Of a stretch of 64,000 nt of DNA, positions 1 through 64,000 are shown piece by piece. Source of the DNA: an uncultured virus (IMG/VR IMGVR_UViG_2706794523_000001) (taxonomy: Duplodnaviria; Heunggongvirae; Uroviricota; Caudoviricetes; Schitoviridae); the IMG/VR virus record IMGVR_UViG_2706794523_000001, positions 1 through 64,000 of that record; one strand, given 5' to 3'. Each line of letters begins with the position of its first letter. Positions within the stretch are counted from its first letter, which is position 1. The position numbers were made by a program, and so were the translations under genes. The notes beneath the pieces are model-generated. The model ran no database searches, was not told where the DNA came from, and saw nothing but the letters and a program-made list of their open reading frames with translations.

Positions 1-531
1 ATGACTGCCATCATTATCAACAGGACAGCGCTCAAGGCGCTCATCGACGCCGATCCCGACTTCGAGCTGCAGCTAAAGGGCGCAGTGATCGCCGAAATTG
101 GTCGGCGCTTCTTCGAGAAAGACGCTAAGCGCGTCATCGCAGCGGCCGAGCCCGAGCTATTTGCGCATGCGCTGAACAGCCTTCAACAGGATCACGAAAT
201 CCTCGTGCTGATCCAGAAAGCGCTGACGGCATCGATCGTGCATCGCGACCAGGGTTACTGGAACCGCGTTAAGCTGACCCCCGAAATCCAGAAGCTCATC
301 AACGAGGCGGTCGAGAACACGAAACGGCGCGCGATACAGGATGCCAGCATGCAGGTTGGCAATGCCTACTCAGCAGAGATCCAGAAAGCCGTCGACGCCC
401 GGCTCTCGAAAGCCAACGTCGAGGAGCTGATCGCAAAACGGGTCGATCGCCTTGCCGACGAATACATCAACGCCCGCGCCAACGAACTGTTCAACGCGCG
501 TGTCGCAAAGCTCAAGGAGGCAATGTCGTGA
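1..531 (+). CDS. hypothetical helical/coiled-coil phage protein
   Basis: 176-aa ORF with phage-like codon usage; stop overlaps the next start. Confidence 0.75.
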   Translation: MTAIIINRTALKALIDADPDFELQLKGAVIAEIGRRFFEKDAKRVIAAAEPELFAHALNSLQQDHEILVLIQKALTASIVHRDQGYWNRVKLTPEIQKLINEAVENTKRRAIQDASMQVGNAYSAEIQKAVDARLSKANVEELIAKRVDRLADEYINARANELFNARVAKLKEAMS

Positions 532-803
532 GCATGTTTTCCCGAGTCGAGGGTGGCCAGGTCCTCCTCACCCAGCGTGGCGTCTATACCGAAGCCGAAC
601 TCTACAAGCGCGGCGAGGATCTCTTCGTCAAACTCAAGAGCGGCTTCGCCCGCCTGCTGACCACCAACAACACGACGGCGGCAAACGTCCGCTGGAAGGA
701 GATCGAGGGCGTCGACTTTTCGACCACCTCCGATGGACCCAGGTTGACGGTCACCGCACCGCCGGCTGCCCAGGTCCAGCGCCGCAAGCTGAGGGCGATC
801 TGA
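528..803 (+). CDS. hypothetical protein
   Basis: 91-aa ORF coupled to both neighbours (GTGA and TGATG overlaps); true start may be ATG 534. Confidence 0.75.
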   Translation: MSMFSRVEGGQVLLTQRGVYTEAELYKRGEDLFVKLKSGFARLLTTNNTTAANVRWKEIEGVDFSTTSDGPRLTVTAPPAAQVQRRKLRAI

Positions 804-1027
804 TGGCCAGCGAACTCGCCGACGTCCAGCTGCTGCTGCGCCACACGCCCAAGCCTGGATCCAAGTCCATCGCTTTCGCCAGGGACAGCGACGATCTCAA
901 GAACGAACCGATCTTCCTTCCGAGGAAGGAGATCGAAATCCACGACACCGGCCGCAAGGAAGCCGGCCTTCCGATCATCACCGTGACCATGCCTGAGTGG
1001 CTGGCCGTAGACAGGGAACTCGTTTGA
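803..1027 (+). CDS. hypothetical protein (74 aa, MASELADVQ...)
   Basis: 3' part of ORF 452..1027; TGATG overlaps at both ends. Confidence 0.75.
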   Translation: MASELADVQLLLRHTPKPGSKSIAFARDSDDLKNEPIFLPRKEIEIHDTGRKEAGLPIITVTMPEWLAVDRELV

Positions 1028-2145
1028 TGTCTGGCTTGAGCGCCTACACCTGCACACCGCGGCAGATCCGCCGCTACATTATTCGCTGCATGAAGGCCCG
1101 TCGGGTGCCCTTCATCAAGTCCTCGCCGGCCATGGGCAAGAGCGCCCTGGTCGCTTCAATTGCGGCCGAATACGGCTTGATGCTGATCGACCATCGTCTG
1201 TCGACATCGACCCCCGAAGATCTGTCCGGACTGCCGAAGTTCATCACGACCGTCAACGGCGTCGAGAAGGCCAGCTTTGTGCCTTTCGACTTCTTCCCAG
1301 TCGAGGGCGACGAACTGCCGCTGCTGCCGGGTGAAACCGAACGCAAGTTCAACGCTGCTGGCCAATGCACCAACTGCTACCAGGGCTGGTTGGTGTTCCT
1401 GGATGAGTTCAACTCGACCGCCAAGGCAGTCCAGGCAGCAGCCTACAAGCTGGTTCTCGACAAGATGACTGGCCAGGCAAAGCTCCACCAGAACGTCGTC
1501 ATCGTTGCCGCCGGCAACCTGGCTACTGACCGGGCCATCGTAAATCCGATCGGGACTGCCATGCAGAGCCGGCTGATCCACCTGAAGATGGTCCTTGACC
1601 ACACGGAATTCATGGAAGACGTGGCCTTCAAGTACGGCTGGGATAGCCGGATCATCGCCTTCCTGAACTACAAGAAAACGGCCCTGCACGATTTCCGCCC
1701 GGACCATAACGACGAGACCTTCTGCTCGCCGCGCACCTGGGAGTTCATGAACGACCTCATCCGAGGCGAAGAGGTGAAGGAAGAAGATGCCGCGCTCTAT
1801 GCCGGCACCATCACCTCCGGCACGGCGGTCGAGTTCATCACCTTCACCAAGGTGTTCAACGACCTGCCGACGATCAAGGAGATCACCGAGGATCCGCTGG
1901 CTGCCAAGCTGCCGGCCGACTCGGCGACCAAGTACGCCACCATCACCCACCTGATGGAGCATGCCAACGACGACAACTTCACCCCGATCACCGAATACGT
2001 GACCCGGCTCGGCGGCGATTACCGCGTGCTCTTCTTCCGTGGCCTCATGGTTCAGAAGCCCGATCTGAAGAAGCACCTGGCGTTCCGCCGCGCCCTGGTC
2101 GAGCTCTCAAGGTATCTGCACGATGATCTCGCAGCAGCTGCCTAG
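1027..2145 (+). CDS. MoxR-like AAA+ ATPase (N4 gp24-like)
   Basis: Walker A SSPAMGKS, Walker B LVFLDEFN, AAGN and SPRTW motifs; upstream of a vWA protein. Confidence 0.9.
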   Translation: MSGLSAYTCTPRQIRRYIIRCMKARRVPFIKSSPAMGKSALVASIAAEYGLMLIDHRLSTSTPEDLSGLPKFITTVNGVEKASFVPFDFFPVEGDELPLLPGETERKFNAAGQCTNCYQGWLVFLDEFNSTAKAVQAAAYKLVLDKMTGQAKLHQNVVIVAAGNLATDRAIVNPIGTAMQSRLIHLKMVLDHTEFMEDVAFKYGWDSRIIAFLNYKKTALHDFRPDHNDETFCSPRTWEFMNDLIRGEEVKEEDAALYAGTITSGTAVEFITFTKVFNDLPTIKEITEDPLAAKLPADSATKYATITHLMEHANDDNFTPITEYVTRLGGDYRVLFFRGLMVQKPDLKKHLAFRRALVELSRYLHDDLAAAA

Positions 2146-2278
2146 CGGGAAAGTCGGGCAATACGACCCGAGGCTCGGCCGAGTGCGTACCCACACCGAC
2201 GACTTCTACGATCACCGGAAGCTTGTGCTGGAGAAAATCCAGCACTCGCTCCTGGTCGAGAAAAGGCGAAAGAAATGA
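2123..2278 (+). CDS. small hypothetical protein (51 aa, MISQQLPSGK...KRRKK)
   Basis: Read by hand; fills the gap and its stop overlaps the next ATG (ATGA). Confidence 0.55.
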   Translation: MISQQLPSGKVGQYDPRLGRVRTHTDDFYDHRKLVLEKIQHSLLVEKRRKK

Positions 2279-2544
2279 CCACTCAAGAGAAAATCTGGCG
2301 CACTGCCGACGGAAAAGCCATCCCACTGGAGGAATGTACAAAAGACCAGCTGCTGGCGCGGTTTCGTCATGTCGTGGGTACGCATAGCGACAAGCTGCAC
2401 GAGATGAATGCTGCTCGGGACGCTTTGCTCAAACGCTGCAACGATCATCGTAAGGCCAAGGCTCTTGCCAATGCCCGCGCCGACCGTGCCGAGACCGCTA
2501 TGCGGACCTTGCTCGACATCTTCACGCAGGGGAAAGTGCCATGA
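2275..2544 (+). CDS. hypothetical protein
   Basis: 89-aa ORF with ATGA coupling on both sides. Confidence 0.7.
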   Translation: MTTQEKIWRTADGKAIPLEECTKDQLLARFRHVVGTHSDKLHEMNAARDALLKRCNDHRKAKALANARADRAETAMRTLLDIFTQGKVP

Positions 2545-3749
2545 CCGACCTCGACTACGGGATGCTCGATCGCGAGTTCGATCGAACCAAGACGAAGGTG
2601 TTTCTGGGAAAGAGTGCAGCTTTCCTGGGCTCGATCATGTGCTCCATGAATTTCTCGTGGACAACAGACATCGAGACCGCCTGCACGAACGGCGTGAACC
2701 TGTGGTGGAACCCGTATTTCTATCTGGCTTTGCCGCCGGAGACGCGGGTCACCATCCTGGTTCACGAGCTCAAGCACCCGGCTCACCTGGACATGCTTCG
2801 GCGTGGAACCAGGGAGCCAGAGCTCTGGAACTATGCGGCCGACATCCGGATCAACAATGATCTGATCGATGAAGGCTACAGCTTCAAGGGCTTCAAGCCC
2901 TGGTTCAACTTCGACTATCGCGGCTGGGTCACCGAGGACATCTATGATGACCTCTTCCAGAAGCGCGAGGAGCTGATCGCGCAGATGATCCTGACTGGTC
3001 AGCAGGGTCCGGCGCCGACAGGCATACCGGCCCCCTGGCTCATCAATCCGATCACCAACCGGGCAGATAAGGGCGACCTGGTCGAGCCAGAAGAGACCGA
3101 CATCAAGGGCGCCCTGGCGCACGAGATCCTCAACAAGGTCGTTTCGGCCAGTCACCAGGCGACGTTGGCCGGCGAGAAATTGCCGGGTGACATCGAGGTC
3201 ACGCTGAAGCGGTTCCTGCAGCCCAAGCTGCCGTGGGAAACCATCCTGTTCAACTTCTTCAACGAGTTGGCCAAGTGCGACTACACCTGGGCGCGTCCGA
3301 ACCGGCGCTACCAGGACGTCTACCTGCCGTCCCTCCAGGAGGAGAATGGCGGGCTCGATCACATCGCCTACTTCCTGGACGTCTCCGGCTCGATCTCCGA
3401 TGGTGACATCATCCGTTTCCACTCGGAATTCAAATACGTCAAGGAGCACTTCGAGCCCGAGAAAATGACGATGCTGCAGTTCGATACGATCATCCAGAAG
3501 AGCGAAGAGTTCATGAAGGAGGATCCGTTCGAGGAGACGCACGTCATCGGCCGCGGCGGCACGGATCTATCCCCCGTCCGGGCCTGGATTCTCGAGCACA
3601 AGCCGACAGCTGTCGTCGTGTTTTCGGATCTCCAGTGCGACGTGATGGAAGAGCTGCCGATCAGCCAGAAGGTGCCGATCATCTGGATCGCCCTGAACAA
3701 CCACAAAGCCAAGGTGAACGAAGGTCAACTCGTCCACCTGAGAGAGTAG
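2541..3749 (+). CDS. HExxH metallopeptidase plus vWA domain protein (N4 gp25-like)
   Basis: TACTNG, HELKH and WNYAADIRIN; MIDAS-type LDVSGSIS, GRGGTD, FSD. Confidence 0.9.
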   Translation: MTDLDYGMLDREFDRTKTKVFLGKSAAFLGSIMCSMNFSWTTDIETACTNGVNLWWNPYFYLALPPETRVTILVHELKHPAHLDMLRRGTREPELWNYAADIRINNDLIDEGYSFKGFKPWFNFDYRGWVTEDIYDDLFQKREELIAQMILTGQQGPAPTGIPAPWLINPITNRADKGDLVEPEETDIKGALAHEILNKVVSASHQATLAGEKLPGDIEVTLKRFLQPKLPWETILFNFFNELAKCDYTWARPNRRYQDVYLPSLQEENGGLDHIAYFLDVSGSISDGDIIRFHSEFKYVKEHFEPEKMTMLQFDTIIQKSEEFMKEDPFEETHVIGRGGTDLSPVRAWILEHKPTAVVVFSDLQCDVMEELPISQKVPIIWIALNNHKAKVNEGQLVHLRE

Positions 3750-3875
3750 CGAAGGTCCGAAGGTGCTCTACGGACGCTCCCAGACGCGGGGAAAGCAGGC
3801 ACTAAGCGTCGAGTCGACAGACGGCGCCGGTTAGAACCTCACCGGCATTTTCCTTAATAATCACGGAGATTTTCC

Positions 3876-4322
3876 ATGGACTGGCGGTCCTACTTCTACG
3901 GCTTTGCCCGTCATGCAGCCCTCAAGTCGAAAGACTCGACCCAGGTGGGCGCTGCTCTCGTCGGCCCCGACAATGAGATCCGTCTCACCGGCTTCAATGG
4001 CCCTCCCCGCGGCGTTGTCGATTCCGACGCTCGCCGGCGGCGGCCGACCAAATACCTCTATGCCTCCCATGCCGAGGCCAACCTGATCGCTTTCGCGGCC
4101 AGGGAGGGCATCCGCACCAAGGACTGCACCGTCTACGTCACGCATTCGCCCTGCGCTGCCTGCGCCCGGACACTCATCCAGGCCGGCATCAAAAGGGTTG
4201 TCGTGGGCAACGGTGCTTTCGGTACGCCCAATGGCTGGAACGAAGAGACCGAAGCGGCATCGCGGATGTTTTCCGAGGCCGGCGTCGAGCTCACGAATTT
4301 CGTCTGCACCGAGTTCGCCTGA
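3876..4322 (+). CDS. dCMP deaminase
   Basis: SKD-STQVGA, TGFNGPPRG, HAEAN and PCAAC zinc motifs; GGAG RBS. Confidence 0.9.
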   Translation: MDWRSYFYGFARHAALKSKDSTQVGAALVGPDNEIRLTGFNGPPRGVVDSDARRRRPTKYLYASHAEANLIAFAAREGIRTKDCTVYVTHSPCAACARTLIQAGIKRVVVGNGAFGTPNGWNEETEAASRMFSEAGVELTNFVCTEFA

Positions 4323-4561
4323 TGCCCCCCAGACCACAGATCCGAACAGCATCTCCGGTTCTGAAGCAAGTCTTCATGGAGATGCACCTTCAGGGGGTCA
4401 CCCAGCACAACATCGCCGAATGGCTGAGCAGCAGCCAGCAGCGCGTCAACGAATGGAGCCAAGGCAAAGTCGAGCCAGGTGTGATGACCGTCGAGGCCAT
4501 CTGTCGAAAGCTCGGCTACCGACTGGCTCTCGAACCGATCGAGGAGAGAAAAAGTGCCTAA
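4322..4561 (+). CDS. XRE/Cro-family HTH protein
   Basis: VTQHNIAEWLSSSQQRVNEWSQGKVEP pattern. Confidence 0.8.
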   Translation: MPPRPQIRTASPVLKQVFMEMHLQGVTQHNIAEWLSSSQQRVNEWSQGKVEPGVMTVEAICRKLGYRLALEPIEERKSA

Positions 4562-4703
4562 TCACCGCCCCAGCTACAAGCCTGGCTTCGCCGAGGACCA
4601 GATCCCGCTTCCCCTGCCATGGCTCAACAAGGTCGCTCCCTGGGCGATCCTCGCTCTCGGGTTCGTCGTCTGGGCGATCGTCCTCTGGAGGAGGTTCCAT
4701 TGA
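4554..4703 (+). CDS. small membrane protein (49 aa)
   Basis: GTG start after GAGGAG; C-terminal TM segment VAPWAILALGFVVWAIVLWRR. Confidence 0.6.
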   Translation: MPNHRPSYKPGFAEDQIPLPLPWLNKVAPWAILALGFVVWAIVLWRRFH

Positions 4704-4820
4704 TTTGAATCAGGTGCCTGACTGACCTCCCCTGGAACCTCCTGGCCGTCCACTTAACGGCAACGCTTGTTGGCTCGATCACGCACCTGGATCGGGGCGT
4801 GGACAGGCCAGGAGATCGGG

Positions 4821-6254
4821 TCAGACCAACAGCGCCTCGATTGCAGGCAGGAATGCCCCAGCCCAGATCTGCTGCCCAGCATCGTTGAAATGCACGATGT
4901 CGGCATAGTAGTTCGCCGAATAGGACGACAGTTCCGGGATAGCCGCCAGATCGACCAGGACCGCACCGGATTTCAGCGAGGCATAGTTGGCTCGCAGCCA
5001 GGTGTTGTAATCGATACGCGCCGTGCCGCTTTCCGTCGAGCGGAAGGGGCAGGTAGCCACAATAAGCGACTGGCTGGCATTAAGACCCGAACAGTACGTC
5101 TGCAGGTCAGCCTGCGCCTGAGCAGCTGTGCGGCTGGCCGTGAAGTCATTGATCGCCGGCCCACCCATGACGACGATGTTCTTCGTGTAGGCGGCATTGT
5201 AGTTGGCTGCAATTCGTGCCGCCACGTTGGTCGCCATTGAATTGAGCAATTGACCGCCAATGCCCATATTGATGGCGTGAGCGGGCTTGCTCAGCGAGTT
5301 GAGAACACGCTTTGGCCAGGTCTGGTTCAGCAGATGGCCAGAACCTTCTGTACGGCTGTCCCCGTCAAAGATGATCAGATTGTTAGCCGAGGTCCGCACG
5401 TTGCATTGCGCGTAAAGAGCGGCTTCGACCAGAAGACACTCGGCATCCGAAAGGGTTCGATTGTAGATGACGCATGCCAGGAGATCGAACTCACCGTCAA
5501 AGCTCGCAGTCGAGCTGTGGTGACCAAAAGCAATGCCCTGCACCGTGCCGGCCGCTGGAGCCGTAGCAACCAGCTGTGTCGAACCATTGATGCCAAACTG
5601 CTTGCCGGTGGGTCCGCCTCTCCAGCGGATCACCTGTGGCTGAATGAGCGGCATTTTGCGGGTCGAGATGAACGGCGTCGTGTTGTTGCCCCGGATGCCG
5701 ACGTTGTTCGACTGGGTGAACAGCGACAGCGTCGTCGCCGTGTCAGGCTGGCAGGTATAATAGTTATCGTTGAACGAGAACGACGGGACGATCAACAGGA
5801 ATTGAGTGAAGGCCGACTTTTCTGTCACTGGCCCGCTCGATACGCCCATGTATTTCGACTGCACACCGACTGCGAGAGGCGAGCTGTCAAAATGGACGGC
5901 CGGCATAACGCCATTGATCAGCAGATTGCTGGCCGCTGGCTGATTGGCTTTTGTCGCCTGGAGAGGATGGTTTCCGCTGCCCGTCTGATCGTAGAGGGCC
6001 TTCCAACGGTGAGACGAAAGAGTGAGCCCCGACACGTCGGCGAACTTGGAACCAAAGGAGATATCCCCCTCGACATCGTCGGAGATCCGCTGAACCTTCC
6101 CCATGGCTCCGCTATAGTCGGAGACCAGCTTCGAGGTTCCGACCACGAACGTTGGCGCACCGACCGATGTGGGTAGGAACACCGGATCAGGAGCAGGTGC
6201 CCCAAACAGATTTAAAATCGGGGAACCCGATAACCTTCCAGGGCGCCCGAGCAT
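4821..6254 (-). CDS. LamG/ConA-like domain plus SGNH(GDSL) hydrolase; probable virion-associated esterase
   Basis: GDSRTEG (block I), NMGIGG, INDF, DIVHFN (DxxH); N-terminal YDQTGSGNH...YNRTLSDAE lectin-like region. Confidence 0.8.
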   Translation of the reverse strand: MLGRPGRLSGSPILNLFGAPAPDPVFLPTSVGAPTFVVGTSKLVSDYSGAMGKVQRISDDVEGDISFGSKFADVSGLTLSSHRWKALYDQTGSGNHPLQATKANQPAASNLLINGVMPAVHFDSSPLAVGVQSKYMGVSSGPVTEKSAFTQFLLIVPSFSFNDNYYTCQPDTATTLSLFTQSNNVGIRGNNTTPFISTRKMPLIQPQVIRWRGGPTGKQFGINGSTQLVATAPAAGTVQGIAFGHHSSTASFDGEFDLLACVIYNRTLSDAECLLVEAALYAQCNVRTSANNLIIFDGDSRTEGSGHLLNQTWPKRVLNSLSKPAHAINMGIGGQLLNSMATNVAARIAANYNAAYTKNIVVMGGPAINDFTASRTAAQAQADLQTYCSGLNASQSLIVATCPFRSTESGTARIDYNTWLRANYASLKSGAVLVDLAAIPELSSYSANYYADIVHFNDAGQQIWAGAFLPAIEALLV

Positions 6255-6559
6255 CAGACCTTGCTCACGTCCGTGATGTACAGATTGCCGACGCCCGTCA
6301 CGGCCATGGCCGAGAGCTTACAGCCGTCCGGAATGTCGATGTATTCGTAGACGCCGGCGGTCACCGGGAAACCGTTAGACGCTGAAACCACAGGAGTGGG
6401 GCCGACCAGAACCAGGCAATTCACATCCGCCTGGATCCTGACCACGCGATCGGCGTCGACCGGATTGACCGCCGTGTCTCCATGGCCACTCGACGCCGCC
6501 GGCGAAGTGGTGAGTGCCAGTTTCTCAGTCGCCCCGAGGCGGTAGGATGTGCTGTCCAT
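6254..6559 (-). CDS. small beta-rich protein coupled to the SGNH gene
   Basis: 101 aa, GGAG RBS, TGATG overlap with the downstream gene. Confidence 0.75.
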   Translation of the reverse strand: MDSTSYRLGATEKLALTTSPAASSGHGDTAVNPVDADRVVRIQADVNCLVLVGPTPVVSASNGFPVTAGVYEYIDIPDGCKLSAMAVTGVGNLYITDVSKV

Positions 6560-6779
6560 AGATTATCTCCATAATTAGGGGATAATCATACATCGCTTCG
6601 CTTGAAAATGCCAACGAGATAATCGCAGAAAATGCGTCACTCAACCGTGCCGTGTGTCAAGAACGTCATGCGCGAACCAATAACAATATAATCTTGTAGT
6701 AACACGGATATGTGATTGAAAAGCTTGCCTTAGTCTGATTAATCCGCCGCTTCGATTATCCCCCCGGAGCTCGCCCGAA

Positions 6780-7010
6780 ATGACAATATCCATTTTGACT
6801 AATATTCCCCCGCCTTCGGATGCCCCAATCATCATTCGCAAGAAGGCATTCAAACAATGCGCCGACTGCCCCTGGTCACCTGATGTCGCCAAGCGACTGC
6901 ACCGGAAGAAGCTTTGCGCCAACCATTTCACCATCCTCAAGGAACTACTGGACAAGGAAGCTATGAATGGACAATCCCTGGAAAGATCGGGAGTGCTTCT
7001 ACCGATATGA
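6780..7010 (+). CDS. hypothetical protein with CxxC...CxxH (possible Zn-binding)
   Basis: CADC and LCANH; GGAG upstream. Confidence 0.5.
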   Translation: MTISILTNIPPPSDAPIIIRKKAFKQCADCPWSPDVAKRLHRKKLCANHFTILKELLDKEAMNGQSLERSGVLLPI

Positions 7011-7347
7011 GGACTATCTCGAAGGCACTGGCTACACAGATGTCTGTGGGGAATATGTCCACACTGGCTCCAGGCTGCGCATACGAGTGCATGCTTTCCC
7101 GGTAATCAAGCACACCCCGAAGGGTGTCTGGCTGCGCGGCTACGGAGGCGAGCCCAGGTTCGTCCTCCATAGCGCCCACAAGCGCTACGCCGACGCCACC
7201 GTCGAGCGCGCCCTGGTCAGTTTCAAGGCCAGGAAGCTGCGCCAGCAGCAGATCTATGAAGCCCGGGCCAACAATGCCGCGGCAGCTATCAAGCTGGCCG
7301 AGCACAACCAGAGGTCACCGAGCTCATTTGGTGGATTCTATCTCTGA
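6967..7347 (+). CDS. hypothetical phage protein
   Basis: 126 aa; FPVIKHTPKGVWL motif of a kind common in phage ORFs. Confidence 0.7.
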   Translation: MDNPWKDRECFYRYEDYLEGTGYTDVCGEYVHTGSRLRIRVHAFPVIKHTPKGVWLRGYGGEPRFVLHSAHKRYADATVERALVSFKARKLRQQQIYEARANNAAAAIKLAEHNQRSPSSFGGFYL

Positions 7348-7626
7348 AAAATCGTTGAATCTCGGGAACAAAAATCCCCGATAATGATTCGCGTCAGCTG
7401 TCAACCATATTGACATGCGCCCACAATAAACTGTGCGTTTTCGAACATAAAGGGATTGCTAACGCCCGGAAAATGGCGTTTATTTCTCGCAGTTCGGGTG
7501 ACCGAGTCAGAGCGAGGTGTCTCTAAGTCCTTGTGGCTTAAGCACTTTGCGGCGTCTAGCGATGTTGACCCACTGCGAGACGGCACATGAAGTTACTTGA
7601 GCTAATCCTTCTGGAGGGATCCAAGG

Positions 7627-7665
7627 TCCTCCGTTCACTAGGCCAGTGGACGGAGGATTTCTTTT
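7627..7665 (+). terminator. rho-independent terminator
   Basis: TCCTCCGTTCACT-aggcc-AGTGGACGGAGGA followed by TTTCTTTT. Confidence 0.75.
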
Positions 7666-7669
7666 CTCG

Positions 7670-7728
7670 GGTGTATAAAAATCACATCATAATCAGGAAC
7701 ACAATTATCCACACCCACATTATCCACA
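7670..7728. promoter_or_regulatory. cluster of DnaA-box motifs
   Basis: Perfect TTATCCACA at 7705-7713 and 7720-7728; 8/9 match GGTGTATAA in the opposite orientation at 7670-7678. Confidence 0.55.
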
Positions 7729-7889
7729 GGCGCGACAAAATGACTGCCATAATAAGAGCAGCGCTCCAGCCGGTGGCCCCCTCCCTGGCGTTCCACAGTA
7801 TCTTGGGTTAATATCTAGATAATCCTCGACTTAATCCATAAAATGGTCGAAGGGTAATTGAAGATAACCAAGGAATTGAGAAACTCAAA

Positions 7890-8204
7890 ATGACAAAGGG
7901 ATATCGTAGAAAAGCCGATGACGCCGAGATCGTGAGGCTCAACAACATCGGGCTCTCGCTCACCAGCATCGGGGAAAAGCTGGGCGTGCATCACACGACC
8001 ATCAAGTATCGACTGGACGCTCTCGGCATTGCGCCGGCAGACACCCGTCGCTCCTTCATGGAGGACATATTCGAGGCGCTGCCACTCCAGCAGCAGCAAT
8101 GGCTGATGGACCAATTGGGGCCGGGACATTCAGTCAAGGAGTTCGTCAGGTCACTTCTGATCAAGGAATTCATGGGTCGAGCGGCGTCGATCCCAGGTTC
8201 GTGA
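7890..8204 (+). CDS. HTH DNA-binding protein
   Basis: LSLTSIGEKLGVHHTTIKYRL helix-turn-helix. Confidence 0.8.
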   Translation: MTKGYRRKADDAEIVRLNNIGLSLTSIGEKLGVHHTTIKYRLDALGIAPADTRRSFMEDIFEALPLQQQQWLMDQLGPGHSVKEFVRSLLIKEFMGRAASIPGS

Positions 8205-8354
8205 TTATCAAGTGATTAACTTTTAGATTTTCGTGATTCTCGCTTGACAAAATAATCAAAATCTTAAAGGTTCGAGCATAGAACCACAGTGCATGATTCT
8301 GCTGGCCAGGGGACAGGGACAGTTGGTCGCAGATAAACCCAATAGGAGTTAACA

Positions 8355-8954
8355 ATGAGCGAACAAGCAACGAGGGAGGCGCCGACTGTCCTCACTCAAC
8401 GTTTGGTCTTCGACGACAATGAGATCCCGGCCTTCCTGAAGAAGGATCGTCCGGGTCCGAAGTCGGTTCAGATCGAGGAGCCTGCGGCGGCCCCTGCAAT
8501 CAGCGAGCCGACCAACGAGAGCATCGTAGTGGTGGATAAGACCCCTGCGGCCCAGGAAGCGCCTGCCGAGTTCGTCAAAGAGGTCCAGAACCCGATCATC
8601 GAGGCGGGAGCCGTGATGACCGGCCATGGCATCGCCGACGGAAATGGCTCGGACAATCCCGACGAACCAACGATCGAGGATCTGCAGCGTCAGCAGCAGG
8701 AGATCGATCAGAAGATCCGGGAGAAGCGCGAAGCCGAGAAGCGTTCGGTGATCGAGCAGATCGTGAGCGTGGTCAACACGTACAAGATCCCGGTCGAGGA
8801 GCTCGTCGAAGCCCTGGGCGGCATCAAGGTCAAGCGCAAGGGCGTCAAAGCCAAGCCGAAGTACAAGGACCCGGCCACCGGCCAGATCTGGTCCGGCCGC
8901 GGCAAGGAGCCTGCCTGGATCAAGGGCAAGGATCGGAAGCCCTTCGAACTCTAA
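8355..8954 (+). CDS. hns: H-NS-family protein with a long acidic N-terminal extension
   Basis: C-terminal KPKYKDPATGQIWSGRGKEPAWI H-NS DNA-binding signature preceded by a coiled coil; AGGAG RBS. Confidence 0.85.
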   Translation: MSEQATREAPTVLTQRLVFDDNEIPAFLKKDRPGPKSVQIEEPAAAPAISEPTNESIVVVDKTPAAQEAPAEFVKEVQNPIIEAGAVMTGHGIADGNGSDNPDEPTIEDLQRQQQEIDQKIREKREAEKRSVIEQIVSVVNTYKIPVEELVEALGGIKVKRKGVKAKPKYKDPATGQIWSGRGKEPAWIKGKDRKPFEL

Positions 8955-8984
8955 TAACTGCCCCGCCTACCTGGCGTATAGAGA

Positions 8985-9020
8985 GACCCCGGCAACGGTT
9001 TGTTGACCGGGGTTTTCTTT
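8985..9020 (+). terminator. rho-independent terminator
   Basis: ACCCCGGCAAC...GTTGACCGGGGT followed by TTTCTTT. Confidence 0.7.
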
Positions 9021-9061
9021 GCCTGGTTCCCACAGTCCCCAGCATAAGCAAGACTCAAACC

Positions 9062-10384
9062 ATGAGCCTAATGATTTCGCCGAGCACGGCATACAACCTC
9101 AACGACGATCAGAAGAAGGCCGGTGACGGCTTCTTTGAATTCCTCTTCAGCGATGCGAAGGAGTTCATCATCTCGGGTCCGGCCGGCGTCGGCAAGACGT
9201 ACCTGATGAACTACATCATCGACAACACGATGCCCCGCTATTTCGAAATGTGCAAGCTCATGGGCGTCAAGCCCGAGTACACCGAAGTGGTGATGACGGC
9301 GACAACCAACAAGGCGGCTGACGTGCTCTCCAAGGCCGTCAACAGGCCGACCCAGACAGCCTGCTCATTCTTCAACGTCGTCGTCCGCGATGACTTCACG
9401 ACGGGCATCTCCTCGCTGAAGCGCACCAACAAATGGAAGGTGCATCAGAAGATGATCATCTTCGTCGACGAGGCGTCGATGGTCGACACTGCCCAGTGGC
9501 AGATGTTCCATGAGGCAACCCTGGACTGCAAGCTGGTCTATGTCGGCGACAAATATCAGCTGCCGCCGGTCCAGGAGGATCTGTCGCCGATCTACAAGCA
9601 CAGCGCCCCGATCGTCGAGCTCCTGACGCCAGTCCGCAATGCCGGCCAGCCGGCTCTGATGGCGGTCTGCCAGCAGCTGCGCGAGACTGTCGCCACCGGC
9701 ATCTTCAAGCCGATCCGGCCAGTGCCTGGCGTCATCGATCACATGACCGGCCCGCAGATGCAGGCCGAGGTCGACCGGCTGTTCAAGCAGCAGACCCATG
9801 AGGCCCGTATCCTGGCGTTCACCAACAAGCGGGTGATCGAGTACAACGACCACATCCGCGCCATGCGCCACCTGCCCGTGACGTTCACGAAAGGCGAGCT
9901 CCTGGTCAACAACAGCCCGCTGCATTGCAAGAACTCGATGCTGGCGGCCGAGATGGAAGTCGAGGTTCTCAGGAACCATGGTTCGAGCCAGGTGGTCGTG
10001 GATCAGAAGCATGACGTCTACCTCGATGTCGACGTCATCGACCTGATGGACTCGCTCGGCGTCGTCTACAACAACGTGCCGTTCCCGACCAATCGCACCC
10101 ACTTCGAGGGGCTGCTCAAATACTACGGCCAGACGAAGAATTTCGAGAGGAAATATTTCCTCAAGAACAACTTCGCCGACCTGCGGCCCCGTGACGCTTC
10201 CACTGTCCACAAGTCTCAGGGTAGCACCTACGAGACAGTCTTCGTGGACATCGGTAATATCAGCACCTGCAATATTCCAAGCCTCGTGGCCCGGATGCTC
10301 TACGTCGCGTTTTCGCGAGCACGCACTCGGGTTATCCTGTTCGGAGACTTGGCTGGAAAATATGGAGGCCTCGACCTCTCGTAA
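9062..10384 (+). CDS. SF1B (Dda/RecD-like) DNA helicase (N4 gp37-like)
   Basis: GPAGVGKT, VDEASM, GDKYQLPPV, TVHKSQGST, LYVAFSRAR. Confidence 0.92.
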   Translation: MSLMISPSTAYNLNDDQKKAGDGFFEFLFSDAKEFIISGPAGVGKTYLMNYIIDNTMPRYFEMCKLMGVKPEYTEVVMTATTNKAADVLSKAVNRPTQTACSFFNVVVRDDFTTGISSLKRTNKWKVHQKMIIFVDEASMVDTAQWQMFHEATLDCKLVYVGDKYQLPPVQEDLSPIYKHSAPIVELLTPVRNAGQPALMAVCQQLRETVATGIFKPIRPVPGVIDHMTGPQMQAEVDRLFKQQTHEARILAFTNKRVIEYNDHIRAMRHLPVTFTKGELLVNNSPLHCKNSMLAAEMEVEVLRNHGSSQVVVDQKHDVYLDVDVIDLMDSLGVVYNNVPFPTNRTHFEGLLKYYGQTKNFERKYFLKNNFADLRPRDASTVHKSQGSTYETVFVDIGNISTCNIPSLVARMLYVAFSRARTRVILFGDLAGKYGGLDLS

Positions 10385-10397
10385 GAAAGGATCCCCC

Positions 10398-10901
10398 ATG
10401 GCCGGCGACAACCGACTCTTCAACACCGTCACCGCCCTCTTGAACATCCTGTTCGAGAAGGAGGAAGCCCAGATCACCAAGCGCACCAACAAGATGATCG
10501 CCAAGAACATCTCGCTCGGTGGTTCGGGTGACGGCTTCCGGCACATGGGGGAAGTCTACTCCGAGCTCTCCGGCGTCGGCCGGAGGCGCGGCAACTACTC
10601 GATGCTGAACCAGAGACTGGTCGGCGAGATGGACGCCATCCTTGCCGAGCGCAAGGCGTTCAGAAACGAGCGGGACCGCATCCGCCAGGCATTTACAATG
10701 GTGCTGCGGGACTGCCGGACGTTCCAGGACATGCGCGATGCGCTGCCCAATTGCGTCAAGGATCTGATCCCCGAATGCCGCCACCTGGAGAGAACCAGGC
10801 CCGAGGCGTTCACCTTGGCAGATAATCCGAGATCATATACACAGTATATGCAGCTGCGTGAAAAAATAGAATTTTACGTCGCCTCTCGGCTGCTTTATTA
10901 A
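10398..10901 (+). CDS. conserved N4-like protein between helicase and polymerase
   Basis: ATG 10398 after GAAAGG within ORF 10191..10901; syntenic position. Confidence 0.75.
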   Translation: MAGDNRLFNTVTALLNILFEKEEAQITKRTNKMIAKNISLGGSGDGFRHMGEVYSELSGVGRRRGNYSMLNQRLVGEMDAILAERKAFRNERDRIRQAFTMVLRDCRTFQDMRDALPNCVKDLIPECRHLERTRPEAFTLADNPRSYTQYMQLREKIEFYVASRLLY

Positions 10902-11056
10902 GATAATCCCCCAAGGATAATCGACCGGTTTCCAGGGTCAGGCTTACTGCCGCCTTATGTCGGGCATTTTGCCGCCCGATCGCCAGCAGCAGGACAGAGT
11001 CTGTCCGGACGGGCTGCCTGCCCCTGGTGGCCGGTCGATTCAGGAATAGAGAAACG

Positions 11057-13696
11057 ATGGACTATCTGACATTCGGCGAGGAACGAGCCTCCTATCGCAT
11101 CTGCATTCTCGTCAACGACATCCACCGGGACGAGATCTTCAAGCACTATATCAAGCCCTTTGGCCTCAGCGAGGCCGAGGTTCTCGTGATTCGCACTCAC
11201 CAGGCACCCGGCAAGAAGAAGACGCCGGCGGCCGAAATGAAAGCCTGGATCGCCGAGGAGCTGGCTCCGGTCCTGAACGATCTACATGTCGGCTACCTGC
11301 TGGTCGCTGACGGCGAATATTTCAAGACCCTGACCAAGAAGCCGAGCGTCGACAAGGCGCTGGGCTACGTGCTCGACACCGAGTTCGGCGACTGGAAGGT
11401 CACCTATGTGCCCAACTACCGCACGGTCTTCTTCGACCCGATCAAGATCCCGCCGAAGATCGCCCAGGGCATCAATGCGCTGAAGAGCTGGCGAGAGGGA
11501 ACCTACCGGGATCCAGGCGTCGACATCATCAAGTTCGCCGCCTACCCGAAAACCTACGAGGAGATCTCCAACTGGCTCGACAAGCTGCTGGAGATGGACG
11601 TCGACCTGGCGATCGACATCGAAGGCTTCTCGCTGAAGCACTACGATTGCGGCATCGGTACGATCTCATTCGCCTGGAACAAGTTCGAGGGCATCGCCTT
11701 CGCTGTCGACTATGAACCAATCGAAGGAGCAACCGAGGCGCCGTTCGGTCGCAACGTCCGCAATGACGCTGTCCGGGCGCTGCTGGCAGAATTCTTCCGC
11801 AAATACCTGCGCAAGGCGGTCTATCACTCGATCGCCTTCGACGTTTACGTCCTGATCTACCAGCTGTTTATGGATCACCTGCTCGACAACGAGGGGCTTT
11901 TGCGCGGGCTGGATATCATGCTGCGCAACTGGGACTGCACCAAACTCATCTCCTACCTGGCGACCAACAGCTGCGCCGGTAACCGGCTAAGCCTCAAGGA
12001 CCAGGCCCAGGAGTTCGCTGGGGACTACGCCCAGGAAGAGATCAAGGACATCTGCAAGATCCCGCTGCCGCAGCTGCTGCAGTACAACCTCGTCGACACT
12101 CTCGGCACCTGGTTCGTGTATGAAAAGAACCAGCCGAAGATGGTCGCCGACGATCAGCTCGACATCTACCAAACAATATTCAAGCCGGCCATCGTGGACA
12201 TCGTCCAGATGCAACTGACCGGCATGCCCCTCGACATGGAACGTGTCCGAGTAGTCAAGGGGCTCCTCCAGGCCGACAATGATTCGGCCGTCGCCAGGAT
12301 GCGGAGCAATCCGCTTCTGGGAGCACTGGAATATCATCTCAGGGAAGAGCACGTCCGCAAGCGGAACGAGAAGCTCAAGACCAAGCGCATCTCGATCAAC
12401 GATGATGAGTGCGCCGCGGTGGTGTTCAACCCGGACTCAGATCCGCAGCTCCAGTATTTCCTGTACGATCAACTCGGCTTGCCGGTCATATCAAGAACCA
12501 AGAACAAGCAGCCGTCGACAGACGGGGACACACTCGCATCCCTTAAGAACCACACCAAAGACCCCAAGGTCCTCGCCTTCCTGGAGGCGCTGATCGACTA
12601 CAATGCGGTCTCGAAGATCCTGACCAGCTTTATTCCAGCCATGGAACAGGCCCAGATGGGCAATGATGGCTGGTATTATCTGTTCGGGTACTTCAACCTC
12701 GGCGGCACGGTTTCGGGCCGGCTCTCATCGAGCAAGCCCAACCTCCAGAACCTGCCCGCCAACTCGAAATACGCCAAGCTGATCAAGAGCTGCTTCAAGG
12801 CGCCTCCTGGCTGGCATTGGTGCGGCATCGACTTCTCGTCCCTTGAGGACCGGATCTCGGCGCTAACAACCAAGGACCCGAACAAGCTCAAGGTCTACAC
12901 CGACGGCTATGACGGTCACGCCATGCGGGCAGTCGCCTACTGGGGCGACGAGATGCCGGAGATCGACCCAGAGGACGTTCAAAGCGTCAACTCGATCGCC
13001 GACAAGGGCCATGCCAACTACAAAAAATATGGCCATTTCCGTCAGGACAGCAAGGTTCCAACCTTCGCTCTCACCTATGACGGGACCTGGATGGCGATCA
13101 TGGCCCAGGCCGGCATGCCGGAAGCCAAGGCCAAGAAGGTCGAGGCGCAATACCATGAGCTCTACAAGGCCTCCGACGAGTGGAAAGCCAAGAAGCTCGA
13201 CCAGGCCACTGTCGACGGCTACGTCGTTGTGGCGTTCGGCCTCAAGCTCAGGACCCCTCTCCTGCATCAGGTCGTTCGTGGGACCTCCAAGACGCCTTTC
13301 CAGGCGGAAGCGGAGGGACGCACGGCCGGCAATGCCATGGGACAGTCCTGGTGCCTGCTCAACACCCGTGCCGGCACCGAGTTCATGGGCAAGGTCCGCA
13401 AGAGCGAGTTCCGTCACAGGATCAAGCCCTGCGCCCAGATCCATGACGCCCAGTATTTCCTGGTCAAGGATGACATCGACGCCATCCACTACGCCAACAC
13501 CCATGTGGTCGAGGCGTGCAAATGGCAGAACCATCCCGACATCTGGCATGACGAAGTCAAGCTCGGTGGCGAGTTCGGCATCTTCTACCCGGACTGGACC
13601 CAGGAGGCGGTTATCCCCAACGATGCCAGCCCCGACGAGATCCTGGAGGCATTCCAGAAACACTTCTGGAAGGTCAACGAAAAGCTTGCCGCATAA
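11057..13696 (+). CDS. family A DNA polymerase with 3'-5' exonuclease (N4 gp39-like)
   Basis: Exonuclease DIEG; GTVSGRLSSSKPNLQN; motif A DFSSLEDR, motif B RQDSKVPTFALTY, motif C QIHDA. Confidence 0.95.
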   Translation: MDYLTFGEERASYRICILVNDIHRDEIFKHYIKPFGLSEAEVLVIRTHQAPGKKKTPAAEMKAWIAEELAPVLNDLHVGYLLVADGEYFKTLTKKPSVDKALGYVLDTEFGDWKVTYVPNYRTVFFDPIKIPPKIAQGINALKSWREGTYRDPGVDIIKFAAYPKTYEEISNWLDKLLEMDVDLAIDIEGFSLKHYDCGIGTISFAWNKFEGIAFAVDYEPIEGATEAPFGRNVRNDAVRALLAEFFRKYLRKAVYHSIAFDVYVLIYQLFMDHLLDNEGLLRGLDIMLRNWDCTKLISYLATNSCAGNRLSLKDQAQEFAGDYAQEEIKDICKIPLPQLLQYNLVDTLGTWFVYEKNQPKMVADDQLDIYQTIFKPAIVDIVQMQLTGMPLDMERVRVVKGLLQADNDSAVARMRSNPLLGALEYHLREEHVRKRNEKLKTKRISINDDECAAVVFNPDSDPQLQYFLYDQLGLPVISRTKNKQPSTDGDTLASLKNHTKDPKVLAFLEALIDYNAVSKILTSFIPAMEQAQMGNDGWYYLFGYFNLGGTVSGRLSSSKPNLQNLPANSKYAKLIKSCFKAPPGWHWCGIDFSSLEDRISALTTKDPNKLKVYTDGYDGHAMRAVAYWGDEMPEIDPEDVQSVNSIADKGHANYKKYGHFRQDSKVPTFALTYDGTWMAIMAQAGMPEAKAKKVEAQYHELYKASDEWKAKKLDQATVDGYVVVAFGLKLRTPLLHQVVRGTSKTPFQAEAEGRTAGNAMGQSWCLLNTRAGTEFMGKVRKSEFRHRIKPCAQIHDAQYFLVKDDIDAIHYANTHVVEACKWQNHPDIWHDEVKLGGEFGIFYPDWTQEAVIPNDASPDEILEAFQKHFWKVNEKLAA

Positions 13697-13702
13697 GGCT
13701 TT

Positions 13703-13730
13703 GGGGCCGGGAGGGAAACTTCCCGGCCTC
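13703..13730 (+). terminator. hairpin after the DNA polymerase gene
   Basis: GGGGCCGGGAG-ggaaa-CTTCCCGGCCTC. Confidence 0.55.
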
Positions 13731-13942
13731 ATTATCTTTGAATATCCCACAATAAACTGTGGCAGAAAATCGAGATAACCGTCTTTCATAAAAACCGTGA
13801 AGGTTTATGAGTCGTCGTCAACAGCGACTCTCTCGACGGATTTCGAGACACAACACCGAACCGCATGTGGATTTGGTCTGGCTTTTATTATCAAGCCGGT
13901 CTACGTTCATTATGTTCAAAATCTTTTGGAGATAATCCCAAC

Positions 13943-14260
13943 ATGACCTCGAAATCGCATTTCTGGTTGGTGTCCGCTCAGGTGGTCACCGGCAACAAGA
14001 AGGGCCACGAAAACCGCAACAGCATGAACGCGCTGCTCAACACCGAGAAGGGCGTCGTCACCCGCAACGACCTGGCCAGGGCGCAGCGTGCGGTCCTCGG
14101 CCGCTTCACCACGAGCTGCCCGCAGATCCCCGGCCACGAGATCACCGACGTGTTCATGATGGGCATCAGCCACCTCGGCGAGATGACCCAGGAGGAATTC
14201 CACGCGGGCTTCAACGACGTTGCCACGGCCACCGCAGAGCCGGCAAACCAGGCCGGCTGA
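13943..14260 (+). CDS. hypothetical protein
   Basis: ATG 13943 after GGAG (MTSKSHFWL...). Confidence 0.75.
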   Translation: MTSKSHFWLVSAQVVTGNKKGHENRNSMNALLNTEKGVVTRNDLARAQRAVLGRFTTSCPQIPGHEITDVFMMGISHLGEMTQEEFHAGFNDVATATAEPANQAG

Positions 14261-14261
14261 C

Positions 14262-14693
14262 ATGAACGTCCCGGCCAACCCCAAGCAGATCTACGGGGAT
14301 AAGAAGCCGCCTCTGGCTTACATTCCGCTGTCAGCCCAGCTGGCAGAGCTGGAGGCGTTCGTTGACGGGATGTTCAAGTACGGCCCGCTCAACTGGCGGG
14401 AAAACCCGGTCGAGGCCATGACCTATATCGAGGCGGCGATGCGGCACCTGCAGCTCTACAAGGTCGGCGAGGAGATCACCAGGGACACCCTGGTTCAAAA
14501 CCTCGGCGCCGTCAGGGCCTGCTGTGGCATCATCATCGATTCCGCCGCCCATGGCACGCTGATCGACAACCGCCCGAAGTCCCAGTTTGAAGCGGATCTG
14601 CTTCATCAGGGTGAGGACTGGATGGCTCGGCTCAAGCAGACCCAGCTCGAACGGGAACGCTTGAAAATGGAAGCCTTCATAAAAGGCCTCTGA
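14262..14693 (+). CDS. dATP/dGTP diphosphohydrolase-like protein (DUF5664-type)
   Basis: NPKQIYGDKKPPLAYIP...GMFKYGPLNWR...YIEAAMRHL...LIDNRP pattern. Confidence 0.75.
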   Translation: MNVPANPKQIYGDKKPPLAYIPLSAQLAELEAFVDGMFKYGPLNWRENPVEAMTYIEAAMRHLQLYKVGEEITRDTLVQNLGAVRACCGIIIDSAAHGTLIDNRPKSQFEADLLHQGEDWMARLKQTQLERERLKMEAFIKGL

Positions 14694-14793
14694 TTTTCAG
14701 ATAATCGTTGCAATAATGAGCCAAGGGGATATTCTTTAATCCCCTTGGTGAAATGCGCCCAAAATTCACCAGATAATCCCCTTCGAGGACAAG

Positions 14794-15780
14794 ATGCGAC
14801 TGACGAACATTCACGGCATTAGTTTGCCGTTGGCGGTCTGGCTGCTCAACGACGAATACGACTACATCAACGAGCCGAACTACATCTCGGCGACCAGCCT
14901 TCTCAAGAGCACCCGCCAGCTGGTTCTGTCCCGCAGGGTGATCCAGGAAGATCGGGAGATGGACCTGGCTGATCTGCTGGCTTCCCGTATGGGTGCCGCG
15001 ATCCATGACTCGCAGGAAAAGGCCTGGCGCCAGAACGGCCAGGCCGCGATGAAGCGCCTCGGCTACCCCGAGCAGATCTGGAGCAACATCGCCATCAACC
15101 CGACCCCGGACGAGGTCGATGCCAACCCCAACATCATCCCGGTCTGGATCGAGCAGCGCTCGTTCCGCGAGATCGACGTCGATGGCGTCATCTACAAGAT
15201 CGGCGGCAAGTTCGACCAGGTGATCTCCGGCCGGCTCTTCGATACCAAGACGACGTCGGTCTATTCCTACCTGCTGGGTCGCAAAGACAACGACTACGCC
15301 ATGCAGGGCGGCATCTATCGCTGGCTCAATCCCGAGCTGATCACCGACGCCCACATCTTCATCCAGTTCGTTTTCACCGACTGGCAGGCGGCGCGGTCCA
15401 GGGGCGACGATGGTTACCCAAAGACCAAGACCCTCGAATACCCCGTCGAAATGCCGTCGCTCGCCGACACCGAGGAATACATCCGCGGCAAGGTCAGGGA
15501 ACTGATCCGCTACGGCACCCGTCCCGATGAGGAGATCCCTCACTGCACCGACAAGGAGCTGTGGAAGGGAGAGACGGTCTACAAATACTATTCGGACCCC
15601 AGCAAAACCAGCGGCCGAGCCACTCGAAACTTCGATGGCGACAAGGCCGAGGCCCACCGCTTCATGGCGTCGAAAGGCGGCAAGGGCGTTGTCGTGGCCA
15701 TTCCCGGCGAGGTGAAGGCTTGTGGCTACTGCGCCGCCTTCAACGTCTGCAAACAGAAGGATCTCTACTTTGTCGCCTGA
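14794..15780 (+). CDS. PD-(D/E)XK exonuclease (N4 gp42-like)
   Basis: ISATSLLK, IEQR...GGKFD...LFDTKTT, C-terminal CGYCAAFNVC. Confidence 0.88.
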   Translation: MRLTNIHGISLPLAVWLLNDEYDYINEPNYISATSLLKSTRQLVLSRRVIQEDREMDLADLLASRMGAAIHDSQEKAWRQNGQAAMKRLGYPEQIWSNIAINPTPDEVDANPNIIPVWIEQRSFREIDVDGVIYKIGGKFDQVISGRLFDTKTTSVYSYLLGRKDNDYAMQGGIYRWLNPELITDAHIFIQFVFTDWQAARSRGDDGYPKTKTLEYPVEMPSLADTEEYIRGKVRELIRYGTRPDEEIPHCTDKELWKGETVYKYYSDPSKTSGRATRNFDGDKAEAHRFMASKGGKGVVVAIPGEVKACGYCAAFNVCKQKDLYFVA

Positions 15781-18008
15781 TCTCGATCTATCAACCGTCT
15801 CCCACCATCCGGCGCTGGAGGAAATTGTCGACATCCTTTGCTCGAAGACCCAGAACACCGATCGGGGCTTCTTCCGCACTGAGGTCGCATACTTCTTCGC
15901 CAAGATGGCAGCGACCATGCGAGCCACGATCCAGACCAAGGACCGCGGCGAAATGCCGGTGAACATCTATGCCCTGGCTCTGGCGACGTCCGGCTACGGC
16001 AAGGGTCACTCGGTCAACATCATGGAGGAGGAATTCCTCGCCGGGTTCAAGCAGCGCTTCATGCAGGACACCTTCCCGGTGATCGCCGAGCAAGGCCTGT
16101 GGGACATCGCCAATGGCAACGCTGCCCGCAACGGCACCGACCAGCAGGAGGAGTTCGACAAGGTCTCCAAGGAGTTCCGCAAATACGGCGCCTATCCGTT
16201 TACCTTCGACTCCGGCACGGCACCGGCGGTCAAGCAGCTGCGCCAGAAACTGCTCATGGCCTTGTGCGGCAGCGTCAACCTGCAGATCGACGAGATCGGA
16301 TCCAATCTGATCAAGGAGACTGAGCTGCTGACCCTGTTCCTGGAGCTTTACGACCAGGGCCTGGTCAAGCAGAAGCTGATCAAGAACACCACCGACCAGG
16401 AGCGGGCCGAAGAGCGGGAAGGCAAGACGCCGACCAACATGCTGCTGTTCGGCACACCGGCCAAGCTGTTCGATGGCTCGGCCACCGAGGATGAGTTCTA
16501 CTCATTTCTCGAGACCGGTTATGCGCGGCGCTGCATCTTTGGCTACGGCGTCCACAACAACCGCTCGAACCAGAACCAGACGGCTGAGGAGATCTTCGTC
16601 TCCCTCACCCAGCCGAAGAATGAGGTCCTGGTCGAAAAGTGGCAGCGCCATTTCTACACGCTGGCGGATCCTGCGATCCACGGCTGGAAGATGGAAGTCC
16701 CGGACTCTGTCTCGATCGCTCTGCTGGCCTATCGCCTGGAGTGCGAGAAGGCAGCCGACAGGATGTCCGACCACGAGGAGATCAAGAAGGCCGAGCTGAA
16801 CCACCGCTACTCCAAGGCCATCAAGCTNAGCCGACAGGATGTCCGACCACGAGGAGATCAAGAAGGCCGAGCTGAACCACCGCTACTCCAAGGCCATCAA
16901 GCTGGCCGGCGCCTATGCCTTCATCGACGGATCCACCGAGGTCCTGATGGAGCACCTGAACGCCGCCATCAAGCTGGTCGAGGAGTCGGGTGCGGCATTC
17001 CAGACGATCCTCAGCCGCGAGAAGACCTACGTGAAGCTGGCGAAGTACATCTCCAGCATCGGCACGGAAGTGACCCACGCCGATCTGCTGGAGGCCCTGC
17101 CCTTCTACAAGTCCAGCAAGCAGGCCCGTGACGAGATGATGACCCTGGCGACAGCCTGGGGCTACAAGAAGCACATCATCATCAAGAAGGAGTTTGCCGA
17201 CGGCATCGAGCTCTTCAAGGGCGAGACGCTGCAGGAGACCGATATCGAAAAGATCATCGTCTCCTACTCGAACCATTGGGCATACAGCTACCTGCCCGAG
17301 GAAGTCCCGTTCGACAAACTCTTCATGCTGACCCAGATGCCGGAATACCACTGGGCAAATCACCACTTCAAGGGCGGTCACCGCGCCGAGGAGAACGTGC
17401 TCGCCGGCTTCAACATGATCGCCATCGACGTGGACGGCGGAACGACCCTGCAGGCGGCTCACGAGCTGCTGAAGGATTACAAGTTCCTGACCTACACGAC
17501 GAAGCGTCACACCGAGGAAGAGAACCGGTTCCGGCTCATCATGCCGACCAACTACCGGCTCGACCTCGATAGCGACGAATACAAGGAGTTCATGAACAAC
17601 GTCATGTCCTGGCTGCCGTTCGCGACCGACGAGTCGGCCAACCAGCGATCCAAGAAGTGGGAAAGCTTCGCAGACGGCGCCTACCACTACAACCTGGAGG
17701 GCGAGATCCTCGACGTTCTGCCGTTCATTCCGAAGACCAGCCGGAACGAGGCCTACAAGCAGAGCAACAAGGACCTTGGCTCGCTCGACAACCTGGAGCG
17801 CTGGTTCGCTACCAGGATCGCCAGCGGCAACCGCAACAACCAGATGATCAAGTACGCACTTTGCTTGGTCGATGCCGGTTGGGATCTGCCGACGGTGCGG
17901 GACGGGGTCAAGTCGTTCAACAAGAAGCTGCGCGACAGCCTGACCGAAGCGGAGCTCGACAGCACCATCATGGTGACCGTCGCCAAGCGATACCAGCAGA
18001 CGGCCTGA
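15770..18008 (+). CDS. DNA primase (N4 gp43-like); apparent frameshift caused by a scaffold artefact at N16828
   Basis: TTG start after AGAAGG; SGYGKG, QIDEIG, AIDVDG, C-terminal GNRNNQM. Removing the 75-bp duplicate plus the N gives a 2163-nt in-frame ORF. Confidence 0.88.
16753..16903. repeat. 75-bp exact tandem duplication around a single N (likely assembly artefact)
   Basis: 16753-16827 equals 16829-16903. Confidence 0.9.
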
Positions 18009-18071
18009 GAAATCAGGCCCTCTTCTCGGGTTTGATTATCGCCAATAATAAGCAACTAAATCGAGGATAAT

Positions 18072-18803
18072 ATGGCTGAAACAAACGACCAGTTGGTTCT
18101 GGTGTCGGGCTTCTCCGGCACCGGTAAAAGCGCGGCCCTGCGCAATATCCGGAACCAGGAGCGCTGGCTCTACAACAACACCGAGGCCGGCAAGCGTCTG
18201 CCGTTCGCCAACAAGTTCCTGAACAAGCGCATCGCCGACCCCTACGAGGTGCTGGGCTTCTTCGACCAGGCGATCGAGCACACCGACAAGCTCGATGGCA
18301 TCATCGTCGACTCGATCACGTTCCTGATGGAAATGTACGAGTCGGTCTATGTGCTCGGCTCCAACGACACCCAGAAGGCCTGGGGCAACTTTGCCCAGTT
18401 CTTCAAGGAGCTGATGCAGGACCGTGTCGTCAAATGGGGCAAGCCGGCGATCTTCACCGCCCACCTGCTCGACAAGCTCGACACGGTGAAGCACGAAATG
18501 AAGACCGAGGTGCCGATCAAAGGCTCGCTCAAGAACAATGGCATCGAAGCCTACTTCTCGACCGTCGTGTCGACGAAGCGGATCTCGCTGCTGGAGCTGG
18601 AGAAATACGGCTCCGACCTGCTCACCATCACCGACGAAGATCGCGACCTGGGATTCAAGCACGTCTTCCAGACCCGCATCACCAAGGAAACCGTCGGCGA
18701 ACGCATCCGGTCGCCCATGGGGCTGTTCACGAAGGAACAGACCTACATGGACAACGACTGCCAGCTTCTCCTGGATCATCTGACCAAGTTCTACGCCGGC
18801 TGA
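18072..18803 (+). CDS. Sak4-like AAA ATPase (N4 gp44-like)
   Basis: GFSGTGKS, IIVDSIT, RIRSPMGLF. Confidence 0.88.
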   Translation: MAETNDQLVLVSGFSGTGKSAALRNIRNQERWLYNNTEAGKRLPFANKFLNKRIADPYEVLGFFDQAIEHTDKLDGIIVDSITFLMEMYESVYVLGSNDTQKAWGNFAQFFKELMQDRVVKWGKPAIFTAHLLDKLDTVKHEMKTEVPIKGSLKNNGIEAYFSTVVSTKRISLLELEKYGSDLLTITDEDRDLGFKHVFQTRITKETVGERIRSPMGLFTKEQTYMDNDCQLLLDHLTKFYAG

Positions 18804-18855
18804 TCCGGGCGAAAAAACCACCTACCACCCACAGCATCATCGAAAAGGAAATACG

Positions 18856-19599
18856 ATGTCTCTCTTTGGAAATCTCAGCGCCGACGGTATGGAAGAAGCC
18901 CAGGATCGCCTTGGCGGCTTCCGCATCCACGAGTCCGGCCCCTACACCGGCACCATCAAGGCGGCCTATGCCGGCACGGCGCCTGGCTCAAAGGCCCAGA
19001 ACGTCACCCTCATCTTCGCTCCGGACGACGGCGCCCCGGAATATCGCGAGACCATCTACGTCACCAACAAGGTCGGCGAGAACTTCTACACGAAGGAGGG
19101 CAAGAAATACCCGCTGCCTGGCTTCACCACGATCAACGACATCTGCGAGATGACGTCCGGCAAGGGTCTCGCTGCCCAGGCGACCGAAGACAAGGTCATG
19201 AACGTCTACGACCCCGAGTCGAAGAAGGAACAGCCGAAGTCGGTGCCGATGCTCGTCGAGCTGACGGGCAAGAAGGTCACGCTCGGCATCATCAAGGCGA
19301 CCAAGAACAAGCAGGTCAAGAACGCCGCCGGCGTCTACGAAGACACGGCCGAGTTCCGCGACGAGAACTTCATCGACAAGGTCTTCCACGTTCCGTCGAA
19401 CCTGACCATGGTCGAGGCCCGCAACAAGCAGCAGGAAGCCAAGTTCTACGGTTCCTGGGTCGAGCAGAACAAGGGCAAGACCCAGGATCGTCGCTCGATC
19501 AAGGACGGTCAGGGCGGCCAGGCTGGTCGTTCGGGACGTCCCGGCGCCCCGCCGAAGGCTGGCGACACCGCTGCCAAGACCAGCTCGCTGTTCAACTAA
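18856..19599 (+). CDS. single-stranded DNA-binding protein (N4SSB/gp45-like)
   Basis: YRETIYVTN, LPGFTTINDI, C-terminal SSLF tail; synteny. Confidence 0.85.
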   Translation: MSLFGNLSADGMEEAQDRLGGFRIHESGPYTGTIKAAYAGTAPGSKAQNVTLIFAPDDGAPEYRETIYVTNKVGENFYTKEGKKYPLPGFTTINDICEMTSGKGLAAQATEDKVMNVYDPESKKEQPKSVPMLVELTGKKVTLGIIKATKNKQVKNAAGVYEDTAEFRDENFIDKVFHVPSNLTMVEARNKQQEAKFYGSWVEQNKGKTQDRRSIKDGQGGQAGRSGRPGAPPKAGDTAAKTSSLFN

Positions 19600-19619
19600 G
19601 AGCGTCGTAGGAGACCGCG

Positions 19620-20177
19620 ATGCTCATCCCCGTCCTCGGCATGGACCCATCCCTCACCAATTGGGGCCTTGCCGAGGCCAACCTCTGCTTGAAGTCGGGC
19701 GTGCTTTCGACCCCGCATCTCATTCTGGTTCAGCCCGATGAGCTGCAGGGCAAGCAGGTGCGCGTGAATTCAAACGACTTGCACCGCTCTGAGCAGCTTG
19801 CTCAGGCGGTGTTCGCCGCCGCACGTCGAGCGAAGGTCATCTTCGTCGAGGTGCCGGTTGGTTCCCAATCCGCCAGGGCGATGGCCAGCTACGGCATCTG
19901 TGTCGGGATCCTGGGAGCCTTGCGCTCCGAAGGAATGCAGATTATCGAGGTCACGGCCGGGGAAACAAAGAAAATATTTACTGGGGACAGGAATGCCCCC
20001 AAGCGGAAAATGATAGATAAGGCTGCCGAGCTTTATCCGGAATCTAATTTCCCGCCTTTGCATAAGGGGAAACTTCCGGATAAAACCGAACACCTGGCCG
20101 ACGCCATTGCTACCATCCACTCGGGCGTGCGAACGCCCATGTTCCAGAATTTACTCCGACTCTTCCAAGAGGTTTAA
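19620..20177 (+). CDS. RuvC-like Holliday junction resolvase (N4 gp46-like)
   Basis: LGMDPSLTNWG, FVEVP, EHLADAIA. Confidence 0.88.
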   Translation: MLIPVLGMDPSLTNWGLAEANLCLKSGVLSTPHLILVQPDELQGKQVRVNSNDLHRSEQLAQAVFAAARRAKVIFVEVPVGSQSARAMASYGICVGILGALRSEGMQIIEVTAGETKKIFTGDRNAPKRKMIDKAAELYPESNFPPLHKGKLPDKTEHLADAIATIHSGVRTPMFQNLLRLFQEV

Positions 20178-20180
20178 ACC

Positions 20181-20747
20181 ATGCAGATAATCGTGACCCA
20201 CAATGAGATCGAGGAGGCCGTCAAGCAGACGGTGCTCGCCCAGATCTCTCTCAGGGAGGATCAGAACGTTGCCATTCGGTTCGAGCAGACCGAGAGCGAC
20301 GACTTGATCGCCATCATCGACATCACCAAGGCTGGCAGCGAGCCGCCGAAGGGCGGTCTGAAGACCGACGCCCCGAAGACCATCGCACCCCGCGGCAAGA
20401 AGGCTGCAGCCGCTGCTGCAACCGTGAAGGCCGACATCAAGGACGACGAGATCGCGGCCAAGGAAGAGGCCGAAGCCAAGTCCGATGGCGCTCAGGCGCC
20501 TTGGGAAGAGCCGGCAGCGACCGAGGCCGCTGAGACCACGGAACAGGCCCAGCCCGCTGCTGAACCTGCTGCCGAGGCTCCTGTGACCCAGCCGACCGAG
20601 ACCAAGCCGCTGGCGGCCCTTCTCGCGAACACGACCAAGATCTTCCCCGATGCCACTTCGTCGGCAGCTCCGGAAACCCCGAAGCCCGATGTCACGGCCG
20701 CCGCGGCGAAGTCCCTGTTCGCGAACCTGACCAAGCCGACCCAGTAA
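20181..20747 (+). CDS. conserved N4-like protein with an Ala/Glu/Pro-rich tail
   Basis: MQIIVTHNEIEEAV start, C-terminal KSLF; synteny. Confidence 0.8.
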   Translation: MQIIVTHNEIEEAVKQTVLAQISLREDQNVAIRFEQTESDDLIAIIDITKAGSEPPKGGLKTDAPKTIAPRGKKAAAAAATVKADIKDDEIAAKEEAEAKSDGAQAPWEEPAATEAAETTEQAQPAAEPAAEAPVTQPTETKPLAALLANTTKIFPDATSSAAPETPKPDVTAAAAKSLFANLTKPTQ

Positions 20748-20750
20748 TCC

Positions 20751-20921
20751 ATGGCGCTCTTCAAAGCGCTGCTCCTGGCGGCGCTTGTCACCTTGGGGAT
20801 TATCTTTATTATCTTCTGGATAATCCCCATAATGACTTTCGCGATTATCTTCGTCGTGGTAGCAGCAGTCGCATACGTGATCTTCAAGGAAGATCGAGCA
20901 AGCAATCGGCCCCCATCTTAG
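20751..20921 (+). CDS. small membrane protein (56 aa)
   Basis: Read by hand: MALFKALLLAALVTLGIIFIIFWIIPIMTFAIIFVVVAAVAYVIFKEDRASNRPPS. Confidence 0.7.
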   Translation: MALFKALLLAALVTLGIIFIIFWIIPIMTFAIIFVVVAAVAYVIFKEDRASNRPPS

Positions 20922-21073
20922 GGGATCTACGAGGTCCAATAGAACCCAGCACGAGACACAAGGGCGTTCTACACGTCGGCTATCTCAACCTGGGTGTGCG
21001 GACGGCGCTAAAGGCAAGCATCTGGCCCAGCCTGGTTGAAAGACCAGGCACCCATTAATTCAGAGGAACCAGG

Positions 21074-21358
21074 ATGAACCTGTATCATTGGGCGCTCGCT
21101 GAGTGCCTGAAAGAATATTCGTGCGGCGACATCATCGTCATGGCCGAGACACTCGACCAGGCCAAGGAAAAGGCCCAGGCGCAGATGGATCCCTACCTCA
21201 GGGAGAGCCGCTCCTGGTGGTGGACCTACGATAGCGACAAGGTCGACGAGTGGTCGCAGGACGACTACGACAATTTCAAGCGGCAGTTCGAAAGCGACCT
21301 GGCCAAAGAGCCGGACGTGATCGGGAACGGGGTCATCTTCATCAGAGGTTCGGAATGA
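21074..21358 (+). CDS. hypothetical acidic protein
   Basis: 94 aa, GAGG RBS. Confidence 0.75.
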   Translation: MNLYHWALAECLKEYSCGDIIVMAETLDQAKEKAQAQMDPYLRESRSWWWTYDSDKVDEWSQDDYDNFKRQFESDLAKEPDVIGNGVIFIRGSE

Positions 21359-21570
21359 AAAAGGTCAGCCAATCGTCAGTTCGATTTCGCGCAGAAGATG
21401 GTGACGAGCTCGTTGTCGCCTACACCAATCGGGGCGAACCCTATCGCGAGGGCATCCAGATGAGCCTTGAGGTCTCCGGCGGTGACTATGGTGGTCACCT
21501 GTTCCTTGAAGATTATGAGGCAAAGCAGCTTCGCGACCTCCTCAACCGCATCTATCCGGTGAGCCCGTGA
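21355..21570 (+). CDS. hypothetical protein
   Basis: MKKVSQSS..., ATGA overlap with the upstream gene. Confidence 0.7.
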   Translation: MKKVSQSSVRFRAEDGDELVVAYTNRGEPYREGIQMSLEVSGGDYGGHLFLEDYEAKQLRDLLNRIYPVSP

Positions 21571-21818
21571 GTGCTCATGCCTGGCGCGTGGGCGCCATGA
21601 AAGACGCCAAGGTAAAGGTGGCTGTCATCTGCCAGCCCCTCAATTACGTCATCTTCGACAACGGCTTGCAGCTGCCGATCCAGCGTTGGCTCAATGCCGA
21701 TCGGCTGGAATGCCATCCCGGCGAGGAGCCCCGTTTCTACGAATTCGGGAACGACGAGAACGGGTACGGCGTTGGGAACTATGACGCCTACGACATGCAA
21801 TCCTGGAGCGATCATTGA
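21567..21818 (+). CDS. hypothetical protein, possible paralogue of 57919..58167
   Basis: GTGA overlap; FDNGLQLP motif. Confidence 0.65.
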   Translation: MSAHAWRVGAMKDAKVKVAVICQPLNYVIFDNGLQLPIQRWLNADRLECHPGEEPRFYEFGNDENGYGVGNYDAYDMQSWSDH

Positions 21819-22046
21819 CGGTGAAATCAGACCGCCTAATTTGCGGTCTCCAAAGCTGAGGGGCTGATGCCGGACCCAACCTCGAAAGGGTCAACGTCCG
21901 GAGCATTCATCGGCCAGCCGGCAGGGGGAAGGCACCCTGCCGGCACCTCTCGAAAGAGCGACTCCAACCGACCTGGGGCAAGCGCTTAAAGATGGTAGCA
22001 GGTCGGGCCGAACAGCGGGCGATATCCAGCGAAGCGAGGTCAGCCT

Positions 22047-22235
22047 GTGGATAGCCCTCACGAAAAAACTCTACAGCGAATTGAGATGGCTGACGGCCGC
22101 GTCTACGTGTCGTCCGACAACTGGCTCACGATCTACCTGCTCAAGCCTGACGGCAAACGCCGCAAGGTCACTGGACACCAGGCCGATATCATCCGCCTGG
22201 TGCATGTGATGGGTGGCTCTACCTGGTCAAGTTGA
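22047..22235 (+). CDS. small hypothetical protein
   Basis: 62 aa after GAGGT; converges on the vRNAP stop. Confidence 0.55.
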   Translation: MDSPHEKTLQRIEMADGRVYVSSDNWLTIYLLKPDGKRRKVTGHQADIIRLVHVMGGSTWSS

Positions 22236-25200
22236 TCCAGGGGTTCAGGCCGAAGGCGTGGAGCCCCATGTTCGGCCCGATCGAGTAGCCCAGCTTCCCG
22301 TCATTGAAAATCGCCAGCACGTTGTCGGCGACCGGGGTGCCAATGTCCCCGATCAGCGGGAACGACGGCACGGCGGTCATCAGCAGCGAGCGCAGCGGGT
22401 TGTGGCGCAGCATGTAGGCAGCTTCCTTCATGATGCGGAGCTTGTAGTTGTAGAACCACAAGAGACCCACGCTCTCCAGGTATTGCCGGCCGCGGCCAGC
22501 GAGCTTGTTGTAGTTGATGAACGCCTCGCTCACCTGGGCGATGGCTTCATGCTTGGCGACCTTCTTGCGACCGCGCAGATGGTCGTACATGATCGCCTTG
22601 CCGACGAAGTCGCCATACTGCACCGACCGAGCCAGGCCCTGGAACAGAGCCGTGTCGCGGGTCACCAGGGCATAACGAGCCGGGGTCCGGAGACCATCCG
22701 GCAGGCTGTTGACCTTGCGCTCGACGAAGCTCTGCCACTTGCCATCGGCAATGGCGAGATCCTCGGCAGTCACCTGGCCATTCGAGATCGCCGAGAACTC
22801 GCCTTCCTCGATCAGCGGCCAGATGGACATGCGACGATAGCTGTCCTGCAGCGAGCGGATCTCGGTCTCGAGTTTTCTGATCGCGACCAGGTTGTTGTTG
22901 CCCTTGGCGGCGCGGAGCTCAGCTTCAGCCGCGATCTCGCGCCCGCGGCGCTTGATGTAGGCGTTGATCTCTGCCGTCTTGGCCGGCACACCCTTGAGCA
23001 CGTCCCGCAGCGGAACCCCGTGGTTCAGCAGCTGGAACATGTTCGAGATCATGTTGGCCGCCGGCACGATGACCGACTTGACCACGATCAGGGTCTTGGC
23101 GTTGGAAACGACCGACTGGATATTCTTCTCGGCGCCGACCAGGATCGAGTAGGCATTGCTGCCCAGCATGCCGGCGGCGAGCTTCTCGAATTCGCCGGCA
23201 ACCTTCGGGTTCCAGCGGGTATGGCCGCTGAACAGATCACCGACCGACGCCTGGCGGGCGCCGAACGTGTCGAGTAGCATGTCACGACGGACCCAGAACT
23301 GGTCCGGCCCGAACGTCTGCTTGATGTAGTCGCGGCTCTGCTTCGGGATCAGGCGCACAGCCTCGATCAGGATGCGGTCATCGGACTGCGGATCGAGCTT
23401 GGCGATGTTCACGAACTCATTGCGGCGCCCGTTGCGCTTGCCTTCTTCCCACATGCTCTTGAGCGTATCGACGAGTTCCTCGTTGACCTGCTTGGCAAGC
23501 AGCTCTTCCACCTGGCGCCCACGCCACACACCAATCATCTGCGACAGGTCCGTGCTGCGGTTCAGGCCGGTCAGCTTGGCCGGATCAGCGGCCCGCTCGA
23601 ATGCGAAGATCTTGCCGGCATTGTCATAGACCGGCAGGAGGTTTTCGCTCGTGGCAGACTGGTTCGCCAGCTGCCGCTCGATTAGACGAACGACCTGCGC
23701 ATCGTCAATGCGGCCGGCGAGGATCTCGCCAGTCGTATATCCGGTCTCGGGATCGACCCCGCTCGCTGTCTGGTGAACGGTTTGGAGTACGCCCTGGGTG
23801 AACGGGGCACGTCCCGAGACCGGAGCGAAATAATAGGACCGGCGGCCGAGCACACGATCGGCAGACGAACCATTGTAGGCCGACAGGCGCTTGTAGCCGC
23901 GGCCGGTCAGGTGAGCGTGCTCGCTGTCGGAAGCGATGATCAGGGAACCACCCTGCTGCGCCTCGGACGGGATATGGCCCTTGTAGTGGTTGAACAGCGC
24001 AGCCGTGGTCGAGCGTGCCTTGGCGAGCTCATCCGTGCGCTGGCCGACCAGGTAGTTGGTGACGAACTCGACACCATTCTTCTGGTTCCGGATCAGATCG
24101 ACTACCGCGTCACGAGAATTGCGATCGGTCTGCTCGATGGCGTACAAGCTGACCAGGCGATCAATGTCGTCAACCATCGACTGCGCCGGCGTCAAATTCC
24201 GCACACCATCAACCGAGAAGGCGGCGATCGCATGAGCATTCCGGAGAAGCTTGACCCCATGCTCGCCCGTAATCATGAAGTGGGCGAGTTGCTTGGCCTT
24301 CTCCTGGAACCGGCGATCGTAAGCATTTTCCAGGGTCTGGATCTCAGCCTGTCGACGGGCTTCGCTGCTTACAAGATCGAGAGCACCGGTGACCCCGAAG
24401 CGCCCATACAGGCTCGCCAGATCAGTCTTGCCGAGTACCTTGTAGAGTGCGGTCCACTGATGACTGGTGACATGACCGACGAAAGCGCTTGCTAGCTTCT
24501 CCGGGAGCAGGTCACGGAACTGCTGACGGGTCTGCTGCACCTCGGCGCGAACCTTCGAGATCATGTCCCAGATGGGAGCATTGTCCTTGGTGCGGCCGAT
24601 GACATCAGCAGCCAGCTCCTTGAGTGGATTGAGGCCTTCCCGGCGATTGAGCCAGGAGACGACACCCATAGCCGCGTCATTGGCGCGGGACTCGTTGATC
24701 ATCGTCGCTGCCAGGTTGGCCAGGCGAGCACCGGTACGAACGACCTTGCTGTTGCTGGTCTGCACGACCTGGCGGCTTTTCACAGCCACCTTCTCGCTCA
24801 GGTTCTGCGCCGCCGTGGCGACATAGTCGTTGAGCCGGTCGAGACCGCTCTCGCTGGTCCGCTCGATCGCCGTGCGCTGGTCGCCGACATTCTCGATCAT
24901 CGAGAGCATCAGGCTGTCGAGGGCGTCACGCACATTGGTGTCGTTGCGCTTCTCGCCCGACAGAGCCAGGGAAAGCCTGTCCATGCCGGCGTTGCCCAGA
25001 TTGTCGATCACCGCATCGAGCGTCTTGGCGCTATCCTTGATCGCCTCCGGCTTCTTCATGTTGACCAGGACCTTGCGGAACTCTTCGCTGGTCATGGCGA
25101 GCGAGATGAACGAGCTCATCAGCGAGGAGCGGCCGTGCTTGTCCGTCTTGAGGACGAACAGGCCGTTCAGCGCATCGAACTTCTGCTGCGCCTGGTAGGC

Positions 25201-28200
25201 GTCAGCCGTGTCCTGCGGATCCTCGTTCTGACGGAAATCCGAGACTTTCAGGTTCTTGATGACGTGCGTGTAGATCTCCTCCATGCGCGAGAGCGCATTC
25301 GGGTTGAGCTCTACTTCCGTGGCCAGGGTTGCCTGGATCATCGTGAAGGTAGTCCATGCCTGCATGTTCCCCAGGTCGGGGAAGTAGGCGGCGAACGACG
25401 TGGCGACATCGAGACCCGACTGCTTTGCCTCGTCGACTTCACGCGAGCGAACCAGGCGCTGGTGATGACCGGCGAGATCCTGCCCGCCCTCTTTCATCCA
25501 GGCCACAACCTTCTGGTTCAGCCGCTGGCGGATTGCCCGCAGCCGATCGTTGGAACCGAAGTAAGCCGACTGGTAGAGCGCCGTCGTGGCGAAGTCCTTC
25601 TTGAGGATCTCGACCCTGCCCGGCGTAGCCATCAGAACTCGGGTGTTGAAGCGCAGGTTCGAGAGAATACTGTCCCCCACACGAGGACCCTTGTTCTCCC
25701 CGCCCCAGAGCAACGTCTTCAAAGCCCGCAGGGTATCGCCGATGACCCGAAAGAAGGGGTTCTTGACCTTGGTCTTCTGCGCGAAGTCAGCCAGGTGCTG
25801 GTTGCCCAGGACCCAGGCCATGAACTCATTGAGCGCCTCGGCATCGCGGCCATTGCGCTGATGCTTGCGGATGGCCCTTTCGGCCAGCTCACGGGCCATA
25901 TACCCCGGCGAGTTCTCGCCGAAGTAGTCGAGCCGCATCCACTCGTCCATGAGACCCTCAAGGCGAGTGATTGCATCGCGCTCTTCTTTCGTGAGGAGCG
26001 TCGGGTCCGAATAGTAGGCGTTGACCTTGTCGAAGGTAGCGGCATGAACCAGCTCGTGAACGATGGTTTCGGCAGACACGTTCTTGATCACGATTATCTT
26101 GGAAATCGGATCGATTTTCCCATAATAATCCTTCTCGTCCGGGGAGTATCGATCTGCATTGTAGACGGCTTCCCAGGCTTTCACCGCAGCGCCGTCACCC
26201 AGCACCATGCGGTAATCCGATTTTTCCAGGAGCTTGACGGCAGCCCGCATCATTTCCCGCTGGGTCGGGCTCAGCTTGGCATAGATCGACGCGAACAGCG
26301 GCTTCAGGTCATGCCCGTAAAGCAGGCGAGCGCCTGTCTCTGTAGCCGCCCCGATTTCTGCAACAGCCTGGGTAATCTCAACGTCCCCCTGCTCAATGGC
26401 GGTCTCAGCATTCTGGTTAGCCTGGGACTCGTTGAGCAGCTCTTCGTAGCGGGCGTTCATCGCCTTTTCAATGGTGTCGAGATCCGCTTCCGGATCCAGT
26501 TGGATTTTGCCCTCGTTCGTGAACGGGCTTTCTGCGCTGGCCATCTGATCGACCGAAAGATCAAATTCTGAATAGACCTGGCGGCGGGCATCGGTCTGAT
26601 CAGCCGCATCGTTCAGCTGACCCAGGATCTCCCCCATATATTCCTTGGCCTGTTCCGGCGTGAGCAGCTCTTCCGGCTTGAGGTCGAACTTGCCGGCCTT
26701 GGCCTGCGAGATTTCCTTGAGCGCCTGGTTCTGGGCCTCGTTCAACGCACCGCCGGGGAAGAGCGCTTCCACAGGAGCGTTGCGCAGGAACTCGGCAAAG
26801 CTTTCTTCCACCGCACGCACCGGATTGGTGTTGCCGGTCCAGGTCTTGAAGACGGCTTCGTTGACGCCGCGGGAATAGTCCTCGATCGCATCGGCCGGCA
26901 TGTTGAGACCGTCGAAGACGTGCAGCACACGGGCTGCCGCTTCCGGGTTCTGAGCCAGGAAGTTGAGCATCATCTGGCCATCACCCGAACCAACGGTGAG
27001 CGTGGGGATAGCGCTGACGCCAGCAAGCGTCGGTCCATAAACATAGGCCGGCGACGACAGATCGCTGGTGAGCGACCGGGCGAAGCTGTCCGGCATCTGG
27101 ATCTCAATCTTCTCATCGCCGACCTGGATCGTGGTCTTGTCGAACAGATCCGACTTCTCGCCACCGGACAGGAAGTAGCCCTGGCTCTTGGTGTCGATTA
27201 CCGGAGCATATACCCGGAGATTTTTAAGAATATCATCCAGCTCTGCCTGGGAGAGGAACTCGCCCTTGTTGTAGTCATACTTCGCCGGATCGCTCTTCAT
27301 CAGAGCCAGGCGAGCAGTGATCTCCTGGATGAACATGCCCTTGAGCATGATCGACTGCAGTTGGGTAGCCTGTTGGATCGCACCGGTTGTCGTGTCGACA
27401 TGGCGAGTGACCTTGTCGGCGATTGCATCCCGCAGCTGGCTCACCAGGAGCATCTTCACGTTGTTCTGGAGAGCCTTGTACTGCTGGCTGCTGAGCGCGA
27501 AATCCTTGGCGGTGCCCGAGATCTGCTTGGTCTCGCCGGCGACGAAGTAGCCCTTCTCGCGGCTCTTGCGCACCTGCCTGGACGTGAGCTCGGCCAGATC
27601 CGACATGAAGCTGGCCGCCTTGCCTTCGCCATAGATCAGGTCGCCAACCGGCACCTGGTCAGCCATCGACTGGGAGAGCTTCTCGTAGATCGTGCCGACC
27701 AGCTCGTCGGTGATCTTGCCGGCAATGCCGTTCTCGCCCGAGCCATAGATGGTGATCGTCAGCGGGTTCTTGGTCAGGCCGCGCTTGATCGTGATCTGGT
27801 TGTTCTCGTCGATCGTCACATTGGTGTCGAGCGCCGCCAGGAACTGCTTGAACGACTGGAACAGCGCATGAGCTTCCGGCGCCTCGATCAGCGTTGCGTC
27901 GAGATCGACCAGGTTCAACTCGGTCTGGGTCGAGCTATCCTCGTAGAGGTCGACCTTGTCTTCATGGCTGTTGAGGGTCTTGCCCTTGCGGCCGAAGAAA
28001 ACGCCGCCCTTGCCAACCTGCTTCAGCCAGTCGGACGTGATGCGTCCGGTGGCCCACAGCATGAGCGCATTGATCGGCCCGTTGGTCTTGCCGTCGGCTT
28101 CCAGATAGTTGGCCGTCTCGAAGGCCGACACATCCTGGCCACGGTCCTTGGCGTTTTCGTAGCGGGCGATTGCCAGCAACGAATGGATGCCGTGCATCGA

Positions 28201-31200
28201 AAGACCGGCTTTCTGCAGAAGGTCGACCGTCGACGACGGCATCGATCCGCGCTTGTCGAGCCAGGTCTTCAACTCCTGAACCAGGGGACGAAGCTCACCG
28301 CCGGTGGTCAGCGTCGAGGCGACAACCTTGTTGGCGATCGCCTGGCGGGTTTCCTTCTCGGTCTTGAGACCGATGCCCTGGCCGACAGTTGCCAGGAACT
28401 TGAGGAAATCGGCCCGGTCGTTCAAGTTCAGCTTGGTTCCGGTCGCCATGAAGATCTCACGGGCCAGCTTGTCGGCCTGCGGGTTCGACAGGCCTGCCAT
28501 CTGCAGGCGGCCCAGCTTGTTGAGATGGTGCTTGTAGAAGGTCGGGGCATTCTCGCCGACACGCTTCACCGCGGCCATCTGCTTGGTCACATTGCGGAAC
28601 GAGTTGGAGAGCTGCCGCTGCAGCCCCTTGACCGACTCCCAATGCGCCTTGTTGAGGCCCATCTCGTCATGCGTCTTGTCGAGGTCACCGTCCTTGAAGG
28701 TGCGGCCGCTCAGCAGCGAGACGAACGTCTCCTCGCCCAGCGCCTGGACGAAATCGAACACGGAATGGTTGGGCAGATACGGCGTCTTCTGGACATTCTC
28801 CAGCGCCTGCTTCTGCTGCGCCGTGGTCTTGACGCTCGGATTGCGCAGCTGGCTGCCGTCGACGTCGGTCACCGGCTGGCCGATCGAATAGCTTTCGACC
28901 TGCTTGTCCTTGAGGGCCATGTCCGAAAGCAGCTCGTGCGCCCCGTCGAGGCTGCGAACCAGCTTGTTCACATCCTTCGGGCGGGTGTCGAACCAGACAC
29001 GGCCAAACGTCTTTTCGGTCAGCCCGGGGAACTTCTCCATGCCCAGCTCGATCAGGCCGGCAGAGTGCAGGCCGTGCAGCAACTCGGCCGCCACAGCTTC
29101 GGGAATGCCGCGGGTGAAATCCTCCTTGGCATCCCGGTTGGCTTCGACGCCCCAGAACTTCTTGATCTGCTCGGCCAGCGACCGCTTGGCGATATCGAGC
29201 GAGGTGCCGCGGTTGAAGCGGGTGACCAGGTCAGCCGTGACATCGGCATCGTCGATGCCCATCAGATCGGCGACATCAGCCACCGTCAGCGGCGCCGAGC
29301 GGTCAGCCAGGTTGAGCGCCCAGTCGAGCGAGGCAATGACCGCCGACTGGATCAGCTGCGGGTCATAGTCCTTGCCGCCCTTGTCGAGCAGGTTGAGAAC
29401 GCGCAGATCCCGGTAGCGGGTGACTTCCTCACCGGCTTCGATCTTGGCCAGGAGATTGTCCTTGGCCATCTTGGCATCGAGACGCTCGTACATGTGGTTG
29501 AGCGCCGTGTTGCCCAATACCATGAGGCGCTGGAAAGCACTGCGATCGTCGGCCGTGATCTTGTCGAGGTTGGCGCCGTCCATGAATTCCGACATCGAGC
29601 GGGGATTGCCCAGCATCCTGTAGAATTCGCGCATCGGCTGGGTCAGCTGAAGCATCCGGGACGTGATCGTCTTCGGCAGGCGGAATGCCTCGTGGAACCG
29701 GTTGCGGCCGTTCGGCTGAACCAGGTTCGGGAACACCTCGGACATCTGCAGTTCCGGGCCATCGTCTTTCGTGGCTTCGACGAGATCAACGATCCGGCGA
29801 TCGGACTGCCGGGTCTCCTCGGACACAGTGGTCTCGGCCGCCGTTTCGACCGGAGCAACTTCCGGCTCGACAGCTGGTTCAACGTCAGCGCTTTTTTCGG
29901 GTTGGGCAACAGGCTCGGCCTCAACAGTTTCCGCGACCGGCTCCTCGATAACAGGGGCAGGTTCGCTTGACGTCTTCTCGACCTTACCGGTAGATTCCGC
30001 CGTGCCAGTCCCATCCGCAGGGGCAGCCGTCACGGTTTCCCTGGTGGGTTGAGCTGGCGGAAGGGGAAGCTCCACCTTCGCTTTGTCAGTCGTCTCTAGT
30101 GTGGTAGCCGGAGACGCGGTCACAGCAGCGGGTGTTGAGCTTCCCCTATTTACATCTTTAACCGCCGGATTTTGCTTATTAATCCGATCCAGCTTGAGGG
30201 CAGGAACTTGGACATCAGGGATACCGAACTCCGGATACTGCCTGGCGAAGTCGTTGGCCAGTTCAGCTGTCGCTGTGGCTTCAGCGTGGACCTTGCGAGC
30301 GAACCGCTCGGATCCGTCATTACCCACACGCACGCCGACCTTGTGATAACCGTCAGCCGGAAGGAACTGGTTGTCGGGGCCGAGAGCGCGGTAGGGAACG
30401 CTCTGCCCATCGCCGTTGGCGATTGACGTATTCAGCGCTTCCACCTTGTTGCGCATCGAGCGGGCGAACATCGCCAGCCGCTGGGTCTTGCTCCTGGCGG
30501 TCACCATGTCGCCCTGGGCGACAGCCTGGTTGATGCCGGCGACGTGATCCCGCAGCGAGGTCTGGTGAGCCTTGGTTCCACCTTCCGTCTCGATCTGCCG
30601 GCTGACGAAGTCCATCAGGTTGTCACGATCGGCCGTGGTGTCGAGCTCGGCCTTGAGATCCTGCACATCGGCATCGAGCATGCCTGGCTCAGGCGCCCGG
30701 TTGCGAGCCTCGTAGAGACGTGCCGAGTTCAGGAGGGACATTGCCCCTCGAATGACCCGGCGCTGCTCTGGAGGAAGCTCCAGCGTGCCTTCGTCGGCCT
30801 GCAGGAGGACTTGCTGGGCAACCTCGGGGTTGACCGCCTGCGGAGCGACCTGGGCGACATTCACCAGGTTCTTGACGATCTGCTGCCCCTCGGGGGCATT
30901 GAGATCCACGCCCGTGAGATCCTGCTCGGGCATCTGCATCTTTTCTCGAGCCCACTGGATCGCCTGCTTGATCTGCGGTGTCTCGGCGATGTCCTGGAGC
31001 GTGCCGGCATACTGCTGGAACTTCTGGAACTCCTCGCGATCGTGAGCGACGTTGTCCATGAAGGAGGGGAAATCCTCCGTGAACAGCTTCTTGTTGCCCT
31101 CGGTGGTCTTGAGGATGAAAGCGGCGGCAGCCGTGCGATCTTCCTGCGGGGCCTGTTCGTCATTGGCCACGGCAGCCATTGAACCAAGAGCCTGGAACAC

Positions 31201-32709
31201 GTCCGGGGTCTTGCCGGTTGTCTGCTGGATCTCGGCCAGGGGCGCCAGCAAATGCTGCGGCAGACCCTGGAGATCTTCGCCCTTGAGCTGCGAGGCCTGC
31301 TCGACATTGTTGATCCAGGCCTGCGACTTGTCATCGGTGCCGGCATGCTCCTGCGCAACGCTGCGCAGCGAGTTGGCGACATCGGGTGCCTGTTCGGTTG
31401 CGGCCGCAACTGCCGGCGCCACATTTTCATCCGAGACGGTCGAGCCTGCGGCACGGGCCTGCAGGATCTTCTCGCCCCGCGTCTTGAGTGTGTTGGCGAC
31501 ATATTTCAGCCCGCTGCCGGCCGTCTTGAGAGCCAGGCTCGGAGCCTGGGCAACAGCTGCCGAACCAAGCCCGCCGATTGCACCCAGCGCAACCTGGTCA
31601 CCGGCGCCTTCGATCAGGCTCTGGTTCGGGTCTGCCTGCATCTTGGTCGCCAGGTTCTGGGCCACCTGCCCGCTCAGCGACTGGGCAGCTTCCTCGACTG
31701 GTTCCTTGATCAGGTTCGAGACCACTTCCGCGGCCGGACGGATCCTCAAGGGAGCCGCCTCGAAGCCGCCGACTTCCGTGACCTTGCCGATGGCAGCACC
31801 GGCCACACCCTGGATCGATGCAGCCGTCATGCCGGCATTGTGCGCAATGCGGATCTTGGCCTGTTCGGGATCGACACCGCTTTCGACCGCCGCCTTGAAA
31901 TCAGGCGAGGACTGCATGAGCTCTTCATTCGAGCGGCCCATGATGTCGGTGACGGTCTGGTTGTAGGCGCCGCCACCTTCCATGAGGCCGATGGCGAGCG
32001 GCTCGGCTACGTTACTTGCCAGACCGGCAGCGCCCAGGGTCTTCATGATCGGGCCGCCGGCGAACAGCGAGCCAGTGCCCTGGTAGACGGTGCTCTTCAG
32101 CATCGTCGGGTTCTCGATCGTGCGGGCGCCGGCATTGAGCACTTCCCGGCCGAACCTCTTCAGACCGGCAACAAGCTTGCCGTCCGTCGGCTCGTCCTGT
32201 TCGTACTGGGCGGCCGTATCCTGGTTGTCGAGTTCGCTCTGCAGGCCGGTCAGGTATTCGTTGCGCTTGATGGCCGGCGACATGCCGCTGCGGCCATAGG
32301 CGGTGAAATCGTTCAGCAGCTGGTTGCTCTTGACGCCCAGCGTCGGGTTGAGCAGTCCCAGTCCGAGCACGCCGATCGAGCCGATGGTATTGTTGAAGCC
32401 CGTGGCCGCATCGAGCACGCTGTCGTGGATGCCCTGGCCGCTGGTCCGGGTAGCGCCCTTCATGTAATTCTGCAGGTCGGCATTGCCCTGGTCGAGTCGA
32501 TCGAGCTGGGTCTGAACCTCCTGCGGGTACTTCTGGCCGAACTGGAACGGAGTCAGGTTCTGACGGTCCTGCAGGATCTGGTTGTTGGCCGCGGCGCCAT
32601 TGCCGCGATTGATGGCCTCGTTGAGCAGATCCTGGGCGACACCGCCCCCCGCAGTAGCTTGTCCGATCTGCGACAGATCCTGGACAAACTTGCTGTTCAC
32701 GTCGGCCAT
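22219..32709 (-). CDS. virion-encapsidated RNA polymerase (N4 gp50, vRNAP)
   Basis: 3496 aa; motif A EADGKTNG, motif B RGLTKNPLTITIYG, motif C HVFDG; no Cys noticed on reading, as in N4 vRNAP. Confidence 0.97.
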   Translation of the reverse strand: MADVNSKFVQDLSQIGQATAGGGVAQDLLNEAINRGNGAAANNQILQDRQNLTPFQFGQKYPQEVQTQLDRLDQGNADLQNYMKGATRTSGQGIHDSVLDAATGFNNTIGSIGVLGLGLLNPTLGVKSNQLLNDFTAYGRSGMSPAIKRNEYLTGLQSELDNQDTAAQYEQDEPTDGKLVAGLKRFGREVLNAGARTIENPTMLKSTVYQGTGSLFAGGPIMKTLGAAGLASNVAEPLAIGLMEGGGAYNQTVTDIMGRSNEELMQSSPDFKAAVESGVDPEQAKIRIAHNAGMTAASIQGVAGAAIGKVTEVGGFEAAPLRIRPAAEVVSNLIKEPVEEAAQSLSGQVAQNLATKMQADPNQSLIEGAGDQVALGAIGGLGSAAVAQAPSLALKTAGSGLKYVANTLKTRGEKILQARAAGSTVSDENVAPAVAAATEQAPDVANSLRSVAQEHAGTDDKSQAWINNVEQASQLKGEDLQGLPQHLLAPLAEIQQTTGKTPDVFQALGSMAAVANDEQAPQEDRTAAAAFILKTTEGNKKLFTEDFPSFMDNVAHDREEFQKFQQYAGTLQDIAETPQIKQAIQWAREKMQMPEQDLTGVDLNAPEGQQIVKNLVNVAQVAPQAVNPEVAQQVLLQADEGTLELPPEQRRVIRGAMSLLNSARLYEARNRAPEPGMLDADVQDLKAELDTTADRDNLMDFVSRQIETEGGTKAHQTSLRDHVAGINQAVAQGDMVTARSKTQRLAMFARSMRNKVEALNTSIANGDGQSVPYRALGPDNQFLPADGYHKVGVRVGNDGSERFARKVHAEATATAELANDFARQYPEFGIPDVQVPALKLDRINKQNPAVKDVNRGSSTPAAVTASPATTLETTDKAKVELPLPPAQPTRETVTAAPADGTGTAESTGKVEKTSSEPAPVIEEPVAETVEAEPVAQPEKSADVEPAVEPEVAPVETAAETTVSEETRQSDRRIVDLVEATKDDGPELQMSEVFPNLVQPNGRNRFHEAFRLPKTITSRMLQLTQPMREFYRMLGNPRSMSEFMDGANLDKITADDRSAFQRLMVLGNTALNHMYERLDAKMAKDNLLAKIEAGEEVTRYRDLRVLNLLDKGGKDYDPQLIQSAVIASLDWALNLADRSAPLTVADVADLMGIDDADVTADLVTRFNRGTSLDIAKRSLAEQIKKFWGVEANRDAKEDFTRGIPEAVAAELLHGLHSAGLIELGMEKFPGLTEKTFGRVWFDTRPKDVNKLVRSLDGAHELLSDMALKDKQVESYSIGQPVTDVDGSQLRNPSVKTTAQQKQALENVQKTPYLPNHSVFDFVQALGEETFVSLLSGRTFKDGDLDKTHDEMGLNKAHWESVKGLQRQLSNSFRNVTKQMAAVKRVGENAPTFYKHHLNKLGRLQMAGLSNPQADKLAREIFMATGTKLNLNDRADFLKFLATVGQGIGLKTEKETRQAIANKVVASTLTTGGELRPLVQELKTWLDKRGSMPSSTVDLLQKAGLSMHGIHSLLAIARYENAKDRGQDVSAFETANYLEADGKTNGPINALMLWATGRITSDWLKQVGKGGVFFGRKGKTLNSHEDKVDLYEDSSTQTELNLVDLDATLIEAPEAHALFQSFKQFLAALDTNVTIDENNQITIKRGLTKNPLTITIYGSGENGIAGKITDELVGTIYEKLSQSMADQVPVGDLIYGEGKAASFMSDLAELTSRQVRKSREKGYFVAGETKQISGTAKDFALSSQQYKALQNNVKMLLVSQLRDAIADKVTRHVDTTTGAIQQATQLQSIMLKGMFIQEITARLALMKSDPAKYDYNKGEFLSQAELDDILKNLRVYAPVIDTKSQGYFLSGGEKSDLFDKTTIQVGDEKIEIQMPDSFARSLTSDLSSPAYVYGPTLAGVSAIPTLTVGSGDGQMMLNFLAQNPEAAARVLHVFDGLNMPADAIEDYSRGVNEAVFKTWTGNTNPVRAVEESFAEFLRNAPVEALFPGGALNEAQNQALKEISQAKAGKFDLKPEELLTPEQAKEYMGEILGQLNDAADQTDARRQVYSEFDLSVDQMASAESPFTNEGKIQLDPEADLDTIEKAMNARYEELLNESQANQNAETAIEQGDVEITQAVAEIGAATETGARLLYGHDLKPLFASIYAKLSPTQREMMRAAVKLLEKSDYRMVLGDGAAVKAWEAVYNADRYSPDEKDYYGKIDPISKIIVIKNVSAETIVHELVHAATFDKVNAYYSDPTLLTKEERDAITRLEGLMDEWMRLDYFGENSPGYMARELAERAIRKHQRNGRDAEALNEFMAWVLGNQHLADFAQKTKVKNPFFRVIGDTLRALKTLLWGGENKGPRVGDSILSNLRFNTRVLMATPGRVEILKKDFATTALYQSAYFGSNDRLRAIRQRLNQKVVAWMKEGGQDLAGHHQRLVRSREVDEAKQSGLDVATSFAAYFPDLGNMQAWTTFTMIQATLATEVELNPNALSRMEEIYTHVIKNLKVSDFRQNEDPQDTADAYQAQQKFDALNGLFVLKTDKHGRSSLMSSFISLAMTSEEFRKVLVNMKKPEAIKDSAKTLDAVIDNLGNAGMDRLSLALSGEKRNDTNVRDALDSLMLSMIENVGDQRTAIERTSESGLDRLNDYVATAAQNLSEKVAVKSRQVVQTSNSKVVRTGARLANLAATMINESRANDAAMGVVSWLNRREGLNPLKELAADVIGRTKDNAPIWDMISKVRAEVQQTRQQFRDLLPEKLASAFVGHVTSHQWTALYKVLGKTDLASLYGRFGVTGALDLVSSEARRQAEIQTLENAYDRRFQEKAKQLAHFMITGEHGVKLLRNAHAIAAFSVDGVRNLTPAQSMVDDIDRLVSLYAIEQTDRNSRDAVVDLIRNQKNGVEFVTNYLVGQRTDELAKARSTTAALFNHYKGHIPSEAQQGGSLIIASDSEHAHLTGRGYKRLSAYNGSSADRVLGRRSYYFAPVSGRAPFTQGVLQTVHQTASGVDPETGYTTGEILAGRIDDAQVVRLIERQLANQSATSENLLPVYDNAGKIFAFERAADPAKLTGLNRSTDLSQMIGVWRGRQVEELLAKQVNEELVDTLKSMWEEGKRNGRRNEFVNIAKLDPQSDDRILIEAVRLIPKQSRDYIKQTFGPDQFWVRRDMLLDTFGARQASVGDLFSGHTRWNPKVAGEFEKLAAGMLGSNAYSILVGAEKNIQSVVSNAKTLIVVKSVIVPAANMISNMFQLLNHGVPLRDVLKGVPAKTAEINAYIKRRGREIAAEAELRAAKGNNNLVAIRKLETEIRSLQDSYRRMSIWPLIEEGEFSAISNGQVTAEDLAIADGKWQSFVERKVNSLPDGLRTPARYALVTRDTALFQGLARSVQYGDFVGKAIMYDHLRGRKKVAKHEAIAQVSEAFINYNKLAGRGRQYLESVGLLWFYNYKLRIMKEAAYMLRHNPLRSLLMTAVPSFPLIGDIGTPVADNVLAIFNDGKLGYSIGPNMGLHAFGLNPWINLTR

Positions 32710-32738
32710 GGAGTCCTCAAGATTTTGTTTGAAAATGA

Positions 32739-32770
32739 AAACGGCAGAGGATGAAAATCCCCTGCCGTTA
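32739..32770 (-). terminator. terminator-like hairpin between the gp51-like gene and vRNAP
   Basis: AACGGCAGAGGA...TCCCCTGCCGTT with a T-run on the minus strand. Confidence 0.55.
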
Positions 32771-32813
32771 TATGCACCTATTTTCTACTAAATTTCCAGA
32801 GGGAATTTAGATA

Positions 32814-35330
32814 TTATTGTGGCCTTATGCTTTCTCCTGCGCCGCTGAAGATCGTCGTAGGCGAACCAGGTTCTTGACCGACCGACTGGAGCAGGGCATT
32901 GAACTTCGCCTGCTGATCCTGGAGCCGAGCCAGTTCGTTGAAGAGCTGCGGATCCTTGTTACCAGACTGGATGGCCTGCTGGATCTGAGCAATCTGCACC
33001 GAGTTCTGCAGGACAGCCGCCTGAATGGCGGTAACCTGCTGGGTCGAGATCACAGCCTGCCTCTGGTTCGAGATAGCGGCAGCACCCCTGCCAAGCTTGA
33101 TCGAGCCGTCGACGTTGAAGCCGATCTTGTTGAGATCTTTCTGCACGCCTTCCATGTCGATGCGTCGAGCGGAAGTACCATTTTCCGGCGCACCAAACCG
33201 GTCACCACTGAACCAGCTGTCCGGGATGATGCTGCCCAGGATCGGGACTTTGTCGATCGTCGCCTGGAGATCCTTCGACACCGGGTTCTGCGCAATGAGC
33301 GCACCGGCGGCTGCCGGCTTCAGCTTGTTGCCTGACGCCTGCATCGTCTGGTTCAGGGCTTCCAAAACCGCCTGCTCGTTCATGCCTTCGAGAGCACCGC
33401 CCGGGCTGACCAGTTTCTTCATGACCTGGTTGATCGACTCGGTCGAGCTCTGGGCCTGCTGGATCTGCGCGATCAGCGGAGCATCGGCATTGAATGCCTG
33501 GTCCATCGTGCCCTGGTCGAGGAGCTTCTGGGCGGCAGTTCCGGGGCTGTCCGTGTTGGCCACGGGTGCGGGTGCAGCCGCCTGAGCCAGTTGAGCTGCA
33601 GGGCTGGTGTTCGCCGGAGCTGCTTGAGCGCCCCCAACCAGGGAGCCGACGAGACTGCCGGCCGAAACCGCTGGCGCTGCTGCAGTCGGATCAACGGCCG
33701 CGGCGAGTTGCTGGGCCGGCGTCTGGACCGGATCGGAGACGGCGGTGTCCGTCGAGAATCCGCCGACCGGCAGCGAAATCTGCGGGCGCGAAAGTTCTGC
33801 CAAGGAATTGCCGGGAGGAAAAGCCCCGGCATTGATGGATCCGCCGTCGGTGACCGATACAGGCCCATTGGCAGTTCCGCCGATAGGCTGGCTGCCCAAC
33901 AGCTGGTTGATAACGTCCTGGCCACCGCGAGGAAATGCACCGGCGTTGATGACCGTGGGGGCAGACGCATTCGGCGTCGACTGCCCATTGGTGATCCCGC
34001 CGAGAGCGGAACGATCGCCCTTCTCGTAGTTGGTGATCGCCGCCGACAAGACGTCATCCTTGACGTTCTTGAAGCCTTCCCACTGGCCACGAAGAGCCGA
34101 CATCTTGCCGGCCATGCTCTTGGGGCCAGAGATCGCCTTGTCGGCGATGTGGTTGAACATTGCGTCCTGCACGTCGGCCGAGAACACCGTATCATCGGGC
34201 AGGCCCATTTCCTTGGCCGTGTTCACCATGGTCTGACCGACGATCTGGTAACGGCCCATCGGGGTTGCCAGGTAGCCGAGCTGGTTCTTCTGGTGCTGAC
34301 CGTAGGCGCCGTCGCTCGAAGCGAACTGCTTCAGCTGGCCGATCGTCTGCTTCGACACATCGACACCGGCGAAAGCGCCGCCATCCTTCTGCGCATGAGC
34401 GTAGAGGGTCGAGTAGTTGGCGCCGCCTTCGGTCTTGTCGACCAGGCCACCGATTGTCGGGCCATTGCCCTGCCCCGAAGTCTGCGGGACATCGGTCTGC
34501 ACGTTCAGGCTCGTGAGGAGCTGGGTAGCTGCATCCGGGGTCTTGAAGACCTTCTGGTCGGCCGCCTGGTTGATGACCTCGATCGCCTGCGCCTTGATGC
34601 GCGGATCGCTGATCGTGTTGTCGTTCTGGATCGCACGAACGGCCATCTCCGGCGTAACGCTGCCGTTGATCTGCTTGAAGGCGAGATCCCGTGCCGTCTT
34701 GGTAACGCCCTGGTTCTCCCAGAACTGGTCGTTGGCCAGCACATCTTTCTTGTAGCCGAAGCCGGCCGTGCCCGTGGAACGAGCGGCATCGATCAAGCCC
34801 GGAATGGCGTCGGCCTTGTAGCCGGCATCGAGCAGCGTCTGGTTGCCGTTCGCAATCATGGCCCGGGCCTGTTCGACCTTTGCCGGATCTCCCGAACCAG
34901 CGAGGGTCTGGACATCAGCCAGAAGCTTGGCGGCCTGCGGCTGCGCTGCCAGTCGGGCCTGAGCCAGCTGATCGTCACGCACCGCGGTCGTATTGCCGAA
35001 CTTGGCCCGGTCGTTGACCAGCTGCTGGTTGTCGTTCGCCAGGAGCGAGCTCTCGCGGCCGAGGCCGAACTTGAGCGCATCAGCAGAGACACCCCGGGTA
35101 TCGATCGCACCCGACTGCAGGGCAGCGTTGAGCGAGGCCGGATCGGTGTACTTCGAGATCTGAGCCAGGTAGGTGCTCGATGCGGCGTCCTGCTTCGTCT
35201 TCTGGAAGTTGGTCAGGGCGTCCTGCAGTCCCCCAAAGCCGTTTTGCAGCAGCTGCGCCGTCAAGCGCTGGGAGTCCGCGACACCGGAGAAGTTGGGCGC
35301 TGCCACATCCCGCCAAGTCAAGGGAGCCAT
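32814..35330 (-). CDS. internal virion/ejection protein (N4 gp51-like) with a lysozyme-like domain
   Basis: N-terminal LTWRDVAAPNF; central TEGGANYS...GRYQIV...FSADVQD...QWEGF muramidase-like segment. Confidence 0.8.
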   Translation of the reverse strand: MAPLTWRDVAAPNFSGVADSQRLTAQLLQNGFGGLQDALTNFQKTKQDAASSTYLAQISKYTDPASLNAALQSGAIDTRGVSADALKFGLGRESSLLANDNQQLVNDRAKFGNTTAVRDDQLAQARLAAQPQAAKLLADVQTLAGSGDPAKVEQARAMIANGNQTLLDAGYKADAIPGLIDAARSTGTAGFGYKKDVLANDQFWENQGVTKTARDLAFKQINGSVTPEMAVRAIQNDNTISDPRIKAQAIEVINQAADQKVFKTPDAATQLLTSLNVQTDVPQTSGQGNGPTIGGLVDKTEGGANYSTLYAHAQKDGGAFAGVDVSKQTIGQLKQFASSDGAYGQHQKNQLGYLATPMGRYQIVGQTMVNTAKEMGLPDDTVFSADVQDAMFNHIADKAISGPKSMAGKMSALRGQWEGFKNVKDDVLSAAITNYEKGDRSALGGITNGQSTPNASAPTVINAGAFPRGGQDVINQLLGSQPIGGTANGPVSVTDGGSINAGAFPPGNSLAELSRPQISLPVGGFSTDTAVSDPVQTPAQQLAAAVDPTAAAPAVSAGSLVGSLVGGAQAAPANTSPAAQLAQAAAPAPVANTDSPGTAAQKLLDQGTMDQAFNADAPLIAQIQQAQSSTESINQVMKKLVSPGGALEGMNEQAVLEALNQTMQASGNKLKPAAAGALIAQNPVSKDLQATIDKVPILGSIIPDSWFSGDRFGAPENGTSARRIDMEGVQKDLNKIGFNVDGSIKLGRGAAAISNQRQAVISTQQVTAIQAAVLQNSVQIAQIQQAIQSGNKDPQLFNELARLQDQQAKFNALLQSVGQEPGSPTTIFSGAGESIRPQ

Positions 35331-35376
35331 TATTTCGTCCTCAAAAAGAGATTATCTTCAAAATATTATTTGATAT

Positions 35377-35889
35377 TTAAACGGGTGCCTTGGCATCGTC
35401 AAGCTTGTGCGACTGGATGTAGGCGTTGGCCTCGTCCTGGCTCTGGCCCTGGGTGAAGTAGCGCGAGTTGATCTTGTCTTCGAGCGACGTGTTGTAGGTC
35501 TGGATCTGGTTCGCCAGGTTCTTCATGGCGAAGTTCTTCTGGAAGGCGAACTGCTGCTTTGCCAGCTTGTTCGACTCGAAGGCCTGCCAGAGGTTGCCGA
35601 TCGTATTCAGCCCGCCGAGAGCCAGGCCCAACGTGCCGGCGTTGAAGCCAAGCCCAGTGTTGTTCGCACCGATGCCGGCAGGACCGCCGCTCATATTGGG
35701 GGCGGCCGGAAACGAGCCAACGTTCATCGGCTGCATCCAGTCGGGCGAAGATCCGCCCCCGGCAGCGCTTTGCAGGAAAGCACCCGTCGGATTGGAAGCG
35801 CCGCCACCCATGAGGAAGGGCGTGGCCACGCCACCAACTCCACCGACACCGGTGCCGTAAGCAGAAAGAGAGTCCAGATATCCGGCCAT
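35377..35889 (-). CDS. virion structural protein (N4 gp52-like)
   Basis: Gly-rich N-terminus, LAKQQF...NQIQTYNTSLED; synteny. Confidence 0.8.
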   Translation of the reverse strand: MAGYLDSLSAYGTGVGGVGGVATPFLMGGGASNPTGAFLQSAAGGGSSPDWMQPMNVGSFPAAPNMSGGPAGIGANNTGLGFNAGTLGLALGGLNTIGNLWQAFESNKLAKQQFAFQKNFAMKNLANQIQTYNTSLEDKINSRYFTQGQSQDEANAYIQSHKLDDAKAPV

Positions 35890-35903
35890 TATCTCACCTA
35901 TTA

Positions 35904-38312
35904 TTAAGTAAATGCATTCGGAAGGGTTAGACTGTATTCCGCGAAGCCAGCGAGCAGCTCCTGGGACATACCCGAAATATCACTTCCGGTCATAAGGGTC
36001 CGGGTGAGGAAAGTGTCGGAGCTTTCAGCGATCGGGCCATTCGAGGAGTCCACGAACATGAAAGGGTCTATTACCCCAGCACCATACCCGAATTCATTGA
36101 AATATGCTTGCTGTATTTTCGCTGATTCTGCTTTCGCATTTTTAGCAAAATCAGCCCAATCCTGCTGCATCTCCAGGGCGGAGTTGCGCAGCATGTCGGC
36201 CACGCCATTGCCCACCGAGTCCATGAGCTTCATCAGGTTGTCGGCCCGCAGCAGGTCTCCCCACTGGATCGTGAGCGCTCCCGCATTGAAGCCCGCGGCG
36301 ATCTGGCCGGCGACGAACATGAAGACGAAGCTGAGGACCTGGCCGATGATGCCCAGGCGGCCGAGCACGGTCTGGAGCAACGTCGAGATGATCAGGGCGG
36401 CAAAGGCGTTCACGAGCGAACCAACAATGGCAGCGGTCAACCCCGTGAAGCCCAGCGATGTGCCGATCAGCAGATTGGCTCCCAAGATGCCGAAGCCACC
36501 GCCGGCGGTAAAGATCGCCGAGACAATGGCGATGACGATGATCAGGAAAATCCTGAAGATCCCGCTCTGATACCACTTCGTCTTCTTGACCTTGTAGCAG
36601 TTGAACACGACGAACATGCACGCCGTGGACATCTGGGAGGCCGAGACCAGTGAGGTCGCCCGCCAGACGTCATAATGCAGCGGGATGATGAAGCCCGACT
36701 CGTCGGTATCCTGGATCGCCTCCTTGGTGTTGATGATCACCGCGTGGGAGTTGTAGACGTAGTTGCGGTACTCGCAGCCGATCACCTCCAGCACGGTGTA
36801 GCTGGTAGCCGTGCGCTGCCACCAGATCTTCATGTGCTGGATCTCGCCGACTTTCACCGTCATCAGGCGATCACCGTTGTCGCGGCTGGACTGGGTGTAG
36901 GTCTGGTAGATGTCGTCCGTCTGGGTGTGCGCCAGCCACACATCACCTGATTTCGCATCGGGTTTTGCGAGCCCGGTGCCCGTCGTCTCGGTGATCGTGT
37001 TCCAGGACAGCTGGATGTTGTAGCGAGAGTTGATCTCGCCGGTGCCCTTGATCTTGATGGTGTTCGTCGGGAGGGTCGGCTTGGCCGGAAGGGCAGGCTT
37101 GGTCCCGACCGGATTTGCCTGCCATGCCGCAAGCGCAGCCACGGCTGCATTGTGGGCGGCCAGCTGGGTCAGGTAAGCCGAATAGTTCGGGCTCGACAGC
37201 TGCGACTGCATCAGCTGCTTGAAGAAATTGTAGATGTACTTTCTGCACTCCGGCTCGATGACATTGAGCGAGACGCCGAACACCACATAGGCGTGGTCGA
37301 TGTCGCCCAGGCTTTCGTTGTCGGCGACCTTGTCGATCAGTTCCGAGAGCTTGTTGCCTGTCGCTTTCTTGTAGGCCTTTTTGATCTGGGCGTAGGCGTC
37401 CGGATAGTAGGTCTCCGAAAGGAACTGGTTCTCGAGCCTGAAAGGGATGAACGGGAAAAACTGGCCATAGGTGGCCGTGGCGCCGGCAAGCGCATCGAGC
37501 GCGGCATTGCCGCTGCCGATCTCGTAGATCCAGAGCTGAGTGTTGCCGTAGTTGGGGTAGACGTTCGTCTGGGTGTCGATGCGATAGGACCTCGTTGTCC
37601 CGTCGTCGAACTGGTACATGGTCTCGATGAACTGGGTGACGGCGTCATCGCCCTCAGTCACCGTGGTTCGCCTGTAGATGCCCGAGCTGACGAGGGTCCA
37701 GCCGGTTGTGTCGGGATAGGGATCACCAGGCGCAAGTGTGACCGTCGAGCCAGTGATGACGGATCCCGTCGATCCCGCCGCGGTGATGCTGTAATAGATC
37801 GCGACGTAGCGGTCGCTGGCGCTGAAGCCGGCTGCTGAAATCGTCGTCGTTGTAGTGTCCGGCCAGGTGATCTTGATCGAGCTCGTGGTGGCGATGAATT
37901 CGGCCGTCCATGCCTGGTCGATATCGTCGGGGCGATTGGCAAGAACCCACTGTTCGGCCAACAGCGCCACATCCCCCGGCGTAACAAAAGCGTTCTGCCC
38001 CAGGACTATCTCGCCGGCGCCGTGAGGCACATAGGCGGCAACCACAGCTGCATCGAGAGCGCCGCGGACATTCATTTCACCGGTCGGGATGCCGACCTGG
38101 TTATAGTTGGCCGGATTTCGCGCCCAGCGGAAAAACTGGGTCAGCGTCATCGCCGGCCCGTTCAGGTAACCGCTCTTGAGGTCATCCGCGACACTGGCCT
38201 TGGTTCTCGAAAGCACATTCCGGACAACCAGGCTTTTCAAATAGCTGGGGCGATCCACCTCGTCCCCAGCCAGGTTGTAAGGAACGGAGGCGACCGCGAC
38301 AATCGTACCCAT
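35904..38312 (-). CDS. N4 gp53-like protein
   Basis: 802 aa; KWYQSGIF followed by hydrophobic segments; ESSDTFLTRTL. Confidence 0.8.
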   Translation of the reverse strand: MGTIVAVASVPYNLAGDEVDRPSYLKSLVVRNVLSRTKASVADDLKSGYLNGPAMTLTQFFRWARNPANYNQVGIPTGEMNVRGALDAAVVAAYVPHGAGEIVLGQNAFVTPGDVALLAEQWVLANRPDDIDQAWTAEFIATTSSIKITWPDTTTTTISAAGFSASDRYVAIYYSITAAGSTGSVITGSTVTLAPGDPYPDTTGWTLVSSGIYRRTTVTEGDDAVTQFIETMYQFDDGTTRSYRIDTQTNVYPNYGNTQLWIYEIGSGNAALDALAGATATYGQFFPFIPFRLENQFLSETYYPDAYAQIKKAYKKATGNKLSELIDKVADNESLGDIDHAYVVFGVSLNVIEPECRKYIYNFFKQLMQSQLSSPNYSAYLTQLAAHNAAVAALAAWQANPVGTKPALPAKPTLPTNTIKIKGTGEINSRYNIQLSWNTITETTGTGLAKPDAKSGDVWLAHTQTDDIYQTYTQSSRDNGDRLMTVKVGEIQHMKIWWQRTATSYTVLEVIGCEYRNYVYNSHAVIINTKEAIQDTDESGFIIPLHYDVWRATSLVSASQMSTACMFVVFNCYKVKKTKWYQSGIFRIFLIIVIAIVSAIFTAGGGFGILGANLLIGTSLGFTGLTAAIVGSLVNAFAALIISTLLQTVLGRLGIIGQVLSFVFMFVAGQIAAGFNAGALTIQWGDLLRADNLMKLMDSVGNGVADMLRNSALEMQQDWADFAKNAKAESAKIQQAYFNEFGYGAGVIDPFMFVDSSNGPIAESSDTFLTRTLMTGSDISGMSQELLAGFAEYSLTLPNAFT

Positions 38313-38330
38313 CGAGCGTCTCCTTCTGGC

Positions 38331-39215
38331 TTAGGTCAGGCTGAGGTTCGTCTTCAGCTTGCTGAGGATGGCGTCGACATTGGCGTTGGTGAACTGGGTC
38401 GGGGCCACCAGACCCTCGTCGATGGTCTTCTGGACCGTCCAGGCATCGCTGAACATCTTGACGAACTTCGTCTCGGCATCCCGCTGATAGGACGTGATCT
38501 GCTGGGTGTAGAGATCCTTCTGCTTGCCGATCGAACCAGTAATGGTGGCACCATCGGTGCGGTTGTTGAGCGTCTGGGCACGCTGCACCTCGATCTGCTC
38601 GGACAGCAAAGCGAGCTGCTTGGGCAGGATGTTGGCGTTGGTGTAGTCGATGCCGACGCCCTGCTTCGTCAGGTTCGCGTAGGTGGCGTCTTCGGTCGAG
38701 ATCTTGATCTTGGTCAGGCCGTAATTGGCTTCGGCCGTTGCCGCTTCGAACTGGGTCTTGGCAGCGACAATCCGCGCCGTCTCCAGGTTGACGCGAGCGG
38801 TGACCAGCTCGACTTCAGCCGAACGGGCTTGCGCCTGAACCAGGAGAGCCTGCCAGTAAGCCTGGTCTTTCGCCAGGAGGAATTGGGATGAGGTCTGCAG
38901 GGCAGCCGCCACGACGCCGATATAGGCCTTCGTGTACTCGGCGCCGGAGATACGGTTGTTCTGGTACTCGACCTTGAGGTGAGCGACCAGGCTGGACATG
39001 ATCTTGTCGAACACACCAGTGCCACCGACGATGCCTGTGGTCAGGTCATCGACGGTGATCTTGTCGACGTCAGCGTAAAGCTGGCCGCTGGCCGGGGGCT
39101 GGTCGAACAGCCCACCGGTGATTGCGATATTGGGAACGGTGAAGTTCTTGCCGGCAAGCAGCGAGGTCAAAAGGGTGTTGGCGAGGCCGTCAGCACCGGA
39201 AGCGGTGGCAGTCAT
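38331..39215 (-). CDS. virion structural protein (N4 gp54-like)
   Basis: LTTGIVGGTGVFD, RISGAEY, IGKQKDLY. Confidence 0.8.
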   Translation of the reverse strand: MTATASGADGLANTLLTSLLAGKNFTVPNIAITGGLFDQPPASGQLYADVDKITVDDLTTGIVGGTGVFDKIMSSLVAHLKVEYQNNRISGAEYTKAYIGVVAAALQTSSQFLLAKDQAYWQALLVQAQARSAEVELVTARVNLETARIVAAKTQFEAATAEANYGLTKIKISTEDATYANLTKQGVGIDYTNANILPKQLALLSEQIEVQRAQTLNNRTDGATITGSIGKQKDLYTQQITSYQRDAETKFVKMFSDAWTVQKTIDEGLVAPTQFTNANVDAILSKLKTNLSLT

Positions 39216-39267
39216 TGAACTTCTCCGTATTTCTGATAATCGTCAGATAATAAGTTGATAATAACGA

Positions 39268-39474
39268 TTAATCAGCAGTGATCGCCTTGAGCACCCCAGT
39301 CAGAAGCTTGACGGCTTCATCCCTGGGGATTTCATAGCTGGCGGCAGGAAGGTTCTCGCCCTCGCTACGAACCAGAAACCGAATGCCGTTGTCGGTTTCA
39401 GTGATATTGACGAACCCGACATAACCCTTCTCCGGCGACAGACCGGTGTAGGCGAACTGGCGATGCTCACTCAT
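39268..39474 (-). CDS. small hypothetical protein inserted in the structural block
   Basis: MSEHRQFAYTG..., starts just after the gp55-like stop. Confidence 0.65.
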   Translation of the reverse strand: MSEHRQFAYTGLSPEKGYVGFVNITETDNGIRFLVRSEGENLPAASYEIPRDEAVKLLTGVLKAITAD

Positions 39475-39478
39475 CGGA

Positions 39479-40201
39479 TTATTCCAATCCACCGGCGGCA
39501 GCCTGGGAAGCAGCGAGGCGAGCAAGCTCGACCTCGGTCAGCGGCGGCAGGATCTCCAGAGCGAACTCACGGACCCAGCTGGTCTCGACGACTTCGCGGC
39601 CGTTGTTGCCCTTGCGGATCTTGATGCTCAGGAACTCGCGATCGCGCAGCTGCTTGTAGATGCAGAACGGCACATGGTAGCCGTTGTCGGTCACCTCGCC
39701 GTAAGGCACGTACTTGCGGACGCCGCCGAGGACCTCGTTGGCGAAGGTGAAGATCTCACCCGGAAGGGAAGCCTTCTTCGGATCCAGGTTGGTGATGCGC
39801 AGGCGGATCAGCTTCATCTCGCGCTCGTGCATGAATTCACGCAGCGTCTGGACCTTCTTCGGGGCGATCTTCGGGCCGGTTGCTGCCGAGGCGGTGGCAG
39901 CGTCCTGTTCGGCGGCCGGTGCTTCGTCCTGGCTCTCGTCTGCGGAAGCAGCTTCTTCCTCGCCGGCGAGCTTGGCTTCGATCTTGGCCTTCAGCGCAGC
40001 GACAGAGATGTTGTTCGAGTGCTTGATGCCCATCAGGGCAGCACGCTGCTTGAGGACGTCCAGATGGCTCGGCTGAGCCACAGCAGGCTCTTCGGTTTCG
40101 GGTGCCGGCGCAGCAGCGGGAGCTTCAGCTACAGGAGCCGCAGCCACTGTCTTGGCGATGCCGGCGAAAAGATTGTCGGTGGACTTAACTTCCGTGGTCA
40201 T
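39479..40201 (-). CDS. N4 gp55-like protein
   Basis: LKQRAALMGIKHSNNI, RLRITNLDP, LPPLTEVEL. Confidence 0.82.
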   Translation of the reverse strand: MTTEVKSTDNLFAGIAKTVAAAPVAEAPAAAPAPETEEPAVAQPSHLDVLKQRAALMGIKHSNNISVAALKAKIEAKLAGEEEAASADESQDEAPAAEQDAATASAATGPKIAPKKVQTLREFMHEREMKLIRLRITNLDPKKASLPGEIFTFANEVLGGVRKYVPYGEVTDNGYHVPFCIYKQLRDREFLSIKIRKGNNGREVVETSWVREFALEILPPLTEVELARLAASQAAAGGLE

Positions 40202-40241
40202 TATGGGATTTCCTTGAAAATCGTTGGGTTGGTCTGCTTAC

Positions 40242-40271
40242 AAAATGGGGGAGGGTTTGATCCCTCCCCCC
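40242..40271 (-). terminator. terminator after the major capsid gene
   Basis: GGGGGAGGG/CCCTCCCCC stem with TTTT on the minus strand. Confidence 0.7.
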
Positions 40272-40299
40272 GTTGGTTCGCTGAGATAAGCGGCCCCGA

Positions 40300-41529
40300 T
40301 TAGATCGGAGCAACCGTCTTCACGAGAGCGATGCGCTCGGGACGCTTGACCAGGATACCGTAGTACCACTTGATCGAGCTGAAGCCGGTCTCACCGTAGG
40401 GATCGTTGCGATCCGCGGTTTCCTTGCCAGGCATCTTGGTCATGACGTTGAACTTCACCGTCTTGCCGTCGGTCTGGAAACCGATCGTCGAGAAGGAGTC
40501 GTCGCCGATCACGAGCATCGGGTAGATGTCGTACCGGTCCTGGCCGCCAACGGTCGTGTGGCGGTAGCCCGGGTTGGAGCCGACAACGGCGCCGAGGCCC
40601 GACCAATGCAGCATTTCCGGAACCTGGACGATGCGGAAGGCATCGACGGTGCCGATTTCGCCGTTCAGGATCGTGCCGGCATCGCCGTAGTGCTGGACCG
40701 CGATGAAGGCCTTCTCGTTGAACTGGTCCTTCATGCCCTTGACCACCGGAACGAGTTCCGAGCCGATGAACATGACGCGAGCCGACGGCAGGGTCTTGGT
40801 GTCGACCAGGCGCGAGCCCGTGATCACCTTGGTCTGCTTGGGCGTGCGGTTGTCCGTCAGCAGCTGGTCAAGGCGCGTCAGGTTGGCGTAGCTCACGATC
40901 GAAGCCGGGATGACCGGAGGACCCGTCACGACTTCAGCGGTGATCTCCGAGTTCGTGGTGGCAGCACCGGCGAACAGGATGACACCGGCCGAGGCCAGCA
41001 GATCCTTCTGGAGGACGGCTTCGGTCAGCTGCACGGCGCCGTTCATCAGCTCGGTCGACAGGTGATCCATCAGGCCATCGTCGGAGTCGAAGTCGATCGA
41101 CTCGTTCGTGAATTCGGTGAAGAAACCGAACTTGGCGATGGAACCTTCACGGGTGAGACGGGTGAAGCCAACGCGGTTGACGCGGCCACCATTCTCGGTG
41201 AGGACCGGCAGCTTCGAGGTGATCGAGCCGATGTCCTTGGACGAACCATAGAGGTTGCCGTTGGCAATCGTGGCGCCCGAGGCATCGATGCCCTGGTCGT
41301 TGACGTTGCGGTCGTCGAGCAGCGGAACGTACTCGTAGACCTTGATGGTCTTGCCGAAGTTCTTCGGCATGTTGACCGTCGACGCGAGAGGCATGAAATA
41401 CTGTTCCTTGCGGGCAGTAATCAGCGCCTTCTTGAGCCAGAAGAAGGTCTGCATCTGCTGCGAGGAGTTGGCGTCGACGCCGGAGCGAGTACCTCCAGCG
41501 GTCAGGGTGGGAGCGTTATAATTCAACAT
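40300..41529 (-). CDS. major capsid protein (N4 gp56-like)
   Basis: [46 protein letters not shown]. Confidence 0.95.
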
Positions 41530-41570
41530 TTCAAAAAGTTCCCTGGCCGGTCCGATATGCTTTCAAAAGA

Positions 41571-42881
41571 TCAGAGGCGGCCGTTAAATTGCTTCAGGAA
41601 TTCGTCATCCGCCATTTCGAGCGGGTTGACAGTGCTCTTGGCCTTGCGCTGTGTCTCGGTCTTGGTCGGAGACGCGGCGGCAGCCTTGTCACCGTTCGCA
41701 ACAGGGGCCTTCACGTTCGCAGGACGGACGGCGATCACTTGTGGCTGCTGGGTATCCCCAGGCTGTTTCTGGATCTGCTCTGCCTGTCCGGCGGGAAGCT
41801 TGAAGCCGTTGGTGGCTTGCAAGTGATCCCCGGCGAGCTTGTAGGCTTTGAGGAACGGCGTGGAATTCGGGATTGCACCAAGGAGCTTCTGTCGGTCGAT
41901 CTCGGCAGCGATCTGGTCGTACACACCATTGTCGCGCTGGGATTGGATAACCGCGAGAAGAGCCGGTTCAGCCCAGAGAGCGCTCTTGCTCTCCTGGTCC
42001 CACTTCTGGTTGATCTCCTGGAGCGTTTCCTGGCCGCCCTCGTGACTTTGGATGTCCGAGAGTGCGTCCTTGAAAGCCATCTCCTGATCACTGACAGAGT
42101 GGTTTTTCGGAATATAAGATACATTATCAGCGATATTCAAATCAAGGGGGTCAATACCCGAATCCTTGATTATCTTTTTAATCGCTTCCGGATTTTTGTC
42201 ATTAATGTCGATGAGGAATGACAGCTTGCCCTCGTCGAGCAGGCCATTCTTCTCCAACATCCGCATCGCCTTGAGGTGCGGCTGCAGGTCCTGGATCTTC
42301 CGGCCGTAGCCGGCGCCCATCTGCATGAGGCGGATTGCCTCCTCGGGAGTCTTCAGCTCGATCGTGCGGCCGTTCGCCTTGAACGGCGTCATGACCTGCT
42401 TGAAAAACGCCTGGTAGTCGACCGGCTTGGCCGCTTTCTCTGCGGCAGCAGCAGCGGCTTTCTCGGCATCGGTCTGCGGCTTTTTTTCCTTCTCGGCTTC
42501 GGCCGCCACTCGTGCGGCTTCGGCTTCGGCGGCGATCTGCTCAGGGGTCTTGCCCTCGTTCGCCTTGGCCTTGGCCTCTTCATCGGCCTTCAGCTTTTCA
42601 GCGGCAGCGATGGTTTCCGCATCGTCGTCGCCGTCTGCATTTTCCTTGCCGGCGTCGTCATCGTCGCCCTTGGCAAGCTCTTCATTCTTCTGGGTTTCAG
42701 CGGCTGCAGCAGCTACTGCGGCGGCTTCCTTTTCCGCATCGGTCTGGGCAGCCTCGGAACCAGGGGTTGCCCCCTGGTCCGCTGCCTCGGCCTGTTCGCC
42801 AGCTTCAACTACTGGCATCGGAGCTTTCAGGAAGTCCTCATCGGACATCCCGAGATAATCCTTCTGGGCCTCGGTGGTCAT
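41571..42881 (-). CDS. N4 gp57-like protein (annotated tape measure/scaffold)
   Basis: MSDEDFL N-terminus, PFKANGR...LMQMGAGY, C-terminal NPLEMADDEF. Confidence 0.85.
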   Translation of the reverse strand: MTTEAQKDYLGMSDEDFLKAPMPVVEAGEQAEAADQGATPGSEAAQTDAEKEAAAVAAAAAETQKNEELAKGDDDDAGKENADGDDDAETIAAAEKLKADEEAKAKANEGKTPEQIAAEAEAARVAAEAEKEKKPQTDAEKAAAAAAEKAAKPVDYQAFFKQVMTPFKANGRTIELKTPEEAIRLMQMGAGYGRKIQDLQPHLKAMRMLEKNGLLDEGKLSFLIDINDKNPEAIKKIIKDSGIDPLDLNIADNVSYIPKNHSVSDQEMAFKDALSDIQSHEGGQETLQEINQKWDQESKSALWAEPALLAVIQSQRDNGVYDQIAAEIDRQKLLGAIPNSTPFLKAYKLAGDHLQATNGFKLPAGQAEQIQKQPGDTQQPQVIAVRPANVKAPVANGDKAAAASPTKTETQRKAKSTVNPLEMADDEFLKQFNGRL

Positions 42882-42884
42882 CGA

Positions 42885-43229
42885 TTAGCCCTCGTCGTCT
42901 TCGGTCGACTCCGAGCGGAGTTCGGCCAGGGCTTCGTCCATGTCCTTGATGTCTTTTTCGGCCTGGTTGCCCATGGCGATGACAGCATTGACCCAGCGCT
43001 TGAAGTGGCCGGCGGACTGGGCTGACGCCAGAGCATCGGCACGATCGTCCTTGCTGAGGCTCGGATCGGTCGAGAGGTGCGTGTAGCGGGCGCACTCCTC
43101 TTTCAGGAAGCCCTCGGTGATGAGCGCCCGGAAATCGGCGTTGTTGGTGAGGCGAACCAGACGGTCGCGCTGAACTTGGACAGCCTTGGCAAGCAGCTTC
43201 TGCTCTTCAAGGGCTTGGATATCCGACAT
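42885..43229 (-). CDS. N4 gp58-like protein
   Basis: RLTNNADFRALITEGF; synteny. Confidence 0.8.
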   Translation of the reverse strand: MSDIQALEEQKLLAKAVQVQRDRLVRLTNNADFRALITEGFLKEECARYTHLSTDPSLSKDDRADALASAQSAGHFKRWVNAVIAMGNQAEKDIKDMDEALAELRSESTEDDEG

Positions 43230-43280
43230 AATCAGTTCCTATTTTTGTGGGGTTGGAGTTAACATTTATATGTTTATCGG

Positions 43281-43313
43281 AAAAAATAATGCGGGGTCAA
43301 GGCCCCGCATTAT
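43281..43313 (-). terminator. hairpin after the portal gene
   Basis: ATAATGCGGGG...CCCCGCATTAT with a T-run on the minus strand. Confidence 0.6.
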
Positions 43314-43350
43314 GAAAATACTGTCTTTCGCCGATTATCTAGCGATTATC

Positions 43351-45564
43351 TCATATAATCGGCTGATCCGGCTGAGCGCTGCGCATCGGATCGTGCATCT
43401 GCTTCGAGAGCTGGTTCCAGCCGACCGCCGCCTCGACGTCCGGTTTTGACTCTTCCGGCTTCTTCGGCTTGAGCAGCGCCTTGGTGACTTCGAGGTTCTG
43501 GTTGCCGGCAGCCTGGCCCGTCTGCTTCTCCATATCGCGAGCGTGCTTGGTGCCGGTCTCCTGCTCGACAGCGTCGATCCTGCCCTGCTCTGCCTTGACG
43601 TCCTCGGTCTGAGCCTTGGCTCGGTTGAGGTCGATCTCCGACCGCAGCTTCTCGATCTCCAGCGTTTCCTTCTGGATCTGCAGCTGGAGGAGCTGCTGCT
43701 GCATCGGGTCCGGCTGGGGCTGGAATTCCTCGATCTGCTTGGCCAGGTCGGGCATGCGCTTCAACCGGGCGATCTGGATCAGGATCAGCTTGGTGACGTT
43801 GAAGTCCATGTTGTTGCCCATGGTCTGGAGCATGAACGCCAGATCCTGAGCCTTGTTGTTGTCGATCTCGGCAGTCGAGATATCGACCATCAGGTCGAAC
43901 TCACCGGGCAGATCGTCACGGTTGATCGTCACGAAATCGTCGTTGGTGACGCGCACGACTTCCTTGTCGGAGAGGAAATCCTGGTTCATGGCGATCAGCT
44001 TGCGGCCGACTTTGACAAGGCCATTGGCCAGGCGCCGCAGGATCGACATTTCACGTTTCGCCGCGGCATCGAGAATGCCCCGGATACCGGCAGCGACATC
44101 GCCATAGGCATTGCCGGACAGGCCGCCCGAGAACGCTTTCACGCCGGTGAGCGCTTCGGCTTCCTGGTTCTGCATGGACAGCATCGCCAGGGCCGACTGT
44201 GGGATCTCCGGATATTTGTGCTGGATCATGCCCTCATCCGGCGGCATGTTCGGATTGAACTCGTAATCCTGGCCGGCTTCGTAGCGGCGGCGGTTGAGCA
44301 CATCGAGCATGCCCTTGGCGAAGCCCTGCTGGCCGTTTGCCGATCGACCCAGGAGATCGATCATGCCTCGCGAGACAGCGCCCAGGATCTTCTGGTTGTC
44401 TTCCAGGAGCTCGGCGTCCGGCTCGCCCATCAGCTGCCGCTTGATCGGCATATAGGGAGCCACCACGAAGGGGGCCTTCTTGTCCGGGAACGGGTTCTCT
44501 TCCATCCGGATGAGGACGTCGCCGATCCAGGTAGCGACGATCGGGACCATTTCGCCGGTGCCATGAACGTCGTAGAGGCCCCAATATTCGTAGGCTACGA
44601 CGCGCTTGCGCATCGGGTCCTTGAAATTGAAGTTGGTGTCGACCGACTGGTTGGCGTGGTTCGGCTCCAGGATGGCAGTGGCGCCTTCCCAGTTGACGAA
44701 CTCCAGGTTCCTGTAGCGCTTCGGCTCCTTCTTGAGCTCGGCCTGCGAGGTCTCGAACGAGATGACGACGAAGCCTGCCTTGTCGAGGTCATTGCCGCAG
44801 GTCGGGTCGGAGTAGAAATTTTCCGGGTTGATCATCTCGACCGTTGGACGGTTCTCGACGACTTTCTCGATCTTCTGCTTCTGGGTGCCGGCCGGAATGG
44901 CGACAGTTGCCTGGCCCGACTCCTCGTAGAAGTCGACAGCGGCCTTCAGTTCCGGGGGCGCCTTGTCGCCGAACTCGCGAGGATTCTGCGCCTTGGTTTC
45001 GAGAGCCTGCTGGAAGAGAGCCAGGTGCTGCTCATCAGGCATGGCGATGTGGTTGTAGACCGGCACGTCCTGATCAATCATCGTCGTGTAGCGGCACCAG
45101 CCGACACGGATGATGGCGGTGCCTTCGTCGACATTAGCCCGCACGTAATCGTCGATGAACGTGACCCGGTCCATCTTGGTGCGGAACTGCCAGTTGAGCA
45201 GCAGCTCGTTCTGGGTGGCAGCCGGCCGATCTTCAGCCGAGACCGGCTTCACGTCGAACAGCTTGTCGGAGGAGTTGAACGGCTCGGTCAGTGCCGAGTA
45301 GCGCCATTCTGCCTGGCGACGGATCAGCTTCGGCTGGACGGCAGAGCGGCCCTGGATCTTCTTCGGCTTCGATTTGCCGGTCACGTTGTGCAGTTCACGC
45401 CACCGCTGGACGTTCAGAACGTGTGTGTCATGCGCCGGCCTGGAGGCTTCGAGATCTCCCTGCAGCGTCTTGACGTCGGGCTCGTTCTCCCAGGTGGTCA
45501 GCTTGGGCGCCAAGCCCTGTGCCGTCGGCGGCGTCTGTGCAAGGGTCTCTTCGTCAGTGGCCAT
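43351..45564 (-). CDS. portal protein (N4 gp59-like)
   Basis: VQPKLIRRQAEWRY, AYEYWG, ENPFPD, EALTGVKAFSGG. Confidence 0.93.
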   Translation of the reverse strand: MATDEETLAQTPPTAQGLAPKLTTWENEPDVKTLQGDLEASRPAHDTHVLNVQRWRELHNVTGKSKPKKIQGRSAVQPKLIRRQAEWRYSALTEPFNSSDKLFDVKPVSAEDRPAATQNELLLNWQFRTKMDRVTFIDDYVRANVDEGTAIIRVGWCRYTTMIDQDVPVYNHIAMPDEQHLALFQQALETKAQNPREFGDKAPPELKAAVDFYEESGQATVAIPAGTQKQKIEKVVENRPTVEMINPENFYSDPTCGNDLDKAGFVVISFETSQAELKKEPKRYRNLEFVNWEGATAILEPNHANQSVDTNFNFKDPMRKRVVAYEYWGLYDVHGTGEMVPIVATWIGDVLIRMEENPFPDKKAPFVVAPYMPIKRQLMGEPDAELLEDNQKILGAVSRGMIDLLGRSANGQQGFAKGMLDVLNRRRYEAGQDYEFNPNMPPDEGMIQHKYPEIPQSALAMLSMQNQEAEALTGVKAFSGGLSGNAYGDVAAGIRGILDAAAKREMSILRRLANGLVKVGRKLIAMNQDFLSDKEVVRVTNDDFVTINRDDLPGEFDLMVDISTAEIDNNKAQDLAFMLQTMGNNMDFNVTKLILIQIARLKRMPDLAKQIEEFQPQPDPMQQQLLQLQIQKETLEIEKLRSEIDLNRAKAQTEDVKAEQGRIDAVEQETGTKHARDMEKQTGQAAGNQNLEVTKALLKPKKPEESKPDVEAAVGWNQLSKQMHDPMRSAQPDQPII

Positions 45565-45700
45565 CTTAAAAATCCATGCGGTATTAATTAAAAATATGGG
45601 TGATTATCTTTGGGCTATTTTCGCCGAAATGTCACGTCTGATTTTCTTTCGTCGTAACGCTGCAAGCGCCAGAGGACGAAAATCGCCAGCAGCCGCTCGA

Positions 45701-46939
45701 TCAGAACCATTCGGTGAACCTGGCCCGCTGGCCGATCGTCGGGTGGTAGATGAAGCACTCGACGGCCTGTCGGTTGACGTAGCCGTTGCGATCATGCCAA
45801 CCGTCCGGAGGTGACGGGGAGCGCACATATTCGATGTTGACGTCGTGCCCCTCCGGCATCACATGCCCCCGGATATGGGCGGTCATACCGTTGTGATCCT
45901 TCTCACGAAGGAACTCGAATTCACCCCTGGTCTTGCGGATCTTGTGGTGCAGATGGTGCAGGAGCCAGTAGAGGTTGAGGCACTCGGAAATGTGCTCCCG
46001 TGCTTCCTTGACCATCAGCCCGTAGAGCTTCTCTTCCTTGGCGCCGTCAGCGTGTGTGACACCAAAGAGGTTGCGCTCGAAGCGGTAGTATTTGCGATGC
46101 CGCTCGGAGATATTGTAGTCGGTGGCCCGGACCCTGGTGTTGGTGCGCAGCCGGCCGGCAACAGCCTGAGTAAGTGCCCAGCCCATCAGCCAGTCATGGT
46201 TCGACATGCAGTGGATCAGATCGACATCAGCCACGCCGGAAGCCTCGGTGATGGCGGTATCGAGAGCCGCCCCGGCATCCTTGAAGCCTTGGAAAATGGT
46301 GCCGTCACTGTCCTGGTACGTGCCGCTTGTGGTACTTGTCCGGGGTCCGTCGACGTGCAGGATGTCATTGCCCATGACCCAGAGGATCCGGCCTATGCCC
46401 CATGGCTTTGCCATGCGCAGCAAAGACCTCGTGCCCTCGATGACTCGATGCCTGGCAACCTCCCGGTTGTAGACGTGGCCGGTCTCGGACTGGACGCACA
46501 GCTTGAGGAAGTGGACGTCGGCGAGGTCGATCACCAGCAGATGCTCACCGGTGGGCGTTTCCCGCGGCGGCAGGTGGATCAGGCTGGAAGGCGTCTCGGA
46601 GACGGTCTCCCGAACCAGGTCCTCGATACGCACATCCCGGCCGCTCTTCGGGTTCTTCACGAACAGGGAATAGCCGTTACCCTGCTCATCCTTGGTGATC
46701 TTCCAGAAGTGGGAGAGGTTGTTGGGATCAGCGATCCCGCCGGCGAGAGCGGCTTCGAGGATCTCGGGATGGTGGAAGTCGAGGGGCTTGTTCAGCGCTC
46801 GGCCGACGGTCTCTTTCGAGCACCCCATCAACCTGCCGATCTCGGACAGGTTGGGGGAGCCGTCTCTCTTGCGGATCGTCTGGGCGAGCTCCCGGATGCG
46901 GGCGTAATCGTCCGCGGACTTCGAGTTGATCTGGGCCAT
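45701..46939 (-). CDS. HTH plus calcineurin-like metallophosphoesterase
   Basis: NLSEIGRLMGCSKETVGRAL; DxH (ADVH), GND, SNHD, THAD, HLHH. Confidence 0.8.
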   Translation of the reverse strand: MAQINSKSADDYARIRELAQTIRKRDGSPNLSEIGRLMGCSKETVGRALNKPLDFHHPEILEAALAGGIADPNNLSHFWKITKDEQGNGYSLFVKNPKSGRDVRIEDLVRETVSETPSSLIHLPPRETPTGEHLLVIDLADVHFLKLCVQSETGHVYNREVARHRVIEGTRSLLRMAKPWGIGRILWVMGNDILHVDGPRTSTTSGTYQDSDGTIFQGFKDAGAALDTAITEASGVADVDLIHCMSNHDWLMGWALTQAVAGRLRTNTRVRATDYNISERHRKYYRFERNLFGVTHADGAKEEKLYGLMVKEAREHISECLNLYWLLHHLHHKIRKTRGEFEFLREKDHNGMTAHIRGHVMPEGHDVNIEYVRSPSPPDGWHDRNGYVNRQAVECFIYHPTIGQRARFTEWF

Positions 46940-46940
46940 G

Positions 46941-47174
46941 TTAGTGGCCCCGGATGATGTAGAGGACTGCGCCCAGGAACCCTGCCGTCAGGAGACCGAC
47001 GGCAGTGAGGACGGACTGGCGCTTGATCGTGTCCGAGCTGGTGCGCCAGCCCCGCAAATACGCCATGTCTTTTTGAAATTCGAATGGTTCGTCGAGGTTC
47101 ACGCCGATCTCGGTAAGGGTCTGCTTTACCGACTCAGCGACGATGCGCTTGATGTCCGCTTCGGTCATATCCAA
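46941..47174 (-). CDS. small protein with a C-terminal TM helix
   Basis: 77 aa; SVLTAVGLLTAGFLGAVLYII. Confidence 0.7.
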   Translation of the reverse strand: MDMTEADIKRIVAESVKQTLTEIGVNLDEPFEFQKDMAYLRGWRTSSDTIKRQSVLTAVGLLTAGFLGAVLYIIRGH

Positions 47175-47268
47175 TTTCCCAAATATTTTAAAACAAAATG
47201 TTTTCGTGATTATCTTTGCAGAGGCAGCGGAAATTGGAAAGCGCCTCTGTAGATTTTCTAGTAAATAT

Positions 47269-47610
47269 TTATTTCGATTTCAAGGCCGGAGGGGCCGCAT
47301 TCGCATTGATCGACAAAAGTGCCGCATATTTCTCGTAATACTCGGCGCAATAGATCAGCTTGACATTGCCCTTCTTGACCTGCCGGCGTTCCCTGCGCAG
47401 CAGGATCCGGGTGTCGTCGACGGTGTTCAGCTGGGCGTGCTCGATCAGCTCCTTGCACCACTGCGGCCAGGGAGCCAGGTGAACGCCAGCCTGGGACTTG
47501 CCGATGTCCGAACCGGCCTTCTCGAGAATTCGTTTATTCGTCCCGCATGCCGTCAATGTCAGCGTCATTGAGAGTGCAGCCGCGACCAGCATCCTTGAGA
47601 GCTTGGGCAT
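47269..47610 (-). CDS. o-spanin (Rz1-like lipoprotein)
   Basis: Lipobox LTAC; overlaps the i-spanin; downstream of the endolysin. Confidence 0.75.
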   Translation of the reverse strand: MPKLSRMLVAAALSMTLTLTACGTNKRILEKAGSDIGKSQAGVHLAPWPQWCKELIEHAQLNTVDDTRILLRRERRQVKKGNVKLIYCAEYYEKYAALLSINANAAPPALKSK

Positions 47611-47920
47611 AGGTGATGTCTTTCTTTTCGTTGATGTTGTCGTCGGCAACCTGCTTTCGGTTCAGGGCCTCGATCTGATGGGTGAGCCAGTCAGCAGCCT
47701 TGTCGGCAGCATCTTTCTGGCGTTCCAGCTCGTAGATCCGCGCATTGGCCGCGGCGAGCTCGGTGACATGGGTGTAGCCGTCGACGGCCTTGTCGACCGC
47801 CAGGCGAACGGACGAGCTCTTGTCGAGCTGCCACCAGGCCAGCAGGATGAGGATCGCCAGGACCGGCACCGGAATGCAGATCTTGAGGACCCTCCAGAGG
47901 ATGGCGAGAGCGGTTTCCAT
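47534..47920 (-). CDS. i-spanin (Rz-like)
   Basis: N-terminal TM (METALAILW...) then coiled coil; TAATG overlap with the endolysin. Confidence 0.75.
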   Translation of the reverse strand: METALAILWRVLKICIPVPVLAILILLAWWQLDKSSSVRLAVDKAVDGYTHVTELAAANARIYELERQKDAADKAADWLTHQIEALNRKQVADDNINEKKDITYAQALKDAGRGCTLNDADIDGMRDE

Positions 47921-48543
47921 TACAGGCCACTCACGCAGAGCTCGGCCTCGCCGATACGCTGAGCGTCCCCATTCTCCCGGCGATGAACCAGACCATCCAG
48001 TCGGGCACCCCCCACCATGTTGTAGGCCGTCAGAGCCAGGCAAGCGGTATGGTATTGGTGCTTCGAAACGAAGCCGGCACCACTGGAGCGCATCACCTTG
48101 ACGACGCCGTAGTTGTAGCCGCCGGAGATCATCGACGCCTGCACGGAATCGGGAGCCAGACCGAAGTCCCTCACCCCGTCGACGAGTGGCAGGTAATAGT
48201 CGTGGATCACCCGCTTGATGAGCATCCGCTCGCACTGGTCGGGCGTGAACGTCATGCCAGACTTGATGTTGAGCGTCTCGCCGTAACAGACCGTCCACAC
48301 CGGCTTCTTGGGAAGCGTGTCGAGGTAGGCCTTGGTTCGCAGCCCTTCCCAGGACTTGATGACCTTGACCGCCATGACGACGGCCGGCGGGACCTGGCCC
48401 TTGTCGATCGCCTTGTGAATGGCGACCGGGGTGACTGGCCTATCGCCAGACGTACTTGCCCAGCCACTGGCGAATGCGGCGACCAAGGCTGCGGCGATTG
48501 CGGCCTTTGCGCGGCTGGTGATCTTGATCTTTCCGATCGGCAT
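47920..48543 (-). CDS. GH24 endolysin, probably SAR-type
   Basis: WEGLRTKAYLD...WTVCYGET, GLVHRR; Ala-rich weak N-terminal TM. Confidence 0.9.
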   Translation of the reverse strand: MPIGKIKITSRAKAAIAAALVAAFASGWASTSGDRPVTPVAIHKAIDKGQVPPAVVMAVKVIKSWEGLRTKAYLDTLPKKPVWTVCYGETLNIKSGMTFTPDQCERMLIKRVIHDYYLPLVDGVRDFGLAPDSVQASMISGGYNYGVVKVMRSSGAGFVSKHQYHTACLALTAYNMVGGARLDGLVHRRENGDAQRIGEAELCVSGL

Positions 48544-48778
48544 TTACGTTCTCCAAATGAATTTCGGGTTGGGGCATGACGCGCGCCCAAACGGCGCCGA
48601 CGAGGATGACCACGGTGACGAGGCGGAAGGCCTTGGGTGAGATCCCGAAGGAGTCCTCGTCGACGTAGGGAAGGAGCTGTTCGAGAACCTGAAAGGCGAA
48701 GCCCAGGTAGAGGAGCCTTGCGCTCCAGGCCTTGAACAGAATCCGGTGCCATCCGTCGATTAAGTTGAGACGGTTCAT
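48440..48778 (-). CDS. putative holin
   Basis: LIDGWHRILFKAWSARL pattern, two TM helices, ARVMPQ; immediately upstream of the endolysin. Confidence 0.7.
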   Translation of the reverse strand: MNRLNLIDGWHRILFKAWSARLLYLGFAFQVLEQLLPYVDEDSFGISPKAFRLVTVVILVGAVWARVMPQPEIHLENVNADRKDQDHQPRKGRNRRSLGRRIRQWLGKYVWR

Positions 48779-48800
48779 AATATTATCTCGATAATATCGG

Positions 48801-49421
48801 CTAAGCGGGAACCACTGACACCGTCCCCATTGCATTCCACCAGGCAGCGTTTGCTGCGGGGCCGGATGCGGTCATGGTGCGGTGGTTGGTCTTGTCCCAA
48901 ACGGTGAGGCCTTCGACTTTGCCGACGGTGTTCACGGCATTGCCAATGGCAGCGATCTCGACTGCCGTGTAGCTGAGCTTGGTCTCGGCGACGGCTACGA
49001 TGCCGGTTCCGATCAGCTCGACGAACTCGTCGCCGGAAGCATTGCCGGTGTCGAGGTAGAGCCCCCCGGTCTGCGGACCGAGCGATATTGGCTTGAAGGC
49101 AACTTGGATCGTGGCCGTCTCGCCGGGGAGCAATTTCTCAGGCAGGCTGGACTTGAGGAGGAAGTCCCCGCTCAGCTGGTGGAACAGGATGTTCACCTCG
49201 CCATAGCCGGCGTTGGTGAGCACAATGGCCTGGGATCCGGACTCCTGGTTCAGCCCCGTGTTGGCGAACGCCAGGGAGGCGACCGAGATCTCCAAGTCCT
49301 CCTTGTGCTTGCCGTAGGGCATGTCACGGATGCGGCGGCTCGACTGGTCTTGGTCCTGGTCGATGTAATCCTGGAGAGGGATGTAGCCATCCATTTTCGG
49401 ATCATTGGGGTCAATGGCCAT
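48801..49421 (-). CDS. virion-associated protein with an ASH/choice-of-anchor-type Ig-like domain
   Basis: LAFANT...IVLTNAG...LLPGETATIQVAFKP...TGGLYL...LIGTG. Confidence 0.65.
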   Translation of the reverse strand: MAIDPNDPKMDGYIPLQDYIDQDQDQSSRRIRDMPYGKHKEDLEISVASLAFANTGLNQESGSQAIVLTNAGYGEVNILFHQLSGDFLLKSSLPEKLLPGETATIQVAFKPISLGPQTGGLYLDTGNASGDEFVELIGTGIVAVAETKLSYTAVEIAAIGNAVNTVGKVEGLTVWDKTNHRTMTASGPAANAAWWNAMGTVSVVPA

Positions 49422-49435
49422 GGTATGAAATCCTG

Positions 49436-50152
49436 TTATCTGAACGAAGCGGCAGCACACGCGAAATTTGACGACGTTCCGCTGCCACCGGTTCGAGTCG
49501 CACTGATCACTCGGTTCAATTCGTCAGCGGTGGGGACCAATGCTGAGCCAAAGTCACGAGTGTTGACCGCACCAAGAGCAGTTTCATAGTCTTCCGTCAT
49601 ACCGACCACCGTCACAGCCGCATTAGCGCCATAGGTCGTACCGGCAAAAATACTGAACCCACCACTCTTCTCATCAATTGTGTCTGAGAAAGTCGCCGCG
49701 CTTGCGTTGGCTGCCACGGTATCAATCGGGGTCAGTGAAGAAAGATTGTAAACACTATATGATGCGATATAGACAAATGCGGTACTACCTGCGCCACCAA
49801 AATCAGTTGTAACAGTTGCTGTTGTTCCCGTTGGTACGGTTGCTGAAATAATTGCGACGTTTGGATTGTAGGTTGAACCAGAAATAGTGCTGAATTGGCA
49901 GTGAATATCAGCAGGAACACCGCCAATCGAGGCGCTTGTTAAAGTACCCAAACCCGATGACGACAGGAAATGAACTGCACAAAAGACTACTCTACCCGCC
50001 AGTGCGGGTCCAATAGGAACCCCAGCTGCATTATATAGTAGACCCGCCCCCGACCACGTACTCGTTGTGTGCCCGTGATAGGTGTACGTGACCGGGATCA
50101 GTGCGACAGCCGAGGTCGACGACAGGAGTGCTTGTTGGAGAACGGACGGCAT
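49436..50152 (-). CDS. putative tail-fibre tip/receptor-binding accessory protein
   Basis: 238 aa, Ser/Thr/Gly/Ala-rich, coupled to the tail fibre, visibly lower GC. Confidence 0.6.
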   Translation of the reverse strand: MPSVLQQALLSSTSAVALIPVTYTYHGHTTSTWSGAGLLYNAAGVPIGPALAGRVVFCAVHFLSSSGLGTLTSASIGGVPADIHCQFSTISGSTYNPNVAIISATVPTGTTATVTTDFGGAGSTAFVYIASYSVYNLSSLTPIDTVAANASAATFSDTIDEKSGGFSIFAGTTYGANAAVTVVGMTEDYETALGAVNTRDFGSALVPTADELNRVISATRTGGSGTSSNFACAAASFR

Positions 50153-52125
50153 TAGGTCAGCCCCACGCCAGAGATGCGCCAGCGAGTCGCCGAGACCTTG
50201 ATGGCCGTAGCCTGGCCGCCAGATGCAAGCGTCCGCGAACCAGTGGTGCCAGCAGCTCCAACCAAGACAAGCGTGTCCGTGGTGATCGCAATGGTGATCA
50301 CACCGGCGCCGAAGTCATTGTCGAAGGTGATAGCAGTGCCAATCGGGAAGGCCACCGCGGAGTTCGCAGGGATCGTCCAGATGCGGGCCGTGACGTCGGA
50401 CGACGGATGGTAGATGTGTTTGCCGCCGTCCGTCAGGACGAGTGTATAGGCGGCGCTCTGGGCGTTCTGGCGGATCAGCGAGGAGAGCTGGGGATCGACC
50501 GCCTGGTAGAGAGTATCGAAGTACGTCTTCAGGAATGCCTTGACCTGGGTCCAGGTCGCGTAGACCACACCGAAGGAAGCGGCGCTGTCAGAACCAGCTA
50601 CGCGATCGGCGTCAACAATCGCACCCTTGTTGGTCGCATTGATCGCAGTCGCGGTGACATTGGCGCCGGTAGCGATACCGGCCAGCTTGGTCTTTTCGGC
50701 GGCAGTGAACGCTTTGTTCGTGGTGCCGTCCGGGGTGTCATCGGCGGTAAGCGTGACCGCGCCCGTCCGGCCGGCGACCGAGAGCACGGCGTCGGTGTAG
50801 TCTTCCTTGAACCAGTTGGCCGCAAACGTCGTGGTCGACGCATTGTCGAGGATCGCGATGATACGATCGCCGTTGAGGAACGTCTGGCCGTTCACCGTGC
50901 CGCCGGTCGAGACAATGTAGGCATAGCCCGCCTGAGCAACGCCAGCGCCTGGGAAGGTGCCGGCCGAAGCGTCCCAGGCGCCTTTGAGGATCACAGCCTG
51001 GTCGAGGCCCAGGACCTTGGTCTTGATGTCATCGAGATCGACGGCGCCAGTGACCGAGATGAACCCGAGCTTGGTGTTCAGAGCAGTCGTGAAGCTGGCA
51101 GTCGTGGCAGCCAGGATGGCCGAGTAGGCTTGGACATCCGTGCCGGGAACCAAGCTGAGCAAGGTTCGCATGGCCGAGTAGTTGGCCGCCTGGAGAAGGG
51201 ACCGCGCATTGACCGTCGCATCACTGAGATCGGCGACGAGATGGGAATGGGCGACACCGGCATAGAGCGTGTCGAAGTAGGTCTTCGCCCTCGCCTTGAT
51301 CGCACCCCAGGTGGTCTTCGACAGAATATTACCGGCTTCGGTGTCGACGATCATGAACGGATCGGCGTCGGCCAGCGCAGTCTTCAGCGGAGCGCCCGAC
51401 ACGGCGCCAGCCAGGCCGCCTGTGGCGATGGCGGCGGCATCAGCGGCCGATTGCGCAGCAGCGAGCTTCGAAGCGTTGGCGTCGTTCTTGTAGCCGAGCG
51501 TCGTGGCCTTATCGGCAGCTACGGTCGCCTTGTCGGCCGCAACAGCCGTAGCGTCCGCATCGATAGCGGCGACCTGCCCTGGGATTGCAGCCACGGCAGC
51601 GGCCATGCCGGCAACGGTGTTGATGTTGGCCTGGTTGCCGGCCACCGAAGTGATGTTGGCGGCATTGGCCACCGCGGCATTGATGTTGGCGGCATTGGCG
51701 ACGGCAGCGTTGATGTTCGCCTGGTTGCCCGCCACAAGGTTGATGTTGACCGAGTTGCCGGCGACGGCAACGATGGCAGGGAGATCGGTTGCAACCGTGA
51801 CGATGTTGGCGCGGATCGCATAGACCGCGACGATCTCATCCTTGATATCCAGGATGCCCAGCAGGCCGTCGAGGTTGTCGACGATCGTCGAGATGTCGTT
51901 GAGCAGCGGGCCGATTTGCTCAAGCACCGATGCCTGGGCGGCGACGGCGGTGATCTCGGTCATCGAATTCGCGACGAAATACACCTCCGCCATATTGCCG
52001 GAGACGTGCTTCACATATTCGATGTTCTCGGCGACATGGCGCACGGTCTTGTAGGCGCTGCCGATCAGTTTATCGACGAGCTGCGCCGCATTGCCATTCG
52101 AGCCAGTGAAAGGATTGAGACTCAT
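50152..52125 (-). CDS. tail fibre/appendage protein
   Basis: N-terminal VDKLIGSAYKTVRHVAENI anchor; NIN(A/T)VA repeats; KGAWDAS and SVAGRTGAVTL fibre motifs. Confidence 0.85.
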   Translation of the reverse strand: MSLNPFTGSNGNAAQLVDKLIGSAYKTVRHVAENIEYVKHVSGNMAEVYFVANSMTEITAVAAQASVLEQIGPLLNDISTIVDNLDGLLGILDIKDEIVAVYAIRANIVTVATDLPAIVAVAGNSVNINLVAGNQANINAAVANAANINAAVANAANITSVAGNQANINTVAGMAAAVAAIPGQVAAIDADATAVAADKATVAADKATTLGYKNDANASKLAAAQSAADAAAIATGGLAGAVSGAPLKTALADADPFMIVDTEAGNILSKTTWGAIKARAKTYFDTLYAGVAHSHLVADLSDATVNARSLLQAANYSAMRTLLSLVPGTDVQAYSAILAATTASFTTALNTKLGFISVTGAVDLDDIKTKVLGLDQAVILKGAWDASAGTFPGAGVAQAGYAYIVSTGGTVNGQTFLNGDRIIAILDNASTTTFAANWFKEDYTDAVLSVAGRTGAVTLTADDTPDGTTNKAFTAAEKTKLAGIATGANVTATAINATNKGAIVDADRVAGSDSAASFGVVYATWTQVKAFLKTYFDTLYQAVDPQLSSLIRQNAQSAAYTLVLTDGGKHIYHPSSDVTARIWTIPANSAVAFPIGTAITFDNDFGAGVITIAITTDTLVLVGAAGTTGSRTLASGGQATAIKVSATRWRISGVGLT

Positions 52126-52841
52126 CAGGCGAAACCTCTGTCTTCGAGCTTGTGGTGCGACGTGGAGAAAGTCTGGTTCACCAGATCGCGCTGCTCGATG
52201 TCGAGGCAAGCCGCTTCGTAGGCGCCGAGATACTCCTGACTTTTTACAATATTTTCTTGCCCATTCATATGAGAAAATACCTTATAAGCCACAAATAATC
52301 TCAAGGGATTTTCAAGGTAAATCGGCAGCTCAATATTCTGGTCGAGCAGCGGGCTGGTCGCATTGAGCCGATCGTCGAGCTTTCGGTGGCTCGCCTGGTA
52401 GACGACAGCCAGTTCCAGGCCCCCCACTGGGGCCGGCACCTGGAGGATGTTCGGATAGGGCGTGAACAGCGACCGCGGATCTTCCTTGTCGTTGAGCGGC
52501 AGCTGGCAGCCGCTCGCGTCCCAGACCTCCAGGATCTTGATGAGATCCTCCTCATAGGGTTCGTCCGGCAGGTCCTTGATGTAGGGCCAGTCGACGTCGG
52601 AACCCGAGGTTTCCGTGTACTTCCGGATCAGGTGATAGTTGGTGATCTGGTTCGCCATCTCGATCACGAGATCCTTCTCGCTCAGGAGAAAGCGCGAGTA
52701 GAGCGCGAGCAGCGCATCATTGGCGTAATGGATCAGCTGCGGCTGCTTCTCCTCGACAATGGCCCCCGAGCCGGAGTTCGAGATCGCCAGGTTGGAGAGC
52801 TCTCCGAACGAGAGCTGACGGAACAGGTCAACGATTTTCAT
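52125..52841 (-). CDS. virion protein (N4 gp67-like adaptor)
   Basis: LSFGELSNL, ALYSRF, C-terminal KLEDRGF; synteny. Confidence 0.85.
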   Translation of the reverse strand: MKIVDLFRQLSFGELSNLAISNSGSGAIVEEKQPQLIHYANDALLALYSRFLLSEKDLVIEMANQITNYHLIRKYTETSGSDVDWPYIKDLPDEPYEEDLIKILEVWDASGCQLPLNDKEDPRSLFTPYPNILQVPAPVGGLELAVVYQASHRKLDDRLNATSPLLDQNIELPIYLENPLRLFVAYKVFSHMNGQENIVKSQEYLGAYEAACLDIEQRDLVNQTFSTSHHKLEDRGFA

Positions 52842-52878
52842 TAAAAATATCCTAGAAAACCAATATAATCAAAGGGGA

Positions 52879-54513
52879 TCAGACGACATAGGATTCGAGC
52901 GCGGAGGGCTGTTCGCCGTTATCTTCGTCCGCGTTCCAGTCAGGGCCACCGTTGTGGCCCATCATGGGCGCCTGCTCGCTTGGTTTCCATGCGTTCATGT
53001 ACATTAACATGGAAATCGTATCGATGCAGTCGTCTTTTCCTTTCAAACCATTTTTGGTTGCCATCCTGATTTGCGAATAAAAATGCCCGAGGATTTTTGA
53101 TGTTTTCATTTCCGTCGGGAAATACATCTTGCCGGCCTTGAAAAGCGGCACGACCAGGTTGAAGCGGGTGAGCTTGTTGAGCACCGGGCGGATGCCGGGG
53201 TCGCCGTTCTTTTCCGACGAGGCGAAGTTGAACCAGATGTTCCTGGTCAGCATCTCGCCCTGGAGCCACTTGATGAAGGCCTTCTGCTGGCCCGAGACTT
53301 CGACGCCGACACCCTGCGGCCGGTACTTCTGAACCAGGCGGAACAGCTCGTTGATCGACACGTCCATCGTCGTGCGCTCGCAGAAGCCGTCGACCCAGAA
53401 CCAATCGCCATTGGAGTTGTAGGCCCAGACCGAGATGACCGAGAAGTCGGCCGTCTGCTTGTCGGAGGTCGCGAAGTCCGTGGTGATATAGAAGTTGAAC
53501 TGGCTCTGGCGCTCCATCAGCTGGATGCGCGAGAACTCGCGGATCTCCTTGTCCTGGACCAGGCGCTCTTCGTCGGAGGAGATGCGCAGCATCAGCTCCT
53601 GCATGAAGCCCTCGACCTTGCCGGTCAGGACCGCGTCCTCGTACTGCTTGACGATGAAGTCGTAGGTGAAGCGATCCTCCCAGGCGCCGCGGAACTCTTC
53701 GCGCGAGCAGGGGAAGCGTTCGCACACCGGCCAGACGTTGACGTCCCAGGCGCCGGACTCTACCGCCTCGACCATGATGTCTTCGAGGTTGAAGGGCGTG
53801 CCGTTGAAGACGATCTTGCGGCGGGTCGGATCGAGCGCGTAGTTGATGCCCTTGTAGACCGTGTCCTTGATCGCCTGCATCGAGGCCTTCGACTTGGCGT
53901 CGTCGTCGGACACGAGATCGTCGAGCACCGCGAGAGGCGGCCGCTTGCCGAAGATCTTCGTTCCGCGGATGCCGGTCTTGGCGCCGAACATCTTGATGCC
54001 GAACCGGTGGCCGTCCTTGTTGGTGAACTCCAAATAGTTGTCGGTGAAGTGCGCCTCCGGCAGCCACTCCTGCAGGAACTCGCTGTTTTCGTAGCGGAAC
54101 TGGACGTTCTTGCGTGCCGACTTGACGCCGTTCTCCATCGAGTCGGAGACGTAGATCATGGCCGACAGCTTGCCGAAGCCAGGCAGGTAGCCGAACACGG
54201 CGATGAACAGGACCAGGTATTCGAAAAAGAGCGTGGTCTTGGCCGCGCCGCGAAAGCACAGGTTCGCGATCTGTTCCGATTTTGAAGTGGCCAGCTTGTC
54301 GAGCATCTTCAGATGCACCGGCGGGGTCTTGTGGCTCTCGCCCTCGGCGCCATTCACCAGCTTGATGAAGTTCATGAAGATGAGCGCGAACTGCGACGGC
54401 ACATAGGATCCGTCGCTCAGCGCCCCGTAGTCGACCTCATCCAGCCACTCGTCGAGCTTCTTCTGGACGATGACGCGATCGGACAGCTCCATCCGTGATG
54501 TCTCACTCGACAT
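52879..54513 (-). CDS. terL: terminase large subunit (N4 gp68-like)
   Basis: FRGAAKTT, VLDDL, GTPF, TTDFA, KDDCIDTISML. Confidence 0.95.
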   Translation of the reverse strand: MSSETSRMELSDRVIVQKKLDEWLDEVDYGALSDGSYVPSQFALIFMNFIKLVNGAEGESHKTPPVHLKMLDKLATSKSEQIANLCFRGAAKTTLFFEYLVLFIAVFGYLPGFGKLSAMIYVSDSMENGVKSARKNVQFRYENSEFLQEWLPEAHFTDNYLEFTNKDGHRFGIKMFGAKTGIRGTKIFGKRPPLAVLDDLVSDDDAKSKASMQAIKDTVYKGINYALDPTRRKIVFNGTPFNLEDIMVEAVESGAWDVNVWPVCERFPCSREEFRGAWEDRFTYDFIVKQYEDAVLTGKVEGFMQELMLRISSDEERLVQDKEIREFSRIQLMERQSQFNFYITTDFATSDKQTADFSVISVWAYNSNGDWFWVDGFCERTTMDVSINELFRLVQKYRPQGVGVEVSGQQKAFIKWLQGEMLTRNIWFNFASSEKNGDPGIRPVLNKLTRFNLVVPLFKAGKMYFPTEMKTSKILGHFYSQIRMATKNGLKGKDDCIDTISMLMYMNAWKPSEQAPMMGHNGGPDWNADEDNGEQPSALESYVV

Positions 54514-55303
54514 CGGTCACCTCTTCCTTGTTGACGAGGCGAGCGCCGGCGACGTCGATGGTCTTCATCTGGCCGCCCTGGATCAGGCTCTGCTGCTGGT
54601 CGGCGAGCTTCTCCAGCATCTCGCGCATGTCTTTCATGCCCGAGTTCTCGGACTGGTTGAGGTTGATCTGGAAGCCGGCCTTCATCTCGGGCTTCTTCAG
54701 ATGCGTGAGCAGTCCGATCGCCGCCTCGGCTTGGACCTTCTCGGAGTTGGCGTTCATCATCAGCGTTGCGAGCTGGTTGATCGCCTTCTGGTGGATATCC
54801 TGGTTGAGCACCCAGGTCGGAACCAGGGATTGCTCCATGATCAGGTTGACCAGCTTGCCCCGGGCAAAGGCCGACACGTAGGCCGAGATGTCTTTCTTCG
54901 AGGCGCCCTTGGCGAGCAGCGCGGAGTAGCGGGTCGGGAACGTCTTGGCGTAGGCGTCCTCGTTGTTGTGTCCCATCAGCTTGAACGACACATAGGTGAC
55001 GGCGCTGAGATAATCCTCGGTCTTGAATTTCCCTTCCTTCAGCACGGCCGTGTAGCTGATGAAGTTGTCGCGGATGTTCTCGGCGATGATCGGGTCGGCC
55101 GAGATCTGGTTGAGGGTCTGAACCAGGTTCGGGGTGACCGATGCCCGCAGGTGCGTGGGCAGCGCCCGCTTGACGTCGTCTTCCGTCAGCGGAACCAGAT
55201 TGGAGGGGACCGGCGCCGCGGGAGCGGGCGGCAATGGCGCAACAGCTGGGGCAGCCACAGGCTTGGGCGCCAGCGGCGGATTATTAAAAAGCGAGGACGT
55301 CAT
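54503..55303 (-). CDS. N4 gp69-like protein (probable terminase small subunit)
   Basis: NFISYTAVLKEGKF, YVSFKLMG, SEKVQAEAA; upstream of terL. Confidence 0.8.
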   Translation of the reverse strand: MTSSLFNNPPLAPKPVAAPAVAPLPPAPAAPVPSNLVPLTEDDVKRALPTHLRASVTPNLVQTLNQISADPIIAENIRDNFISYTAVLKEGKFKTEDYLSAVTYVSFKLMGHNNEDAYAKTFPTRYSALLAKGASKKDISAYVSAFARGKLVNLIMEQSLVPTWVLNQDIHQKAINQLATLMMNANSEKVQAEAAIGLLTHLKKPEMKAGFQINLNQSENSGMKDMREMLEKLADQQQSLIQGGQMKTIDVAGARLVNKEEVTDVE

Positions 55304-55438
55304 TTTATTTCCTTGCACGCAATTATTTTTATGGTAATCATAATAGCATATTCGTCAAGCGCGGTATTCAAAATCAATTTCTGATTATCTATTGTAATCC
55401 CCTCCGGCGTTTTGTGGGTTTCCGCCGTTGAGGGTTTA

Positions 55439-55483
55439 GAGGCCGAGAGCGTTTGTCCCCCCCGTTTGGACGCTCTCGGCCTC
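55439..55483. terminator. 14-bp inverted repeat hairpin
   Basis: GAGGCCGAGAGCGT / ACGCTCTCGGCCTC. Confidence 0.55.
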
Positions 55484-55490
55484 GTTCGTT

Positions 55491-55823
55491 TCAGGCCTCC
55501 TCCCGAGTCTTCCGCCAATCAGCCAGCTTCTCGACACTCGTGGTCGAGTTGGCCATGATGCTTTCCGGCTTGTCGTCGATCCAGACGTCGGGGATGAACC
55601 CGTCGCCGAAGTGATCGAGGAACCACTTCTTCGCGATGCCGCGGCAGTAGATGACGGGGAAGTGCTGCTCTGCTTCGATCAGCGGAGCCGTGCGGTCGAA
55701 CTCGTTGTTCCTGGCGGTGACGATGCGGACATCGTGGCCCCGACGCTTGGCCGCCCGGCCAAAGGCCTGGAACAACTCAGGATCGGCCGAGTAGGTCATG
55801 TCGTAGTCGAGTGCGATTTTCAT
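55491..55823 (-). CDS. minimal HAD-superfamily phosphatase
   Basis: IALDYDMT, VTAR, K, WIDD motifs. Confidence 0.8.
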   Translation of the reverse strand: MKIALDYDMTYSADPELFQAFGRAAKRRGHDVRIVTARNNEFDRTAPLIEAEQHFPVIYCRGIAKKWFLDHFGDGFIPDVWIDDKPESIMANSTTSVEKLADWRKTREEA

Positions 55824-55825
55824 AG

Positions 55826-56077
55826 TTAATCCTGGTGTTTGGTTACGACGACTCTGTGAGCATCGGTGTTGACGGTGCGGCCATCGCCGCGCTGGAGGCG
55901 TGTCTCGTTGTCCTCTCGGGTGGCCCGGAACTGCACCTGGCCATTCTTCCCGACGCGGAACTGCATGACGTGGACAAGGTCGCAGTCGCAGCAGCCCATG
56001 AAGTAGCGATCGGCTCGCGGCTGGACCCAACGGGACCAGCCGCTCTTGTTGGCCTTCTCCTTGCGGAAGCGGATCAC
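55826..56077 (-). CDS. small protein with CCDCxLVH (possible Zn-binding)
   Basis: GTG start overlapping the upstream stop (GTGA). Confidence 0.6.
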   Translation of the reverse strand: MIRFRKEKANKSGWSRWVQPRADRYFMGCCDCDLVHVMQFRVGKNGQVQFRATREDNETRLQRGDGRTVNTDAHRVVVTKHQD

Positions 56078-56175
56078 GACAGCCACCAAGCCATACCAGC
56101 GGCGCCGGCAATGAAGCCGACGCCCGCATAGACCCACTTCGTCGCCCAGGGGATGATCAGATCTTCGAGTCCCAT
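56074..56175 (-). CDS. 33-aa membrane peptide
   Basis: MGLEDLIIPWATKWVYAGVGFIAGAAGMAWWLS; coupled at both ends. Confidence 0.55.
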   Translation of the reverse strand: MGLEDLIIPWATKWVYAGVGFIAGAAGMAWWLS

Positions 56176-57495
56176 CAGTCCCTCGCCAGGTTCTGGAATT
56201 GCTGGGCCTGCTGCTGCGCAGCCCGCTGGCCGGACACCAGCTCAAGCGCTTCCTGGCGAGCCAGGCGCCGGGACAGATGATGCTTGTGGAGCTCCATCGC
56301 ATTGACCTGCTGGTACATATCCCGGCGGTCGACAGACGGCAGACGGTTGAAGGCGTCGGTGCGGAGGAAGGCTTCGAGCTTGTCGTAGCGCTCGGTCAGC
56401 TGCTGGAGTTNCGGCAGACGGTTGAAGGCGTCGGTGCGGAGGAAGGCTTCGAGCTTGTCGTAGCGCTCGGTCAGCTGCTGGAGTTCGAGCTTGGCCCGGA
56501 TCTGCCAGGTCTCGTCGCTGGTGTGGGTCTCGTCCTCACCGCCCTTGTTCATGAAGCGGGTCATGTCGTTCATAAGGGAGAGGAGGTTCTCGTCGAGATG
56601 ATCATCTTCGGGCAGGAGCTCCCGATAACAGCCGATTGGCTGGTCTTTGTATCGGAGCTTCATACGGAGGGATTTGCCTTCGGGACCGTCACGGAGAACG
56701 ATCTCGCCGAGCCGAGTCTCCTNATCGGAGCTTCATACGGAGGGATTTGCCTTCGGGACCGTCACGGAGAACGATCTCGCCGAGCCGAGTCTCCTTGCTC
56801 GCCTCACCGGTCCCTTCCGCGCTTGCGGCTGCCGGCTGCGCCTCTGCCGCGCGCACGGGCCGGTAGGCTCGCTCGAACACTTCCTTGGGGGACCAGGAGA
56901 TGTAGCCCTTGAAACCGGGGACATGGGGAGGGTTCTCGACGCGGTCGGTGTATTCGACAATGTAGCCTGCATCGTTGCCGTCTTCATTGGACGGCAAGGT
57001 CCATCCGCGCAGCTTGTTGTATTGCTGCCGGCTCATAGGCGTGGCGTTGATCACCTTGGTTCCGATGTAGGTCTCGAAGCCTTCCTGCGGTTCTACCAGG
57101 GCGCCACCGATCAGGCGTTGGTCGCGGGCCATCCTCGACTTGAGCTCGTAGCCCATCAGCGCCCACATCTTGGCGATGGCGTCCGACTTGGCCAGGCGCT
57201 TGCCGATCTCGGGGTTGAAGTTCTTCGGGTCGGCGCACGCGCTCTGACCCAGGACGGTGAAGCCGTTCCACAGGCGCAGCACACAGATAGTCAGGAGGCC
57301 GAGGTCCGGATCCAGTGGCAAAGGGTAAGCCGGCACGGAGCCCGTCTCGACGGCAGCATCGAGAAAGCCTGCTCGGGCGCCTTGTTCCGCACTGAAGAAG
57401 TGCTCGGAGATAATGGCTGCTTCGACGTCGGCGAGGGTAACCCGTTCGCCGCGGGCGCCGTCGATCAGCTCCTGCTCGGTGACATTCGTATTCAT
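56175..57495 (-). CDS. multi-domain protein (Gp49/66-like + YIGTK..SWSPK domain + crAss001_48-like helical domain), split by two scaffold artefacts
   Basis: ATG 57495 after AAGGA; removing 73 nt and 75 nt of duplication plus N leaves a 1173-nt continuous ORF. Confidence 0.7.
56337..56485. repeat. 74-bp duplication around N56411 (likely artefact)
   Basis: 56337-56410 equals 56412-56485. Confidence 0.9.
56651..56795. repeat. 72-bp duplication around N56723 (likely artefact)
   Basis: 56651-56722 equals 56724-56795. Confidence 0.9.
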
Positions 57496-57530
57496 GAAAG
57501 GATTGTCCTTAAACATAGAGGGAGTTGGGC

Positions 57531-57746
57531 TCAGCCGGTAATGCCGTCGGGAGCGGGCGTGATGATGTGGTAGTCGACGCTCTTCTCGCGGATCAGGATG
57601 TAGCCCTCGTCGCACTGCAGGCGCACGTAGGTGCCCTTGGCATCCCAGCTTGTGATGTTGCGCAGGTTCAGGTGGTTGCCTGACTTGAATACGACCTTGC
57701 GCTTCAGTTCGAGGACGGGAACAGCTGCCTTCAGTTTATCGCTCAT
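57531..57746 (-). CDS. small hypothetical protein
   Basis: MSDKLKAAVP..., AAGGA RBS. Confidence 0.7.
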   Translation of the reverse strand: MSDKLKAAVPVLELKRKVVFKSGNHLNLRNITSWDAKGTYVRLQCDEGYILIREKSVDYHIITPAPDGITG

Positions 57747-57838
57747 AATATTTTCCTTGCATATGTCAAAGTGGTTATCTAATAATCCGACGATAGATTG
57801 TAGACCACCATTGGGTTGATAATGCAAGGGGTATTTTT

Positions 57839-57919
57839 ATGAGCGATTATGTTCTCTATATCGGGCTCGCGATCGACGCGGCCATCCTGGCCTGGCTTAT
57901 CGTGCGGGACGTCTACTGA
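57839..57919 (+). CDS. 26-aa hydrophobic peptide
   Basis: MSDYVLYIGLAIDAAILAWLIVRDVY; AGGGG RBS; TGATG overlap. Confidence 0.5.
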   Translation: MSDYVLYIGLAIDAAILAWLIVRDVY

Positions 57920-58167
57920 TGCCCCAGATCAAGCTGCTCGACCTGACTGACGCCGAGGTCTCCGAGATTCTGGGAGAGGAGCCAGAGGAAATGACCGTGG
58001 GGCTCGACAACGGCCTGACCCTTCCGGTGACCATGATGCTGGACAAGGATGGCAACCCCACCGACATCGTGTTCGATGCAACGACGCTTCTCGCCGGCTC
58101 GGCCGCGCTCGGCTGGTACGAGATCGACGTCGCCGACGGATCCTGGTCTCGTCCTCTCCTTCACTGA
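57919..58167 (+). CDS. acidic hypothetical protein
   Basis: 82 aa; LDNGLTLP motif. Confidence 0.7.
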   Translation: MPQIKLLDLTDAEVSEILGEEPEEMTVGLDNGLTLPVTMMLDKDGNPTDIVFDATTLLAGSAALGWYEIDVADGSWSRPLLH

Positions 58168-58676
58168 GAAAACGATAGACATCTTTCAGATTGATCGAGG
58201 GTGGGGCTTTACAGGCCCCCTTCCCTTTGTTAAAGAGCGTGCTCTTTACCACCGCCCCACGGCCTACCTCTGCATCTCCCCCCTACTGTTTTCTTTAGAA
58301 AGAAAATAAGAAAGAGAGAGATACGGACGGGCGAAGCTATATGTGGGTGACCCCACTGGGACCTGGGGGACTCTGGTTCATTAAAGAGATAATCATTACC
58401 ACAATGATTTGAAAACCATTAAGGTAAATCCTCGCGCTATTTTTAAGGGGATTTAATAGATAATGATTAGCCTGTTTTCTCTGGCTCATTATCTTGGTTC
58501 CGATTTTGGCGATTATGCCGCCCATTATGCAGATAATATTATCTAGATTTTTGCAGTAGCCATTTTATCATAATGACGTTCTGGTGCTGTACATACACCG
58601 GGGGTGACCCTGTCAGATTTAAATACCCCCCCGGTCTAACACCCTCACACCCATACTCACCACCCCCTGTGTTCAT

Positions 58677-58689
58677 GGCGCTTCGCGCC
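58677..58689 (+). promoter_or_regulatory. vRNAP hairpin early promoter
   Basis: Template strand GGCGC-GAA-GCGCC: 5-bp stem, 3-nt loop, GCGAAGC core typical of N4 vRNAP promoters; precedes the first early gene. Confidence 0.8.
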
Positions 58690-58726
58690 TTCTGGATCAT
58701 TCATCCTAACATAGGAGCATACGCAT

Positions 58727-59053
58727 ATGGCTACCGTTCTCAGTGCATCTAACGCTACTGCCACGTCGATCCTGTCGACGGTGCAAACGCTGGCTCATAC
58801 TGCTCAGCGTACCATAACCACAGCTGCTGCTGGGTTGGACATGCTGGACACATACGTCGAAGACGCTCGTGTTCGTCAGGCTGATCAGTCCAAGATCAAC
58901 CGGCACAACTACCGTAAGTCGCTCATTCAGGAGTCTGCTCTGGAGCAGGCTCGCAAGGAGCATCAGCTCACACAGGAGATTGGTTCCAACCAGGTCCTGG
59001 CTAAGCTGTTTAATGACAATCATGCAGCTCTGGAGGCGCTTTTCGCCTCCTAA
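58727..59053 (+). CDS. first early protein
   Basis: 108 aa, AGGAG RBS, directly after the hairpin promoter. Confidence 0.8.
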   Translation: MATVLSASNATATSILSTVQTLAHTAQRTITTAAAGLDMLDTYVEDARVRQADQSKINRHNYRKSLIQESALEQARKEHQLTQEIGSNQVLAKLFNDNHAALEALFAS

Positions 59054-59065
59054 TGGAGCTCTAAG

Positions 59066-59087
59066 ACTCAGCGCTTCGGCGCTGGGT
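59066..59087 (+). terminator. cUUCGg hairpin after the first early gene
   Basis: ACTCAGCGC-TTCG-GCGCTGGGT; no U-tract. Confidence 0.45.
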
Positions 59088-59202
59088 CACACCATTATCT
59101 CGATAGTATATTCAAATTATCGCGGTAATCCCCAACATACTGTGACGACAGACCATCGGTTCTGGCGCATCAATCAACCACTCAAATCGCGAGGAATTCC
59201 CA

Positions 59203-59403
59203 ATGGGCCGCAAGGACCAATCCCATTCTCATGGGGCAATGCCGTTCGACTATGAAGTCGATGCGGCTGCTCAACTGCGCCATCAGGCGTTCGGATCGCA
59301 TTCGTTTCTCGATGAAGGCTTTGATGCCTTCGATCACGAGGACCAGATGCTCCAGGCAAATGGTCGGCTCAATCCCGTCTGGGAGATGAGCAATGCCCGT
59401 TAA
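59203..59403 (+). CDS. early hypothetical protein
   Basis: 66 aa, GAGGA RBS. Confidence 0.6.
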   Translation: MGRKDQSHSHGAMPFDYEVDAAAQLRHQAFGSHSFLDEGFDAFDHEDQMLQANGRLNPVWEMSNAR

Positions 59404-59647
59404 GGCTCCTGCCGAGTTCAACCTCGACAAGATGTTCGTGGCTCACGAGCAGGACCAATACGAGACGGCTTGTCGTCTCGATCCTGAACCAATGGTCAAG
59501 GACCAGCTCAACTGGGCCGAAGTACGCTTCGTGATCAGGAGCTTGATCCTGGTCGGCTGCATCACCATCGGCACTGTCATGGGCGTCTGCGCCATCTATG
59601 AGCGCACCGCACATCATCAGGCCATCGTCTGCCAGGAGGGCTGCTAA
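59393..59647 (+). CDS. early membrane protein
   Basis: 84 aa with a TM segment. Confidence 0.65.
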   Translation: MPVKAPAEFNLDKMFVAHEQDQYETACRLDPEPMVKDQLNWAEVRFVIRSLILVGCITIGTVMGVCAIYERTAHHQAIVCQEGC

Positions 59648-59844
59648 TGCCCATCCTTAGCAAGAGCGAGCTCAAGGAGCTAATCGAGGCTCAATACACA
59701 CCAAGCGAGGCTGCGATTATCACATCGGAGATCCTCGCTCGCATCCAAAATGATCCCGCACTGGCACATGAGATCGGCACTCTACTGATCGAGTGCGCAA
59801 TGCGGGATGTCGCCGAAGCTTTGACCTCAACCCACAAGGACTGA
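59647..59844 (+). CDS. early hypothetical protein
   Basis: 65 aa, GGAGG RBS, TAATG overlap. Confidence 0.7.
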   Translation: MPILSKSELKELIEAQYTPSEAAIITSEILARIQNDPALAHEIGTLLIECAMRDVAEALTSTHKD

Positions 59845-59847
59845 ACC

Positions 59848-59979
59848 ATGAAGAAGATCATCATCCTCGCTGTTGCCCTGCTCTGTGCCGGTTGCGCCAG
59901 CGCCCGTTACAACGACCATTACGTCGGCGATTCCACTGGCTGCAGTGGCATTCCGTCCTGCTACAGCCCTGTCGAATAA
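59848..59979 (+). CDS. 43-aa early lipoprotein
   Basis: MKKIIILAVALLCAGC signal with lipobox; AAGGA RBS. Confidence 0.7.
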   Translation: MKKIIILAVALLCAGCASARYNDHYVGDSTGCSGIPSCYSPVE

Positions 59980-59982
59980 ACC

Positions 59983-60195
59983 ATGATGATCATCACAACC
60001 GATGCGCTCAATCGTGAGCACATCGCCGATCGCATGGTAGTTGGCGGTATCCCCGACACACCAGAAAACCTCGATAAAGCCCAGGAGTTCTGCGACTGGG
60101 CTAACACCTTCAGCTGCAGTGATCATGGGGGATCCTTCTACCAGATCGTCGAAAACGGCCATCGCCTCTCACGAGGCATGGAAGATCTCATCTAA
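59983..60195 (+). CDS. early hypothetical protein
   Basis: 70-aa ORF in the operon. Confidence 0.65.
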   Translation: MMIITTDALNREHIADRMVVGGIPDTPENLDKAQEFCDWANTFSCSDHGGSFYQIVENGHRLSRGMEDLI

Positions 60196-60220
60196 ATAAC
60201 TGCAATCGCTTGTTTTGGTT

Positions 60221-60233
60221 GGCGCTTCGCGCC
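60221..60233 (+). promoter_or_regulatory. vRNAP hairpin early promoter (second copy)
   Basis: Identical GGCGCTTCGCGCC upstream of the gp2-like gene. Confidence 0.8.
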
Positions 60234-60279
60234 TCCGAGACCGTCATCATCAACCATGAAACCTCTGGAGCTACCACTC

Positions 60280-60738
60280 ATGAGCATTCTCGATTACACC
60301 CGTCCGGCTGCGCCGGCACCGACCTCGCGTTCGCCTTTCGCTGGCCTGACCAGCGTCACCAACGATCGTCCCAAGGCCAAGCTGTGGCTGAACACCGGCT
60401 ACGTCATCGCCGGCTCGGACAAGTTCATCAACCTGCCTGTCGGCCTGCCGATCGACACCATGGAACCGGCACCGGTGGGCGGCCAGAACGAAGACTGGCT
60501 GAAGCAGCGCCAGGCGCAGAACGAGTTCCTCAAGAGCCTGCAGGCTGCCGGCGCCGACATGGCACCGGGCGAGGAACGCGACATCATCCGTCAGGATATG
60601 GGCAATGGCATCACGCTTGTCGTTCGCCTGCGCCGCGTGAACGAAGAGCGGGCTGTCCCGCTGGCCACCAACGAATATGCCGTGAACTTCACGTCCATGT
60701 TCGCCAAGCCGGCGACCATGCCGGAAGCTGCCGAATAA
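60280..60738 (+). CDS. N4 gp2/Drc-like ssDNA-binding activator of RNAP II
   Basis: KAKLWLNTGY, FINLPVGLPIDT, NEFL...APGEE...LRRV. Confidence 0.85.
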   Translation: MSILDYTRPAAPAPTSRSPFAGLTSVTNDRPKAKLWLNTGYVIAGSDKFINLPVGLPIDTMEPAPVGGQNEDWLKQRQAQNEFLKSLQAAGADMAPGEERDIIRQDMGNGITLVVRLRRVNEERAVPLATNEYAVNFTSMFAKPATMPEAAE

Positions 60739-60739
60739 G

Positions 60740-61254
60740 CGGCAACCAGTAACCCAACCCGTGGGTTGAACAGCATCTAAGCACCTGATCAATGCCGCGA
60801 TGAACGAGATGCGATGCTCATTTAACTGCTCGCACAGGAGTCGTCGGGGTACGATCAGCTGCCAACGCAGGAGACTGCAACCATGGACGATTAGATCAGC
60901 CTGCCCGGAGCCATAGGCTCTTGGCAGGTAGGCTACCCAGCTTTTCATGCCCCAATGTGGGTATTCATAGCGCCCTCATATCGACCGCTCATTCGGGCAC
61001 ATCTGGCGCACCGATTATCAACTAAATCATCTGATTGGCGTTCCAATCGACCGCGGCGACAATATCGATTCAGTTCGATCGCACCGCGCTAGAGCGTGTC
61101 TGCCATAATACCTCTCGCTGAATGCGGGTCCTGCCCATTGGACCTTAACTATGGCAGCCCCAGAGGCTCTAACCGTGCGAGTAAGCTGCAGCGTGAGTGC
61201 AGCACCTTGAGGAGGCGTTCCCGTGTGAAAGGGGGCGTCTCCTCCTTTTATTTT
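60740..61254 (+). ncRNA. candidate large structured ncRNA
   Basis: No credible ORF; at least 9 helices read by eye; ends in a strong terminator. Confidence 0.45.
61209..61254 (+). terminator. rho-independent terminator
   Basis: GAGGAGGCGTTCCC...GGGGGCGTCTCCTC followed by CTTTTATTTT. Confidence 0.8.
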
Positions 61255-61407
61255 CAAAAGGGATAGACAGGCATTATCTTTAAAAATAATGAGGAATATG
61301 CCTGTGGATAAGTCGGAGAATTTCGACTCGATTCCTACTTCCTGATTAACTTACTAAATGCTAATCCGACTTTTCTCCAAAAATCGGCGATAAGGAGCCT
61401 AAAATCC

Positions 61408-61701
61408 ATGGGTGCGAATTTCAAAACTCAATCCTTCGACGGCAAGCTGTCCAAGAAGGAACTCGAAACGGCCTTTGAGCGTGTCCAGGACCAGGATCGC
61501 TACGAGAATGGGCACAGCTATTCCGGCGGCTTCGGCATGGCCCGTGGTCTGCAGATCGCGGACAAAACCTTCCGCGACAGGGAGATCGCTGAAGAGTACC
61601 TCGATAGCAATTGCGAGAAGTGGGAAGAGGCGATCGCCGTCGTCTACACCGACAAGGATGGAGCCAAGAAGTGGCTCATCGGCGCAGTGTGCGCGAGCTG
61701 A
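61408..61701 (+). CDS. hypothetical phage protein
   Basis: 97 aa, TAAGGAG RBS, YENGHSYSG motif. Confidence 0.8.
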   Translation: MGANFKTQSFDGKLSKKELETAFERVQDQDRYENGHSYSGGFGMARGLQIADKTFRDREIAEEYLDSNCEKWEEAIAVVYTDKDGAKKWLIGAVCAS

Positions 61702-61703
61702 TC

Positions 61704-61907
61704 ATGGACACCTATTACGGCGTCTATCGCGTGCTGAAAAATGGCGAGCATCGCTACGTCAGTCGCACCTGCACGAGCAGCAAGAAGCTTGCTGAAGAGA
61801 TCGCCAGGGATTTCACCAATGGTGGGATCACCATGCCCGACGGCAGCACCAAGCGCATCGAGCCGCATCTCCACATCGCCAAGCCACTCCCGAAGGAGTT
61901 CCAATGA
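61704..61907 (+). CDS. hypothetical protein
   Basis: MDTYYGVY..., in the operon. Confidence 0.65.
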   Translation: MDTYYGVYRVLKNGEHRYVSRTCTSSKKLAEEIARDFTNGGITMPDGSTKRIEPHLHIAKPLPKEFQ

Positions 61908-62077
61908 ACAAGCGCGAGATCAAGAGGCGCATCGCGCTCATCGGCATGAAGCCCAACTACCGGGTCATCAACAACATGCCTGGTGGAGCGATCATCTGCT
62001 ACGTCGCCACCGCCAAGATTGGCCATGCCATCGTCCGTGCCCTGCGCGAGCTGGCCTACCAGGAGAACGCCAAATGA
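61904..62077 (+). CDS. small hypothetical protein (57 aa)
   Basis: MNKREIKRR..., AAGGAG RBS, ATGA overlaps. Confidence 0.65.
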   Translation: MNKREIKRRIALIGMKPNYRVINNMPGGAIICYVATAKIGHAIVRALRELAYQENAK

Positions 62078-62535
62078 ACAAGAGAGTCGGCTTTTTTGGG
62101 CAGCCAACCAGGGCATCCGCAATGCAAGGGATTGCAAACTGGGATCGCCGAGCAGGCAGTTTGCCACTGCTCTCCTCGTGTCTTTTGGGGATGAAAGATG
62201 GTCCTCAAACGTGGTCATCTACGCATTCTTGGCCCTCGGTCAGACACGCGATGATAACCCTCGGATTGGCGCGCGAGTTGGAGCCGCTCCGAGAAGGCGG
62301 TCATATCACCACTAGGACCCAAATTACGGACCTTGGTATTGAGGTTCGTGCTGCACTCGCCGCGCTCGGCAATGCTTACACGCCCGGCTCCGGCTCCGAA
62401 GTCCACCTCGTTCTCGGGGCGTCGGCACAGACCTTCAAGCCCTGCGAGAATCACCCTGAACGCTATTGCAACTGTGAGGGCTATTATCCGGCATGCCGTG
62501 AAGCCGCCCTCTCGACCACAGGAGAGAAATCATGA
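62074..62535 (+). CDS. hypothetical protein with a C-terminal Cys cluster
   Basis: MNKRVGFFG..., AGGAG RBS, ATGA overlaps. Confidence 0.6.
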   Translation: MNKRVGFFGQPTRASAMQGIANWDRRAGSLPLLSSCLLGMKDGPQTWSSTHSWPSVRHAMITLGLARELEPLREGGHITTRTQITDLGIEVRAALAALGNAYTPGSGSEVHLVLGASAQTFKPCENHPERYCNCEGYYPACREAALSTTGEKS

Positions 62536-63221
62536 GCGACACACTGGAAGCGGCGGCGAAAAGACTGGTCATCCAAGCGATGCAGTTGAAAGACTTTGGT
62601 CATGAAGGGACCGGCGGTGAGTTCTGGACGAATGCCAGTAAGACCGCACTTCTCGAAGAGTGCGCCGAAAACGCCGCCCGTGCTGTTCTCGACCTCGTCA
62701 CTCCCGGCAAGGCGCCGGCTGCGGCGGGGCCTTACGCGCACGAGTATGGCAAGACAAATGGCGACGGGACATTCAGTGTTGTCATCGAACGAGGCGAGCC
62801 CAAAAACCCTGTCCCTGACTGGCCGGTTAAGGCCCTCTATGCCTCTCCAGTCGATCACCCTGAAGTGGACGCGCCGGTCGCGTGGCAGAATATCGCTGCG
62901 CCATACAGTATTCTGACGCCCGAGCAATACGGCATGCGCCTGCCCTTGATGCAGGGTAAGTTTCGCCCGCTCTATGCCTCTCCCGCTCCTGTCACCGCGG
63001 TAGCGCCCCACTCAGATGACGCTGCTGTGGATCGGTTCGCTGCCGCCATGAAGGCCAAACTTTCCAAGAAACGGGCAGAGGGTCGCGGCGGATGGGATGG
63101 GCCTGATTGCAGCGCCCAAATCCTGTCTGACCTTATGCGCACGCACGTCGATAAGGGCGATCCCGTCGATGTCGGCAATCTCGCGATGATGCTTCAACAG
63201 CGCGGCGAAAGGATAATCTGA
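62532..63221 (+). CDS. mosaic phage protein with a C-terminal small helical (MazG-like?) domain
   Basis: AVDRFAAAMKAKL...GRGGW...KGDPVDVGNLAMML; LYASP repeated twice. Confidence 0.7.
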   Translation: MSDTLEAAAKRLVIQAMQLKDFGHEGTGGEFWTNASKTALLEECAENAARAVLDLVTPGKAPAAAGPYAHEYGKTNGDGTFSVVIERGEPKNPVPDWPVKALYASPVDHPEVDAPVAWQNIAAPYSILTPEQYGMRLPLMQGKFRPLYASPAPVTAVAPHSDDAAVDRFAAAMKAKLSKKRAEGRGGWDGPDCSAQILSDLMRTHVDKGDPVDVGNLAMMLQQRGERII

Positions 63222-63547
63222 TGGGCAGTTCGTTCACTTGCAAGCTCAATCCATGCTGTGGCGACCGGCGCAACTGCGAACCGCCACCACAATACAGCGA
63301 TCGCTACCGTGACGAACCTGTCGCTCTCTCGAAAGACACGTCACGTTTCAAGGCGCTTTCGTCGGTCGATGACGAGACCACTCCCGGAACACGTCGGGGC
63401 GGAGCGGGAGCGTCATCCGAAACGGCCCGGCTGGTTAGGGCCTCGCAATGGCTTCAAGACCGATGGGGCCAAAAGCACCCGAACACAGCGCATATCAGGC
63501 AGCTTGCCGAGTATGAGGCGTTCCTTTCCGCGATTCCCGCCCCGTGA
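63221..63547 (+). CDS. hypothetical protein
   Basis: 108 aa, TGATG overlap. Confidence 0.55.
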   Translation: MGSSFTCKLNPCCGDRRNCEPPPQYSDRYRDEPVALSKDTSRFKALSSVDDETTPGTRRGGAGASSETARLVRASQWLQDRWGQKHPNTAHIRQLAEYEAFLSAIPAP

Positions 63548-63565
63548 AGCCAAGGAACCATCAAA

Positions 63566-63823
63566 ATGAGTGAACCGATCACCATCGGTATCAAGACCAT
63601 GCAGATGAGCGACAACCGTGAGGAATACTTCGTCTTCGTCAATCGCGGCGGCCGCGAGATCACACCGCACAGTTATCGCAGCCCGTATCGCAACCGGGCC
63701 GAATACGAGGTGGCCTACTTTAAGCATGTGCTGCTCGGCCATCCCAAACCCGACCTCATGGATCCGAAATATGCTGATCCGGAGGACGAAGGCATCCCAG
63801 CCATCACAGGAGATTTCAAATGA
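63566..63823 (+). CDS. hypothetical protein
   Basis: 85 aa, AAGGA RBS. Confidence 0.7.
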   Translation: MSEPITIGIKTMQMSDNREEYFVFVNRGGREITPHSYRSPYRNRAEYEVAYFKHVLLGHPKPDLMDPKYADPEDEGIPAITGDFK

Positions 63824-64000
63824 GCTACCTCGCATATGCCGGCATCGGCTCTCGTGAAACGCCGGCTGTGACCCTGGAGGTCATGCACCACATCGGCGCG
63901 TATCTCTGCTCGCAGGGATGGACACTGCGCAGCGGTGCGGCTCCTGGCGCCGACACGGCCTTCGAGAAGGGCGTTGACGATCACATGGCCAACACCATGA
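63820..64000 (+). CDS. SLOG/DprA-like Rossmann protein (partial, runs off the window)
   Basis: YAGIGSRETP...GWTLRSGAAPGADTAFEKG. Confidence 0.8.
   Translation, partial: MSYLAYAGIGSRETPAVTLEVMHHIGAYLCSQGWTLRSGAAPGADTAFEKGVDDHMANTM

What the first reader, a model, noticed from the sequence alone, without database searches (positions are those of the whole stretch)
8355..8954. Phage H-NS with an FtsZ C-terminal-peptide mimic on a disordered arm
Seen: residues 19-30 (8409-8444) read FDDNEIPAFLKK, followed by about 75 aa of acidic Pro/Ala/Glu-rich linker, a coiled coil and the H-NS DNA-binding motif. Established: the conserved FtsZ tail is (D/E)IPAFLR(K/R), sits on a disordered linker and binds FtsA and other regulators; H-NS oligomerises on AT-rich DNA. 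Inference: H-NS filaments would display many FtsZ-tail mimics on DNA, titrating divisome anchors (division block) or tethering phage DNA to the membrane or septum, and might also silence AT-rich defence islands. A weaker alternative is similarity to the SSB tail (FDDDIPF), but that motif needs a free C-terminus.
Basis: partly seen in the sequence, partly recalled or inferred. Interest (0 to 1): 0.85.

Follow-up and report, generated by a model that had tools for sequence, protein, structure and literature searches.

The report
Phage H-NS with FtsZ-tail-like arm
An N4-like phage of a Mesorhizobium-type host makes an H-NS-type DNA-coating protein whose floppy front arm carries a conserved copy of the short peptide that the cell-division protein FtsZ uses to dock on its partners, so it may link or jam host division, though no binding has been tested.

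Summary
ORF 8355-8954 (+) is a real 199-aa gene with a good ribosome site. It encodes an H-NS family protein (Pfam PF00816, E 2.7e-10). Residues 1-105 are predicted disordered and residues 23-30 read EIPAFLKK.

A Mesorhizobium genome that carries a syntenic prophage has an FtsZ ending ...LEIPAFLRRQAN. In 23 of 28 FtsZ tails of that bacterial order the core is [DE]IP[AT]FLRR.

The phage motif is conserved in 49 relatives, all inside one clade of 100. Residues that my search pattern did not fix (acidic before, basic after) also match the FtsZ tail. In the 7.7-Mb host genome the pattern hits four places: FtsZ, two mobile-element proteins and one spurious frame.

A second motif, T-x-R-L-x-F-G/D at residues 14-20, is far more widespread (157 of 194 arm-bearing relatives).

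Division block, membrane tethering and silencing remain inference.

Verdict: a real, conserved short motif that very probably copies the FtsZ tail, with unproven function. New variant of a known kind.

The parts
8205..8354 (+). AT-rich intergenic region upstream of the gene; promoter not identified
   Evidence: GC is 0.445 in the 200-bp windows 8100-8299 and 8200-8399, against 0.59 overall. The sigma-70 consensus scan found no site here.
8344..8348 (+). Shine-Dalgarno AGGAG, 6 nt before the ATG
   Evidence: Read directly.
8355..8954 (+). CDS, 199 aa: H-NS family protein with an N-terminal disordered arm
8394..8414 (+). Motif 1, residues 14-20 (TQRLVFD); family-wide T-x-R-L-x-F-[G/D]; partner unknown
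   Evidence: T14, R16, F19 and D20 are at 90% or more in A1. A motif-1-like string is present in 157 of 194 arm-bearing relatives. It is also present in OLIVR1 gp69 and ZX86 gp53.
8421..8444 (+). Motif 2, residues 23-30 (EIPAFLKK); FtsZ C-terminal-peptide-like
   Evidence: Host-type FtsZ tail ...LEIPAFLRRQAN. Logo of 43 distinct contexts. pLDDT bump with helical turns at 21-23 and 26-28.
8445..8669 (+). Acidic Ala/Pro/Glu-rich disordered linker, residues 31-105
   Evidence: Net charge -10. Block pLDDT 46-60. Length and sequence vary among relatives.
8673..8813 (+). Predicted helical oligomerisation region, residues 107-153
   Evidence: AF2 helices 107-143 and 147-153 with block pLDDT 86-94. 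PHROG 10171 covers 107-198.
8820..8951 (+). Basic linker and H-NS DNA-binding domain, residues 156-199 (core W-S-G-R-G-K-E-P)
   Evidence: Pfam PF00816 covers 168-198. PDB 2l92_A. Net charge +10. G181, R182, G183, K184, E185, P186 and W188 are invariant in A1.
8987..9020 (+). Terminator-like hairpin with a T-run after the stop codon
   Evidence: One search reports its inner stem at 8996-9009 followed by GGGTTTTCTT. The outer CCCCGG/CCGGGG pairing was read.
7890..8204 (+). Upstream neighbour: small HTH protein (phrog_6377), syntenic in relatives
9062..10384 (+). Downstream neighbour: Dda-like SF1 helicase, syntenic in relatives
   Evidence: phrog_325, E 2.9e-114. Synteny shown.

Best explanation
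Shown. This is a replication-module gene of an N4-like phage. It encodes a minimal H-NS-type nucleoid protein (helical oligomerisation region plus basic DNA-binding domain, about 95 aa). In front of that sits a roughly 105-aa disordered, acidic arm. The arm carries two conserved short linear motifs. Motif 2, [DE]-x-[DE]-[IV]-P-x-F-L-[RK]-[KR], copies the conserved C-terminal peptide of the host-order FtsZ.

Inferred. The H-NS core coats DNA and oligomerises, so many arms are displayed side by side. This is the same polymer-linker-peptide design as FtsZ filaments, in inverted order. The displayed peptides dock in the pocket that FtsZ-tail receptors offer: FtsA, and possibly the FzlC homologue, MinC or ClpX. 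Avidity would make up for the weak affinity of a single peptide.

The likely outcome is competition with FtsZ for its membrane anchors, which would delay or block division during infection. An alternative outcome is attachment of coated DNA to the membrane or the division site.

Motif 1 (T-x-R-L-x-F-G/D) binds a second partner that is not yet identified.
For: Family. Pfam PF00816 E 2.7e-10. PHROG 10171 covers only residues 107-198. PDB 2l92_A E 3.7e-10.

Disorder. AF2 block pLDDT is 46-71 for residues 1-100. Linker charge is -10 and DNA-binding-domain charge is +10.

Identity to the host tail. The FtsZ of a Mesorhizobium genome with a syntenic prophage ends ...DDQLEIPAFLRRQAN. 23 of 28 complete FtsZ tails of that order have [DE]IP[AT]FLRR.

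Conservation pattern. In 43 distinct motif contexts the positions that my pattern did not fix agree with the FtsZ tail: position -1 is D/E in 32 of 43, -3 is D/E in 32 of 43, +5 is R/K in 38 of 43, and +6 is K/R in 34 of 43. L was 43 of 43 although I and M were also allowed. The x position varies (A 16, Q 14, L 6).

Specificity. The back-translated pattern hits four places in the 7.7-Mb host genome and none with the reversed control: FtsZ, the prophage copy of this gene, a phage-associated protein that ends in the motif, and one antisense frame. Over 41 genomes there were 72 hits against 34 for the control. By my reading, 31 of the 72 are at FtsZ.

Synteny. The order HTH - this gene - Dda helicase - p236 holds in all 13 arm-bearing viral loci (one, L090, starts at its contig end and so lacks the HTH gene), and also in L002, OLIVR1 and ZX86.

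Literature. The FtsZ tail binds FtsA in this bacterial order, and an FzlC homologue exists in Agrobacterium (10.1101/412759, passages read).
Against: No binding test of any kind was made.

The motif is internal and N-proximal, whereas FtsZ's lies 2-4 residues from a free C-terminus.

Only 49 of 100 rows in the clade carry it, with at least 14 gains or losses on a poorly resolved tree. The cultured relatives on Agrobacterium and Ochrobactrum, and the large marine groups, lack it although their hosts have the same FtsZ tail. It is therefore dispensable for the protein's core job.

Non-FtsZ hits of the pattern over 41 genomes (41) are near the control level (34). The pattern alone is weak evidence outside a conserved context.

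Oligomerisation and DNA preference are inferred from family membership only.
Confidence: 0.5

Rival explanations
1. Motif 2 is a docking peptide for some other partner, either a phage replication protein such as the adjacent Dda-like helicase or DNA polymerase, or an unrelated host protein. Its likeness to the FtsZ tail is convergent or coincidental. The arm would then work like the acidic tails of SSB-type hub proteins: it recruits partners and folds back on its own basic DNA-binding domain to tune DNA binding.
For: The gene always sits in the replication module next to the helicase and polymerase. The arm is acidic (-10) and the DNA-binding part is basic (+10). Motif 2 is optional within the family, while the arm and motif 1 are general. 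An 8-residue match can arise by chance somewhere in a scan of this size (inference).
Against: The conserved positions, including the acidic lead-in and basic trail that my pattern did not fix, are those of the FtsZ tail. In the host genome the motif otherwise marks FtsZ. No phage partner was identified.
Confidence: 0.25
2. The N-terminal motifs are degradation or turnover signals. Motif 1 resembles, from recall only, the class of N-terminal ClpX recognition signals of the form polar-T-hydrophobic-basic-hydrophobic. The FtsZ tail region is also a ClpX contact in E. coli (recalled). The arm would then time the protein's lifetime during infection or lysogeny.
For: Motif 1 (T-x-R/K-L-x-F) lies close to the N-terminus in 157 of 194 arm-bearing relatives from phages of diverse hosts. 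That distribution fits a universally conserved host factor. The record carries an integrase at its end, so timing between lysogeny and lytic growth matters.
Against: The motif starts at residue 9-20, not at residue 2-3 as in the recalled examples. The resemblance comes from memory and was not tested. It does not explain why motif 2 copies the acidic and basic flanks of the FtsZ tail.
Confidence: 0.1
3. Motif 1 or the whole N-terminus is a sliding-clamp-binding peptide (consensus Q-L-[SD]-L-F, recalled). It would tether the DNA-coating protein to host DnaN at replication forks. Motif 2 would be secondary.
For: Many relatives read ...T-[KQR]-S-L-F-[GA]. The window protein reads Q-R-L-V-F. The gene lies in the replication module.
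Against: The Q is not conserved: position -4 is mostly T, A or P. The register differs from the recalled consensus. Not tested.
Confidence: 0.1

Closest known systems
H-NS family proteins encoded by phages (EPV1 H-NS, Skennerton et al. 2011, PMC3097231; Agrobacterium phage OLIVR1 gp69 'H-NS histone family protein', MT234338.1)
   Same: C-terminal H-NS DNA-binding domain plus a helical oligomerisation region. OLIVR1 gp69 and Ochrobactrum phage ZX86 gp53 share the N4-like genome, the position upstream of the Dda-like helicase, the acidic N-terminal arm and motif 1.
   Different: EPV1 H-NS was described as a host-derived full-length H-NS proposed to silence defence genes (abstract and passages read); no arm is mentioned there. 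OLIVR1 and ZX86 lack motif 2. None has a reported function for the arm.
FtsZ conserved C-terminal peptide with its disordered C-terminal linker
   Same: The same core, [DE]-I-P-x-F-L-R/K-R/K, with an acidic lead-in, on a long disordered linker attached to a self-associating module. A short helical tendency is predicted.
   Different: It sits near the N-terminus and is followed by the linker, not at a free C-terminal end. The carrier is a DNA-binding H-NS core, not a tubulin-like GTPase. Binding to FtsA or other receptors is untested here.
SlmA and Noc nucleoid-occlusion factors (recalled; SlmA paper PMC4117426 seen only as a search listing)
   Same: DNA-bound proteins that act on the FtsZ tail/anchor interface or link DNA to the membrane.
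   Different: SlmA binds the FtsZ tail, whereas this protein would imitate the tail. There is no sequence relationship. The comparison is an analogy of logic only.
Known phage and prophage division inhibitors (lambda Kil, T7 gp0.4, DicB; recalled)
   Same: Phage proteins that interfere with Z-ring function.
   Different: Those are small proteins that act on the FtsZ core or through MinC/ZipA. None is an H-NS protein or a tail mimic as far as I recall. My searches listed none.
SSB C-terminal tail
   Same: An acidic disordered arm with a short hydrophobic docking motif on a DNA-coating protein. The window reads F-D-D-N-E-I-P-A-F.
   Different: There is no free C-terminal Phe. In relatives the F-D and I-P-x-F parts are separated by 0 to about 30 residues, so the contiguous SSB-like string is not conserved.

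Membership tests
H-NS family (Pfam PF00816 Histone_HNS) | C-terminal DNA-binding domain with the W-[ST]-G-[RQ]-G-[RK]-x-P core | tested here: met
   PF00816 scores 40.3 bits against a cut-off of 25.6, residues 168-198. W179-S-G-R-G-K-E-P186 is invariant or nearly so in 45 sequences. PDB 2l92_A E 3.7e-10.
H-NS family (Pfam PF00816 Histone_HNS) | Helical N-terminal dimerisation/oligomerisation region joined to the DNA-binding domain by a basic linker | tested here: met
   AF2 helices 107-143 and 147-153 with block pLDDT 86-94. A basic K-rich stretch at 156-170. This is predicted structure only.
H-NS family (Pfam PF00816 Histone_HNS) | Forms higher-order oligomers on AT-rich DNA and silences transcription | not testable with these tools
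   No assay was possible. AT-rich islands exist in the phage (17 stretches under 45% GC), but no binding is shown.
FtsZ C-terminal peptide (mimic of) | Core sequence [DE]-[IV]-P-x-F-L-[RK]-[RK] with an acidic lead-in | tested here: met
   The window reads D-D-N-E-I-P-A-F-L-K-K. The host-type FtsZ reads D-D-Q-L-E-I-P-A-F-L-R-R. 23 of 28 FtsZ tails of the order carry the core. Logo of 43 contexts.
FtsZ C-terminal peptide (mimic of) | Carried on an intrinsically disordered linker attached to a self-associating module | tested here: met
   Self-association is inferred from family membership.
FtsZ C-terminal peptide (mimic of) | Lies at the extreme C-terminus (2-4 residues from the free end) | tested here: not met
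   The motif is at residues 23-30 of 199 and is followed by the linker.
FtsZ C-terminal peptide (mimic of) | Binds FtsA, ZipA, FzlC, MinC or other tail receptors | not testable with these tools
   No complex prediction was available for this window. No bench data.
SSB C-terminal tail | Acidic tail ending in a free C-terminal I-P-F | tested here: not met
   The motif is N-proximal and internal. The spacer between F-D and I-P-x-F varies from 0 to about 30 residues in relatives.
Sliding-clamp-binding motif (for motif 1; consensus recalled) | Q at position 1 and L-F at positions 4-5 of a pentapeptide | tested here: inconclusive
   F is present by construction of the logo. Position -2 is L in 111 of 157. 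The position that would hold Q is mostly T, A or P.
N4-like phages (Schitoviridae-type) | Giant virion RNA polymerase, two-subunit RNAPII, N4-type SSB, portal, capsid and terminase | tested here: met
   phrog_2206 (3496 aa, 2366.8 bits), phrog_743, phrog_1216, phrog_1357 and phrog_38. phrog_2166 and phrog_2051 in the remainder of the record.

The most novel reading that the evidence does not exclude
A DNA-coating, oligomerising phage nucleoid protein displays arrays of FtsZ-tail decoys. These capture the host's Z-ring membrane anchors (FtsA, FzlC) on DNA, giving a virus-made, inverted form of nucleoid occlusion that blocks division or pins phage DNA to the membrane. It would be one instance of a wider, unpublished habit of mobile elements of bolting FtsZ-tail peptides onto unrelated proteins. 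In the same host genome a capsid-adjacent protein ends in the peptide, and earlier notes of this scan report others.
Probability: 0.3. Interest if true: 0.85.

Novelty: new variant of a known kind. Interest (0 to 1): 0.62.

Why it matters
Phage H-NS proteins are known only as presumed gene silencers. A conserved arm that copies the FtsZ docking peptide would tie a nucleoid protein to the division machinery.

It would also give a natural, multivalent competitor of the FtsZ/anchor interface. That interface is a drug-target site, and its biology in polar-growing Alphaproteobacteria is still open.

The idea is directly testable with a four-residue mutant.

The wider family (arm plus motif 1, conserved in N4-like phages of Alphaproteobacteria) points to a second, unknown docking site that is probably more fundamental to these phages.

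Tried and rejected
No verdict exists, and I tried no substitute.
- megablast of 7800-10400 against the phage collection found no match.
- The ESM Atlas look-up of residues 1-45 gave no usable feature hit, and the structural neighbours are meaningless for a disordered peptide.
- Sequencing runs: no RNA holder was listed.
- The sigma-70 scan found no promoter directly upstream of the gene.
- SSB-tail reading: rejected, because there is no free C-terminus and the spacer is variable.
- I tested whether the capsid-adjacent 135-aa protein of the host genome (L054) belongs to a family with a conserved FtsZ-like tail. It does not. Only 1 of 120 listed relatives (P0255) shares the tail, so it is a recent add-on.
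- I surveyed non-FtsZ pattern hits in 41 genomes. Of 22 places examined, 15 lie in short frames or under a longer ORF, 3 are ambiguous and 4 are in real ORFs (L054, L141, L110, L136). L136 is inside what looks like a folded domain. L141 has no Pfam family.
- Literature searches listed no report of an H-NS protein with an FtsZ-like peptide, or of a temperate N4-like phage. I saw listings only for most of these papers, so this is 'not found in these searches', not 'not in print'.

Full report
**What is there**

The ORF 8355..8954 on the + strand encodes 199 residues. AGGAG lies at 8344-8348, 6 nt before the ATG. A hairpin with a T-run follows the stop codon at 8987-9020. The 150 bp upstream are AT-rich, with GC about 0.445 against 0.59 overall.

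Pfam finds the H-NS C-terminal domain at residues 168-198 (E 2.7e-10, above the curated cut-off). PHROG 10171, a phage family of unknown function, covers only residues 107-198. A profile of 45 relatives hits the solved H-NS C-terminal domain 2l92_A (E 3.7e-10).

AlphaFold2 on that alignment (mean pLDDT 68.9, pTM 0.29) gives these regions:
- Residues 1-100: block-mean pLDDT 46-71, no regular structure except two helical turns at 21-23 and 26-28.
- Residues 107-143 and 147-153: confident helices.
- C-terminal domain: block pLDDT 72-86.

The linker 31-105 has net charge -10 and is rich in A, P and E. Residues 156-199 have net charge +10.

**Genomic setting**

The window is part of a 73,302-bp virus record labelled provirus and 99% complete. 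It is an N4-like phage. It has a 3496-aa virion RNA polymerase (phrog_2206), portal, major head protein, large terminase, DNA polymerase, primase, N4-type SSB and a Dda-like helicase. The two RNAPII subunits lie in the 9.3 kb beyond the window.

The gene sits in the replication module, between a small HTH protein (7890-8204) and the helicase (9062-10384). The same order, HTH - H-NS-arm - helicase - p236 homologue, is found in every arm-bearing relative I examined:
- all 13 arm-bearing viral loci, of 19 loci fetched from IMG/VR (one, L090, starts at its contig end and so lacks the HTH gene);
- a block inside a 727-kb Mesorhizobium yinganensis contig (L002);
- Agrobacterium phage OLIVR1;
- Ochrobactrum phage ZX86.

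The other 6 viral loci hold distant H-NS relatives in other contexts.

**Is the motif more than chance?**

The word-index search found 228 relatives at E <= 0.001 among 422 candidates, of which 120 were listed. The exhaustive search found 1824, of which 150 were listed.

Among the 253 proteins then held, [IVL]P.F[LIM] occurs in 49, always at residues 8-52. The stricter [DEN][IV]P.FL[RKT][RKN] occurs in 31.

I took the 43 distinct contexts of the loose pattern and looked at the positions the pattern did not fix:

| Position | Residue | Count of 43 |
|---|---|---|
| -3 | D/E | 32 |
| -1 | D/E | 32 |
| +5 | R/K | 38 |
| +6 | K/R | 34 |
| L position | L (I and M were also allowed) | 43 |
| x position | free (A 16, Q 14, L 6) | - |

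On a FastTree of the 97-column core, I kept 240 of the 254 proteins held at that point. I dropped 14 that lack the W-x-G-x-G core or have under 70 residues before it. All 49 motif-bearers fall inside one clade of 100 rows (local support 94). At least 14 changes of state are needed on this poorly resolved tree.

The motif is therefore a conserved short linear motif of one subclade. It is not a family-wide feature.

**Is it like the host's FtsZ tail?**

The Mesorhizobium genome that holds the syntenic block (G001) has an FtsZ ending ...HEDDQLEIPAFLRRQAN. I fetched 30 FtsZ loci of that order. 29 gave an FtsZ frame and 28 of those frames were complete. 23 of the 28 have [DE]IP[AT]FLRR, and one more has IPAFLRR after a duplicated IP. 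The window reads FDDNEIPAFLKKDRP.

The back-translated pattern GANRTNCCNNNNTTYYTNMRNMRN hits four places in the 7.7-Mb G001 and none with the reversed control:
- FtsZ.
- The prophage copy of this gene (EIPNFLRK).
- The antisense frame of an 890-aa gene, which is spurious.
- A 135-aa protein that ends ...ADIPAFLKNGQ and sits beside a phage capsid gene.

Over 41 genomes of the order there are 72 hits against 34 for the control. By my comparison with the FtsZ coordinates, plus L142, 31 of the 72 are the FtsZ tail. The remaining 41 are about what chance gives.

I examined 22 of those 41:
- 15 lie in short frames or under a longer ORF.
- 3 are ambiguous.
- 4 are in real ORFs.

In these hosts, then, the motif essentially marks FtsZ. 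The rare genuine extras seen in G001 are on mobile-element proteins.

In the phage's own 73-kb record, a looser pattern hits only this gene and one antisense site.

Residues 14-20 (TQRLVFD) belong to a second motif, T-x-R-L-x-F-[G/D], that is much more widespread. A heuristic finds it in 157 of 194 arm-bearing relatives. Counts at the key positions are T 133, R 129 and L 111 of 157, and the residue after F is G in 72 and D in 47.

The 194 include the large marine groups with 150-220-residue acidic linkers. Separately, OLIVR1 gp69 and ZX86 gp53 have motif 1 and the acidic arm but no motif 2.

The general design of the family is therefore: N-terminal motif 1, then a variable acidic linker, then a minimal H-NS core. 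Motif 2 is an insert in one subclade, placed 0 to about 30 residues after motif 1.

I could not assign motif 1. From recall it resembles both a clamp-binding peptide and an N-terminal ClpX signal. Neither resemblance was tested.

**Mechanism**

Shown: family membership, disorder, conservation of the two motifs, near-identity of motif 2 to the host-order FtsZ tail, and the replication-module position.

Inferred: that the core oligomerises on DNA, that the arm is exposed, that motif 2 occupies the FtsZ-tail pocket of FtsA or another receptor, and that this competes with FtsZ or tethers DNA.

The inference is reasonable for three reasons:
- The FtsZ tail is the known docking peptide for FtsA in this order, and an FzlC homologue exists there (10.1101/412759, passages read).
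- Within the host genome, nothing else in a real chromosomal gene carries the motif.
- Polymer - linker - peptide is exactly how FtsZ achieves avidity (established knowledge, recalled).

Against it:
- The motif is not at a free end.
- It is dispensable in many relatives whose hosts have the same tail.
- No binding test could be run.

I put the FtsZ-tail-receptor reading at about 0.5.

**Comparison with what is known**

Phage H-NS genes have been reported (EPV1, PMC3097231; abstract and passages read) and annotated (OLIVR1 gp69). They are interpreted as silencers. My searches listed no paper that describes an arm or an FtsZ-like peptide on them (mostly listings only).

Earlier AI notes of this scan report the same kind of protein in another soil N4-like phage (e1-5347205). 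They also report FtsZ-tail-like peptides on other mobile-element proteins (e1-6103855, e1-5363348, e1-7765779). I treat these as leads. My own check of one further case gave mixed results. The L054 protein does end in the peptide, but only 1 of 120 listed relatives shares it.

PMC13370423, named in one of those notes, was seen as outline and abstract only. Its abstract does not mention FtsZ.

**Verdict**

- Observation: confirmed.
- Interpretation: partly supported. The H-NS assignment and the sequence mimicry hold. The function is untested.
- Novelty: a new variant of a known kind.
- Interest: moderate to high, because a four-residue mutant would test it directly.

Noticed in passing
L105:8175-9302 (= record 72175-73302, beyond the window); L002: A tyrosine integrase (phrog_1, E 1.3e-35) runs off the end of this N4-like record, which IMG/VR labels a provirus. 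A syntenic N4-like block lies inside a 727-kb Mesorhizobium contig. This looks like a temperate, integrated phage that carries a virion RNA polymerase. My one literature search listed no such report.
   Followed up: partly
window 8394-8414 and relatives: Motif 1 (T-x-R-L-x-F-G/D) near the N-terminus is conserved in 157 of 194 arm-bearing H-NS relatives. OLIVR1 gp69 and ZX86 gp53 carry it too. It is more general than the FtsZ-like motif, and its partner is unknown.
   Followed up: partly
L054:1126-1530 (Mesorhizobium yinganensis genome G001, contig C34): A 135-aa protein with no Pfam family, next to a phage capsid gene, ends in ...ADIPAFLKNGQ. Only 1 of 120 listed relatives (P0255, 73% identical) has a similar tail, so the tail is a recent add-on.
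   Followed up: yes
L141:1332-3000 (genome G032, contig C1): An ORF of at least 556 aa with no Pfam family carries ...DDGPEEIPGFLRR... at about residue 72, in a low-complexity N-terminal stretch. It may be another FtsZ-tail-like motif on a non-FtsZ protein.
   Followed up: partly
window 15722-17131 and 16839-18008 (+): Two overlapping ORFs in different frames match the N-terminal (positions 3-348) and C-terminal (328-712) halves of the same primase family, phrog_2135. This could be a split gene, a frameshift or a sequencing error.
   Followed up: no
window, 17 places (e.g. 6551-6825, 7751-7950, 8126-8375, 58276-58650, 61201-61475): There are short AT-rich islands (under 45% GC in 150 bp) in a 59% GC genome. 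Several (e.g. 8126-8375) lie where no long ORF was listed. They are candidate targets of the phage's own H-NS protein.
   Followed up: no
P0002, P0003 (database records of near-identical proteins): Gene callers started these records at the TTG equivalent to residue 17. That cuts off the conserved residues 1-16 and half of motif 1, so database copies of this family may often be N-terminally truncated.
   Followed up: yes
G006:C1:984227-984249 and L060: In one small (1.4-Mb) genome of the order, the FtsZ-tail motif (reading EIPSFLKK) is internal. The frame runs on to a different basic end, so a free C-terminal position is not universal even in FtsZ.
   Followed up: no

Follow-up and report, generated by a model that had tools for sequence, protein, structure and literature searches.

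Acb4 and Sequestin, two families of phage-encoded sponges for immune signals, are the closest described relatives of the protein reported here. The family PF13876 was assigned to Acb4 by Chang et al., and 8 of 8 diverse Acb4 homologues tested bound 3'3'-cGAMP (bioRxiv 10.1101/2024.12.30.630793). PF21825 corresponds to Sequestin, an anti-Thoeris sponge that was found through its fusion to known sponges in a search of Pfam families only (Tal et al., bioRxiv 10.1101/2025.07.12.664507). In SequestinA and SequestinB a glutamate, a glutamine and the last arginine were essential, while 3 of 13 tested Sequestins had no effect on type I Thoeris (bioRxiv 10.1101/2025.07.12.664507). The same preprint reports Acb4-Tad2, Tad2-Sequestin and Sequestin-Acb4 fusions. 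An Acb4-Sequestin fusion, gp59 of Pseudomonas phage vB_PaeP_C2-10_Ab09, is a tetramer that binds gcADPR tightly, 3'3'-cGAMP weakly and also 2'3'-cAA (bioRxiv 10.64898/2026.06.04.730250). It is a strong inhibitor of type I Thoeris and a partial one of type II-A CBASS, and it triggers Panoptes, a decoy-signal defence that is set off by sponges (bioRxiv 10.64898/2026.06.04.730250). According to the same source, N4-like phages have a hotspot between the primase and virion RNA polymerase (vRNAP) genes, where Ab09 encodes Bes1 (RuvC-like) and Bes2. That preprint also describes RyR Tad, gp68 of Pectobacterium phage vB_PatP_CB1, whose N-terminal domain has a fold of unknown function and often occurs as a single open reading frame (ORF). 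In the crystal structure its first strand is swapped and the domain helps to build the dimer; by itself (gp68_N) it showed no apparent effect on type I Thoeris, the one system reported for it there (bioRxiv 10.64898/2026.06.04.730250).

The window, a stretch of 64,000 nucleotides from an uncultured virus (IMG/VR record IMGVR_UViG_2706794523_000001), contains a gene in which these two families meet in one chain (Table 1). The original prediction had joined two deposited ORFs into one multivalent anti-defence protein with a first domain of the N4 Gp49/Sf6 gp66 type and a crAss001_48-like last domain. Both domain assignments were borne out: the first domain belongs to the Acb4 family by its match to PF13876 and the assignment of Chang et al., and the last matches PF21825, the anti-Thoeris family named Sequestin by Tal et al. 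The protein is best understood as a multivalent anti-defence factor. Like Ab09 gp59, the protein comes from an N4-like phage and has Acb4 followed by Sequestin. Whereas the two domains are adjacent in gp59 (147 aa), a third domain, here called YIGTK, a linker and an insert lie between them in the present protein. The genes also differ in position: gp59 lies in the primase-vRNAP hotspot, while the fusion gene and its homologue in Rhizobium phage RHph_X3_15 are both found ahead of the terminase block.

Eighty-eight homologues of 215–685 aa were classified with domain models built from the same proteins, and the Acb4 and Sequestin calls matched precomputed Pfam labels. The order Acb4-YIGTK-Sequestin was found in 51 of the 88, all three domains in another order in 4 and Acb4-YIGTK in 19. 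Because Acb4-Sequestin fusions have been published and tested and the three-domain layout is common, the core of the protein is, in our view, a variation on dual CBASS/Thoeris sponges that are already known.

Table 1. Features of the fusion gene and its assembly artefacts (positions in the window).
Feature	Positions	Strand	Basis or remark
Whole gene, Acb4/YIGTK/variable insert/Sequestin	56175..57495	-	ORF once two artefacts are skipped; 390 aa
Acb4-family domain (PF13876), aa 19-121	57133..57441	-	Pfam E 6.5e-23
YIGTK domain (PHROG 872), aa ~141-213, ~73 aa	56857..57075	-	PHROG E 1.4e-26
Ala-rich flexible linker, aa 214-235	56791..56856	-	pLDDT <50 at 219-238 in homologue model
Variable insert X, aa 236-300	56523..56790	-	Spans 56651-56723 artefact
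Sequestin-family domain (PF21825), aa ~303-363	56259..56516	-	Pfam; spans 56337-56411 artefact
Gln/Ala-rich helical tail, aa 364-390	56178..56258	-	Continuous helix in homologue model
Assembly artefact, 74-nt duplicate + N, in frame	56337..56411		Absent from 73,497-nt contig
Assembly artefact, 72-nt duplicate + N, frame-shifting	56651..56723		Absent from 73,497-nt contig

The YIGTK domain had no Pfam match (E ≤ 1) and no NCBIfam match in the six proteins searched. Neither a name for it nor an account of the three-domain chain was found in the literature, with subscription papers and some supplements outside the coverage; besides the preprints cited here, the available parts of PMC13712596, PMC13243611, PMC13728456, bioRxiv 2023.05.01.538930 and bioRxiv 2023.11.15.567273 were covered. 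In its available text, the Sequestin preprint (bioRxiv 10.1101/2025.07.12.664507) describes two-domain fusions and does not name the YIGTK domain. The SWSPK motif of YIGTK occurs 198 times in the homologue table of that preprint, and no motif match was seen in its 126-row screen table. Since the published fusion screen relied on Pfam, which lacks a YIGTK model, an anti-immunity role of the domain would have been missed there. With a profile of 68 sequences, the family comprised 4,446 clusters (50% identity) at E ≤ 0.001 and 2,320 at 1e-10. All 68 sequences agreed at six alignment columns (K, G, Y, W, S and F).

The YIGTK domain was predicted with high confidence (AF2 pLDDT 90.9). No solved fold matched it in a profile search (best E 0.92), with Foldseek (none at E ≤ 0.001) or among 48,161 chains compared by VIA-align (best Z 3.5, with none reaching 5). 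The fold search returned matches among predicted viral proteins only, and the failure to match solved folds does not make the YIGTK fold new. Signals of a Tudor/chromo-like barrel were at noise level (Pfam Tudor_5 in 16 of the 68 members, best E 4e-4; Z 2.3–3.5), and a likeness to the PGDYG family, seen only at E 1.3–2.1 in the viral fold search, was not accepted. A divergent Tad2 was likewise rejected on sequence grounds: PF11195 gave no match at E ≤ 1, and the profile comparison with one Tad2 domain had a probability of 0.13%. Judged by its sequence, YIGTK accompanies Tad2 and is not itself a Tad2. In Foldseek, SPO1 Tad2 came up for the YIGTK model only within noise (E 4.5, TM 0.31).

A relative was found in the N-terminal domain of RyR Tad. 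Alignment of the YIGTK domain with CB1 gp68 aa 3–78 gave 96.9% in hhalign (E 1.9e-10, 27% identity), and the score of 43.5 bits compared with at most 10.0 in 2,000 shuffles. These profile comparisons confirmed homology between the YIGTK domain and the N-terminal domain of RyR Tad (CB1 gp68 aa 1–86). The two have in common the fusion to a sponge; the RyR Tad domain differs in being a distant member that is joined to a RyR-repeat sponge.

The partners of YIGTK were surveyed among its best 150 carriers, in a census that was seeded from a sponge-fused protein and favours sponge partners and close relatives. A Pfam sponge domain was present in 95 of the carriers, YceI in one and no such partner in 54. 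The sponge partners overlapped and comprised Tad2 (45), Sequestin (43) and Acb4 (29), which bears out the earlier statement of frequent fusion between the middle domain and DUF2829/Tad2. Five of the 54 carriers without a Pfam sponge shared a Tad1-like C-terminal half, and two of these five, when searched, matched Tad1 in the PDB (E 7.9e-16 and 6.1e-11). Another of the 54 was weakly Acb2-like (PF24729, E 0.0036; PDB 'p26', which we take to be Acb2, E 0.02), and several showed a faint Tad2 or Sequestin signal. Two rows of the Lockin table in bioRxiv 10.1101/2025.07.12.664507 bear the motif of the domain, as judged by eye. Sequence comparison thus places YIGTK in fusions with at least five unrelated sponge families (Tad2, Sequestin, Acb4, Tad1 and RyR Tad); Lockin and an Acb2-like protein are probably further partners. 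The domain stood at the N-terminus, in the middle or at the C-terminus of partners with different symmetry, and it also occurred alone. Further sponge chains were P0090 (Acb4 with a RyR domain), P0044 (Acb4-YIGTK-Tad2) and P0167 (a tandem pair of YIGTK domains). Among the Tad1 structures matched by the Tad1-like half of P0261 stood a phage protein of 230 aa, gp184 (PDB 8y6v_I; E 2e-13), which is presumably associated with the capsid of a jumbo phage.

The genomic setting of YIGTK was examined at 83 distinct viral-contig loci (111 minus 28 with duplicate domain sequences). At 67 of them, YIGTK was fused to Acb4, Sequestin or Tad2. The 16 unfused copies had either a tail no longer than 35 aa (10) or an unassigned C-terminal part (6), and none had a sponge beside it within up to 2.5 kb on each side, as searched with home-made models of Acb4, Sequestin, Tad2 and Tad1. 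Hadary et al. include a YIGTK-Tad2 fusion as a 'known homolog' in their Tad2 table (bioRxiv 10.1101/2025.08.24.671296), so that earlier tests of Tad2 may have contained the YIGTK domain as well.

A function of its own is favoured for YIGTK because its partner sponges work without it and because it exists alone, while the inactivity of gp68_N and the bare neighbourhoods of the stand-alone copies call for caution. In our model, YIGTK would most likely be an anti-defence module itself, and a sponge for some further signal is its most plausible form. As a specific claim, a sponge for a signal other than the gcADPR of type I Thoeris is tentative and falls somewhat short of an even chance. The proposal that YIGTK is an unrecognised and widespread anti-immunity module, either a new sponge family or a universal companion that shields sponges from decoy-signal defences, comes close to an even chance. 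Another anti-defence role, such as a shield from decoy systems, seems improbable, and the remaining share goes to roles other than sponge, scaffold or anti-defence helper. The claim that the uncharacterised domains are candidate new inhibitors stood in part: YIGTK is a fair inhibitor candidate. Its novelty was overstated: Acb4-Sequestin fusions have been published and one of them tested, a homologue of YIGTK was tested against type I Thoeris and was inactive, and the 'unknown segment' proved to be a lineage-specific insert.

The alternative that survives best is that YIGTK has no ligand and is a strand-swapped dimerisation or stabilising scaffold, which raises the valency or stability of the fused sponge. 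We consider it unlikely, though it accounts for several observations: the homologous domain of RyR Tad swaps its first strand and adds to the dimer, that homologue alone was inactive against type I Thoeris, and a single-chain model without a match among solved folds is what would be expected for half of a swapped dimer. The partners, however, oligomerise and work without YIGTK, as seen for gp68_C alone, gp59 and stand-alone Acb4, Tad2 and Sequestin, and the invariance of six columns also argues against a mere scaffold. We give a distinctly lower probability to YIGTK as a helper of sponges that is not a sponge, for example a binder of defence proteins or a shield against Panoptes. Such a helper could accompany sponges whatever their ligand or symmetry, as YIGTK does, and since gp59 triggers Panoptes, a protective companion would be favoured. 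The Tudor/chromo-like barrel signals would fit a peptide- or protein-binding surface but do not rise above noise, and the stand-alone copies, which are not beside known sponges, also speak against a helper.

The match of the N-terminal domain to PF13876 (81.5 bits; curated cut-off 27) covered profile positions 1–81 of 82. Acb4 of phage SPO1 (9E4W) was its sole sequence match in the PDB (E 0.0027). The same structure led the Foldseek search with the AF2 model of a full-length homologue (L001; pLDDT 86), with probability 1.00, TM by target up to 0.70 and a best E of 0.0097, and the Acb4 domain of this model had the SPO1 Acb4 fold, a three-stranded sheet with flanking helices. Equivalents of the SPO1 ligand-pocket residues F48, F62, N63 and I66 were retained. 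The present domain differs from SPO1 Acb4 in being fused and in lacking equivalents of the ligand-contacting E49, Y57, T70 and K81, and likewise of K36, the last by extrapolation beyond the aligned stretch. Ab09 gp59, with 50% identity over 56 aa of the Acb4 core, is also without equivalents of K36, E49, Y57 and T70; it has an equivalent of K81, where the present domain has alanine. As gp59 binds without four of them, the SPO1 contact residues do not define the Acb4 family. An Acb4 domain that does not bind CBASS dinucleotides would explain the loss of the SPO1 phosphate- and guanine-contacting side chains, including the K81 equivalent that gp59 keeps, and cGAMP binding is weak even in gp59. 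We nevertheless hold this to be improbable, given that all eight of the diverse homologues tested bound 3'3'-cGAMP, that purifying selection acts on the domain (dN/dS about 0.3) and that the substitutions are the rule across the clade and no private loss.

PF21825 was recognised on both deposited halves of the gene (E 4e-06 and 4.3e-11; 27.1 and 43 bits) and on the intact homologue L001 (E 7.4e-12; 45.4 bits), in each case above the cut-off of 24.8 bits. R309, E313, Q347 and R361 aligned gap-free, with identical spacing, to R7, E11, Q45 and R59 of SequestinB. These pocket residues were near-invariant among the domain-bearing members of a 77-row alignment (R 55, E 58, Q 55 and R 55). A search of PDB sequences with the Sequestin half returned noise only. 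The domain thus resembles Sequestin in its Pfam family, its helical hairpin and its four pocket residues, and it differs in being the C-terminal module of a larger protein, followed by a helical tail. This tail was 93% identical in two homologues (L001 and L002) and little conserved elsewhere.

With Acb4-family and Sequestin-family domains in one 390-aa protein, the fusion is likely to act as a dual sponge for CBASS cyclic dinucleotides and the 1''-3' gcADPR of type I Thoeris. By analogy with gp59 and SPO1 Acb4, the Acb4 domains would assemble into a tetramer with dinucleotide pockets, in which binding is probably weak, as in gp59. The Sequestin helices would form antiparallel dimers with gcADPR pockets, as in SequestinA/B, and the YIGTK domains may pair by strand swapping like their homologue in RyR Tad. 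The assembled chain would hold CBASS dinucleotides and gcADPR below the thresholds of the effectors.

Between YIGTK and Sequestin, the Ala-rich linker was 41–91% identical in eight long homologues. The insert that follows (insert X) was predicted to consist of three strands and one helix, at low confidence (pLDDT 51–74 in the homologue model). Its identity was 85% in L001 and 49% in L002, with dN/dS of 0.12 and 0.78 (few sites), respectively; six other long homologues carried different inserts with 3–14% identity. Close relatives other than L001 and L002 thus had an unrelated insert after the same Ala-rich linker in place of X, or none, and no homologue of the insert was found among shorter proteins or in Atlas, both searches being of limited sensitivity. 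A conserved fourth domain is not supported, given this replacement in relatives. Insert X is, by these comparisons, an exchangeable, lineage-specific passenger in a variable slot and not a family. At least three unrelated inserts were observed after the Ala-rich linker in this slot (P0003, P0006, P0008, P0009, P0010 and P0013). The insert of P0006 and P0008, which had no Pfam match, presumably resembles a helical motif like that of the ribosomal L7/L12 C-terminus.

Among the 52 ORFs scanned in the window were the N4-like (Schitoviridae) genes for virion RNA polymerase, N4-type primase, SSB, portal and terminase; the polymerase ORF of 3,496 aa matched phrog_2206 at 2,367 bits. The closest terminases were those of Rhizobium phages of Sinorhizobium (74.6%), and three close homologues of the fusion protein were labelled Mesorhizobium, so that a rhizobial host is likely. 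The IMG/VR class of the record is provirus, and close homologues lay on contigs of 108–164 kb labelled Mesorhizobium, and this hints at N4-like phages that integrate; the 52 ORFs scanned included no integrase. The interval between primase and vRNAP, which in Ab09 is the site of Bes1 and Bes2, contained a RuvC-like gene (phrog_159) and a gene of phrog_7641 (19620-20747, plus strand). The fusion gene heads a minus-strand block before the terminase. With this position, which is outside the primase-vRNAP hotspot, it may be expressed late; a scan for promoters and terminators gave matches at shuffle level. Two conserved downstream genes were common to all nine of the closest loci examined (L001–L009) and RHph_X3_15. 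Two small ORFs flank the fusion gene on the minus strand, at 55826-56104 (92 aa, with a Cys-Cys-x-Cys...His motif) and 57531-57746 (71 aa, missing from one contig of public run X4). Neither had a Pfam or PHROG match or a counterpart in the nine loci, and they are candidates for recently gained accessory or anti-defence genes.

In the deposited sequence, the frame is lost after residue 257 of the protein, and an extra piece of 73 nt is the cause. Single Ns at 56411 and 56723 are each flanked by exact head-to-tail copies (74 nt and 72 nt, respectively). When one copy and the N were dropped at each break, a stop-free ORF of 390 codons was obtained on the minus strand (57495 to 56175), with an AAGGA motif upstream. 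A contig of 73,497 nt from public runs X1 and X2 (depth 44) omitted exactly 75 and 73 nt and showed no other letters, hence no variants. Both runs belong to a single sample, from which the record itself may have come, and the contig is therefore not independent evidence. Runs X3 and X4 yielded relatives only. Independent IMG/VR contigs encoded the unbroken full-length protein at 83% (L001), 73% (L002) and 54% (L003) identity, and dN/dS over the whole gene was 0.28 against L001. The joining of the two ORFs into one protein was thus upheld by the X1/X2 contig, the intact relatives and the stop-free frame.

The N-flanked duplications are scaffolding artefacts. The window has three Ns and the whole record of 73,302 nt has four, all of them with flanking copies of 72–75 nt; the other two, at 16828 of the window and 64663 of the record, are single-N artefacts with 75-nt copies. 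The N at 16828 splits the DNA primase, which has 402 open codons as deposited and 738 with one copy skipped. Exact tandem copies of 40–119 nt without an N were absent from the record. It was consequently incorrect that both assembly breaks of the sequence fall in the fusion gene, and the suggestion that they reflect variation in the population is unsupported, all four breaks being generic scaffold artefacts of the same kind and the contig being without variants. A minor allele may persist, since contigs drop rare variants, but nothing points to one. Real duplications, with split or frameshifted alleles of the fusion gene in the population, are very improbable: two of the four breaks are somewhat clustered, 312 nt apart within this gene, but the same copies flank a single N at every site including the primase, no such duplicate lacks an N, the public-run contig is unbroken and the relatives are intact.

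The fusion gene illustrates how scaffold artefacts conceal anti-defence fusions in viral databases. Neither its Acb4 part nor its Sequestin part is out of the ordinary, and fusion of the two has already been characterised, so that the interest rests on the middle domain. YIGTK is small, is confidently predicted to fold, occurs alone and is suited to existing defence panels. Activity there would bring in a large family of sponges or other anti-defence proteins and might reveal a signal or a layer of defence that is missing from these panels, whereas a negative outcome would define an oligomerisation module that phage sponges share. If YIGTK is indeed an anti-immunity module, the fusion would be a chain of sponges for three targets, and the exchangeable slot between YIGTK and Sequestin would be a fourth place, in which phages try new modules.

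Follow-up and report, generated by a model that had tools for sequence, protein, structure and literature searches.

A probable structured RNA with a start-stop minigene downstream of gp2 in an N4-like phage that carries an integrase

The locus behind gp2

The segment discussed here lies directly behind a gp2 homologue in an integrase-bearing N4-like phage. The window, that is, the whole 64,000-nt stretch of DNA that was analyzed, comprises the first 64 kb of the 73,302 bases of its genome (G000). N4-like genes of this genome include a 3,496-codon ORF of vRNAP size, a DNA polymerase and an RNA polymerase subunit; its terminase has 69% identity to the N4 terminase, and a tyrosine integrase is encoded at the genome end (72214-73302). 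G000 is likely a rhizobial prophage, because the nearest named integrases are those of Mesorhizobium and because its gp2 and integrase proteins are recorded together on one 475-kb contig. The features of the segment and its surroundings are as follows.

60221..60233, + strand: hairpin of the N4 early (vRNAP) promoter type with template-strand loop GAA, before gp2
60280..60738, + strand: N4 gp2 homologue, a context gene (35% identity to N4 gp2, E 2e-24; phrog_4099)
60766..60780, + strand: last codons (L-N-S-I-stop) of a 154-aa gene that the relative G001 still carries (ending ...ETLNSF-stop)
60781..60860, + strand: long 5′ hairpin, lineage-specific and outside the conserved unit
60869..60894, + strand: minigene with Shine-Dalgarno AGGAG (60869-73), AUG at 60883 and Met-Asp-Asp-stop; counterparts in G001, G002 and G013
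60900..60964, + strand: variable spacer hairpins, one of them (60947-60964) directly before helix P1
60965..61154, + strand: conserved core
61173..61177, + strand: invariant CCGUG, identical in all four copies; possible pseudoknot
61185..61203, + strand: hairpin with a GUGA loop, common to the window and G002; different hairpins in G001 and G013
61209..61254, + strand: intrinsic terminator of 14 pairs, the predicted 3′ end
61262..61407, + strand: AT-rich element ahead of the first middle gene, conserved in relatives whether or not they carry the RNA

As described in PMC7145618, gp2 is a single-stranded DNA-binding cofactor that brings phage RNA polymerase II to middle promoters, and Drc is a functional counterpart unrelated to it. 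The gp2 protein encoded in the window is not Drc. The early-promoter hairpin also precedes gp2 in G001 and G003, with a variant in G013, which agrees with the claim of an earlier sequence-only reading that the segment lies downstream of a vRNAP promoter. This hairpin, a predicted promoter, likely drives both gp2 and the RNA; neither a sigma-70 promoter for the segment nor a promoter of the RNA's own was found. Synthesis in the first minutes of infection, as that reading had proposed, would be expected from the position behind this hairpin and gp2. In the window, 669 nt separate the gp2 stop from the following gene; in 25 related loci this distance, crudely taken, is 67-896 nt. On the downstream side, the AT-rich element is likely the middle (RNA polymerase II) promoter region and would lie outside the RNA. 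It contains TGTGGATAA at 61303-61311, also present in G001, which matches the DnaA-box consensus.

The 5′ part of the segment, previously counted within the unit, does not belong to it: the letters at 60766-60780 are what remains of the end of a deleted gene, and in a close relative (X3 record 4), where similar gene-end letters are joined to 60767, only 15 letters stand in place of 60786-60852. No counterpart of the 60781-60860 hairpin was found in G001, G002 or G013. Because only the last codons of the 154-aa gene remain in the window, its deletion in this lineage likely brought the element onto the gp2 transcript. Between gp2 and the core, G001 carries a terminator-like hairpin and the 154-aa gene; in G013, too, a terminator-like hairpin lies right after gp2. 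The spacer hairpins are of other sequence in G001, X5 and X6. At the 3′ end, the strong terminator that had been called from the letters is present, and its base resembles the terminator directly after gp2 in relatives without the RNA. A NADAR gene directly follows the RNA's terminator in G001 and G002 (L004 4439-4864; L007 3953-4369) and is absent from this place in the window.

Other observations concern the genome at large. The lowest folding z of the early region (-7.8) belongs to 58900-59100, with a UUCG-capped hairpin near 59069-59084 after gp1. An ORF for a very acidic protein of 82 aa (57919-58167, + strand) at the end of the late region is found in all four RNA carriers and weakly in G003; it has no family or Atlas match. 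The ORF at 8355-8954 has an H-NS C-terminal domain and is kept in all four complete relatives compared. Short duplicated stretches around N characters at ~56400 and ~56700 of the window and ~64660 of G000 resemble assembly joins.

Homologues, core helices and the minigene

Four full copies of the element are available, from the window genome, G001, G002 and G013, in addition to four metagenome fragments, with a shared core at 60965-61177. The complete carrier genomes are G000, G001 and G013, G002 being a 23% fragment, and the gp2 proteins of the copy-bearing relatives are 40-55% identical to that of the window. A gp2 profile led to eight viral loci, two of which (G001 and G002) have the element behind gp2. 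Among the loci of the best 80 of 404 terminase relatives, the profile found only G002 again; the fourth copy came to light when the cut record G013 was traced to its opposite end. With the window and G001 as its only input, a covariance model (R1) recovers G002 (E 8e-8) and G013 (E 0.003), with no match in three other loci. Contigs from four sequencing studies carry pieces of the element, and two metagenome contigs join a window-type P2 domain to a G002-like P3 domain. The metagenome runs were chosen for exact words shared with the window, so their exact match over 60966-61028 is partly the result of selection.

Further searches yielded no additional copy. There was no real match by blastn to annotated phages and plasmids, no exact 20-mer of the element in viral contigs, and no downstream half in the 79 metagenome and 64 genome stretches given by motif scans; neither genome contigs nor 121 alphaproteobacterial genomes contained a relative by the gp2 profile. 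A looser viral scan gave 16 stretches, 14 of which were attributed to chance, as was L014, and the best match of a second covariance model (R2), in L249, lies within a gene. A filtered model search across 32 records recovered G001 and G002 but not the known G013 copy, and is thus too blunt to show absence. Unfiltered model scans gave best E-values of 0.25 in G030, 0.026 in G045 (68 nt, within a gene) and 0.17 in G003; the absence from G029 is that given by the profile HMM and the filtered model.

The element could not be matched earlier to tmRNA, RNase P or an intron, and database scans agree. Rfam 15, including its tmRNA, RNase P, group I/II intron, riboswitch, ribozyme and C4 families, gave nothing at the gathering threshold in the window, and ARAGORN called no tRNA or tmRNA gene there. 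The best Rfam E-values across the four copies (5, 4.4, 3.3 and 0.017) each belong to a different family, and the match at 0.017 covers the terminator only, with 23.9 of 45 bits. Separately, the minus strand of L234 has at ~5000-5450 some 430 nt without an evident gene, rich in hairpins, after the gp2 terminator of another N4-like phage. This stretch has no match in Rfam or to model R2 and is a candidate for a separate RNA.

The conserved core has the following parts.

60965-70/61149-54, + strand: P1, closing the junction
60971-74/61005-08, + strand: P2, containing hairpin P2b
60987-98, + strand: P2b, the hairpin inside P2
61034-40/61101-06, + strand: P3, enclosing a variable domain
61116-26, + strand: P4, a core helix
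61127-44, + strand: P5, a core helix
61145-48, + strand: linker between P5 and the 3′ strand of P1

The junction closed by P1 thus holds P2 (with P2b), a variable linker, P3, P4 and P5, and all six helices hold in the four full copies. Covariation among homologues, which the sequence-only reading had named as a check, is found among these four sequences as compensatory changes in four helices. P2b occurs as GCUC/GGGC, GCUC/GAGC, GUCC/GGAC with a UUCG loop, and GGGG/CCCC; the GGUC/GACC of P5 becomes CGCC/GGCG in G001, and one pair of P3 is changed in G013. When helices are indexed by hand, 104 of 106 cells pair. A model-fitted alignment, which misplaces part of G002, has 98.7% of 75 cells paired (31-49% in slid-partner controls) and 6 of 21 pairs changed on both sides, a level matched by none of 500 shuffles. 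As the helices were themselves derived from these four related copies, the shuffle counts are no probabilities. The G013 copy is a fairer test than shuffle counts: P1, P2, P2b and P5 were written down before it was found, and it keeps all four, including a P2b of wholly different sequence that still pairs.

The G-U pairs and the UUCG, UACG and GUGA loops point to RNA of the + strand. Block spacings across copies differ by non-multiples of three, with frame-breaking indels, so no shared frame crosses the core. The longest complements in the phages' own genomes are 11-16 nt, have chance E-values and differ from genome to genome. Because no complement exceeds chance and the invariant bases lie mostly within helices, protein or tertiary contacts are favored over antisense pairing. 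No partner of CCGUG common to all four copies was found. The element is very probably a real structured RNA. The earlier proposal of a large structured phage noncoding RNA is thus supported by homologues, covariation and empty Rfam scans, but the conserved unit is smaller, folds otherwise and includes a minigene.

Dense structure by itself does not distinguish the segment. All 13 stem pairs listed by the sequence-only reading are present, at or within a few bases of their places, and the 515 nt fold at z = -3.87 (-3.9 without the terminator), but this is not special in the early region, where other windows fold at z -7.8, -4.8 and -4.7. The mean z of 59 random 200-nt windows from this genome is -1.3, and 7 of them lie below -3; the conserved core folds at -2.0 and two homologues at +0.3 and +0.8. 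Because other early windows fold as well or better and two homologues fold at chance, dense structure is no evidence for the RNA.

Two of the listed helices, CTGCCATA/TATGGCAG (61100-57) and GATTGG/CCAATC, are not conserved pairings and compete with P1 and P3. The CTGCCATA/TATGGCAG helix pairs the 3′ strands of P3 and P1 and so excludes both helices. Such an alternative helix is possible in all four copies, with -12.3 kcal/mol in the window, where it out-competes P1 and P3, and -5.3, -2.7 and -6.7 kcal/mol in the others. The shared fold lies above the lowest-energy fold by 9.5 kcal/mol in the window copy and by 4.5-5.3 in the others, and the pair probabilities of P1, P2, P2b and P3 in the window copy are at most 0.15. 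Because the shared fold is not that of lowest energy, it would need tertiary contacts or a partner, or the window copy may be drifting.

The segment was said to have no convincing ORF. The + strand indeed has no long ORF, but a conserved three-codon minigene with a Shine-Dalgarno site was missed. Each of the four copies has AGGAG, 6-9 nt, AUG, one or two codons and a stop, encoding MDD in the window, MCM in G001, MK in G002 and MRI in G013, with 71, 46, 45 and 7 nt, respectively, from the minigene end to the core. The codons differ among copies and all three stop codons are used; the act of starting and stopping therefore appears to be conserved, not the peptide. Exactly one such minigene is present on both strands together in each of G000, G001 and G013, which have 23, 23 and 24 AGGAG+ATG sites, respectively; the pattern was fixed after the sites had been seen, and a looser one occurs 10-19 times per genome, or ~0.01-0.02 times per 150 nt. 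Elsewhere, the pattern has three sites in G003 and none in G029, and none lies within 700 nt after gp2 in 24 loci without the RNA. Further start codons lie upstream and in frame with the minigene in G002 and G013. The Shine-Dalgarno site is predicted to be partly or wholly paired in two of the four copies, the window and G001; in the window it falls within the GCAG-GAGA-CUGC hairpin. Pairing of this site with the CUCCU of the terminator was considered and dropped, as the gp2 terminators of RNA-less relatives share that base. The minigene is probably translated and under selection.

Possible roles of the RNA

The distribution of the RNA bears on its role. Integrase and RNA occur together in G000, G001 and G013, and neither is found in G003 and G029, where gene order is intact across the integrase site. 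The G013 integrase (65171-66319) is not matched by that of the window and occupies the same place, after the RNA polymerase genes; integrases of N4-like phages (G000, G013, G030 and G045) have more than one origin. An eight-gene tree gives ((G000,G001),(G013,G003)), each pair having support of 1.0, and places G029 outside them. In three of the eight trees made from single genes, G003 groups with G029 or the outgroup; in the terminase trees it comes closer to G000 and G001. The link to lysogeny consists of one paired loss, in G003. Two of 25 further records, G030 and G045, have an integrase; both are more distant N4-like phages without the RNA, which is therefore clade-restricted and dispensable for some temperate N4-like phages. 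Co-occurrence points weakly toward lysogeny and, taken with position, is what suggests a possible role of the RNA there; we regard such a role as doubtful.

Three small ORFs (534-803 of the window; 68730-68939 and 68944-69222 of G000, equal to L176 4730-5222) are likewise found in G000, G001 and G013 and are absent from G003, G029, G030 and G045. No function was found for them; their proteins are candidate partners of the RNA.

The explanation that we tentatively prefer combines a ribosome guard with a trans-acting, protein-binding core. The virion RNA polymerase would transcribe the RNA from the gp2 promoter, directly in the window and by read-through in G001 and G013. Ribosomes would then start at the minigene and stop at once, and the one bound there would protect the 5′ end against nucleases and bar others from the core. 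The product would be a stable RNA of ~390 nt (60865-61254), cut or read out from the gp2 transcript. For the third step, the weakest, the core would bind a protein in trans and damp middle transcription, possibly favoring lysogeny; gp2 or RNA polymerase II would be the simplest partner, and it is position that points to these two. RNase J may be present in rhizobia, though a look-up did not return it there. Initiating ribosomes block RNase J1 on the hbs mRNA of Bacillus subtilis (PMC5737220). Abundance of the RNA and read-through are argued from phage LUZ7, where Drc accounts for up to 64% of transcripts and more than 60% of terminators allow substantial read-through, as described in PMC9163698.

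The helix that pairs the 3′ strands of P3 and P1, possible in every copy, would also suit a switch in cis, in which the minigene ribosome or a ligand of the core flips P1/P3 to the alternative helix and sets terminator read-through into NADAR and the RNA polymerase II/integrase region. A conserved core followed by a terminator fits such a switch, as do the NADAR gene directly behind the terminator in G001 and G002, the G013 minigene stop 7 nt from P1, and the 5′ block, which is the best-scoring partner of the terminator 5′ strand in the window and G001. However, the anti-terminator partner is a different one in G002 and G013, the gap from stop to P1 varies from 7 to 71 nt, the terminator is like the one that simply follows gp2 in relatives without the RNA, and the AT-rich element occurs whether or not the RNA does. 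We consider a cis switch unlikely. Slightly less credible is a new kind of phage RNA, engaged with the ribosome, whose start-stop minigene docks a host ribosome beside a folded RNA that reads the host translation state and so steers lysis versus lysogeny, as repressors do in other temperate phages.

Conservation of start and stop rather than peptide, in a transcript that would be abundant, might instead reflect an RNA that targets ribosomes: the minigene recruits a ribosome, and either the core traps the ribosome or release factors or tRNA is drained as peptidyl-tRNA, slowing host translation. Short minigenes do inhibit translation via peptidyl-tRNA, an effect that rests on particular rare codons (PMC2490762). 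Here, however, the last sense codons and stops differ in all four copies with no conserved codon prone to drop-off, the spacing to the core is not fixed, and ARAGORN called no tRNA- or tmRNA-like gene in the window. We consider this role improbable.

The sequence-only reading had suggested a decoy, scaffold or anti-defense RNA. Still less probable than ribosome targeting is an anti-defense decoy, made early to bind or saturate a host defense protein, for which the link to lysogeny would be due to chance. The absence of the RNA from the integrase-bearing G030 and G045 is consistent with a decoy, as is the early position, and the mosaic of halves seen in metagenome fragments suggests phage-to-phage exchange. 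Two of the four copies have as neighbor a NADAR gene, which has an anti-defense role. Against this, the element has no repeat, no known antitoxin-like motif and no Rfam match, and core bases that stay invariant while gp2 falls to 40-55% identity are more suggestive of a conserved target than of an arms race.

The deletion of a gene at this very place in this lineage, the predicted misfolding of the window copy and the chance-level folding of two homologues could also indicate a leftover, with the minigene as what is left of a vanished gene and the core as a decaying relic, or else DNA hairpins such as those that serve LUZ7 as middle promoters (PMC9163698). Yet four different short frames retain a Shine-Dalgarno site, a start and an early stop, compensatory changes occur in four helices, and only the + strand suits the G-U pairs and the loops of RNA type, so that this explanation is very hard to maintain. 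Least credible of all is a ribozyme of a new class that would release itself from the gp2 transcript by self-cleavage or splicing while the stop codon protects its folding: the compact junction, its invariant bases and the pseudoknot that CCGUG may form would be compatible with it, but no Rfam ribozyme or intron family matches, no exon frame is conserved downstream, and the 5′ block resembles the glmS cleavage site only superficially.

Relation to known systems

The element is likely an undescribed structured orphan phage RNA with an unusual, probably translated cap. Neither this RNA nor a combination of a 2-3-codon minigene and a structured core was met in the literature searched, which covered few subscription papers. 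The largest phage RNA survey (Fremin et al. 2023) gave no matches in six of its supplementary files. N4-like phages were for a long time regarded as strictly lytic, and those with an integrase have been reported from sequence surveys alone (PMC10654107). The RNA described here lies on what is likely the strongest early transcript and is present in all three complete integrase-bearing genomes of the clade and absent from the integrase-less sister G003. It may therefore offer a small handle on how N4-like phages with a virion-carried polymerase choose or keep lysogeny.

P1 c4 and P4 CI are immunity RNAs of temperate phages and are likewise structured RNAs of integrase-bearing phages; in contrast, the present RNA matches no Rfam family, and its complements in its own genome do not exceed chance. 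The intergenic small RNAs of LUZ7 are also putative noncoding RNAs of an N4-like phage, but those are late, shorter than 250 nt and located between orf69 and orf70, with no covariation reported in the accessible portion of PMC9163698, whereas the element here would be early and is tied to gp2.

The guard proposed in our preferred explanation has its own parallels. Lambda bar is a toxic minigene. Toxic minigenes (PMC2490762) similarly consist of a Shine-Dalgarno site, an AUG, one or two codons and a stop; here, however, the codons are not conserved and a conserved structured domain follows. Ribosome barricades, such as the hbs leader (PMC5737220), STAB-SD and the ermA leader (PMC3997798), likewise have a strong Shine-Dalgarno site near the 5′ end and are proposed to protect what lies downstream. 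Those barricades protect mRNAs, whereas here a full start-stop minigene stands ahead of a noncoding core.

GOLLD and ROOL are large structured orphan RNAs linked to phages and prophages. Like the present element, they are multi-helix noncoding RNAs found by covariation whose function is open (bioRxiv 10.1101/2024.12.08.627333). The RNA described here differs from them in having no Rfam match, in its confinement to one N4-like clade, in its smaller core of ~200 nt and in the minigene that lies upstream of that core.
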